DNA from: Legionellales bacterium
Lineage (GTDB): Bacteria > Pseudomonadota > Gammaproteobacteria > UBA1113
Assembly (NCBI GenBank): GCA_002707205.1
Contig: PAMH01000034.1
Coordinates: forward strand, 47,337-111,336
DNA: 64,000 nucleotides
Direction: 5' to 3'
The notes under the pieces: generated by a model
Seen by the model: the letters and a program-made list of their open reading frames with translations, nothing else
Told to the model about the DNA's origin: nothing
Databases searched by the model: none
Shown: piece after piece, positions 1 through 64,000 of the stretch
Layout of the letters: each line of letters opens with the position of its first letter
How positions within the stretch are numbered: position 1 is the stretch's first letter
Translations under genes and position numbers: made by a program

Positions 1-19428: not shown

Positions 19429-20445
19429 ATGGTAAAAAAAATTGCTTTTGCATTAGCAGCAATTGGAATTAGCAGCGCAGCTTTTGCAGGACATCCTGGT
19501 GATGCGGTTGTAGCACCTACAGGTGTTAACTTAATCGCTCCAGATAGCGTTGGCGTTTGGACAGTTGGATTAGAGGCTTTATACATGGAGCCAACTAATG
19601 CTGATTTTCAGTATGCGCAAGTTGATGATAACTCTACACCAACGAATACGTTCAAAAATAAATCAACTAATCCATCTCATGATTGGGGCGGTACAATTGA
19701 CGTTGATTACTTATTCCCAGGTAATAGCCGTGACGTGAAATTATCTTATACGCATTTGCATATGGATAATAACGATGGTAGCGTTTCAACAGTTGGTACA
19801 ACTAACTCTTTAAGCGAACCTTTTGGTATTGCTCCAGTTAACTTTGACGGTGCTAAAGGTAGTTCTGATAACGATTTAGATGCTGTTGATTTAGTATTCG
19901 GTCAATGGATTCGTATCGGTGAGCGTGTAGATCTTCACCCATTTGGTGGTTTACGTTATGCTAGCATCGACATGAATGATAAAGGTAAATACACTGATAG
20001 CACTGATCTTGCAAACTATGGTGTTGGTAAAGTTAAATCTGACTTTAGTGGTATTGGTCCACGTGCGGGTCTTGATGCAACTGTACACGTAGGTTCTGGC
20101 GTATCTTTTGTTGGTACAGTAGGCGCGTCTTTATTAGTTGGTGACCTTGATAGCAAGTTCTCTGGCACTGAATATGTAGCTGGTGTAGCTGATAATGGTT
20201 TCAATGCTAAAAATAGCGAAGATACACACGTTGTTCCTGAGTTAGATGCTCGTTTAGGTGTTAACTACACTTATAACTTTGATCCAGCAACTGCATTAGG
20301 TGTTGAGTTAGGTTATCAAGCAGTTAACTACTTCGATGTAGCTGATAAAGATATTATTGATGCAGGATTTCCAAATACTGTAAATAACTCTGAAGACTTC
20401 GGTTATCATGGTCCTTACTTAAGAGTTCAAGTATCTATGGCTTAA
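19429..20445 (+). CDS. MOMP family paralog 5
   Basis: MVKKIAFALAAIGISSAAFAGHPGD...GPYLRVQVSMA; AAGGAAGG RBS. Confidence 0.85.
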   Translation: MVKKIAFALAAIGISSAAFAGHPGDAVVAPTGVNLIAPDSVGVWTVGLEALYMEPTNADFQYAQVDDNSTPTNTFKNKSTNPSHDWGGTIDVDYLFPGNSRDVKLSYTHLHMDNNDGSVSTVGTTNSLSEPFGIAPVNFDGAKGSSDNDLDAVDLVFGQWIRIGERVDLHPFGGLRYASIDMNDKGKYTDSTDLANYGVGKVKSDFSGIGPRAGLDATVHVGSGVSFVGTVGASLLVGDLDSKFSGTEYVAGVADNGFNAKNSEDTHVVPELDARLGVNYTYNFDPATALGVELGYQAVNYFDVADKDIIDAGFPNTVNNSEDFGYHGPYLRVQVSMA

Positions 20446-20470
20446 TTTTAAGTACATATTTATTTGTGAA

Positions 20471-20496
20471 AAAGCCGAGCGTAGCTCGGCTTTTTT
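20471..20496 (+). terminator. Rho-independent terminator after the MOMP array
   Basis: AAAGCCGAGC-GTA-GCTCGGCTTTTTT. Confidence 0.75.
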
Positions 20497-20835
20497 GTGC
20501 ATAATGAAAAATTAATTAACTAAGAGTTTCTTATGCTTATTGAGTAAAGTATAAGTATCACACTGTTGTATACTAAGCAGTGATACTGTTATTGATTGAC
20601 TAAAAATTATTGAGTTTAAATTAAATAAAATGATTTTCGCTTTGAATAATAAATACATACATACCCAAATGACTGTAAACTGTATGGAATAATTTTATTT
20701 TATCTGCACCTGAAGATTTTCTCGAGTTATTTGTGATATTTTCCATGGAATGTTTAATGAAATAAAAATTTTTTATTATAATTTGTATTGCCCAGTAATG
20801 ATGTATGTGATTAATATTTAGCGTATGTAAGTCGT

Positions 20836-21939
20836 TTAACTTTCATTTTTATTAATAATCATTTGATTATCGATTATAATAGTTTGACTTGCTTGATGCC
20901 GATTAAGCTGGTTAATAATGTCATAATATGGGTGCATAATAAAAAATTCGATTGAAATATAACTGGCAACTAACACAAAAAGCCAAGTCGCCAGCAAAGA
21001 TTTAGAGGCATGTGTGACATCTGATTTTCCATCAAAATAGTTAAAACAGCAGCGCCAAATGAAGTAAGTTAAGGAAACTATAACGGCATAAAAACAAAAT
21101 GCATATATGTAGTTAAAGTTGTCTTGATACAAGTAAATAAATAAAGCCATAGAAGTTAACCCAAATAACCCAATAGCCGCTAGATAAGTATTTAATTTTT
21201 TGCAATGACGACCTTTCCATAAGTAAAGTAAAAGTAGAAAAGTTGGTAACACAATAAAAATAGTTTGATATATTGATTGCTGTGGTAATAGATTTGGTAA
21301 TCCTCCCATGGGTAAAATAATCGCTGGCAAGAATAAAGTAAAAAATGTTAAGAAAATACCTAAACTTTCTAAGATCTTTCCTAAAAGTTGTTCTCTGTAT
21401 TTTAGAAAGATATATAAAACAAATAGTCCAAGCATGTAATAGTAAAAATGCAGGGTATTTAAACCTTCATACAAAAAAACCAATACAAGTAAAGCAAAAC
21501 CCGCAAATAAGCCAAATCCAGCTAATACGCATAAAGCTCTAGGTTTATTGTCAGTTAAAGGCTTTGCAAATAGATGATCAAAAACACTAAGATAACCAAG
21601 AAAGATTAACAATAAGCCAATGATACCGCCTGGCTCAACTAGAATAATCTGCGGTAATAAATCATGTGGTAGCGAGGAAATACTTGGATAGCCAAGAGTG
21701 GTTAGATTAAAATTCATAAAACCAACATAGCAAAATAAACTCATAAGTCCTAGTAGGTATAAAATAGTTGTATAAGCATTGTTATGTCTTTTAGGTACAT
21801 CTGCAAGGCACGTATGGTAAAACATGAATGGGGCGGTAAATATTGTATATCCCAGTAAAAGTAACACGGCCCACAATGAAAACAGTGGTATTTCTAGCTG
21901 AAGAAAGCCGATAGCAATATGTAAATTTCCAATACCCAC
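20836..21939 (-). CDS. Polytopic inner-membrane protein (~10 TM) of unknown function
   Basis: 367-aa, highly hydrophobic ORF. Last gene of an apparent 3-gene minus-strand operon with the CMD and TraI_2-like genes. Confidence 0.5.
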   Translation of the reverse strand: MGIGNLHIAIGFLQLEIPLFSLWAVLLLLGYTIFTAPFMFYHTCLADVPKRHNNAYTTILYLLGLMSLFCYVGFMNFNLTTLGYPSISSLPHDLLPQIILVEPGGIIGLLLIFLGYLSVFDHLFAKPLTDNKPRALCVLAGFGLFAGFALLVLVFLYEGLNTLHFYYYMLGLFVLYIFLKYREQLLGKILESLGIFLTFFTLFLPAIILPMGGLPNLLPQQSIYQTIFIVLPTFLLLLYLWKGRHCKKLNTYLAAIGLFGLTSMALFIYLYQDNFNYIYAFCFYAVIVSLTYFIWRCCFNYFDGKSDVTHASKSLLATWLFVLVASYISIEFFIMHPYYDIINQLNRHQASQTIIIDNQMIINKNES

Positions 21940-22021
21940 GAATACTTCCTGAGTTTGTATAGCCTTATAATGTTAGTTTAGCGCATTTTGGCGCATTGGG
22001 TGCTGTATCACTGAAGAAATC

Positions 22022-22384
22022 TTATTGTTGTTCGAGTACTTCTTTTAGTGTACCAAGAGCTTCCACACAGCTTGGAAAGCCAACACAGCCAATAAGAAAT
22101 ATAATTAACTCAATAATCTCTTCTTTTGTCCAACCAACATTTAACATACCAAGAAAGTGGGCATGTAGTGGTAAGCCTGTTTTACCTTGTCCAATCAGAG
22201 ACGAAACAACCGCTATTTCGCGTGATTTATCTGTTAATCCTGATCTGCTATACAAATCGCCATAGGCAAAATCAACAACATATTTAGCAAAATCTGGTGA
22301 AATCGTTTGAAAGTTATCAATAATGGCGTCAGCATTGTTTCCTAAAATCTCCACAATTCGTTGTTTACCTTGTTGAGTGTTCAT
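22022..22384 (-). CDS. Carboxymuconolactone decarboxylase (CMD/AhpD-like) family protein
   Basis: 120 aa. Recalled resemblance to the CMD-family region IIELIIFLIGCVGFPSCVEALGTL. Confidence 0.6.
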   Translation of the reverse strand: MNTQQGKQRIVEILGNNADAIIDNFQTISPDFAKYVVDFAYGDLYSRSGLTDKSREIAVVSSLIGQGKTGLPLHAHFLGMLNVGWTKEEIIELIIFLIGCVGFPSCVEALGTLKEVLEQQ

Positions 22385-22402
22385 TTTAGATATATCCTTT
22401 TT

Positions 22403-23749
22403 CTATTTTTTGGGATTCAATTGTAAATTTTGCGTAAGCGTGGGATAGTGTGCGGTTATAGTATTAGTTGTTTGTAGTGTTGATTGTGTATTTTGAGTGG
22501 TTAATAATGTTGGATCTAAAATAAAGACTGTCTTTGATTGTGGTTTATTAAATCCACCTAAATTTACAGTTGATACTTTATGATGCAAAATATTTGTTTG
22601 TTTTTTTGCAAGTCCAAGGTCTTGTAAGGATTTTAAAATTTTTTGCGGATCATTGCCTAATCTGGGATTTTCAGTTAAAAAGCTTTTAATGACTTCAGGG
22701 TGAAAAACAGCAGCACCATCTGATACAAAATGAACTAATCTATCTGTTCGGCGGCTTACGCCCTCAATTGAATTTTTTAACCACTCAATAAAAAGTAACC
22801 CATATTCTGCAGTGCCACTGTAGCCACTGATATCTGTGGAGGTAATAGCAATGCCGGGTGTTTTACCAATTTCATGTGAGAAATTATTTGTTTTAGTAAA
22901 TTGTGTTTGCTCTTGTTTGCTAAAATTTACATCATTGTTATCAACGGGTTGGTTTTCATTATGATTAATATAGTCGTGTGATGCGGTTGCAATTAATGCT
23001 GATTCTAAATTTGGATTTTGTAATATTTTTTCCTCTATAGGTAAGATAATTTCAGCAATAAATCCACTGCGTTCAACATCATTTTGTAAAAAGGCAAGCC
23101 AAGCTTCAAATAGTAATTTATCCGAACTAATCCAAACAAATCCTTCGTGTGGCATCATATTTTTGGCTAAAATTGGACTGGTATAATTTGCAAGTATATC
23201 TCTGTTGATAGATTCAGTTGTATAACGATAGTGTGTACCTTTTTGTGCCGACATGTTACTTTCCATTGGATTCCATCGATGTCCATGAAAACCATTGCTG
23301 TCACATAAGGAAATCCAATAAATTGCTGGGATTTGACCAATTCCCCTGAAAAAAGCTGCTGTGAAAATTGCGTAGGTTAACAAGGCTGCACTTGCAGGGA
23401 TTTCATCAGGTTTAAGATTTTTTACGGGATTATTTTTTCGGTGTGCAACGAGACTGTCAATGGTACGTCGTATGCCTAATTCAAGAAAACCATTATGTTT
23501 ATTAAAAGCTTCATATTTCACAGCGGGTAATGCTTGAATAAATTCAATGTAATTATTTATTACGGGTTGATAGAGTACTTGCCAGTAATCATCGGTGATA
23601 TATACAAGATTTTTGATGCGAGAAATGAGTAACTGCATTTTTTTGTTGCTTAACACCATTTGAGCAGATGTTACTGTGTAATGCGGGGGAATTTTTCGTT
23701 GAATTTTAGTTTTACTAGACTGATTTTTGGGCGCCACTTTTTTAAACAT
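22403..23749 (-). CDS. Hypothetical protein with an N-terminal region resembling the TraI_2 (PFGI-1-class relaxase) HD-type domain; the HD motif appears degenerate and there is no helicase/relaxase C-terminal part
   Basis: YTVTSAQMVL...YQPVINNYIEFIQALPA...GFLELGIRRTIDSL...FRGIGQIPA...HGHRWNP. Pattern similarity to TraI_2 N-terminal domains is recalled from memory; it is not database-verified. Confidence 0.3.
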   Translation of the reverse strand: MFKKVAPKNQSSKTKIQRKIPPHYTVTSAQMVLSNKKMQLLISRIKNLVYITDDYWQVLYQPVINNYIEFIQALPAVKYEAFNKHNGFLELGIRRTIDSLVAHRKNNPVKNLKPDEIPASAALLTYAIFTAAFFRGIGQIPAIYWISLCDSNGFHGHRWNPMESNMSAQKGTHYRYTTESINRDILANYTSPILAKNMMPHEGFVWISSDKLLFEAWLAFLQNDVERSGFIAEIILPIEEKILQNPNLESALIATASHDYINHNENQPVDNNDVNFSKQEQTQFTKTNNFSHEIGKTPGIAITSTDISGYSGTAEYGLLFIEWLKNSIEGVSRRTDRLVHFVSDGAAVFHPEVIKSFLTENPRLGNDPQKILKSLQDLGLAKKQTNILHHKVSTVNLGGFNKPQSKTVFILDPTLLTTQNTQSTLQTTNTITAHYPTLTQNLQLNPKK

Positions 23750-23855
23750 TGAATTTTACCTGCGTAGAATATTCGCTCCTTGAATTCGGAGAATTGTACA
23801 ATAAAAAATCAGGCGGTACAAGGCCGATCTGAAAATTTATTTGCTTAAAAAGTTA

Positions 23856-24998
23856 TTAAGGGAGAAATATTTCTAATAAATTATTCAGATAACGTCTACC
23901 ATGCGCTGTCACAATCAGCATTTTATGATTGTAGGTTATGAAGTTTTGAGATTTTGCTTGCTGTAGATAAGGTATTAATACATCAATAGGTAATCTTGTA
24001 CGCTCAGAAAACAAATCAAAAGACAGGGATTGTGTTAAACGTAAAGCATTGAGCATAAATTCAAAAATACAAGTTGCTTGATCGATTTTAATATCTTGAG
24101 CGTCAGAAAAAATTTTAGCCATATATGCTCTTGGTAATTTGTATTTTTGGCGGCGTAAAATTTTTTTTGAATGCATGCAAGTTATTTTACCATGTGCACC
24201 AGCACCAATACCTAGGTAATCACCAAATTGCCAATAATTAATGTTATGCTTGCATTGACTGTTGGGCTTAGCGTAGGCAGAAATTTCGTATTGCTGATAG
24301 TTATTTTCAGCTAATAAATTCTGTCCTAGACTATGCAATTCTGCAATATAATCTTCCGTGGGTAATGATGGTGGATGTTTATAAAAAACTGTATTTGGCT
24401 CTAGTGTTAATTGATACCATGAAATATGTTCAGGTTTTTGTAAAATAGCATGTTGTAAGTCTTGTAAGCCGGCATCAATCGACTGTTCAGGTAAACCAAA
24501 CATTAAATCAAGATTAATATTTTTAAAGCCAGCTGTCCGAGCGTATTCAATAGCATGTAGCGCTTCATCTGCATTATGAATACGTCCTAATTTTTTTAAG
24601 TGTTGTGCATTAAAAGATTGAATACCTAAGGACAAACGGTTAATACCCGCTTGACGGTATTGAATAAAGTTTTTGATATCAATAGTTCCAGGATTTGCTT
24701 CTAAAGTAATTTCAGCCGTTTTATCAATACTGACTAATTGATTGATACGATCAAGTAATTCTTGAATACTATCACCAGAAAATAAGCTAGGTGTTCCACC
24801 ACCAATAAAAATGGTTTCTATTTTTCGATTGTTACTGAGTTCTAAGTCTATTTTTAAATCAGTGATGAGCGTATTAATATATTCTTTTTCTGGGATTAAC
24901 TTCCCCAGATGGGAATTAAAGTCACAATAAGGGCATTTTTTTACACACCAAGGTAAATGTATATAAAGTGATAAAGGAATATTATTTTGTGTAGTCAT
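23856..24998 (-). CDS. hemW: Radical SAM heme chaperone HemW (oxygen-independent coproporphyrinogen-III oxidase-like)
   Basis: CPYCDFNSH radical-SAM cysteine motif near the N-terminus; ~380 aa. Confidence 0.85.
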   Translation of the reverse strand: MTTQNNIPLSLYIHLPWCVKKCPYCDFNSHLGKLIPEKEYINTLITDLKIDLELSNNRKIETIFIGGGTPSLFSGDSIQELLDRINQLVSIDKTAEITLEANPGTIDIKNFIQYRQAGINRLSLGIQSFNAQHLKKLGRIHNADEALHAIEYARTAGFKNINLDLMFGLPEQSIDAGLQDLQHAILQKPEHISWYQLTLEPNTVFYKHPPSLPTEDYIAELHSLGQNLLAENNYQQYEISAYAKPNSQCKHNINYWQFGDYLGIGAGAHGKITCMHSKKILRRQKYKLPRAYMAKIFSDAQDIKIDQATCIFEFMLNALRLTQSLSFDLFSERTRLPIDVLIPYLQQAKSQNFITYNHKMLIVTAHGRRYLNNLLEIFLP

Positions 24999-25512
24999 AT
25001 TGTTTCATAATAGGTAAAAATATTTCAGTGATACACACAGTTTTCTGTTCTATGATGAAAATAGATCGGCGTGCATGTAAATTATCTGCAGTTTTAGCGA
25101 TAGAAAAATGTTGCATGAGAAAGCTTTCTTGCTGAACAAAACCGTATTCAAATGGGCTGCGTAGTATATTATTTTTTTGATAAAGAAATGCTTGTCCAAT
25201 GGGCTTTGTTCCAAGGTTATCAAATGTATTCTTATAAGTTTTATAAAGTGCTGAACTAATTACGGTACGTGCACAAACTGCCGCCTTGCCATCAAGTGTG
25301 TGCATAATATGTCTAACAAGCGCGCTACTTTCTTGCTGTACAAGTAAACTCCGTTCTTCTTGGGGGATGATTTCTTCGGCTTGATGGATTAAATAAAATT
25401 GGTGCTTACCTGCTGTTTGTAGGAGTGCAGTGAGATTGCCGCTAGCATTTAGCCACTTTTTCATAGCGCTATTATTTTTTATTAGTTCGTTTTTTTGCCA
25501 GCCGTAATTCAT
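24982..25512 (-). CDS. ubiC: Probable chorismate-pyruvate lyase
   Basis: ~175 aa; the C-terminal ...ITEIFLP resembles E. coli UbiC ...LTELFLPAS; overall length and layout fit. Confidence 0.45.
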   Translation of the reverse strand: MNYGWQKNELIKNNSAMKKWLNASGNLTALLQTAGKHQFYLIHQAEEIIPQEERSLLVQQESSALVRHIMHTLDGKAAVCARTVISSALYKTYKNTFDNLGTKPIGQAFLYQKNNILRSPFEYGFVQQESFLMQHFSIAKTADNLHARRSIFIIEQKTVCITEIFLPIMKQYDYTK

Positions 25513-25600
25513 GTGAAAGCTATCTGTATATTTTTTTTAATTTTACGCGATATTTTTTTTATTATCAAAAGTAAGCTATGATGTAAAAAATCAGTACAAT

Positions 25601-26413
25601 TTGGAATCGTTAATTATGATAGCTGATGCCCTTGAAATGTTAAAACAGATTGTCATAGATGTTGGTGATGAGATTTTGCAATGCTATGGGGACGTAGATT
25701 CTCTAGATGTAAAGCACAAAGAAAATAATACGCCGGTTACTATGGTTGATGAAATGGCACATCAACGAATTTCACAAGCTTTGAAATTATTAACACCAAA
25801 AACGCCGGTCTTATCTGAAGAAGGTAAACATTTGTCATTTGAACAACGTACTAATTGGTCTGAATATTGGTTAATTGATCCATTGGATGGTACAAAAGAA
25901 TTTATTGCTAAGACAGGTGATTTCAGTATTAACATTGCTTATATTAAAGAAAATCTACCTATATTTGGCATTGTTTATGCCCCTGTCACAGGTGAGTTGT
26001 ATTATACACATGAAGGTATTGCTTATAAAAAAAAGCGTGGGTCTGTCCCAAAAATAATACAAACGGCAGCGACGACTAATACATTACGTATTGCTGTGAG
26101 TCGACATCACCGCGGTGAAAAGCTACAAGCTTTTCTTGCAAAATTAAAACAATATGAATTGGTTATTATGGGTAGCGCATTAAAACTTTGCCTTGTTGCT
26201 GAAGCAAAAGCGGACATTTATTTGCGTTTAGGGCCTACTTCTGAGTGGGATACCGCTGCCGGACATCATATTCTTGCTTGTGCAGGAGGCAGACTGCTGA
26301 ATTTACAAGGTGAGGAATTGCAATATAATACCAAAGCATCATTACTTAATCCCGCTTTTATTGCATTGGGCGATCCTAATTTTAAGTGGCGGCATTTATT
26401 GAATACTTTATAA
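25601..26413 (+). CDS. cysQ: 3'(2'),5'-bisphosphate nucleotidase CysQ (inositol monophosphatase family)
   Basis: VLSEEG...WLIDPLDGTKEF...WDTAAG IMPase motifs. Confidence 0.8.
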   Translation: MESLIMIADALEMLKQIVIDVGDEILQCYGDVDSLDVKHKENNTPVTMVDEMAHQRISQALKLLTPKTPVLSEEGKHLSFEQRTNWSEYWLIDPLDGTKEFIAKTGDFSINIAYIKENLPIFGIVYAPVTGELYYTHEGIAYKKKRGSVPKIIQTAATTNTLRIAVSRHHRGEKLQAFLAKLKQYELVIMGSALKLCLVAEAKADIYLRLGPTSEWDTAAGHHILACAGGRLLNLQGEELQYNTKASLLNPAFIALGDPNFKWRHLLNTL

Positions 26414-26421
26414 ATTTAATT

Positions 26422-26895
26422 TTATTTGAGGTCTAATGGTAACCATAATAACTCAAGCGATACTTTGGCATGTTCTAAAATATCTTTAATAGAATATATA
26501 AAATTTAGTTTATCTTCATGACAAATTTCAATAAAAAGTGAGTCCGCTCCTAGCGTAATTAATGAAATTATTTGTGAGACTTTGCTCAGTAATACGTTAT
26601 AAGCATTTTGCTTATTCATGGTTTTTTCATATTGATAATTTATATGCGTTGGTTTTATACTTGTCAATGAGAGTTTTTTTTCAAACAAAGTCTCGAACAA
26701 GAAGTGTACCTCCGCCCCTAGGGAGCATAGTATTGAAAAAAAATTTTGACTATCTCTGGTGCAAGCCTGCAGAAAACGCGTAGCCGTAGTTAAATGCAAA
26801 AGTGAAATGACGCGAGAAAAGTCTGTATGTAATGTATTGATCAACATGGTTGAAGATATTGGGCTGATTTGACTATTTAGTGATCTGTTGTCCAT
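26422..26895 (-). CDS. Hypothetical 157-aa protein transcribed divergently from the S24 repressor; a candidate target gene of that repressor
   Basis: ORF with no recognisable motifs. Convergent with cysQ with an 8-nt gap; shares its promoter region with the repressor gene. Confidence 0.4.
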   Translation of the reverse strand: MDNRSLNSQISPISSTMLINTLHTDFSRVISLLHLTTATRFLQACTRDSQNFFSILCSLGAEVHFLFETLFEKKLSLTSIKPTHINYQYEKTMNKQNAYNVLLSKVSQIISLITLGADSLFIEICHEDKLNFIYSIKDILEHAKVSLELLWLPLDLK

Positions 26896-27066
26896 TGTCG
26901 TTTCTCCTACATAGACGCTAAAATAGAGGACAGATGTAATGCCTGTTTTAATTTTGCTTTAGCGTAAAAATATACATTTTTTAATGCTAATGTGTTTATA
27001 AGTTGATGATTGTTAAATTAATCACACACAGATAAAAAGAGTACAAAATCTTTGTTGTTAACTCAC

Positions 27067-27085
27067 AAAGAGTATTTTACTCTTT
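27067..27085. promoter_or_regulatory. Candidate operator: perfect palindrome AAAGAGTA-TTT-TACTCTTT; a related half-site AAAGAGTAC lies at 27036-27044
   Basis: Inverted repeat in the divergent promoter region between the 157-aa gene and the XRE/S24 repressor. Confidence 0.35.
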
Positions 27086-27174
27086 AATTTCTGTTTGTCA
27101 ACTTCCTTTTTTTTAAAAAATCAGGTAGAATCACCGTATTAATAAAAAACAAAATCTAATAAGGAGTTACCCTG

Positions 27175-27816
27175 ATGCGCTTTATGACAGTTAGCCAGAT
27201 ACTTAAACATTTAATGTTTATGGAAGATATTCGCGTTTCTGAATTAGCACGCAGAGTCAATATACCGCAACAAACGTTACAGCGCGTCGTTGCAGGATTA
27301 AGTCCAAATCCACATGAATCAACTTTAAAGCCGCTAGCTGCATATTTTCAAATAACGGTTGAGCAACTTAAGGGTTTTCAAGAAATTCCTGGTCTTGCTG
27401 CAGCATTTGACCCAGATAATAGTCCATGGAAAGAATTACCTTTGCTAGATTGGGATGAGGCGGGTAAATTAAAACAGTTGACGCCAGAATTATTGGCTGA
27501 GAAAAAACGCATTTTAACAGAAGCAAAAGTAGGTCAAAATGGTTTCGCATTACAAATGCAAGACTCTTCAATGGAACCTGTATATCCAGCAGGTACTATA
27601 TTGATTGTTGATCCAACTTATCCATTAAGCGATAGACTTTATGTAATTGTGCGTTTACGTGGCGAAAGTCGAGCGATTATTCGTTGGATTACAACAGATG
27701 GCCGTGATTATTATCTAAAATTATTGAATCCAGATTTATCTAATCATTTAGTAAAATTAACGCCTGAAGATGAAATTTGCGGCGTTGTGGTACAAGCAAA
27801 ACGTGATCTGGTATAA
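27175..27816 (+). CDS. XRE-family HTH plus S24 peptidase (LexA/CI/HdiR-like) self-cleaving repressor
   Basis: N-terminal HTH SELARRVNIPQQTLQRVVAG. C-terminal S24 domain with Ser in QDSSMEP and Lys in YYLKLLNP, matching the LexA Ser/Lys dyad layout. Confidence 0.7.
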   Translation: MRFMTVSQILKHLMFMEDIRVSELARRVNIPQQTLQRVVAGLSPNPHESTLKPLAAYFQITVEQLKGFQEIPGLAAAFDPDNSPWKELPLLDWDEAGKLKQLTPELLAEKKRILTEAKVGQNGFALQMQDSSMEPVYPAGTILIVDPTYPLSDRLYVIVRLRGESRAIIRWITTDGRDYYLKLLNPDLSNHLVKLTPEDEICGVVVQAKRDLV

Positions 27817-27855
27817 TTTGCTAGATCAATAATATTCAACATAAAGGAGTTTTTT

Positions 27856-28848
27856 ATGCCGAATAAGCGCGTGAAAGTTGCTGTTACTGGTGCTACTGGT
27901 CAAATTGGGTATGCACTATTATTTCGTATCGCCTCGGGTCAAATGTTTGGCCATGATACCGATGTGGAATTACAATTACTTGAGCTAGAACCTGCATTAC
28001 CTGCACTTGAAGGCGTTGCAATGGAGTTAGACGATTGTGCTTTTCCTCGCTTGAAAAATATTGTTTGCACGACTGATTTAAACGTCGCCATGAGAGATGT
28101 AAACTGGAGCTTACTGGTTGGCGCAGTGCCTCGTAAAGCAGGTATGGAGCGTTCAGATTTACTGGAAGTGAATGGTGGAATCTTTACTAAACAAGGTCAA
28201 GCTATTAATGATAATGCAGCTAACGATGTTCGTATTCTGGTTGTTGGAAATCCTTGTAACACAAATAGCTTAATCGCGATGAATAATGCTAAAGATGTCC
28301 CTAATGACCGCTTTTATGCGATGACAATGCTAGATGAAAAACGTGCACGAATACAATTAGCTAAAAAAGCGGGCGTAGATGTTACTGATGTTTCACATAT
28401 GGCTATTTGGGGCAATCATTCTGCAACACAATTTCCTGATTTTTATCATGCAAAAATTGCAGGTAAATCGGTAACTGACGTTATTGATGATACCGCATGG
28501 TTGCAAAATGATTTTATCAGCACCGTGCAACAGAGAGGAGCAGCGATTATCAAAGCGCGCGGTGCTTCATCAGCAGCATCTGCAGCTAATGCCATTGTTG
28601 CAAGCGTTTATAATGTTGTGCATGATACGCCAGCCAATGAATGTTTTTCATTAGCAAAATGTTCACAAGGGGAATATGGTGTTGATGACGGTTTAATTTT
28701 TTCTTATCCATGCCGTACTGAAAATGGCGAATTAAAAGTTATTGAAGGTATTTCTCATGATGGATTTGCGAAAGATAAGTTTAATGCAACTTTAGATGAG
28801 TTACGTCATGAGCGTGATATTGTGAAAGCAAAAGGACTGTTGGGCTAA
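27856..28848 (+). CDS. mdh: Malate dehydrogenase (LDH-like MDH type 2)
   Basis: [12 protein letters not shown]ossmann motif, VVGNPCNTN, and the catalytic IWGNHS region. Confidence 0.9.
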
Positions 28849-28862
28849 TATTGCTTGTATTT

Positions 28863-28895
28863 AAGCATATTCCTGCTTTTTGTGAGAATATGCTT
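28863..28895. terminator. Hairpin between the convergent mdh and 722-aa genes
   Basis: 10-bp stem AAGCATATTC / GAATATGCTT with a 13-nt loop; a T-run follows shortly after. Confidence 0.45.
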
Positions 28896-28912
28896 ATAAT
28901 ACTTTTTTTAAA

Positions 28913-31081
28913 CTAACTCAAACCAGCTCTGATGTGATTAACGGTATTTGAGTCATTACCATAGACATTTTTAGATGGCTGTTGGCCTGCTTGTGGGTTC
29001 ACATTGGGGGCAACCGGTGGAAAAAATCTATTTTGGGCGTATTGATTTATAGATGGACTCGCAGATGGGCTCGCAGATTTTAAAAAACTAATTTCAACAG
29101 AATTTTCCTGTGCCCAACTTTTCCAAGCATCAAAAATTGAACTTAAACTTAAATATTTTTTTGTTCTATTTATTTCCATTTTACTTTCTAATTTGGTTAA
29201 ATAGCTCCTGAAATCAGGAGATTTTTCCTTTTCCAATAAGAAATCTTTTGTGAGTAATCTATGATCATATCGCTCTTTTTGATTGCTTAAAAATAAAGCG
29301 TTGAAATATAAAGAGTCCACTAAAGTTCGTCCATTTAAAATTTTACGCATTGAGTCGATGTTAATAGAATAAGTATCCTTCATTTGTTGAGGATAATCAT
29401 TAAGATAAATCGTCTGTAATTCATTATTAGAATATTCTTTTTTAAAAAGTTCTTGTGAAGACGTATAACTTCTATAAAGTATCTCCAATAACACAAATTT
29501 AATATACTGAAAGGGAAAGTACTTGTTTCGTCTCGCCTTTTTGTCATGAGGTTTAAGAGATGATTCTATTCTTTCGTTATCATCTAGCCTATTTTCAGTA
29601 TCATTTGTATTTATATGATCAAAGGCATTATATTTTTCATTAAGTAATTGTCTTTGCGTTTCATTTATATTGAAATCAAATCCAATAGGTTGATTGATAT
29701 TCTTCGGCTGATAATAAAATAATAAAAAAACTAGTGTTGTAACGAAATCAAGGAGTTCGTCAGCATTTGTAACTTCTTCTTCTTGTAGTATTTTATTAAT
29801 AACTTTTATTTCATCGCTAAAATTAAAATCTTTTGCCAATGAAAATTCGCTAATATAATTGATTATAACTTGAATATTTTCAGACTTTTGAGTTAATTGT
29901 ATTAAATGGGTATAAACTAAAAGAATAATATCTTTTGTATGGTTGGTTATTTCGGCTACGTGTTGATGAAAATCGAAGGCTGAAGCTAAAGAGGTCAAAG
30001 TGTCTTTTTGTAGTTGCATATCAAAATTAATTGATTGCATAATTTTGCGTATAAAATTATCATCATTATCATTATCCAATAGCTCCAATAGTAATTCAAA
30101 TAAAGTAATATTTTGATCTGTGATGACTATAACTTTTTTTTGTAAATCTTCTTCAGTTAATAGACTTTTTATTAAATTGTTATCTGTTGTTGTTGCTTCA
30201 ATATCAATATTTTTATAAGTTAAAGGTAATTTAATGCCGCGATCGGACATTTGATTTAAAATGAGTTTTATAATCTTATAATCATTAAGCTCATCAAAAT
30301 CTAAAGCAGCAACTAATGCAAATAAGTATGTTGAAGAAGTGTCGTTTGTATTTGAAATTGGATTTATATCAATATCACGTGAAAAATACAGCTTCCTTTT
30401 ATCACAAATTTTGATGGCATCATTTAATTCTTGGTTTGTAAAGCTAAAAATATTATCGTATTTATTTTCGTCTAATAAAGATTCTATCTTATCTGCATTT
30501 TCATCTAAGATCGCAGCGATCAGCAGCATCCTTATTTTTGTTTCTTCTTTTGTCTCGGTTGTTGTTTCTAATGAAAAGCCAGTGCATGCTTTTTTTGAAG
30601 GAGGCTGTTCATCAGTAGTATTAGTTAAAGCATCTTGACGCTTACCCAATAAACTAGAATTAGCCGCTTCTGTAAAAGCTAAAGCAATAGAATTAACGCA
30701 CTTTAACTTTTGTGTTTCTGGTATTGTTTCAGTTAACGTATTAATTGCATTATAAAAATAGCTGGCATAACTTTCTGAGTTTGAGATTTCATTTTCCTTA
30801 TCTAATGCTTGAAAAATTTCATACATTTGTAAGGCATTAATTTTATTATTCGAATTTAGCAAACACAAAATTTTATTTTCGACTGTTAAAATTAATGAAT
30901 TTATTTGGATGGCTAAGTTCATGTATGCTGTACGTAATTCTGGCAGAACTTGTTGCTTTAATAAATCCGCTAATTGTGCATGTAGTGATGAAAACATCTG
31001 TAACACTTGATTGTTACTAACAACTAATTTTGCTAGTTCTTTTTGTTGTTCTGTCGAAATAGAATGGTTTGCTGGAAACAT
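28913..31081 (-). CDS. Large AT-rich hypothetical protein (722 aa) with a Pro/Gln-rich C-terminus. Effector-like.
   Basis: Long ORF with no recognisable catalytic motif, rich in N/K/I/L, with a C-terminal PSASPSINQ...PPVAPNVNPQAGQQP low-complexity tail. Confidence 0.45.
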   Translation of the reverse strand: MFPANHSISTEQQKELAKLVVSNNQVLQMFSSLHAQLADLLKQQVLPELRTAYMNLAIQINSLILTVENKILCLLNSNNKINALQMYEIFQALDKENEISNSESYASYFYNAINTLTETIPETQKLKCVNSIALAFTEAANSSLLGKRQDALTNTTDEQPPSKKACTGFSLETTTETKEETKIRMLLIAAILDENADKIESLLDENKYDNIFSFTNQELNDAIKICDKRKLYFSRDIDINPISNTNDTSSTYLFALVAALDFDELNDYKIIKLILNQMSDRGIKLPLTYKNIDIEATTTDNNLIKSLLTEEDLQKKVIVITDQNITLFELLLELLDNDNDDNFIRKIMQSINFDMQLQKDTLTSLASAFDFHQHVAEITNHTKDIILLVYTHLIQLTQKSENIQVIINYISEFSLAKDFNFSDEIKVINKILQEEEVTNADELLDFVTTLVFLLFYYQPKNINQPIGFDFNINETQRQLLNEKYNAFDHINTNDTENRLDDNERIESSLKPHDKKARRNKYFPFQYIKFVLLEILYRSYTSSQELFKKEYSNNELQTIYLNDYPQQMKDTYSINIDSMRKILNGRTLVDSLYFNALFLSNQKERYDHRLLTKDFLLEKEKSPDFRSYLTKLESKMEINRTKKYLSLSSIFDAWKSWAQENSVEISFLKSASPSASPSINQYAQNRFFPPVAPNVNPQAGQQPSKNVYGNDSNTVNHIRAGLS

Positions 31082-31302
31082 TATGGATATACCTTTTAAT
31101 TATAATTAGTTTATTGTTTATGATTAAGTATAAACAAGTGTGTAATTTTTTATGCTTACTTAGTATAGCAATTGACATTATATCATGTTGCCATGGTAAA
31201 TGCATCTAAATTTTAACTGTTTGTCAAACCAAATTTAAAATGTTCCCCATTGTATAAACTTATCTCTATAACAAAGGATAAAATTGTACAGGAGATAATC
31301 AA

Positions 31303-31770
31303 TGGGAGACCTATTAATTATGAGTTCTAAAGAAGAGCGAAAACGCAAAATAATTGATGATGCAACGACATTATCATAAATGGATACAGGAGAGACGTGC
31401 AAAGTGTTATTGTTGACATTTTTGCTTTGGGTTAAGCGTTATGGAGTACCTAAAGCTGTGTATGTAGATTTAAAGAATCTTTATGTATCGCCTGTTAAAC
31501 GCGTGGATAATGATATTGAGAAAACGCTGAATGTATTTGAGCGCACTTGTGAGTTATTGACGGTATTTGTACGAGATTAATAGGGGTGTTTAATTTGACG
31601 GTTACAAAATAATACTATAATTCATAGTGGCTATTATGAAGAAAAAATTATGAGAACTAAGTCATAAAATTCCGTCAGATGACAGGTTTGAGCAATTATC
31701 TTCCCGTTTAGATCCCAAAAGGTTTCAAAAAGCATGCTCGGATTGGCTGTCTAATTTGTAAAAACGCTAT
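31303..31770 (+). mobile_element. Probable degraded insertion-sequence / transposase remnant (fragmented ORFs)
   Basis: Two abutting small ORFs (26 aa with a good AGGAG RBS, then 66 aa containing YGVPKAVYVD, reminiscent of rve integrase-core G-P-x-x-I-x-SDNG). A further out-of-frame segment ...FEQLSSRLDPKRFQKACSDWLSNL. No intact transposase. Confidence 0.25.
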
Positions 31771-31771
31771 T

Positions 31772-32074
31772 TTAACATTTTTCTGTAATAGACATTGCTG
31801 AATTAATTTGTGTTTGAATGCGATTAATTTGTTGCTCAATGACATCTTGAGGATTTAATTTATCATTTTTTAAATCAAGGTAATCTGCAGCAATAGTGAG
31901 TGCACTTAATACTAATTTGCGATCGAGGCTTTGATGTGGGTGTGCTTGGTGAATTTCAGCAACAGTTTTTTGCAAAAGTTTAGTCGCATCATTAACTTTA
32001 TCTAGATTTTCAGCGCTGGATTTTATTAGAAACTCTTTGCCTAAAATTTCTAATAAAACTTTTTCATCCTGCAT
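31772..32074 (-). CDS. zapA: Cell division protein ZapA
   Basis: 100 aa; the N-terminal VLLEILGKEFLIKSSAEN resembles ZapA (VDIQIFGRSLRVNCPPD); coiled-coil C-terminus. Confidence 0.65.
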   Translation of the reverse strand: MQDEKVLLEILGKEFLIKSSAENLDKVNDATKLLQKTVAEIHQAHPHQSLDRKLVLSALTIAADYLDLKNDKLNPQDVIEQQINRIQTQINSAMSITEKC

Positions 32075-32076
32075 CG

Positions 32077-32286
32077 TCAGATAACCTCATCGGTTAGGGT
32101 TTGCAATTGGGAAATAAGCATTTTAACTTGCTCAGCTGCTTTTTGTTTTTGATTCAATAATGCTTGATAATTCTGTTCTAGTGTTTGGTGTGCTAGGAAT
32201 AATTCTTGGTATGCGTTAACCAACTTTTTATGTTGAGCAACAAATGTTGCAACATTACCTTCTAGGTCATTTAGTGATTCAAGCAT
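32077..32286 (-). CDS. Small coiled-coil protein encoded immediately upstream of zapA (TIGR02449-like)
   Basis: 69 aa, entirely heptad-like; 2-nt gap to zapA. The position matches the conserved small ORF found upstream of zapA in Pseudomonas-type genomes. Confidence 0.5.
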   Translation of the reverse strand: MLESLNDLEGNVATFVAQHKKLVNAYQELFLAHQTLEQNYQALLNQKQKAAEQVKMLISQLQTLTDEVI

Positions 32287-32378
32287 AATATTTACTCCAT
32301 AAAGAATATACTTTTATCATATATAAAATTCTAAACTTTGTATACCCAGATTAATGTAAATTTGATATCAGATAATAA

Positions 32379-33266
32379 TTATTGTTTTAGTATAATAAGT
32401 TTATTTTTCATCTCATTTGGTGATTTTATTGTGGTATGGCCTTTACATTTTGGGAAATGAAAATCTGATAGTCGGGATAACCAGAAGTTCAAGCAAGCAT
32501 AGCGTCTAAATAGCGGCAGAAGGTCTAAGGTATCTTTTTGTAAAGCATAATGTTTTTGATAGGGGTCCAAAAATAATTGAGGTTTATCAAAACACCAATC
32601 ATTGATAACAATCGCAATATCAATCAGCGTAAAATCAAAACATGCATAATAGAAATCAATGATGCCATTGAGATTTGTATTGTAAAATAAAGCATTATCT
32701 CTAAATAAATCGTGGTGAATAATGCTTTTTGATAGATGATTAAAATCAGCTTGTTGAATTTCATCTAAACTTTGCTGCAATAGCGTTTGATCATCAGATG
32801 ATAGTTTATCCATAACATTATTTGCAATCGCTTGCATCCAATTAATATTACGTTTATTTTGAATTTTAAATTCAGGTTTGGTTTGATGTAGATAAGCCAT
32901 TGTCGTTGCAATTTGTGCAATTTGTTCATTTGTGGGTTTATCGATTGATTTTCCTATTAAATACTGACTCATTATCACAGGTTTATTTTTGTAAGTATGA
33001 AAAGATTTTTGTTGATTAGTTTTATAAATTTTTGCATGCGGTATTTCATTAGGTAAATGCTTAATTAAATCAATAATAGGCGTAGTTTCAGCAAGCGTAT
33101 GTTGCTCAATAATGGTTAAAATACAAACAGATCCATTTCTCAATTGCACAACAAAGTTACTATTTGTGATGCCCTCAGAGATAGCTTGAATATGCATGAT
33201 ATCAAAAGCGTAAGCCTCTCCAATCTCTTGAGCCTCATGTAAAGATAGCTGGGTAAAAACAGCCAT
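32379..33266 (-). CDS. thrB: Homoserine kinase type II (APH-fold ThrB)
   Basis: N-terminus MAVFTQLSLHEAQEIGEAYAF...ISEGITNSNF matches Pseudomonas-type ThrB (MSVFTPL...GIAEGSENSNF). Kinase catalytic HHDLFRDN. Adjacent to polA, as in Pseudomonas. Confidence 0.7.
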   Translation of the reverse strand: MAVFTQLSLHEAQEIGEAYAFDIMHIQAISEGITNSNFVVQLRNGSVCILTIIEQHTLAETTPIIDLIKHLPNEIPHAKIYKTNQQKSFHTYKNKPVIMSQYLIGKSIDKPTNEQIAQIATTMAYLHQTKPEFKIQNKRNINWMQAIANNVMDKLSSDDQTLLQQSLDEIQQADFNHLSKSIIHHDLFRDNALFYNTNLNGIIDFYYACFDFTLIDIAIVINDWCFDKPQLFLDPYQKHYALQKDTLDLLPLFRRYACLNFWLSRLSDFHFPKCKGHTTIKSPNEMKNKLIILKQ

Positions 33267-33333
33267 TTGTAAATCCTGTAAAATTCTGCATAATGAGCAG
33301 TAATCGCTATTATTAAATTATACGGAAACACAC

Positions 33334-36030
33334 ATGCAAAATCCAGAACGTATTCTTATTGACGGGTCGTCTTATCTTTATCGAGCATTTCATGCTATGC
33401 CACCTTTAATGAATTCAAAAGGGCAACCAACAGGGGCAATTTATGGCGTAGTTAATATGTTAAAGCGACTATTAAAAGACTATGATACTAAACATGTGAT
33501 TGTTGTGTTTGATCCTAAGGGAAAAACTTTTCGAGATGATTTATATCCAGCATATAAAGCCAATAGACCTTCGATGCCTGATGATTTACGCGTACAAATT
33601 GCACCATTATTTGAAATTATTAAAGCCATGGGATTACCTTTAGTTATCGTTGATGGCGTGGAGGCTGATGATGTGATTGGTACCATGGCAAAGAATGCAG
33701 TACAAGAAAACAAAACAGTACTTATTTCAACTGGCGATAAAGACATGGCGCAATTAGTTGATGAGCATGTTACATTAATTAATACGATGAATAATAAGCT
33801 TATGGACATTGATGGTGTTCAAGAAAAATTTGGTGTGCCACCTGAATTAATTATTGATTATCTGACTTTAATTGGAGATACCGTTGATAATGTACCTGGA
33901 GTGCCAAAAGTTGGCCCTAAAACTGCGGTTAAATGGTTATTAGAATATGGCAACCTTGATAATATTATTGCTAATGCGGACAACATTAAAGGTAAAGTTG
34001 GTGAAAATCTACGTGAAAGTATTACCTATTTACCATTATCAAAAAAACTCGTTACTATTAAAGTAGATGTGACATTGCCTTTTGATGAGGATGAATTAAT
34101 ACAAAAAGCGTCGCAAAAAGAACGTTTAATTATGCTATATAGAGAAATGGAATTTAAAACCTGGTTATCTGAATTATTATCTGATGATCAAACAGTTTCA
34201 GAAGATGCCCCATCAAAAGTATTACAGGTAGATTATCAAACTGTTTTAACGGAAACTACTTTAGAAAATATTATTAAAAAAATAAAAGCAAAAAAAATCT
34301 TTGCAATTGATACAGAAACAAATAGTTTGAATTACATGCAAGCTGATTTGATAGGTATCTCATTAGCAATAGAGGTTGACCAAGCCTATTATATTCCTTT
34401 GGCGCATGATTATCTTGATGCGCCTGAGCAATTGTCAAGAGAATATGTGCTACAACAATTGAAACCATTACTTACCGATGAGAATATTCAGAAAGTAGGC
34501 CATAACTTAAAATACGATATTAGTATATTTGCCAAATATGATATTGAACTAATGGGTGTTGCATTTGATACTATGTTAGAAGCGTTTTTATTAGAAAGTG
34601 GTTCAAGGTTAGATATGGATACTTTGGCATTAAAGTTTTTGGGGCACAAAACGATTAGCTTTGAGGATGTTGCAGGAAAAGGGGCAAAACAAATTAGTTT
34701 TAACCAAGTTGATATTAAAACGGCAACACAATATGCGGCAGAAGATGCTGATGTTACCTTAAAACTTCACCATCTATTTTGGTCAAAAATAAAAAAGGAT
34801 GATGCACTTGCTGAGGTATTAACGCAGACGGAAATGCCACTGGTAAACATTCTATCAAAAATAGAACGTACAGGCGTATTAATTGATGCTGATATTTTAC
34901 ATCAGCAAAGCACAGACTTAGCAGCACGTCTACAGGTAATTGAAACACAAGCATTTGAGCGCGTAGGGGCTCAATTTAATATGAATTCACCTAAGCAGTT
35001 ACAAAAAATTCTTTTCGAAGATATGGGTATTCCTGTCATAAAAAAAACACCAACAGGTCAGCCAGCTACCTCAGAAGAGGTTTTGCAGGAACTTGCACAT
35101 GACTATCCTTTGCCAAAATTAATTTTAGAGTATCGTAGTTTAAGCAAGTTAAAATCAACTTATACGGATAAGTTACCTTTGCTTATTGATCGGGGTAGTG
35201 GGCGAGTGCATACCTCTTATCATCAAGTGGGGGCAGCAACAGGGCGTTTCTCGTCCTCAGATCCTAATTTACAGAATATTCCAATACGCACAGTTGATGG
35301 TCGTAAAATTAGACAGGCATTTATTGCACCAGAGGGTTATCAGTTACTCGCTGCAGATTATTCACAAATAGAATTACGCATTATGGCGCACTTATCCGAA
35401 GATAAAGGCCTATGTGATGCATTTGCACAAGGTTTAGATATTCATAAAGCAACGGCGGCAGAAGTTTTTTCTGTAGCGCTAGATGACGTGACAGATTTGC
35501 AAAGACGGAGCGCCAAAGCAATTAACTTTGGTTTGATTTATGGTATGTCAGCTTTTGGTTTAGCAAAGCAATTGCATGTCGAACGTGCTGATGCGCAAGC
35601 TTATATTGATATGTATTTTGAACGTTATCCTGGCGTTAAAGCATATATGACTAACATCCGTGAACAGGCACATAGCAACGGATATGTTGAAACCTACTTC
35701 GGACGAAAATTACACCTGCCTGCAATTAACGCCAAAAACAAAATGCAACAAAATGCCGCTGAGCGTGCGGCAATTAATGCACCCATGCAAGGTACAGCAG
35801 CTGATATTATTAAGCGCGCAATGATAAAATTGGATACGCTGATTACATCTAAATCATTACCCATTAAAATTGTAATGCAAGTGCATGATGAATTAATTTT
35901 TGAGGTGGCTAATGACATTGTGGAGGAAGCGAAAGTTTTGTTGGCAACTACTATGGAAAATGCAGTCAAATTACATGTGCCATTGGTTGTCGATGTGGGC
36001 GTTGGTATAAATTGGGATGAGGCACATTAG
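33334..36030 (+). CDS. polA: DNA polymerase I
   Basis: 5'-nuclease, 3'-5' exonuclease and polymerase domains; motif A DYSQIELR, motif B RRSAKAINFGLIYG, motif C VHDEL. Confidence 0.95.
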   Translation: MQNPERILIDGSSYLYRAFHAMPPLMNSKGQPTGAIYGVVNMLKRLLKDYDTKHVIVVFDPKGKTFRDDLYPAYKANRPSMPDDLRVQIAPLFEIIKAMGLPLVIVDGVEADDVIGTMAKNAVQENKTVLISTGDKDMAQLVDEHVTLINTMNNKLMDIDGVQEKFGVPPELIIDYLTLIGDTVDNVPGVPKVGPKTAVKWLLEYGNLDNIIANADNIKGKVGENLRESITYLPLSKKLVTIKVDVTLPFDEDELIQKASQKERLIMLYREMEFKTWLSELLSDDQTVSEDAPSKVLQVDYQTVLTETTLENIIKKIKAKKIFAIDTETNSLNYMQADLIGISLAIEVDQAYYIPLAHDYLDAPEQLSREYVLQQLKPLLTDENIQKVGHNLKYDISIFAKYDIELMGVAFDTMLEAFLLESGSRLDMDTLALKFLGHKTISFEDVAGKGAKQISFNQVDIKTATQYAAEDADVTLKLHHLFWSKIKKDDALAEVLTQTEMPLVNILSKIERTGVLIDADILHQQSTDLAARLQVIETQAFERVGAQFNMNSPKQLQKILFEDMGIPVIKKTPTGQPATSEEVLQELAHDYPLPKLILEYRSLSKLKSTYTDKLPLLIDRGSGRVHTSYHQVGAATGRFSSSDPNLQNIPIRTVDGRKIRQAFIAPEGYQLLAADYSQIELRIMAHLSEDKGLCDAFAQGLDIHKATAAEVFSVALDDVTDLQRRSAKAINFGLIYGMSAFGLAKQLHVERADAQAYIDMYFERYPGVKAYMTNIREQAHSNGYVETYFGRKLHLPAINAKNKMQQNAAERAAINAPMQGTAADIIKRAMIKLDTLITSKSLPIKIVMQVHDELIFEVANDIVEEAKVLLATTMENAVKLHVPLVVDVGVGINWDEAH

Positions 36031-37315
36031 AAAAGTTATGAAAGATAAAAAATTGCAATCAACGATTCAAACGTTATCAAATAAAATTATAGAAGCGCAA
36101 AAAGAAATTCGTATTCTTGATGCAATTAAGTGGGATGCTGAAATTGCGCATGATTTTTTTGCTAAAAACTGTCAAGTTTTGCCAAAAATTAATGCTGAAT
36201 ATTATCAGCAACATACACCATTGTTATTTAATCCTGAACTCAAGCTGAACGAATTTTATGATATTGAGAGTCAAATTAAACAAAAAATTGGTAGTATTAA
36301 TCCCGTTGGTAAAATCATGATTCATATGTGTCAAGAATATCGAGAAGTAATACATATGTTGATGGCACGAGGAACGCCACAATTTTCACAAATATCACAA
36401 ACGCTTTATGGAACAAGCACAGAAGCATTTTATGCAAATGGACCTACTATTCATGATTTAGCCATTTTAATGAATCAATATGCATCAAATTTAATTTTAC
36501 AAACGCAAAATGTTAAAGATGAAAAAAAATATGATGCACAATATGCTTGTAACTATTTAAATCAACAAATACAAAGCTATTTTAAAGATCATAAAAATTT
36601 AATTAGTGTTGATATTAGTGACACTTTAGTATCAGATGCCGCTGCTGGTGCAGATAAAATTCGCGTACGAAAAGATGCCATCTTTAGTGAGCGTGATTTG
36701 CGTATGCTCGAGGTACATGAAGGTTGGGTTCATTTGGGTACAACTTTAAATGGTAGTCTACAGGAAACATGTACTTTTTTATCTAAAGGTACACCATCGA
36801 CAATTGTGACCCAAGAGGGTTTAGCTGTCTTGATGGAGATTTTGACTTTAAGTAGTTTTCCAGAGCGTGTTGAACGTATTATCAGTCGTATTGATGCTAT
36901 TCATATGGCAGAACAAGGCGCAAATTTCATTGAAATTTTTAATACATTGCATGCCCAAGGTTTAACAAAAGATCAAGCTTATAGTCGTGCAGTTCGTGTT
37001 TTTCGAGGCAGTACCCCCGATGGCAAGCCATTCACTAAAGACTTGGCTTACAATAAAGGTTTTGTTTTATTGTATAACTTTATTCGTATTGCGATTAAAC
37101 AAAATAAATTACACTTAATTCCATTATTATTTGTTGGAAAAATTCGTTTAGAAGATATTCACCATATTGATGCGTTACATGCAGAAGGTATTATTCAAGC
37201 CCCACATTATGTGCCTTATCCGCTCAATGATATGGCAGCACTTAGTTGTTGGTTATGTTACTCTCTCTTTATGAATAAATTGGATCTTAATAAAATGGAA
37301 AGTGACTTTAACTAA
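36017..37315 (+). CDS. DUF1704 / flavohemoglobin expression-modulating QEGLA-motif protein family
   Basis: Contains the diagnostic TQEGLAVLME motif; ~430 aa; overlaps the polA stop by 14 nt. Confidence 0.55.
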   Translation: MRHIRKVMKDKKLQSTIQTLSNKIIEAQKEIRILDAIKWDAEIAHDFFAKNCQVLPKINAEYYQQHTPLLFNPELKLNEFYDIESQIKQKIGSINPVGKIMIHMCQEYREVIHMLMARGTPQFSQISQTLYGTSTEAFYANGPTIHDLAILMNQYASNLILQTQNVKDEKKYDAQYACNYLNQQIQSYFKDHKNLISVDISDTLVSDAAAGADKIRVRKDAIFSERDLRMLEVHEGWVHLGTTLNGSLQETCTFLSKGTPSTIVTQEGLAVLMEILTLSSFPERVERIISRIDAIHMAEQGANFIEIFNTLHAQGLTKDQAYSRAVRVFRGSTPDGKPFTKDLAYNKGFVLLYNFIRIAIKQNKLHLIPLLFVGKIRLEDIHHIDALHAEGIIQAPHYVPYPLNDMAALSCWLCYSLFMNKLDLNKMESDFN

Positions 37316-37320
37316 ATGAC

Positions 37321-39483
37321 TTATTGCAGTTTAGCGTATGCAGCAACGAGCCACTTAGTGCCCGCATGTTCAAAGTTAACTTGCACACGAGTATGCGCAC
37401 CTTTGCCTTCAATATTTAGGATAACGCCCTCACCAAATTTAGCATGCATGACTTGTTGGCCTAGTTGGTAACCTGATTCATGAACTTGTTTTTTCATTCT
37501 AAATGGTAAATTTGCTGTATGCCCCACGGGTTTAATAATTTTAGTTCGCATACGCACTTCATTGACACAGTCATTGGGTAATTCAGTTAAAAAGCGTGAC
37601 GGACGATTTCGTGACTCAGAACCATACATACGACGTGTTTCAGCAAAGGTTAAATAAAGATTTTTCATTGCTCTTGTCATGCCAACATAACAAAGTCGAC
37701 GCTCTTCTTCAATTTGGTTAGGGTCGTTGACAGATAAATAGTGTGGAAATAAACCTTCTTCCATTCCGCCGATAAATACTAATGGAAACTCCAGACCTTT
37801 TGCCGAGTGTAGTGTCATTAATTGCACGCTATCGGCAAATGCTTTTTCTTGTCCCTCACCGGCTTCTAATGCAGCATGCGTTAGAAATTCAGCAATTAGC
37901 GGTAATTCAGATCCATCTTCTGGCGTAAATTGTTTTGCAGCGACAACAAGTTCTTGTAAGTTTTCAATACGAGCTTGTGCTTTTTCACCGCTTGCATTTT
38001 GATACATATTTAACAAGCCGCTACTGCTTAATATGTGTTCGACTTGTTCAGCTAAATCAACCTGTGTTGTTTCTTTATCCGCAGTATTGATTAATTGAAT
38101 AAATCCATTAAGTGCGGTACTTGCTCGTGCAGGTAATTGTTTATTTTCAAGTAATAACAAGCTAGCTGTCCATAACGAGGCTTGTTTTTCACGTGCTTCA
38201 TGACGAATTTGAGCAATCGTTTTTTCACCAAGCCCACGTGTTGGTGTATTTATAACGCGTTCAAATGCTGCATCATCATGTCGGTTAAAAATTAGACGTA
38301 AATATGCTAAAGTGTCTTTAATTTCTTGACGTTCAAAAAAGCGTAATCCGCCATAAATACGATAAGGAATATTAGCTTGAATCAATGCTTCTTCTAGTAC
38401 ACGAGACTGTGCATTTGAGCGGTATAAAATTGCACATTCATTACGATTGTTACCATGCTCTATCCATTGCAAGATTTGTGCGGTGATGAATCGTGCTTCG
38501 TCTAGTTCATTAAAAGCAGCATAGAGCTGAATTTTGTCTCCATCACCATCGTGTGTCCAAAGGTTTTTGCCCATACGTCCTTGATTGTTAGCAATGACTT
38601 TATTGGCCGCTTTTAAAATGTAGCCGGTAGAGCGATAATTTTGTTCTAAACGAATAGTTTTTGTGTGCGGAAAATCTCGTGTAAATTTATGAATATTTTC
38701 TACTTGCGCACCACGCCAGCCATAAATGGATTGGTCATCATCACCGACAATTGTGACATGATTGTTCTGCCCTGCGAGTAAGTTGAGCCAAGCATACTGT
38801 AATTGGTTAGTATCTTGAAATTCATCAATTAAAATATACTGAAATCGATTTTGGTAGTGTTGTAAAATATCTGGATTATCTCGCCATAATTCATGAGCGC
38901 GCAAAAGCAATTCTGAGAAATCTACCAGATTCGCATTTTGACAAATCTCTTCATAAGCTTGATAAATTTTAATTTGTGTTTTTTTGATGATATCACCATC
39001 ATCGGATAGATGATGTGCACGTAGCCCTTCTTCTTTATTGTGGTTAATAAACCATTGCTGTGCTCGTGGCGCCCATTGTTTATCATCAAGATTTAAACTT
39101 TTAAGCAAACGCTTGATAATACGTAATTGATCTTCGGCATCTATGATTTGAAAGTTTTCATCTAATCTCGCAGCTTGCCAATGTTTACGAAGGAGTTTAT
39201 GTGCAATACTATGAAAAGTACCCACCCACATGCCAGTGGCTTGAAAACCGAGTAGCTGTTCAATACGTGCACGCATTTCACCCGCCGCTTTATTGGTGAA
39301 TGTCACCGCAAAAATACTATAAGGTGATAAAGATTCTGCTTGAATCAACCATGCAATACGTTTGACTAAAACACTTGTTTTTCCACTTCCGGCACCTGCC
39401 AACACCACAAGGTGACTGGATTCGGCCGTTACAGCTTCGCGTTGTGCTTCATTTAAATTTTCAAGTATGTGTGTCATATCCAT
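37321..39483 (-). CDS. uvrD: DNA helicase II
   Basis: Walker A AGAGSGKT; UvrD/Rep helicase motifs DEFQDTN, YRS, GLEF; 720 aa, like UvrD. Confidence 0.9.
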   Translation of the reverse strand: MDMTHILENLNEAQREAVTAESSHLVVLAGAGSGKTSVLVKRIAWLIQAESLSPYSIFAVTFTNKAAGEMRARIEQLLGFQATGMWVGTFHSIAHKLLRKHWQAARLDENFQIIDAEDQLRIIKRLLKSLNLDDKQWAPRAQQWFINHNKEEGLRAHHLSDDGDIIKKTQIKIYQAYEEICQNANLVDFSELLLRAHELWRDNPDILQHYQNRFQYILIDEFQDTNQLQYAWLNLLAGQNNHVTIVGDDDQSIYGWRGAQVENIHKFTRDFPHTKTIRLEQNYRSTGYILKAANKVIANNQGRMGKNLWTHDGDGDKIQLYAAFNELDEARFITAQILQWIEHGNNRNECAILYRSNAQSRVLEEALIQANIPYRIYGGLRFFERQEIKDTLAYLRLIFNRHDDAAFERVINTPTRGLGEKTIAQIRHEAREKQASLWTASLLLLENKQLPARASTALNGFIQLINTADKETTQVDLAEQVEHILSSSGLLNMYQNASGEKAQARIENLQELVVAAKQFTPEDGSELPLIAEFLTHAALEAGEGQEKAFADSVQLMTLHSAKGLEFPLVFIGGMEEGLFPHYLSVNDPNQIEEERRLCYVGMTRAMKNLYLTFAETRRMYGSESRNRPSRFLTELPNDCVNEVRMRTKIIKPVGHTANLPFRMKKQVHESGYQLGQQVMHAKFGEGVILNIEGKGAHTRVQVNFEHAGTKWLVAAYAKLQ

Positions 39484-39533
39484 GCGAGGATTGTAACGGA
39501 ATTTTAAGGGTAAGGGTAGAGATAAAAAATAGC

Positions 39534-40277
39534 TTAAACCCAGAATGCGAGTATTGCCATACAGCTCAAGCCTAAAATGAGAAAAATTAATTCACTTATT
39601 GGTAGGGTTTTGGGGTGTAAAATCCATGGAATGATTGGTCCTTCAGCCGTGGCAATATAAATAAAGGAACCGGCGGCAAAAGCACTAAATGCAGCCGTCA
39701 GCATATTTGCAGCAATACCATTGAGACTATGGAAAGCAAAAGCTCCAAGTAAAATACCTAGAGGTGTCATTAGTGAGAAGAATGTCAGTAGGTAGAAGAT
39801 TCGTTTGAAGGTGAATTGGTATTTTTTCAATATAATAAGCAATGTAAAGCTATCAAAAGCTTTGTGTGCAACAATGGCAAAAAATAAAATATATAGCATA
39901 TTAGTGACATGTACAAAACCTAAAGCTAACCCTGTGATTATACTATGGAAAGTTAGAATGCCAAAAATAAACCATGGAAATAATCGTTTGTTAAGCTGAT
40001 AAGTTTTGCCTATTTGGGTGAATCCAGCAAATAGCACTAAGCTTGAACTCATGATGAATATTGTTGCAGTATGAGAATATGGTCGTTGAGTTAGTTGAAA
40101 TAAATGTGTTGCATCTGGCAGTAAGTGAAAAAAAGCAGCGCCGAGGAAAATACCACAAACAAAAGCTTCACTTTTTTTGAAAAATAGATGATTCATGGTG
40201 AGACATAATGGGATAATGCCTGCTAAAAAAGCAATTAAAAAAATAATCAATGATAAGGAAAATTTGATAAAAAGCAT
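39534..40277 (-). CDS. zupT: ZIP-family zinc/metal transporter (ZupT-like)
   Basis: 8 TM helices; ZIP signature HLLPDA...; ~250 aa. Confidence 0.7.
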   Translation of the reverse strand: MLFIKFSLSLIIFLIAFLAGIIPLCLTMNHLFFKKSEAFVCGIFLGAAFFHLLPDATHLFQLTQRPYSHTATIFIMSSSLVLFAGFTQIGKTYQLNKRLFPWFIFGILTFHSIITGLALGFVHVTNMLYILFFAIVAHKAFDSFTLLIILKKYQFTFKRIFYLLTFFSLMTPLGILLGAFAFHSLNGIAANMLTAAFSAFAAGSFIYIATAEGPIIPWILHPKTLPISELIFLILGLSCMAILAFWV

Positions 40278-40310
40278 TGCTCGTGGTACGCAGGTAAGTA
40301 ATATTATTTG

Positions 40311-40360
40311 AGGGTATTATATACCCAAACCACCCTAAAATGCGAAGAAATTGACACATA
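40311..40360. promoter_or_regulatory. Conserved promoter-like element, copy 1. On the zupT sense strand it reads TTCGCA-19-TATAAT and overlaps a GGGTAT-N3-ATACCC palindrome. It is followed by a TTGACA facing the divergent 693-aa gene.
   Basis: GGGTATTATATACCCAAACCACCCTAAAATGCGAAG is almost identical (32/34) to 47646-47679. The -10 box lies ~30 nt upstream of the zupT ATG. Confidence 0.45.
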
Positions 40361-40475
40361 GCTCATTTGTTAGTAAAAAATATCGTTTTTTTATATTCAG
40401 TTTATTAATGTTATTTTAATTAATAGCTTTTATTATTTATCATATTTATTAATAAATTTTCTTTATCAATAAAAA

Positions 40476-42557
40476 ATGTTTAAGTCTTATAAGAGAAATT
40501 TTATGCCGACATTGACAAATAAATGTTACGAGACATCATTATCTAAATTAACAAATAAAAAGCCTGAAGAATTACCTGAATGTAAGGATTTTTCAATTAA
40601 GGCATTTGCTGAAGTATTGAATAAAGACTTGAGCGAGGCTGATGCGCTTCACATTCCGGAAGGATTAGAAGAAGCATTAAAAAAACATATTGGCGAACAG
40701 TCAAATTATTCCTTAATAAAACAATTAAAAGCAGCATGTTGGCGTGTTTATCAGTACTTAAAACACTCAGATATGTCATTAAAAGAGCGAGCAAGTTTAG
40801 TCGTTGAATTGTGCGAGGACATTCAAGAATGCACTCAGGGTTTTCATGAGCGTATATCGAGTTTTTTATTAAAAATACAACGACCGGTTAGTATCGATGA
40901 TTATCTACGTCGTATAAAACTCAATATCATTCAAGAAATTGCTGCTGAGATGAGTCGATCTAGGGGGTATCATAAGAATAGACAGGAAGGCAAACACCTT
41001 CACACGATAATGCAAAATTACGCACACACAGAAAAAATGGGTGTTCCCGATTCATCAACAAAGCAATGCTATGACATTGCATTTAATGACCGTGATAAAA
41101 GGGACTTTAAAGACGCATTCAATAAAAAATATAACGCATTAAATTTATTAATTATGTTACAGACAGAGATAGAAAGGGAATTAGAGGCATATTATGATTA
41201 CAAAGGGTTCAACGAAAAAGGATATGAATCTGTAGTTTACGAAAAAATAATTACGCATTTAAAAAAATTACTTGGTAAAAAGGTGACTTACGGTAATATT
41301 TTTTTGTTAAAAAATGATAAATTAGTTGATATTAACTACCTAAAGCTACAAAAGTTTTCATTTGAAAAATTACGTATTGACCAGTATATTAATTTTACAG
41401 AACTAGAGCAAAAGCTGTTTGAGGCAATTTACTCTGAGGAAGCTAAATTATTTCAGGACTATTTAGATTCAGAAGGAGGTATTGAATGTATCAAAGCGTT
41501 GCGCTTATTTTCGTATGAGGCATTATTTAATGCGCCAAGTAATGAGGCTAAATTTAATATGCTGATAGCACGTTGGTTTTCAGACGAAGAAAACAAAAAT
41601 CAGTTTTTACAGTTACCCGAACGAAAATCAACTTTAGTGTGTAGAATAAATATTTTAAGTATGGCATCAAAGAAGTTAATTAAGTCTATTTTTACGTCAA
41701 TGCCAATGACACTAACCAACATCTATGTCCTCGCGGCTTATAGCTTAGTTGCTATAGAGAATAAGTTACCCTTGGTAGATATTTTTTTAAATATTTTATC
41801 TGAGCAGGATGAAGAGTTTAAAACGGCTTATTTTACTAAGTATCATTCACCGACTCGCAAAGTTTCTATTTTAATGCAAGTGATGAAATTCTTTCCTGAA
41901 AAATTAGGGGTGTTTTTAGCGCAAATTTCCAGTTTATCTGTAGAAAAACAAGTTGAAATTTTTTCTTATATCACGCCAATGGGATTTAATATTTTTAATA
42001 TCCTACAAAGCTCGCCTAGAATCGGAGTCATCCTTGCTGCGCCAATCAATAGCTGGGAAAATAACAAACAGGCAGATGACATGATACGTCAGCTTATTGC
42101 AACGATAGAAAAATTACCATTAATTGCACAATATAAAATAAGTCAAAAAATGCCACAAAATTCAAGTATTGAGCTATTTATTGAATATTTAAATAATTTT
42201 CAGTCTAATGTTAAAAATAAGATAAATGCACTGAAAAATTCGGAAAACGAGATTGATCGCACTATTTTTACGTTAATTAATAAACTACACTATAATGCTG
42301 AAGAAAAACAATTATGTATACTGGCTGCCTATCATGAGCTTAAATTTAACTCAAACTCTGATAACCTCTTAAATAATGTTAGTCAGGCAGTGAATAATTC
42401 TGAAAGTGCATTATATCGCGCATTAAATATGCCAAGAGCACCAACATTAACGTTCTTGAATAGTTTGTTTTTTACCCAGAAAGAGACGTGTCAGTCTTTA
42501 CAGTTAATAAAGACTAAGCTTGAGGAACATAAGCGGATAACAAATGCTGTTAACTAG
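40476..42557 (+). CDS. Large AT-rich hypothetical protein (693 aa). Effector-like.
   Basis: Long ORF, mostly helical, with no recognisable motifs, flanked by housekeeping genes. Confidence 0.45.
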   Translation: MFKSYKRNFMPTLTNKCYETSLSKLTNKKPEELPECKDFSIKAFAEVLNKDLSEADALHIPEGLEEALKKHIGEQSNYSLIKQLKAACWRVYQYLKHSDMSLKERASLVVELCEDIQECTQGFHERISSFLLKIQRPVSIDDYLRRIKLNIIQEIAAEMSRSRGYHKNRQEGKHLHTIMQNYAHTEKMGVPDSSTKQCYDIAFNDRDKRDFKDAFNKKYNALNLLIMLQTEIERELEAYYDYKGFNEKGYESVVYEKIITHLKKLLGKKVTYGNIFLLKNDKLVDINYLKLQKFSFEKLRIDQYINFTELEQKLFEAIYSEEAKLFQDYLDSEGGIECIKALRLFSYEALFNAPSNEAKFNMLIARWFSDEENKNQFLQLPERKSTLVCRINILSMASKKLIKSIFTSMPMTLTNIYVLAAYSLVAIENKLPLVDIFLNILSEQDEEFKTAYFTKYHSPTRKVSILMQVMKFFPEKLGVFLAQISSLSVEKQVEIFSYITPMGFNIFNILQSSPRIGVILAAPINSWENNKQADDMIRQLIATIEKLPLIAQYKISQKMPQNSSIELFIEYLNNFQSNVKNKINALKNSENEIDRTIFTLINKLHYNAEEKQLCILAAYHELKFNSNSDNLLNNVSQAVNNSESALYRALNMPRAPTLTFLNSLFFTQKETCQSLQLIKTKLEEHKRITNAVN

Positions 42558-42580
42558 ATGTATTAACAAGGAAGTCCTTT

Positions 42581-42916
42581 TTGATTTATTATCTTTATAT
42601 TATTGAATGTCAAAATAACGCTTATTACACAGGCTATACAACAGATATTAAGCGTCGATATCGTGAGCATTGTAATGGTAGTTCTAAGTGTAAATATACC
42701 CGCAGTTTTCCACCTAAAAAATTATCAGCTTATTGGTCAATGCAATTATCATTGGCAGAGGTATTAAAATTGGAAAGAGCGGTGAAACAATTATCTAAAG
42801 TACAAAAAAAAGACTTAATTCATAAACCTGATTATTTCGTGCATTTTTTACAATTAAAAGGATATGATCAAGCTTTAATGAACTTTATTCAACGAGGAAG
42901 TGACGTGTCATCGTAG
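42581..42916 (+). CDS. GIY-YIG nuclease family protein (UPF0213/YhbQ-like)
   Basis: N-terminal YYLYIIECQNNAYYTGYTTDIKRRYREH is a canonical GIY-YIG motif; 111 aa. Confidence 0.75.
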   Translation: MIYYLYIIECQNNAYYTGYTTDIKRRYREHCNGSSKCKYTRSFPPKKLSAYWSMQLSLAEVLKLERAVKQLSKVQKKDLIHKPDYFVHFLQLKGYDQALMNFIQRGSDVSS

Positions 42917-42981
42917 GGGATCTTGGTGTTTGAGGCAGCATTTTATCAACGTTATGAAAGTTGCTGCCTCTTAGGATGGCT

Positions 42982-43614
42982 TTATAAATAAAAAGTTAGA
43001 TTAATTAAACCTTCATTGTATCTTAATGCTGATATATTATTTGAAAGTCCCGCAGATCCTGCATCAACATGATTAAACTCGGCACCAAGTGAAATATAAT
43101 CATTTAAGCCACGTTTTAAACCAATACCATATATCGCACTCCAAGATTCATGTGGTCCATCAATTGATGTCGCATTTTTGATGAGGCTGTCTTGAGAATA
43201 GTTTGCATTAACTTGACCCAAGCCTAAATTTGCATAGAGCAGTGTTCTCTGAGTAATCAAGATACCGGGAGTCAAGACGATAAATGCGGCATTATCAACA
43301 TCAACTTTTGTATCATTTTTAGAAACTTTAGCATCAGTAAACCCTTGATATTTTGCGCCAAGACCAAGATAGAAAAAGTGTAAAATACTATGTCCTAAAC
43401 CTGCATCAATGTCCCAAACAGGGCTATCAAAATTAGCACTGGTGACTGAGTTAGTGACACCATCAGAAAAATGTGTTTTGCCTGAACTGTACCCGCCAGC
43501 GGCACCTACATAAAGCCCATTAAATGTAGATTGAGCCATTGCTGTGGAGGTGGCAAAAAACGCAAAAATCGCAAGTAAAAAGTATTTTTTCATTGTAGTT
43601 GTCCTCATGTACAT
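42982..43614 (-). CDS. Small outer-membrane beta-barrel protein (OmpW/OmpA-beta-barrel-like)
   Basis: Signal peptide MKKYFLLAIFAFFATSTAMA; alternating amphipathic beta-strands; ~190 aa mature. Confidence 0.5.
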   Translation of the reverse strand: MYMRTTTMKKYFLLAIFAFFATSTAMAQSTFNGLYVGAAGGYSSGKTHFSDGVTNSVTSANFDSPVWDIDAGLGHSILHFFYLGLGAKYQGFTDAKVSKNDTKVDVDNAAFIVLTPGILITQRTLLYANLGLGQVNANYSQDSLIKNATSIDGPHESWSAIYGIGLKRGLNDYISLGAEFNHVDAGSAGLSNNISALRYNEGLINLTFYL

Positions 43615-43930
43615 TTTATTTATTACCTGTACTTACATTAACCTGCGCTATTTGTTTAATGATGATTAGAAAAATTTTCAGGCATTGTGCGTAGAGCTTA
43701 CAATAGAAACACGTTTTGCCTTAATCAGTTATTTTTACGACAATCTAGCCCAAAGTTTAATATAAGTTTAGGTATAATTTTCAGTTGGTATTATAATGAA
43801 AAATGTCAAGAAATACAGTAATGCTGATTTTTTTTTGCAAATAGCAATAAAAATCATTTCGGAGAATGAGTGATATTTGTATTTTTTAAGAAATTTTTCA
43901 TATACTTAACATAACTCTCATATTAAAAGG

Positions 43931-44239
43931 TTGGTTATGCGTGCGATTAAAAAATTAATAGCATTGGGGTTCTTTGTTGTAACATTATCTAGCAATGCTT
44001 TAAGTCAAGTCTCTGATTATGATACTAGTCTTCTTAGTGCTTTACCAGGGATTTGCCCTCATAAAATTAATTGTTCACCAGGCACAAATTTTCTTTCTAT
44101 TTCTGATGCTGATTACTGTGGCTGTTGTAAGTGTCATGGCGGTGTTTCTGGGTGTGCTGGCGGTGCAAAAGGACGCGTGATTTGTCTAGATGGAACCGTT
44201 TCAAGTAGTTGCAGTTGTCAATATTCACTCAGCAAATAA
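43931..44239 (+). CDS. Small secreted cysteine-rich protein of unknown function
   Basis: Signal peptide; 12 Cys in ~75 mature residues (CGCCKCHGG...GCAGG...CLDG...SSCSC). Confidence 0.4.
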   Translation: MVMRAIKKLIALGFFVVTLSSNALSQVSDYDTSLLSALPGICPHKINCSPGTNFLSISDADYCGCCKCHGGVSGCAGGAKGRVICLDGTVSSSCSCQYSLSK

Positions 44240-44284
44240 TATTTTACACGAAGAGCAAAATTTGAGATTAAATGTCGTACTGCA

Positions 44285-45010
44285 CTAAATCCAGTCAGGT
44301 AAATAGTTATCCGCGGTTTTTAATATTTTTTTATTTTCTTTCCAATGAGCATCATATCGTGCTACACAATGCCAAAAATTGATGGAATGATTGAAATGTA
44401 TTGTGTGCACCAATTCATGGATCATTACATGTCTTACAAGAATCGAGGGTAAAAAAAGGAGTTTTGCATTGAGGCTAATATGTTTTTCACCGTTACAACT
44501 GCCCCATTGCGCACGATGATGTCCAATTGAGACACTATTGTAAGGCAACGTAATTTCATGGCTAACTTGCTGTAGCCATGGATATAAAGATTGTTTAGCT
44601 TGTTGTGTCAGCCAACGCTTGAGTAATTGAACAACTTCTATTTTCGTATAATTACCATAAATAATAAAGCTATTTTCATTTAATGACATTAGTTTTGGTT
44701 TACTTGGCGTTTTTTGATATTCAATATGCCACGTTTTATCTAGGGCAGTTAATTTGATATTTTCAGGGAAGCAGTTATTTTGTGAATTTAAGTGTTGTAT
44801 TAGATGTCCCTCGATCCATGTTTGATTATTCTTGATAATTTGTTGATATTTTTTGGCGGATAATGGATAGGGTGATGTGATGATTATCTCACCTTTATGA
44901 TTGATACGTAGTGAAATATTTTTACTATTTTTACGAATTGATTTTTTTATAATAGTTGTCTCGAGCATACAGTTAATTAATTGCGGGTAAGTAATGTGAA
45001 AGTTCAGCAT
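44285..45010 (-). CDS. YgjP/DUF45 metal-dependent hydrolase (UTP pyrophosphatase family)
   Basis: WGSCNGEKHISLNAKLLFLP...HVMIHELVHTIHFNHS (HExxH) is typical of DUF45. True start probably at MLETTI. Confidence 0.7.
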   Translation of the reverse strand: MLNFHITYPQLINCMLETTIIKKSIRKNSKNISLRINHKGEIIITSPYPLSAKKYQQIIKNNQTWIEGHLIQHLNSQNNCFPENIKLTALDKTWHIEYQKTPSKPKLMSLNENSFIIYGNYTKIEVVQLLKRWLTQQAKQSLYPWLQQVSHEITLPYNSVSIGHHRAQWGSCNGEKHISLNAKLLFLPSILVRHVMIHELVHTIHFNHSINFWHCVARYDAHWKENKKILKTADNYLPDWI

Positions 45011-45425
45011 TTATTTTTTGAATGATTTCACATGCAGCTTTATTATTATAGGCGCGACTTGGTAAGCCCCAAACAGGGGAAGGCCATGCACTATCTGTTT
45101 TAAATCTAGCAATAATATGTACGTGAAGTTGCGGCACTTGATTACCAATAGCAGCAACGTTAATTTTATCACAAGCATAGAGCTGCTTTAGCAATCGACT
45201 TACTTGGCTAGTTTCTTCAATCAATTGATCTTGCAGTTCATCCGTTAATTCAAATATTTCAGTAACATGATTTACACGGGGTACTAAAATTAACCAAGGA
45301 AAATCTACATTATTGTATAATAATAATTGCGATAGTGCTAAATCAGCAATAAAAAAACAATCCTGCTGTAGTTCGGGTGCTAAAATAAAAGGTTCATTTT
45401 CAATAGTCATGCTGTTTATTCCCAA
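44973..45425 (-). CDS. HIT-family hydrolase
   Basis: Histidine triad QVPQLHVHIIAR. Confidence 0.75.
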   Translation of the reverse strand: MGINSMTIENEPFILAPELQQDCFFIADLALSQLLLYNNVDFPWLILVPRVNHVTEIFELTDELQDQLIEETSQVSRLLKQLYACDKINVAAIGNQVPQLHVHIIARFKTDSAWPSPVWGLPSRAYNNKAACEIIQKINAELSHYLPAIN

Positions 45426-46969
45426 AAATCGATTGTCTTTACGTTAATTTGTTTATATTTAGCATTTTCTTTAAAATCTTTAATGAGTTCGACAACATCA
45501 TAAGCAATGGACTTTGCATTAGAGCAATCAATAATTACAGTAGATTTTTCTGGTAATGCATCTAAAGCTTGCATGATATTTGCTTTATTAAAAAAAGACA
45601 CCTCCTCTGCTAAAACGAGATGATGTATGGGTTCATTATTTTCAGTTTCTAGGATATCTTTCATATAATAGGCATTGCGATAGCTATGGCGCAAAGTAAA
45701 GAATAGGCCAAAGCACATACCAATAATAATTCCTGTGAGCAAATCCGTGATTAAGACACTGATAACTGTTGCCAAAAAAGGCACAAATTGTTCTGCACCT
45801 AATTGATACATTTTTTTAAAGAGATCGGGATGTGCTAGCTTGTAACCAATAATAATTAAAATAGCAGCTAAAGAAGCTAATGGTATCATATTAAGTATCG
45901 GTGCAATCGTGATGGCAAATAATAATAAAAATAAACCATGCATAATCGTTGATAGTTTAGTTTTGCCGCCAAAATTTACATTTGCTGAGCTGCGAATAAT
46001 AACTTGGGTTATTGGTAGTCCCCCCAACAAACCTGAAATCATATTACCTAAACCTTGCGCTTTTAATTCACGATTCGTTGGTGTAATGCGTTTATGTGGA
46101 TCCATTTTGTCAGTTGCTTCAACACACAGTAAAGTTTCAAGACTTGCAACTATCATTAATACGATAGCTGTTTTCCATGTAATAAGTTTAGTTAATGCAG
46201 AAAAGTCAGGATGTGTAAATTGTGTAATAAATTCAGACCAATTTTCTGGTGTAGGAATTTGAACAATATTTTCTTTTCCTAAAGTTAATCCTAAAAAACC
46301 CCATTGATAAAACCAATAAAATAAAATACCGAGGATAACAACAGCAATGGGGCCTTGTATGATTTGAAATACCTTATGTTTTTTTATTAAAATTTTATCC
46401 CATAGTATCAGTGTCAATAATGAAAATACCGAAATAATGGTAGCTGCAAAATTACAGTGTCCAAGTGCTTGATAGATGGCATTAAAGGTTGTATCTCCAC
46501 TTAGCTGATAAGAAGAAAGATCGATGATTGCATTGGTATTATAACCGATAGCATAGGGAATTTGCTTTAGAATAATTAATAAACCAATACCTGTTAAAAC
46601 ACCTTTCACAACAGAGAGAGGAAAGAAATAAGCGATAAATCCTGCTTTACAATAACCTAATATAATTTGCATTAAACCAGCAAGTACAACACAGGCTAAA
46701 AAAGCTTCCCAAGATCCCAATGCTTGAATAGCAGATAAAACAATCACAACTAAGCCAGCGGCGGGGCCACTAACACCCAAACTGGATTTGCTTGCAAAGC
46801 CAACAATAATACCACCAATAATTCCTGCAATAATGCCGGAAAATAAAGGAGCGCCGGATGCTAGAGCTATTCCTAAACACAAAGGTAGTGCAACAAAAGT
46901 GACAATAATGCTGGCAGACAGGTCATTTTTAAAATAAGTAAATTCTAGTTCCTTTAGCATTTTAAGCAT
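45416..46969 (-). CDS. SulP-family anion transporter with a C-terminal STAS domain; a bicarbonate/sulfate transporter candidate
   Basis: Polytopic SulP core plus a STAS-like C-terminus. Overlaps HIT and follows beta-carbonic anhydrase in the same orientation. Confidence 0.85.
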   Translation of the reverse strand: MLKMLKELEFTYFKNDLSASIIVTFVALPLCLGIALASGAPLFSGIIAGIIGGIIVGFASKSSLGVSGPAAGLVVIVLSAIQALGSWEAFLACVVLAGLMQIILGYCKAGFIAYFFPLSVVKGVLTGIGLLIILKQIPYAIGYNTNAIIDLSSYQLSGDTTFNAIYQALGHCNFAATIISVFSLLTLILWDKILIKKHKVFQIIQGPIAVVILGILFYWFYQWGFLGLTLGKENIVQIPTPENWSEFITQFTHPDFSALTKLITWKTAIVLMIVASLETLLCVEATDKMDPHKRITPTNRELKAQGLGNMISGLLGGLPITQVIIRSSANVNFGGKTKLSTIMHGLFLLLFAITIAPILNMIPLASLAAILIIIGYKLAHPDLFKKMYQLGAEQFVPFLATVISVLITDLLTGIIIGMCFGLFFTLRHSYRNAYYMKDILETENNEPIHHLVLAEEVSFFNKANIMQALDALPEKSTVIIDCSNAKSIAYDVVELIKDFKENAKYKQINVKTIDFWE

Positions 46970-46987
46970 AAGTTCCTCTCTATGTTT

Positions 46988-47620
46988 TTAATTTAAAAAA
47001 GTGACTTTGCCTGTTGCAATGTCATATATTCCACCAACAATTTTAATTTCATTGGTTTCAACTAATGTTTTTAAAGTGTCACTCTTTTGTAAAATAGTAT
47101 CAATACTATTGCGTACATTTTTTTCTGTGACATGTGTTAAAAATTCTGTTTTATCTTTTTCATAAGTGTAGTTCTGCGCAGTAGATTCAACGGCTGGCTG
47201 AATTTTATTAAGTAAGGTGGTTAAGTGTGACATTTCCACATGTTCGCACGCGCCTTGAATTGCACCACAAGAGGTATGGCCTAAAACAACAATTAATTTA
47301 GAACCTGCAATTTTACAAGCAAACTCCATGCTACCTAAAATATCTTCATTGACGATATTACCTGCAATACGAATACTAAAAATATCACCTAACCCCTGAT
47401 CAAAAATTAATTCAGCCGTGGTTCTAGAATCAATGCAGCTTAATATTGTCGCAAAAGGATATTGTCCACTTGCAGTTTCATTAACTTGCTGTAGTAAATT
47501 TCTATCAAAACTCAAGTTGTCAATAAAGCGTTGATTACCCTTTCTTAAAAGTTCAATGGCTTGTTCTGGGGTAATTTTTTGTTGCATGGTTTGTGTTAGT
47601 GTTTTCATTGAGTTGCTCAT
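46988..47620 (-). CDS. can: Beta-class carbonic anhydrase
   Basis: Zinc ligands in SCIDSR and HTSCGA motifs; 210 aa. Confidence 0.85.
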   Translation of the reverse strand: MSNSMKTLTQTMQQKITPEQAIELLRKGNQRFIDNLSFDRNLLQQVNETASGQYPFATILSCIDSRTTAELIFDQGLGDIFSIRIAGNIVNEDILGSMEFACKIAGSKLIVVLGHTSCGAIQGACEHVEMSHLTTLLNKIQPAVESTAQNYTYEKDKTEFLTHVTEKNVRNSIDTILQKSDTLKTLVETNEIKIVGGIYDIATGKVTFLN

Positions 47621-47640
47621 TCCTACAGAACTTACTTAAA

Positions 47641-47690
47641 TATGTATTATATACCCAAACCACCTCAAAATGCGAAGTCATTTGGAGATA
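47641..47690. promoter_or_regulatory. Conserved promoter-like element, copy 2, ~26 nt upstream of the carbonic anhydrase start; same orientation and architecture as copy 1
   Basis: GTATTATATACCCAAACCACCTCAAAATGCGAAG. The sense strand gives TTCGCA-19-TATAAT overlapping the GGGTAT-N3-ATAC palindrome. Confidence 0.45.
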
Positions 47691-47749
47691 TGTTATATTT
47701 TAAAATGATTTACGTAAAAATATGTTAGACTGGGACGGTTAAAAAGTTT

Positions 47750-48508
47750 TTGCATATGTCAATGGAAGATAAACGTCAATTTATTTATAAACTAAAGCCT
47801 CAATTGGTTATTTGTTGGGTGTTATTATTAAAAATGTCAGCAGTTTTCGCGGGCACTAATGATAGTAATGGTTTGTGGGCTGGCATTAATATTGAAAATC
47901 GTTTTCAACCAAACTCAAAATGGCATTATAATGTATTGGTTCAGCCACGATTTATTAATAGCCAAGTGATGCTTCAACAAGTAGAAGTGAGTCCCGCAAT
48001 CTTTTATCAGCAAAATCAGCATTGGTCTTATTGGTTAGGGTATGGCCTTTTTCCAACGACGCCTCAGGGTACAAGTCAAACATATCTTGAACAACGTATT
48101 TGGCCACAAATAGAATATGATACAAATATAGGAGACCGATTAAAGCTAAGTGCGCGATCTCGGTATGAAATTAGACAATGGAGTGATAGTGCTCAAATTG
48201 CGACAAGATTTCGACAACGATTTGAAGCGACTGTAATTGGCCATAATGCGCTTAATATCAGTTATGATGCTTTCTATGAGGGCTTTTTAAATGTTAAAAA
48301 TGCAGATTGGGTAACGGATGAGAGAGTTGATCAAAATCGTTATTATTTAGGTATTGAAATCCCAACTACAGCAACAACCGTATTAAACTTTGGTTATCTC
48401 TACATTTATAGACCCAGAGAAGTTGAGTCTCAAGCTGAACATATTTTTTCCATCGGCTTAAGTGTAAATTTAGATAAGCGCGGAGTAGGGCCAGTTTATA
48501 GTGTCTAA
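47750..48508 (+). CDS. Hypothetical exported protein, Trp/Tyr-rich; possibly an outer-membrane beta-barrel
   Basis: Signal peptide; aromatic-rich alternating pattern. No confident family assignment. Confidence 0.4.
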   Translation: MHMSMEDKRQFIYKLKPQLVICWVLLLKMSAVFAGTNDSNGLWAGINIENRFQPNSKWHYNVLVQPRFINSQVMLQQVEVSPAIFYQQNQHWSYWLGYGLFPTTPQGTSQTYLEQRIWPQIEYDTNIGDRLKLSARSRYEIRQWSDSAQIATRFRQRFEATVIGHNALNISYDAFYEGFLNVKNADWVTDERVDQNRYYLGIEIPTTATTVLNFGYLYIYRPREVESQAEHIFSIGLSVNLDKRGVGPVYSV

Positions 48509-48566
48509 TTAAAAATCAAAAGATAATACAATATAAATTCCTATAAATGCAGCTGTTACTCTGGCG

Positions 48567-49607
48567 TTAACTATCAAAAAGGGTTTGATTTAATGCAAAA
48601 TCCTTTGCAACTGCTTTTGCAATAATGTTTTGTTCAACTAAAGTTTTTAAATGCATATCAAGTGTTTGCATGCCCATTTGATGTCCAGTTTGAATCGCTG
48701 AATACATTTGTGCAACCTTATCTTCGCGAATGAGGTTGCGAATAGCTGCGGTACAAAGCATAATCTCGCAAGCAGCAACTCGACCACCACCTATACGCTT
48801 GATTAGAGTTTGAGAAACTACTGCTTGTAATGATTCAGATAACATTGAACGTACCATTTCTTTTTCACCGGCAGGGAAAACATCAATGATCCGGTTAATC
48901 GTTTTAGCTGCAGAGTTAGTATGTAAGGTTGCAAAAACCAAATGACCTGTTTCAGCGGCAGTTAAAGCGAGTTGAATTGTTTCAGGGTCTCGCATTTCAC
49001 CAACCAGGATAATATCTGGGTCTTCACGTAGGGCAGAGCGCAAGGCAGCACTAAAGCTTTTGGTATGCTGATGTACTTCTCTTTGATTGACAAGAGATTT
49101 TTGACTTTCATGAACAAACTCAATGGGGTCTTCAATGGTAAGGATATGTTCGTATCGCGTTTTATTTAGTTGATCTATCATGGCAGCAAGCGTAGTACTT
49201 TTACCAGAGCCTGTTGGACCTGTAACCAAAATTAAGCCATTTTTTTTATTGGATAAGGTTTGTAAAACCGGTGGAAGGTTCAGTTCATCAACAGTTGCAA
49301 CCTTTGATGGGATTGCACGAAATACGCCGGCAGGGCCTCGTTCTTGTTGAAATACATTGACACGAAAACGTGATAATTTTGGAACATCAAAAGAAAAATC
49401 AGTTTCCCAGTTTTGCTCATACATTTTCTGCTGACTATCAGTCATGATATCATACAATAGAGAATGTACGGTTTTTGCATCGAGGTTAGGTAAATTAACT
49501 TTGCGTAAATCCCCATCCACACGAATCATTGGTGGTAAACCGGTAGAAACGTGTAAATCAGATGAATTATTTTTTACGGCGAAAGCGAGTAATTCAGTTA
49601 TATCCAT
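48567..49607 (-). CDS. pilT: Type IV pilus retraction ATPase PilT
   Basis: Walker A GPTGSGKSTT, Asp box, Walker B and His box; 346 aa. Divergent from yggS-proC-yggT, as in Pseudomonas. Confidence 0.9.
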   Translation of the reverse strand: MDITELLAFAVKNNSSDLHVSTGLPPMIRVDGDLRKVNLPNLDAKTVHSLLYDIMTDSQQKMYEQNWETDFSFDVPKLSRFRVNVFQQERGPAGVFRAIPSKVATVDELNLPPVLQTLSNKKNGLILVTGPTGSGKSTTLAAMIDQLNKTRYEHILTIEDPIEFVHESQKSLVNQREVHQHTKSFSAALRSALREDPDIILVGEMRDPETIQLALTAAETGHLVFATLHTNSAAKTINRIIDVFPAGEKEMVRSMLSESLQAVVSQTLIKRIGGGRVAACEIMLCTAAIRNLIREDKVAQMYSAIQTGHQMGMQTLDMHLKTLVEQNIIAKAVAKDFALNQTLFDS

Positions 49608-49627
49608 TGAAAACCTCAGGTTAATCT

Positions 49628-50335
49628 ATGTCAGAACAAAATATTGTAAACAATTTAAAAAATGTACATAAAAGAATTATAGACGCTGCAGCTAACTCTG
49701 GTAGAAATAACCGAGAGATAATATTATTGGCAGTGAGTAAGGCAAAATCAATTGATGATATTTTAACCGCCTATCAGTTTGGACAACGCCATTTTGGTGA
49801 AAACTATGTACAAGAAGCTCTTGAAAAAATCTATAAGCTCGAGCAGTATGCTATTATCTGGCACTTTATCGGTAGAATACAAAGTAATAAAGCGCAGGCA
49901 ATTGCTGAAAATTTTGCATGGGTGCATACAGTAGATAGTGTTAAACATGCAAAACTATTGAATCAATATCGACCTAAAAATTTGCCGCCCCTTAACGTTT
50001 GTATACAAGTTAATGTCAGTAATGAAGCAAATAAAGCGGGTGTTCGTGCTGATGAATTAATGGATTTGGCGGGTCAGATTCGTCAATTGCCGCAATTAAC
50101 TTTACGGGGGTTGATGGCGATACCAAAGTTCAGTATTTATATTGAAGAGCAAAAGGCGTCAGTACAGGCATTGCGTATTTTGGCTGATTTATTGATTGGG
50201 CGAGGATATAATATGGATACTTTATCTATTGGTATGAGTAAAGATTTAGAGATAGCAGTGGCTGAAGGGGCAACAATAGTACGTGTTGGTACTGCTATAT
50301 TCGGTAAAAGAGAGGTAAATGATGATAGCAAATAG
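49628..50335 (+). CDS. yggS: YggS-family pyridoxal phosphate homeostasis protein
   Basis: LLAVSKAKS (PLP lysine) and the alanine-racemase N-fold pattern; ~230 aa. Confidence 0.85.
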   Translation: MSEQNIVNNLKNVHKRIIDAAANSGRNNREIILLAVSKAKSIDDILTAYQFGQRHFGENYVQEALEKIYKLEQYAIIWHFIGRIQSNKAQAIAENFAWVHTVDSVKHAKLLNQYRPKNLPPLNVCIQVNVSNEANKAGVRADELMDLAGQIRQLPQLTLRGLMAIPKFSIYIEEQKASVQALRILADLLIGRGYNMDTLSIGMSKDLEIAVAEGATIVRVGTAIFGKREVNDDSK

Positions 50336-51164
50336 CAAAATCGCGTTTGTTGGCGCGGGAAATATGGCATATAGCTTGATTAGTGGTTTAATTAACTCGG
50401 GCATTAATCCCAAAAATATTTATGCATCAAATCACAATACTGAAAAGCTGAAGACTTTAGAGCAACAGCTCAATATTCATGTGGATACAGATAATAAAAA
50501 AATTGTTCACGATGCACGTGTTGTTATTTTATGTGTAAAACCCAATAAAATAAACTTTTTATTAGAAGAATTACAAGAAATTTTACTTGCACAAAATCCA
50601 TTATTAATATCATTAGCAGCTGGTACATCAATTGAAGCGATTGAATATTTACTTGGTAAACATTTATCTGTTGTGCGAGCTATGCCAAATACGCCATCCG
50701 TCATTTGCGCAGGAGCAACGGGATTATATGCAAATGGATTAGTTTCCGAAAATGAGCAAAGTATCGCCGAGTCTATTTTCCGAAGCGTTGGGATTGTTGT
50801 TTGGGCAAAGCATGAAAAAGAGTTAGATATTATTACTGCCGTGTCAGGTTCAGGGCCTGCTTATGCTTTTTATTTGATGGAAGCAATGGAAAAAGCGGCA
50901 ATTGAAGCTGGACTGTCGTCTGAAACAGCAAGAGTATTGACGATCCAAACTGTATTTGGTGCAAGTAAGTTAGCATTAGAAGATGACGAACATCCACAAG
51001 CATTACGAGAAAAAGTGACGTCACCTAACGGTGTTACTGCGGCTGCGATTGGACATATGATAGAGCAACAGCTTGCACAAACGATCAATGATGCGATTAA
51101 GGTAGGTATTAAACGTGCAGAAGAAATTACGCAGTCAGTACTTGATGCGAGTAAGGATAAATAA
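50319..51164 (+). CDS. proC: Pyrroline-5-carboxylate reductase
   Basis: IAFVGAGNMA Rossmann motif and the P5CR C-terminal dimerisation domain. Confidence 0.9.
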   Translation: MMIANSKIAFVGAGNMAYSLISGLINSGINPKNIYASNHNTEKLKTLEQQLNIHVDTDNKKIVHDARVVILCVKPNKINFLLEELQEILLAQNPLLISLAAGTSIEAIEYLLGKHLSVVRAMPNTPSVICAGATGLYANGLVSENEQSIAESIFRSVGIVVWAKHEKELDIITAVSGSGPAYAFYLMEAMEKAAIEAGLSSETARVLTIQTVFGASKLALEDDEHPQALREKVTSPNGVTAAAIGHMIEQQLAQTINDAIKVGIKRAEEITQSVLDASKDK

Positions 51165-51232
51165 GAGCAAAGTTAGTTTTATAAATCTTTACCTGTACAA
51201 TTACAATTTAAATAAACGCGCAAGAGGCAAAA

Positions 51233-51811
51233 ATGAATTCAACCGAACAAGCATTTGAATTTTTGATTAATGCAGCATTTGATGCAGCCATTTTACTATT
51301 TTTATTTCGGTTTATTTTACAAATAGTGCAAGTGGATTATTACAATCCGTTGACGCAATTTATTGTAAAATATACGAAGCCTATATTAAAACCTTTATCA
51401 AATATTTTACCCACAATTAAAGGTTGGAACTTAGCTGCGTTAGCGGTAATGTTGCTTTTGGAATCGATAAAAATCTATTTAAACATAGAAATAGCAACTG
51501 GTATGATGCCTAATATTCTGGGTATTTTAATTTGGGCGGTTGGAGATTTAATTTATTATTTTTTACATTTATATTTATTTGCAATTTTAGGTTTGGCTAT
51601 TTTAAGTTGGGTAAAACCTACTGGCGGCAATGCCTTGATGGAGATTTTATATAAAATCACGATGCCGTTAATGCGACCAGTTCGCCGAGTAATTCCACCA
51701 ATGGGAGGTATTGATATCAGTCCAATACCAGTGCTTATTGGATTAAAATTTTTGTCAATTTTACTGGTAGAGCCAATTGTTACTGTAGGAATGCGGCTTG
51801 CAGGTAGTTAA
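51233..51811 (+). CDS. yggT: YggT-family membrane protein
   Basis: Two YGGT repeats, hydrophobic; follows proC in the conserved order. Confidence 0.7.
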   Translation: MNSTEQAFEFLINAAFDAAILLFLFRFILQIVQVDYYNPLTQFIVKYTKPILKPLSNILPTIKGWNLAALAVMLLLESIKIYLNIEIATGMMPNILGILIWAVGDLIYYFLHLYLFAILGLAILSWVKPTGGNALMEILYKITMPLMRPVRRVIPPMGGIDISPIPVLIGLKFLSILLVEPIVTVGMRLAGS

Positions 51812-51881
51812 GGTCACAAAATTACTTGAAAAAAACTCAAAAACCGATATGATTAAAAAATTTTCAAGGATATAAATTATT

Positions 51882-53282
51882 ATGCAATCACTTCAAAAAA
51901 ATAAGCATTTGATTGGTGCAATGAGTATTGCAATGATCACTATCACATCCGTAGATAGTATTCGTAACTTACCTGCTATTGCATTATTTGGCACATCGCT
52001 TATATTTTTCTTTTTAATTGGTGCCTTATTCTTTTTAATTCCGAGTGCTATGGCCGCTACAGAATTAGCAACAGGCTGGGATGGCGGCGTATATCACTGG
52101 GTTAAAGAAGCATTCGGAAAAAAATATGGATTTCTCGCAATATGGTTTCAGTGGGTAGAAAATATTATTTGGTATCCTACGTTGTTATCATTTATTGCGG
52201 GTACCTTAGCATATTTAATTTCTCCTGAACTAGCACACAATAAATATTATTTAATTAGCGTAATCGTTGTGACGTTTTGGGGGGTGAGCTTAATCAATTT
52301 TGCAGGTATAAAAATGTCAGCGCGATTAAGCAGCTTATGTGGCGTGCTGGGCTTGATTTTCCCAATGATTTTAATTATTGCCTTTGGTATCGATTGGCTA
52401 ATTCGTGGAGAATCTATTGCAATTAGTTTATCGCCGGCAGCCATATTACCTAACCTGACTGATCCAACGTTAATGGTTTCATTAACTGCGGTGGTTTTAT
52501 GCTTTTGTGGTATGGAGATTGCTACCGTTCACAAACAAGATGTAAGAAATCCTGCTAAAGACTATCCTCGAGCAATGTTTTTGTCGGTTGTATTTATTGT
52601 CATAACCATGCTACTGGGTACACTCGCAATTGCAGTGATTGTGCCACAAAATCAATTAAGTTTAGTTGCTGGTATTATGCAGGCATTTGATATTGTTCTA
52701 AAGGCTGAACATTTTACTTGGTTAGCACCCCTAATCACAATTTCGATAATTTTTGGTAGTTTAGGTGGCTTAAATAATTGGATTATTGCACCAAATCGCG
52801 GATTGCTTTATGCCATGGAAGATTTAAATTTAGGTGAAAAAGTTAGAAAAACAAACAAACGAGGTGTGCCAGTTAAAATTATTTTAATTCAGGCGATTAT
52901 TGTAACATTACTCAGTTTGGTATTTTTATTGATTCCAAGTGTTAATGGTTCTTATTGGATTCTAACAGCTATGACTGCGCAACTTTATATGGGTATGTAT
53001 ATTTTAATGTTTGCTGCTGTAATTAAATTGCGATATTCACAATCAGATGTTGTAAGACCTTACAAAATACCGGGTGGTAAATTTATGGTTTGGCTTATCG
53101 CAGGTATTGGCTTATTAACTAGTATTTTTGTGGTAGGTATTGGTTTTGCGCCACCGCAAAATGTTGATGTTGGTAGCGTATTTCATTATGAAATGATTAT
53201 GATTATTGGTTTGCTAGCATTGTCACTACCACCTTTTGTTGTTTATGCTTTGCAGCAGTGTAAACAACGCCGAAATGGATAG
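51882..53282 (+). CDS. APC-superfamily amino acid permease/antiporter
   Basis: 12 TM helices; APC-like N-terminal region (MSIAMITITSVDSIRNLP...). Confidence 0.75.
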   Translation: MQSLQKNKHLIGAMSIAMITITSVDSIRNLPAIALFGTSLIFFFLIGALFFLIPSAMAATELATGWDGGVYHWVKEAFGKKYGFLAIWFQWVENIIWYPTLLSFIAGTLAYLISPELAHNKYYLISVIVVTFWGVSLINFAGIKMSARLSSLCGVLGLIFPMILIIAFGIDWLIRGESIAISLSPAAILPNLTDPTLMVSLTAVVLCFCGMEIATVHKQDVRNPAKDYPRAMFLSVVFIVITMLLGTLAIAVIVPQNQLSLVAGIMQAFDIVLKAEHFTWLAPLITISIIFGSLGGLNNWIIAPNRGLLYAMEDLNLGEKVRKTNKRGVPVKIILIQAIIVTLLSLVFLLIPSVNGSYWILTAMTAQLYMGMYILMFAAVIKLRYSQSDVVRPYKIPGGKFMVWLIAGIGLLTSIFVVGIGFAPPQNVDVGSVFHYEMIMIIGLLALSLPPFVVYALQQCKQRRNG

Positions 53283-53285
53283 GTT

Positions 53286-53873
53286 ATGAAAATTGTTTTA
53301 GCCAGTAGTAATCAAGGCAAAATAAAAGAAATTAATGACATGTTACAACGACATAATGTCGTTGTTGTGCCACAAAGTGATTATCAAGTGCCTGACGTAG
53401 ATGAGACTGGACTAACGTTCATTGAAAATGCAATTCTTAAAGCTCGTCATGCATGCGCTCATACTGGATTGCCAGCCATAGCAGATGATTCAGGATTGGA
53501 AATAGATTACTTAAATGGAGCGCCGGGCATTTATTCAGCGCGGTATGCCGGCGAGCATGGAAATAATCAAGCAAATAATCAAAAAGTATTAGCGCAGTTA
53601 CTAGATGTGCCAGTTAAGTCACGTGCAGCAAGATTTCGCTGTGTTATGGTGTTGCTGCTTCATGAAAAAGATCCTTCTCCTGTTATTTGTGAAGGTATCT
53701 GGGATGGGCAAATTGCATTTGAAGTTAGTGGTACACAAGGTTTTGGTTACGACCCTATTTTTTATGTTCCAACCGAAAGTTGTACAGCGGCAGAACTAAA
53801 GCCTGAAGTAAAACATACTTTAAGCCATCGCGGCCAAGCAATGAAAAAATTGTTAACTTATTTTCAACGATAA
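53286..53873 (+). CDS. rdgB: dITP/XTP pyrophosphatase (RdgB/Ham1)
   Basis: KIVLASSNQGKIKE...GFGYDPIF Ham1 motifs. Confidence 0.9.
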   Translation: MKIVLASSNQGKIKEINDMLQRHNVVVVPQSDYQVPDVDETGLTFIENAILKARHACAHTGLPAIADDSGLEIDYLNGAPGIYSARYAGEHGNNQANNQKVLAQLLDVPVKSRAARFRCVMVLLLHEKDPSPVICEGIWDGQIAFEVSGTQGFGYDPIFYVPTESCTAAELKPEVKHTLSHRGQAMKKLLTYFQR

Positions 53874-54078
53874 GATAATTAAAATCAACTCAACTCAAGG
53901 AAAAGCAATCCAGCGGATATTTATTGCGTACATTTGCGCTAAATTATATTCTGTCTGAGGACGGCATTAAAAAGATTTGTGTATAAGAGAAAGCACTTTT
54001 AATTAAGTTAAAGTGTGGCTTTTGAATATATTTTTTATTGTTATAATTCTGTATTTTTAAGTTGTAAAGTCTTAAAAA

Positions 54079-54990
54079 TTAAGCCTTTGTAGTCAAACAC
54101 ATATTTGTCATTGTTTCTAAAATTCGTAGTGGTGATTTTTCTGGCATTTGTAAAGCTTCTACTGGCAAATAAAAAGTTTGTTCGAGTAAGTACTGGCCCG
54201 ATAAAGCGGCATGTGACGCTTGGTCTGTAAAAACAATCCAAGTACTATTTGGTTGAAACTCAAAACGTAATTTTTCAACCGTATTTTGATAATGTGTATC
54301 TTTTTTCATAATATCATGCAGTTGCAGCATATAGTGATCATACGCACTTCGTAGTGATTTGGTTAATTTGCATTTATGTAAGAGTTTTGCTTTGGCAGAA
54401 CAGTAACTTTGTGCTGAAGGTAAAAAACGTTTAGCAACATCATTAAAAGGCTCACCTAAATGCCATACTCTGGGCATATGCTCGGGATTGATATTACAAA
54501 ACACACGCAAAATTCTTAGGCCTTGGACTGGAGTTGAAACAAATGCATCAACATGCAGCCTAGAATCATCTTTACGGTAAGATGTTTTTCTATTTTTAAC
54601 CTCTGCGGGACGAAAACTTGTGCGGCCTATGGTTAAATGCTGCTTATAATGCGGTAGAAGGTTACCAATTAAATCCTGTGCATATTTAGCGTATCTTGCC
54701 ATGAAATGGGTTAAAATATCACGTTGCTCTGTTTGATAGTCGGAGCCTGAAATTTTTTGATTCATTGTGTTATAACTTACGTTTTTTGCATTTTTAGCTA
54801 GCGTGTTTGGTGATAATAAAAATGCCTCGTTTTGAGCCACAGAGAATGCACAGTGCGGTAATAAAAGTACCTGTCCAGATTCTAATGCATGAATTGCTTG
54901 ATTTTTATCATCGCTTGAAAATTTAGTATCGTACTTATCTTGAAATTGATAAATAGGGTTATGCATGGTCAATTTTCCTAAATATAGCAT
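54079..54990 (-). CDS. Putative Fe(II)/2-oxoglutarate-type oxygenase-like protein; possibly Kdo hydroxylase (KdoO) family
   Basis: ~300 aa; HVDAF (HxD) plus downstream His residues. Family assignment is from memory and weak. Confidence 0.3.
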   Translation of the reverse strand: MLYLGKLTMHNPIYQFQDKYDTKFSSDDKNQAIHALESGQVLLLPHCAFSVAQNEAFLLSPNTLAKNAKNVSYNTMNQKISGSDYQTEQRDILTHFMARYAKYAQDLIGNLLPHYKQHLTIGRTSFRPAEVKNRKTSYRKDDSRLHVDAFVSTPVQGLRILRVFCNINPEHMPRVWHLGEPFNDVAKRFLPSAQSYCSAKAKLLHKCKLTKSLRSAYDHYMLQLHDIMKKDTHYQNTVEKLRFEFQPNSTWIVFTDQASHAALSGQYLLEQTFYLPVEALQMPEKSPLRILETMTNMCLTTKA

Positions 54991-55227
54991 GTCTCAGTTT
55001 ATGAGAAAATTATTTTGAAATACAATATTTGACGTTGTTTTAATTTAGTAGTCTTGTAAAACGTACATCAATGTGCGTGTAGATAAACGATAAATTGTGT
55101 ATTTCAAGCTCACTGGGGGTCTATTTTGTATAAAAAATAGTGATAATGCAAGTTTTGAGCAGTTGATTTACCTGTGATTTTTGTGTAAGTTTTAAAAGAA
55201 TATACTTAAACTAAATAGAGTTTTCTT

Positions 55228-55713
55228 GTGACAATATCAATTATTGCCGCTATGGCAAAAAATCGTGTTATTGGCTTTGAAAATAAAATGCCTTGGCACT
55301 TACCCGCTGAATTACAGTATTTTAAGAAAGTCACGATGGGCAAGCCTATTATAATGGGGCGAAAAACATTTGAATCAATTGGTAAACCATTACCGGGTAG
55401 AGACAATATTATAATTACCAGACAAGTAGACTATCAATTTAATGGGACTATGGTTGCGCATAGCCTAGAAACCGCTTTGCGGCGCGTGCAACATCATCCT
55501 GAAGTTATGATTATTGGTGGTGCTAATATTTATAAACAGGCTATCCATTTAGCAAATAAAATGTATTTGACGGTTATTGATGCAAGTTTTCAAGGCGATG
55601 CATTTTTTCCAAAATGGGATGCTAAGCAGTGGCACATTACAGCTCAAACCTTTCATCAACCTGATGAAAAAAATGATTATTCTTACACGACACTTGTTTT
55701 AGAAAAGAAATAA
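55228..55713 (+). CDS. folA: Dihydrofolate reductase
   Basis: GTG start; ISIIAAMAKNRVIGFENKMPWHLPAEL...IMGRKTFESIGKPLPGR closely matches FolA. Confidence 0.9.
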   Translation: MTISIIAAMAKNRVIGFENKMPWHLPAELQYFKKVTMGKPIIMGRKTFESIGKPLPGRDNIIITRQVDYQFNGTMVAHSLETALRRVQHHPEVMIIGGANIYKQAIHLANKMYLTVIDASFQGDAFFPKWDAKQWHITAQTFHQPDEKNDYSYTTLVLEKK

Positions 55714-55834
55714 TAGCCTTAACTAACCCAACTTCCTTAAAGTGAGATTGTTAATCTTTTTGTTCTGCGCTCAGCCGCCCTTATAAAAAATTATATTTTG
55801 CAAATAACTTCAATTAATTAAAGGAGAAATTTAA

Positions 55835-56371
55835 ATGAATCATAAAAATTATTTTGTATTAACTGGTGCAATGGGTGCTGGTAAATCTACTGTGCTTAGT
55901 GCATTAAAAGCATTAAAGCTAAGCTGTGTTGATGAACCTGCACGTGAAATTCTTGCGGAGCAGCGATATATTAATGGTAAAGGTGTCCCAGAAATTAATG
56001 CACAATTATTTACAGATTTATTATTGTCACGTGCAATTTATCAATATAAGCAATATCAAAATAAAACTGAAATTGTGATATTTGATCGTGGGATTCCAGA
56101 TAATATTGCGTATGCACAATTATTTAGATTAGATACAGAAGTTTATATTAATGCAGGTAATAATTATAAATATAACGCTACTGTTTTTTTTCTACCGCCA
56201 TGGGAAGCTATCTATAAAAATGATGAAGAAAGAAAAATGACGTTTGCACAAGCTAAGCAGTTTGGATTATCAGTAAAAGCCATTTACGAAAATTTAGGTT
56301 ATGAAATTATTGAGGTTCCAATGCAATCACCCCAAGCGCGAGCAGAATTTATCATGCAGTATTTGCTCTAA
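55835..56371 (+). CDS. P-loop NTPase/kinase-like protein (AAA_28-type)
   Basis: Walker A GAMGAGKST; 178 aa; DRG Walker B-like motif. Confidence 0.55.
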   Translation: MNHKNYFVLTGAMGAGKSTVLSALKALKLSCVDEPAREILAEQRYINGKGVPEINAQLFTDLLLSRAIYQYKQYQNKTEIVIFDRGIPDNIAYAQLFRLDTEVYINAGNNYKYNATVFFLPPWEAIYKNDEERKMTFAQAKQFGLSVKAIYENLGYEIIEVPMQSPQARAEFIMQYLL

Positions 56372-56523
56372 TTTGATAGACATTTAATTGACCAAGGATA
56401 TTGATTTTTGTTAAAATCGTTTTATTAAGTCACATCAGAGGTATTTGTCCAGTGAACATAACACTTTTTTCATAATCATTTACGCCCACATTCGGGCTAT
56501 TATCATGAAAAAAGAGGTTCATT

Positions 56524-58134
56524 ATGGCAAGTCCTAAGTCTATTATTTTAAATCATTTATCTTTTCAGTTACCAAATACCCATATAAAATTTGAGGATAT
56601 CAATTTAACATTTGAGCAAGAAAAATATGGTATCATTGGAAAAAATGGTGTAGGAAAAACTACATTTCTTAAACTGCTTACTGGTGATCTAACACCTGAT
56701 ATGGGTTATGTCACTTTACCAACAATACAATATATTCAACAAGATTCAAGCATGATAAATGCTAAGCAAACTATTAGTGATGTGCTTGGTATTACCGTTT
56801 ATTTACAAGCGTTGCAAAAGATTAACGCTGGCATAGTCGATGACAAATACTATGAGTTGATGGATAAACAGTGGGATATTGAAAAAAGAATTGAGTCAGC
56901 ATTATATCATTATCGTTTATGGCCAATTAATTTGTCACAAACATTTCATACCTTAAGCGGGGGGCAGAAAACTAAAGTAATGCTTGCTAAAATTCATATT
57001 TTTCCAGCAGACTTTTATATTTTAGATGAGCCGACGAATAATTTAGATGCAATTACCCGCCAAACATTGTATCGAGAAATTGCGATGTTGAGATCAGGCG
57101 TTATTTTAGTGAGTCATGACCGAAAATTATTAAATCAATGCAATAAAATACTTGAAATAACCAGCAAAGGCTTTTTAATTTATGGGGGAAATTATGATTT
57201 TTATCGGCAACAAAAAATAGTGCATGAAGCTGCACTTGTACAGGAAGTAAAAGCTACAACTGAAAAACTCAATAAAGCTAAAAATATTGTTCAATCACGT
57301 ATGGAAAAATTTTCTCAAAGTCAATCGCGAGGAAAATTAAAAATTAAGCAGCAAATTAAGGCTAAAGGTCAATATGATAAAATAGCGTTAAAATCTAAAA
57401 AAGGTAAAAGTGAAAATACAAATCGTCGCATTAGGCTACAAGCAGATAGAAAATTAAATACAATTAACGATGCATTAGAAAAAGCAAAGCAAAAAGTTGA
57501 TGTGTCAAAAAAACTCGAGATAAGCTTACCTAAAACAGTTGTCCCAAATGATAAGCAAGTTTTAAACATTGAATCTTTGACATTTTTTTATAATAAACAT
57601 CAATTATTAATTGATAAATTTAATATTGAAATACATGGTGCAAAAAGAGTGGCTATTTGTGGTGCGAATGGCACAGGGAAGTCCACATTAATTAAATTGA
57701 TAAGAGGGGTTTTAAAACCTATCAGTGGTCATATCAATGTAGGTGTGAAAAATAAAGTTTATTTAGACCAATCTGTTAGCCTTTTACAGGATGAATTATC
57801 TGTGTTAGATAATTATTTAAAAATAAATACCCATGCAACGATTAATGAGGCACATCATGCATTAGCATCATTTGAATTTAGAAATCATACAGCTAAAAAA
57901 CTCGTACGTAATTTAAGTGGCGGTGAAAAAATGCGAGCAGGTCTTGCTGTGAGTCTTATGGCTCCTGAGCCTCCGCAATTAATTTTATTAGATGAGCCAA
58001 CTAATCATTTGGATTTGGAAACAATTTTGGCTATTGAATCTGCATTGAATATTTATCAAGGCGCTATTCTTGCTATTTCCCATGATGATGTTTTTCTTAA
58101 AAATATTGGAATTATGCAACATATTAAAATGTAG
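56524..58134 (+). CDS. ABC-F family ATPase (two tandem ABC domains, no TM domain)
   Basis: Two Walker A motifs (GKNGVGKTT, GANGTGKST), two LSGGQ/LSGGEK signatures and a Lys-rich inter-domain linker. Confidence 0.85.
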   Translation: MASPKSIILNHLSFQLPNTHIKFEDINLTFEQEKYGIIGKNGVGKTTFLKLLTGDLTPDMGYVTLPTIQYIQQDSSMINAKQTISDVLGITVYLQALQKINAGIVDDKYYELMDKQWDIEKRIESALYHYRLWPINLSQTFHTLSGGQKTKVMLAKIHIFPADFYILDEPTNNLDAITRQTLYREIAMLRSGVILVSHDRKLLNQCNKILEITSKGFLIYGGNYDFYRQQKIVHEAALVQEVKATTEKLNKAKNIVQSRMEKFSQSQSRGKLKIKQQIKAKGQYDKIALKSKKGKSENTNRRIRLQADRKLNTINDALEKAKQKVDVSKKLEISLPKTVVPNDKQVLNIESLTFFYNKHQLLIDKFNIEIHGAKRVAICGANGTGKSTLIKLIRGVLKPISGHINVGVKNKVYLDQSVSLLQDELSVLDNYLKINTHATINEAHHALASFEFRNHTAKKLVRNLSGGEKMRAGLAVSLMAPEPPQLILLDEPTNHLDLETILAIESALNIYQGAILAISHDDVFLKNIGIMQHIKM

Positions 58135-58260
58135 AAAGAGGTAGAGCAGCAATGCTTTTTAAATTTTATAGTCTATTCATTTTTTCTTAATTTTTAACCT
58201 TTATTACAGATAAGATATGTTATAATCTTAATAGTAAAAAAAGTTATAAAGGATTTTGTT

Positions 58261-59019
58261 ATGTTAACAACAAAAGATAATACTCGACTTTTAGCGACAG
58301 CGGGGAAAGGCAATGAGTCTGCTCAAGCGATGCAATCAAAAAAAATTGAAGATCAGCAAAAGTCAGAGAAAACAAAATTGATTAAGGCTCAAATTAAGTG
58401 TGAGCAATTTGAGATAAAATCTCAAGAGAGTGACTTGACATCTACTGAAAAGAAAGAAATGGACAATAATCAAAAAGTGCGGGATCAAATGCTTGATAAA
58501 TATTCGGCATATAAAGAGATGAATAGTGAAGAAATGATAAAAACATACGAAGATGAATTTAAAGAAAGCTTTACAGGTAATATTAGTGCTATTGAGTATG
58601 ATAAAGAGCCAGGTAAAAAATCATTGGAAGAACTCTATGAAGAAAAATTTCCTGGGCGTAAAGATAATGATAATGAGGCTAAGAATAAGCTACCGCTTAT
58701 GATTCAGCTTCTATTCGGCGGCAATGAATCTAATGAAGATGCTATGCAAAATCAAAAAAGTTTATATTTTGAATCATCTGAAGAACTCACTCAATTCCTA
58801 CAAGATGCGGCTGCTGAAGGTATAAAGATGCGAATAATGGATGAAAACGGTAAAGTAATGGCTTATTCCAATGGGGATGGTAAACTTTATCATGCAGATA
58901 ATGGCCTTAAATTTGAGACTGGGGATTCTTTAAGGAGTAGTGATATGTTTCTTGATGAGTTTATAGCTCAACAAACTGAGCAAGCTCAACAAAACGCGTT
59001 ACCAACAATGAAACCTTAG
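58261..59019 (+). CDS. Hypothetical acidic coiled-coil protein (252 aa). Effector-like.
   Basis: Rich in K/E/Q/N; no motifs recognised. Confidence 0.4.
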   Translation: MLTTKDNTRLLATAGKGNESAQAMQSKKIEDQQKSEKTKLIKAQIKCEQFEIKSQESDLTSTEKKEMDNNQKVRDQMLDKYSAYKEMNSEEMIKTYEDEFKESFTGNISAIEYDKEPGKKSLEELYEEKFPGRKDNDNEAKNKLPLMIQLLFGGNESNEDAMQNQKSLYFESSEELTQFLQDAAAEGIKMRIMDENGKVMAYSNGDGKLYHADNGLKFETGDSLRSSDMFLDEFIAQQTEQAQQNALPTMKP

Positions 59020-59199
59020 TCATTAAGTAACAACACGTCTCTTTTTAGATATTTATTGTTTATTTTTATTAATAAAATACTGCTTGAGAGTAACGCGCGT
59101 TTCTTAATTTAATTATTGCCTTTGTAATTTATCTCAGTTAAACTTCCCTCGAATTAAACTTTGTAAGAGTTAAACCTTCATAGGGATAGGGGTAAAATT

Positions 59200-64000: not shown

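Follow-up and report, generated by a model that had tools for sequence, protein, structure and literature searches.

A gene for a 448-aa relaxase-like protein (X), a gene for a carboxymuconolactone decarboxylase (CMD) family protein and a gene for a polytopic membrane protein follow one another in the window, by which we mean the whole 64-kb stretch of DNA that was analyzed. The original prediction suggested that they could be a domesticated relaxase-derived module or a novel membrane-associated system. The locus raises the question of what a relaxase-like protein does in such a place, and whether the three genes belong together.

Organization of the locus

The ORF coordinates confirm three same-strand genes at 20836-23749, separated by the predicted gaps of 18 nt (X to CMD) and 82 nt (CMD to membrane gene). 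Shine-Dalgarno-like purine runs precede the starts of X (AGG), the CMD gene (AAGGA) and the membrane gene (AGGAAG). X adjoins hemW in an ordinary stretch of chromosome, with ubiC beyond hemW (Table 1). No significant hairpin is found in the 106-nt hemW-to-X spacer (z-score -0.58) or in the 82-nt CMD-to-membrane spacer (z-score -0.91). The first convincing terminator 3' of the gene string is the hairpin listed in Table 1, which is common to the string and to a convergent MOMP gene; none of 200 shuffled sequences folds equally well. Given the short, hairpin-free spacers and the single strong terminator, ubiC, hemW, X, the CMD gene and the membrane gene are probably transcribed as one unit. A promoter scan yields 32 sites against a shuffled expectation of 26.2 ± 6.1; because this count is not above background, no promoter is claimed.

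Table 1. Features of the locus, with positions counted from the first letter of the window
Feature	Position	Strand	Details
ubiC	24982-25512	-	Same strand, upstream of X
hemW	23856-24998	-	Same strand, upstream of X
Relaxase-like gene X, 448 aa	22403-23749	-	ATG start; short-form TraI_2 + TraI_2_C, MOBH3-type
Basic N-terminal tail, codons 1-25	23675-23749	-	MFKKVAPKNQSSKTKIQRKIPPHYT; net charge +7; low confidence in model
TraI_2 helical HD-superfamily domain, codons 26-250	23000-23674	-	Block-mean pLDDT 92-98, residues 21-240
Degenerate alternative 3H motif	23504-23521	-	PA-S-E-x-H-H-H in MobH, here PA-V77-K78-Y-E80-A81-F82
First His of HD center, replaced by L91	23477-23479	-	Alignment to MobH
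Degenerate HD motif	23333-23347	-	H-D-I-G-K in MobH, here R135-G136-I-G-Q139
Last Asp of HD center, replaced by E239	23033-23035	-	Alignment to MobH
Disordered linker, S/T/N/Q-rich, codons 251-312	22814-22999	-	pLDDT <50, residues 262-298
Predicted TraI_2_C domain, codons 313-412	22514-22813	-	Winged-helix-like alpha/beta fold
CMD-family gene, 120 aa, stand-alone	22022-22384	-	ATG start; gamma-CMD/PcaC-like; Pfam CMD
Orphan polytopic membrane-protein gene, 367 aa	20836-21939	-	GTG start; ~10 TM by hydropathy
Strong bidirectional intrinsic terminator hairpin	20469-20496	either	AAAAAAGCCGAGC-UACG-CUCGGCUUUUU; folding z-score -4.42

Family and domain structure of the 448-aa protein

Pfam TraI_2 (PF07514) matches residues 26-241 of the 448-aa protein with 40.2 bits (E = 2.6e-10), above the gathering cutoff of 23.9, so the likeness to TraI_2 that had been proposed from motif patterns, with an HMM search as the check, stands. 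Matches to NCBIfam TIGR03760 (E = 4e-27, 95.2 bits) and MobH NF041494 (E = 6e-25, 87.8 bits) fall well short of their curated cutoffs of 161.4 and 200. The structural model is of high confidence and agrees with the crystal structure 3KQ5, the similarity being significant in sequence and fold and spanning both domains. The protein retains the HD-superfamily fold as well as a winged-helix-like domain at its C-terminal end; whether the former had survived was a question of the original prediction, answered by the 3KQ5 match together with the pLDDT of 92-98 over residues 21-240. A disordered S/T/N/Q-rich tail is also present at the C-terminus, and the Met-Phe start is kept in 86% of the members of the X family.

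This short-form family is large, with 417 cluster representatives at E<1e-30, and nearly all of the best 150 are 400-500 aa long. A word-indexed protein search with a 62-sequence profile gave seven proteins. Genome contigs searched with the 448-aa protein as single query returned no match, and the sole contig match, 51 residues to the A1 profile in a Trueperaceae MAG, is spurious.

X is a chromosomal relative of the MobH relaxases and belongs to an uncharacterised family that includes Coxiella burnetii CBU_0560 (PDB 3KQ5) and Legionella pneumophila Lpg2927. The family itself is already described: it is the motif-less MOBH3 clade, for which a structure has been solved (PMC6736028), and one member, Lpg2927, has a mutant phenotype (PMC11559062). 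3KQ5 was placed in that clade, with an "alternative function" suggested (PMC6736028), and was later linked to Lpg2927 (PMC11559062). Since 3KQ5 is its homolog, we infer that the 448-aa protein also belongs to MOBH3; its length falls within ~400-500 aa, the 3H and HD motifs are missing and the context is one of chromosomal housekeeping genes. CBU_0560 and Lpg2927 share the two-domain architecture and the length of ~400-500 aa, are likewise devoid of 3H and HD motifs (PMC6736028), and the Legionella gene, from the same order Legionellales, is also chromosomal, with housekeeping genes around it (PMC11559062). The differences are nevertheless considerable. Identity is only ~20-23%, and the 448-aa protein falls in a separate, more degenerate clade; it keeps none of four HD ligands, where members of the Legionella clade keep 2.1 on average. 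Its gene follows hemW, whereas the Legionella order is ksgA-X-apaH (PMC11559062), and the CMD and membrane genes that follow X are absent for the CBU_0560/Lpg2927 type. The family gained a crystal structure (3KQ5) in 2009, and in 2024 Lpg2927 was tied to a virulence-related phenotype in L. pneumophila.

The MobH relaxases of the gonococcal genetic island (TraI), SXT/R391 and the PFGI-1/ICEclc class have a homologous HD-fold TraI_2 domain and a disordered linker, as does the 448-aa protein, although its linker measures ~60 residues against ~300 in TraI (PMC6736028). They end in a TraI_2_C domain, which is predicted for the 448-aa protein too. They differ from it in possessing the alternative 3H motif and the HD metal center.

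Loss of the catalytic motifs

Motifs were mapped by alignment to a bona fide MobH relaxase, that of Vibrio tubiashii p123. The 448-aa protein retains none of the three His residues of the alternative 3H motif and none of the four HD metal ligands, and the residues now at the ligand positions are mostly non-coordinating (L91, R135, G136), with E239 as the exception. R135 and G136 occupy the dyad positions, in line with the earlier remark that the HD dyad is replaced by FRGIGQ. The protein presents the fold of an HD-domain phosphohydrolase and lacks the H...HD...D ligands. The alternative 3H motif (S-E-x-H-H-H) is essential for oriT cleavage (PMC6736028). Because these essential residues are lost, we predict that the 448-aa protein has no site-specific, Mn2+/Co2+-dependent cleavage activity on oriT ssDNA and that nicking of the MobH type is excluded. 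More broadly, with every residue that MobH TraI needs for Mn2+-dependent oriT cleavage (3H His, H...HD...D) replaced, the known mechanism should no longer be open to it, whether as relaxase or as phosphohydrolase.

The loss is graded over the family. In the clade of the 448-aa protein (27 members), a mean of 0.19 of four HD ligands is kept, and 22 members have none; the complete tetrad is found in 9 of 50 members of the Legionella clade. HHH is kept in no short-form clade, and both the 3H and HD motifs are kept in a clade of longer proteins with a median of 567 aa and an integrase context (L017). The metal center thus decays stepwise, the clades ranging between a complete HD tetrad and no ligand at all, which suggests that the conserved function of the family is independent of catalysis.

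Could the 448-aa protein still be an enzyme, a phosphodiesterase or nuclease with an active site rebuilt in the HD-fold cleft? The domain that forms the cleft is modeled at very high confidence, and many residues invariant over the whole family are left; from the invariant or near-invariant polar and aromatic positions Q72, R95, Y126, W159, Y174, W206 and W217, a different active site could be conceived. In other clades X often adjoins apaH/apaG, the Ap4A hydrolase operon, and the full H...HD...D tetrad of some short-form relatives means that the family may be functionally heterogeneous and its ancestral function enzymatic. Against this, no other grouping of His, Asp or Glu residues is conserved across the family, its near-invariant positions being mostly aromatic, Gly or Pro. 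All four metal ligands are missing not only here but in most of the clade, and mutating the 3H and HD motifs in TraI strongly reduces or abolishes cleavage (PMC6736028). We regard a surviving enzymatic activity as unlikely. HDOD-type degenerate HD-fold domains offer a likeness of principle, as pseudo-enzymes built on the HD fold, with no detectable sequence relationship to the 448-aa protein.

Genomic context

The surroundings of X are those of a housekeeping gene. All 53 ORFs of at least 150 aa in the 64-kb window are free of conjugation genes, with no T4SS and no T4CP, as the original prediction had it; the sole secretion-type match is a PilT-like T2SSE ATPase at 48567-49607. The window also contains no integrase, tRNA or repeats, and Rfam and tRNA scans of it were empty. 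In contrast to the MobH relaxase genes, X thus has neither a plasmid or ICE location nor a T4SS, T4CP or integrase nearby. All 14 short-form homolog loci likewise lie in chromosomal housekeeping contexts. Among 72,556 plasmid records, short-form queries (a L. adelaidensis protein and P0006) gave one match with at least 80% coverage, and that record is a mislabelled fragment of Legionella chromosome, on which the 448-aa protein as query reaches 76% coverage. No full-length short-form homolog was found on a true plasmid in these records. GC3 is host-like for X, the CMD gene (0.24) and the membrane gene (0.24-0.26 for the latter two), as in housekeeping genes, so base composition gives no support for a recent horizontal gain of the CMD or membrane gene.

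In other clades the neighbors of X are apaH/apaG, ksgA, trmL or mnmA, with tight linkage to apaH/apaG and ksgA in several deep clades. This linkage is a tangible clue that points to the metabolism of Ap4A or of RNA ends. Of the proposed domesticated relaxase-derived module, a domesticated, relaxase-related gene in a non-conjugative chromosomal setting remains; the module is not new, since the short-form family is large and known.

The CMD and membrane genes

The 120-aa product belongs to the CMD family (PF02627, 39.5 bits against a gathering cutoff of 23), and its residues 17-118 match PDB 2AF7, a gamma-CMD-like protein of the MTH234 type (E = 9e-18). It had been called AhpD-like. The helix LPLHAHFLGMLNVG, to which we take the catalytic CxxC motif of AhpD to align, contains no cysteine, and the only cysteines are those of GCVGFPSCVEA, with C-x6-C spacing. 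The family assignment therefore holds and the AhpD label does not; the protein is PcaC/gamma-CMD-like. It has the same single-domain size as the stand-alone gamma-CMD-like proteins (2AF7) and differs from PcaC in scoring far under the equivalog cutoff (TIGR02425, 33.9 bits against 155.7) and in having no pca-pathway genes in the 64-kb window.

The 367-aa product is polytopic as foreseen, with ~10 hydrophobic segments. It has only five homologs among 5.8 billion proteins and matches nothing in Pfam, NCBIfam or, by profile search, the PDB; Pfam scans of all five homologs bring up no recurring family. The AF2 model, with a pLDDT of 42, is unusable. None of the three proteins matches a defense system in PADLOC.

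The expectation of a conserved three-gene unit fails. The CMD gene is absent from all related loci by tblastn and is a lineage-specific insertion between X and the membrane gene. The latter lies directly 3' of X in no relatives but the nearest ones (L001, L004, L005 and L015), where X is 43-54% and the membrane protein 55-64% identical; the ubiC-hemW-X order is also seen in L001 and L004. Beside X, the membrane gene is missing in L002, L009, L010, L011 and every deeper clade. With a unique CMD gene and a membrane gene confined to the nearest relatives, the trio does not co-occur in other genomes, an outcome that the original prediction had named as counting against it. The three genes thus form a local arrangement rather than a conserved system, and as a candidate new system the trio carries little weight.

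The pair of X and the membrane gene is kept although what comes next differs: in the window the pair is followed by MOMP genes, in L001 by FIST-HK and in L004, L005 and L015 by gpsA. This constancy speaks mildly for a functional link, which the binder explanation given below treats as incidental. One may then picture a dedicated membrane-associated system made up of X, the orphan 10-TM protein and perhaps the CMD protein, in which the polytopic partner recruits a dead relaxase to the membrane. The membrane gene directly follows X wherever its homolog has readable upstream sequence (the window and the same four relatives), its product is better conserved than X, and TraI of N. gonorrhoeae is membrane-associated via an N-terminal helix (PMC6736028). 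In Legionella, moreover, the Lit envelope transporter is encoded downstream of X (PMC11559062); however, no functional link between Lpg2927 and the transporter was found in L. pneumophila (PMC11559062). The extreme rarity of the membrane protein and the restriction of the CMD gene to the lineage of the window also speak against such a system. Since the partner is missing beside X in other clades and even in four loci of the same clade, X must long predate the membrane protein and function without it. Finally, mdh-lexA-cysQ-ubiC-hemW-X is syntenic throughout this narrow group, and the adjacency may reflect simple descent. A dedicated membrane system is, on balance, improbable.

Function of the 448-aa protein

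The explanation that we consider probable as a whole is that X encodes an inactive, vertically inherited chromosomal TraI_2/TraI_2_C protein that acts as a non-catalytic binder. X would be a short-form member of a family of which the MobH conjugative relaxases represent the catalytically active, mobile-element branch. It would have kept the two-domain architecture, with the HD-superfamily helical domain, disordered linker and winged-helix-like TraI_2_C domain, together with a strongly basic N-terminal tail. Its housekeeping role would consist in binding either a nucleotide or a nucleic acid, the latter in the form of ssDNA, hairpin DNA or RNA. What points to such binding as the most likely function is the fold together with the missing ligands, the basic N-terminus and the winged-helix-like domain. 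The membrane gene, shared with the closest relatives, and the CMD gene, found only here, would be two lineage-linked additions 3' of X. The protein so understood is a further, highly degenerate member of a family that is widespread and functionally uncharacterised.

There is a slight chance that two less conservative ideas hold jointly, namely that the dead relaxase and the new 10-TM protein form a membrane-anchored module for nucleic-acid handling or a secretion adaptor in a marine Legionellales lineage, and that the short-form family consists of relaxase-derived clients of the Dot/Icm T4SS. Relaxases are natural T4SS substrates. The 448-aa protein might have kept the features by which a relaxase is recognized for secretion and lost its DNA processing, and it does retain the predicted TraI_2_C domain and the disordered S/T/N/Q-rich C-terminal tail. 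L. pneumophila is impaired in intracellular replication when lpg2927 is deleted in frame, a defect that complementation in trans reverses, and the protein is needed for growth inside macrophages and not in broth (PMC11559062). If the short-form proteins were such clients, loss of a Dot/Icm substrate would explain the intracellular-growth defect of the mutants. The gene nonetheless resides in conserved housekeeping operons (ksgA-X-apaG-apaH), one of which, with chemotaxis genes and a higher GC content, suggests hosts other than Legionella, and the literature searched contains no report of Lpg2927 or CBU_0560 as an effector. We hold a role as T4SS client, taken by itself, to be very unlikely.

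To read the locus as what is left of a decaying integrated conjugative element, with X as a non-functional relic, would account for the loss of all catalytic motifs and for the "ICE relaxase" and MOBH labels that automatic pipelines give to homologs, but it is effectively refuted by the intact ORF, the hundreds of family representatives of similar length, the high-confidence model matching a crystal structure, the host-like base composition, the lack of integrase, tRNA, repeats or T4SS genes in the window, and the complementable phenotype of the Legionella homolog (PMC11559062).

As regards annotation, MOB-suite typed a fragment of Legionella chromosome as "mobilizable, MOBH," and the JGI label on one short-form protein reads "ICE relaxase." Chromosomal short-form genes thus set off false calls of MOBH or ICE relaxases.

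Fold and active-site residues

The original prediction placed a TraI_2-like region in X, the 448-residue product of the first gene, and profile comparisons agree. X scores a significant 40.2 bits against Pfam TraI_2 (gathering score 23.9) and 24.1 bits against TraI_2_C (gathering score 27.3). The NCBIfam models for PFGI-1-class ICE relaxases and for MobH, the conjugative relaxases, give E-values of 4e-27 and 6e-25, with both scores below 60% of the curated cutoffs. By sequence, the sole solved structure that matches is 3KQ5 (E 3.2e-16), from an uncharacterised protein of Coxiella burnetii. From 62 family sequences AlphaFold2 gives a confident model (pLDDT 81.6, pTM 0.79), in which residues 26-250 form a helical domain and residues 313-412 an alpha/beta domain, with a disordered linker between them. 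With this model, Foldseek identifies 3KQ5 at E 3.5e-14, and the C-terminal domain matches 2IPQ with probability 0.99. The predicted domains and these matches indicate that X keeps the HD fold and probably also the C-terminal domain of the family; the earlier statement that it has no relaxase/helicase C-terminus is inaccurate.

To assign the catalytic positions, 151 members of the family were aligned with a genuine MobH relaxase, encoded by plasmid p123 of Vibrio tubiashii. The alternative 3H motif, PASE-x-HHH in MobH, reads PAVKYEAF in X. At the HD centre, L91 stands in place of the first His, R135-G136 in place of the H-D dyad and E239 in place of the last Asp; the dyad had been rightly described as replaced (FRGIGQ, which includes R135-G136). 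HHH is kept in no clade of the short-form family, the TraI_2/TraI_2_C proteins of about 400-500 residues related to 3KQ5, and is usually replaced by S/G-Y-F/Y. The 27 representatives of the clade of X keep a mean of 0.19 of the four HD ligands; the means are 2.1 in the Legionella clade and 2.5 in a third. A complete H...HD...D tetrad is found in 9 of 50 Legionella-clade members (e.g. P0049, P0063 and P0087), HHH in none. Longer proteins, with a median of 567 residues, form a clade that keeps both motifs; the one member checked (locus L017) is a real relaxase, since its gene adjoins an integrase gene and an ArdC-like gene.

As aligned, the metal centre has been lost by degrees within one family, from the full tetrad in some Legionella-clade members to essentially none in the clade of X. 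This loss by clade places X, on present sequences, among the most degenerate members, and it presumably cannot follow the MobH mechanism. It is highly probable that X both belongs to this family and has lost relaxase chemistry. Because the ligands are lost stepwise across clades, the alignment also suggests a conserved family function independent of catalysis. The short-form family could be functionally heterogeneous.

A known family and a putative role

A new module is rejected, as X falls within the short-form family. A profile search returns 417 cluster representatives at E<1e-30, and 1,900 when the threshold is relaxed to E<1e-3; among the 150 best, almost every protein has a length of 400-500 residues. 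X is an additional, unusually degenerate member of this already known but uncharacterised family. Lpg2927 of L. pneumophila, a homologue of CBU_0560/3KQ5, is encoded between ksgA (lpg2928) and apaH (lpg2926); when the gene is deleted in frame, the bacteria replicate less well in macrophages, a defect complemented in trans, while in broth its transposon mutants show normal growth, and the function was left open (PMC11559062). Beyond that study, no mention of lpg2927 or CBU_0560 was found in the literature searched. The L. adelaidensis orthologue matches X at E 7e-18 and lies in the same arrangement as in L. pneumophila, rsmA-X-apaH-tolC-like.

The data show a two-domain protein, HD fold plus winged-helix-like, devoid of catalytic residues, chromosomal and vertically inherited. 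X may bind nucleic acid or a nucleotide without catalysis, a putative mechanism that we rate slightly below even chances. It is proposed on four grounds: hairpin ssDNA is recognised by the active relatives, conservation within X is highest in the cleft domain, residues 1-25 have a net charge of +7, and the C-terminal domain is similar to winged helices that bind DNA. The explanation as a whole (family, lost catalysis, putative binder) is moderately likely.

Locus and transcription unit

The three genes were located exactly as predicted, with gaps of 18 and 82 nt, and a purine-rich run resembling a Shine-Dalgarno sequence stands ahead of every start codon. Their GC3 (0.24-0.26) is at the level of housekeeping genes. 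The window (35% GC) derives from a marine Legionellales MAG, and an identical protein is on record as CMF49_07550, "Legionellales bacterium". A Pfam scan of every ORF of at least 150 residues reveals an ordinary chromosome (plsY, rnt, queG, pcnB, miaA, hemW, ubiC, lexA, mdh, polA, uvrD, proC and folA, among others), with no integrase, T4SS or coupling-protein genes. The tRNA scan finds no tRNA and Rfam has no matches across the window.

Features of the window
Feature	Position	Strand	Remarks
X gene	23749..22403	minus	448 aa
CMD-family gene	22384..22022	minus	120 aa
Membrane-protein gene	21939..20836	minus	367 aa, GTG start
Bidirectional intrinsic terminator (predicted)	20469-20496		near-perfect 12-bp hairpin, A6 and U5 flanks
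Legionella_OMP (MOMP, PF05150) array	14757-20445	plus	5 paralogues
Legionella_OMP (MOMP, PF05150) array	59200-62010	plus	3 paralogues
Large ORF	336-1829	minus	497 aa
Large ORF	8036-9571	minus	511 aa
Large ORF	28913-31081	minus	722 aa
Large ORF	40476-42557	plus	693 aa
MATCAP (PF08014) gene	36017-37315	plus	E 1.7e-123

The tabulated hairpin, missed by a simple terminator scan, has a z-score of -4.42, with 0 of 200 shuffles folding equally well, and would stop transcription of the string containing X as well as of the convergent MOMP gene. Neither the hemW-X spacer (z -0.58) nor the CMD-membrane spacer (z -0.91) shows significant secondary structure. Consensus promoter sites are no more frequent than chance. 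A single ubiC-hemW-X-CMD-membrane transcript is inferred as the simplest reading. The eight MOMP genes form two tandem arrays; about 390 nt separate the end of the first array from the membrane gene, and the two share the terminator.

The second product, predicted as AhpD-like, is indeed a single-domain CMD-family member (closest structure gamma-CMD 2AF7, E 9e-18), far under the PcaC equivalog cutoff. AhpD proteins have a catalytic CxxC motif, but none is present in this sequence. The third product is polytopic as proposed, with about 10 hydrophobic segments by hydropathy. It has five homologues among 5.8 billion proteins and no matches in Pfam, NCBIfam, PDB or PADLOC; several charged or polar residues are invariant across the five, among them E102, D121, E158, N161, H164, K180, R182, D303, H310 and E331. 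Its AlphaFold2 model is unusable (pLDDT 42).

Gene neighbourhoods

The closest relatives of X are 43-54% identical. At L001, L004, L005 and L015, a copy of the membrane gene (55-64% identity) directly follows X, with ubiC-hemW upstream at L001 and L004. Further downstream the genes vary: MOMP in the window, FIST and a histidine kinase at L001, and gpsA-secB-grxC at L004, L005 and L015. No membrane gene adjoins X in the more distant same-clade loci L002 (39%), L009, L010 and L011 (about 33%), where X lies between gpsA and hemW or is preceded by a SpoU/TrmL-type methylase gene. When the three window proteins were compared with 18 loci by tblastn, the membrane gene was found only at L001, L004, L005, L015 and L018; for the CMD gene the sole match came from the organism of the window itself (L014). 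Co-occurrence of the trio elsewhere was thus not found among these loci. The reading of X as relaxase-related, degenerate and domesticated stands, while the conserved three-gene operon and the new module do not. The syntenic relatives hold a NUDIX hydrolase gene (L001:3476-4033 and L004:2240-2791) between the inositol-monophosphatase-family gene and ubiC; the window (25513-25600) is without it and has instead acquired the CMD gene, which follows X and precedes the membrane gene.

In deeper clades, X lies directly 5' of apaH or apaG-apaH at L003:6001-8747 (ksgA-X-apaG-apaH), L012:271-2080 (X-apaG), L016:1975-4272 (X-apaH) and L019:2257-4361 (X-apaH, 2-nt gap), as at L007:7947-10068 of L. adelaidensis (8-nt overlap); L013 has X-mnmA. 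ksgA/rsmA is often upstream across the apaH-linked loci, and the X-apaH pair is kept even at L019, where comM replaces ksgA. The recurrent linkage is a possible lead, no more, to Ap4A, Np4-cap or RNA 5'-end metabolism.

Plasmid records and other window genes

Chromosomal short-form genes lead to false relaxase calls. Only one of 72,556 plasmid records, from L. adelaidensis, covers at least 80% of any short-form query, namely the L. adelaidensis protein and P0006; X is covered to 76%. This record (L007; NZ_LR134433.1, 'Legionella adelaidensis plasmid 24', 365 kb) is evidently a chromosome fragment, since it carries ubiE, ubiB, tatABC, rsmA and apaH. The short-form gene leads MOB-suite to type the record as 'mobilizable, relaxase MOBH', and JGI labels P0035, another short-form protein, 'ICE relaxase (TIGR03760)'.

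The four large ORFs of the table, without Pfam match at E<=0.01, may encode lineage-specific proteins; given the Legionellales genome, effector-like proteins are plausible. MATCAP is the family of microtubule-associated tyrosine carboxypeptidases; the gene with this strong match shares 14 nt with the end of polA.
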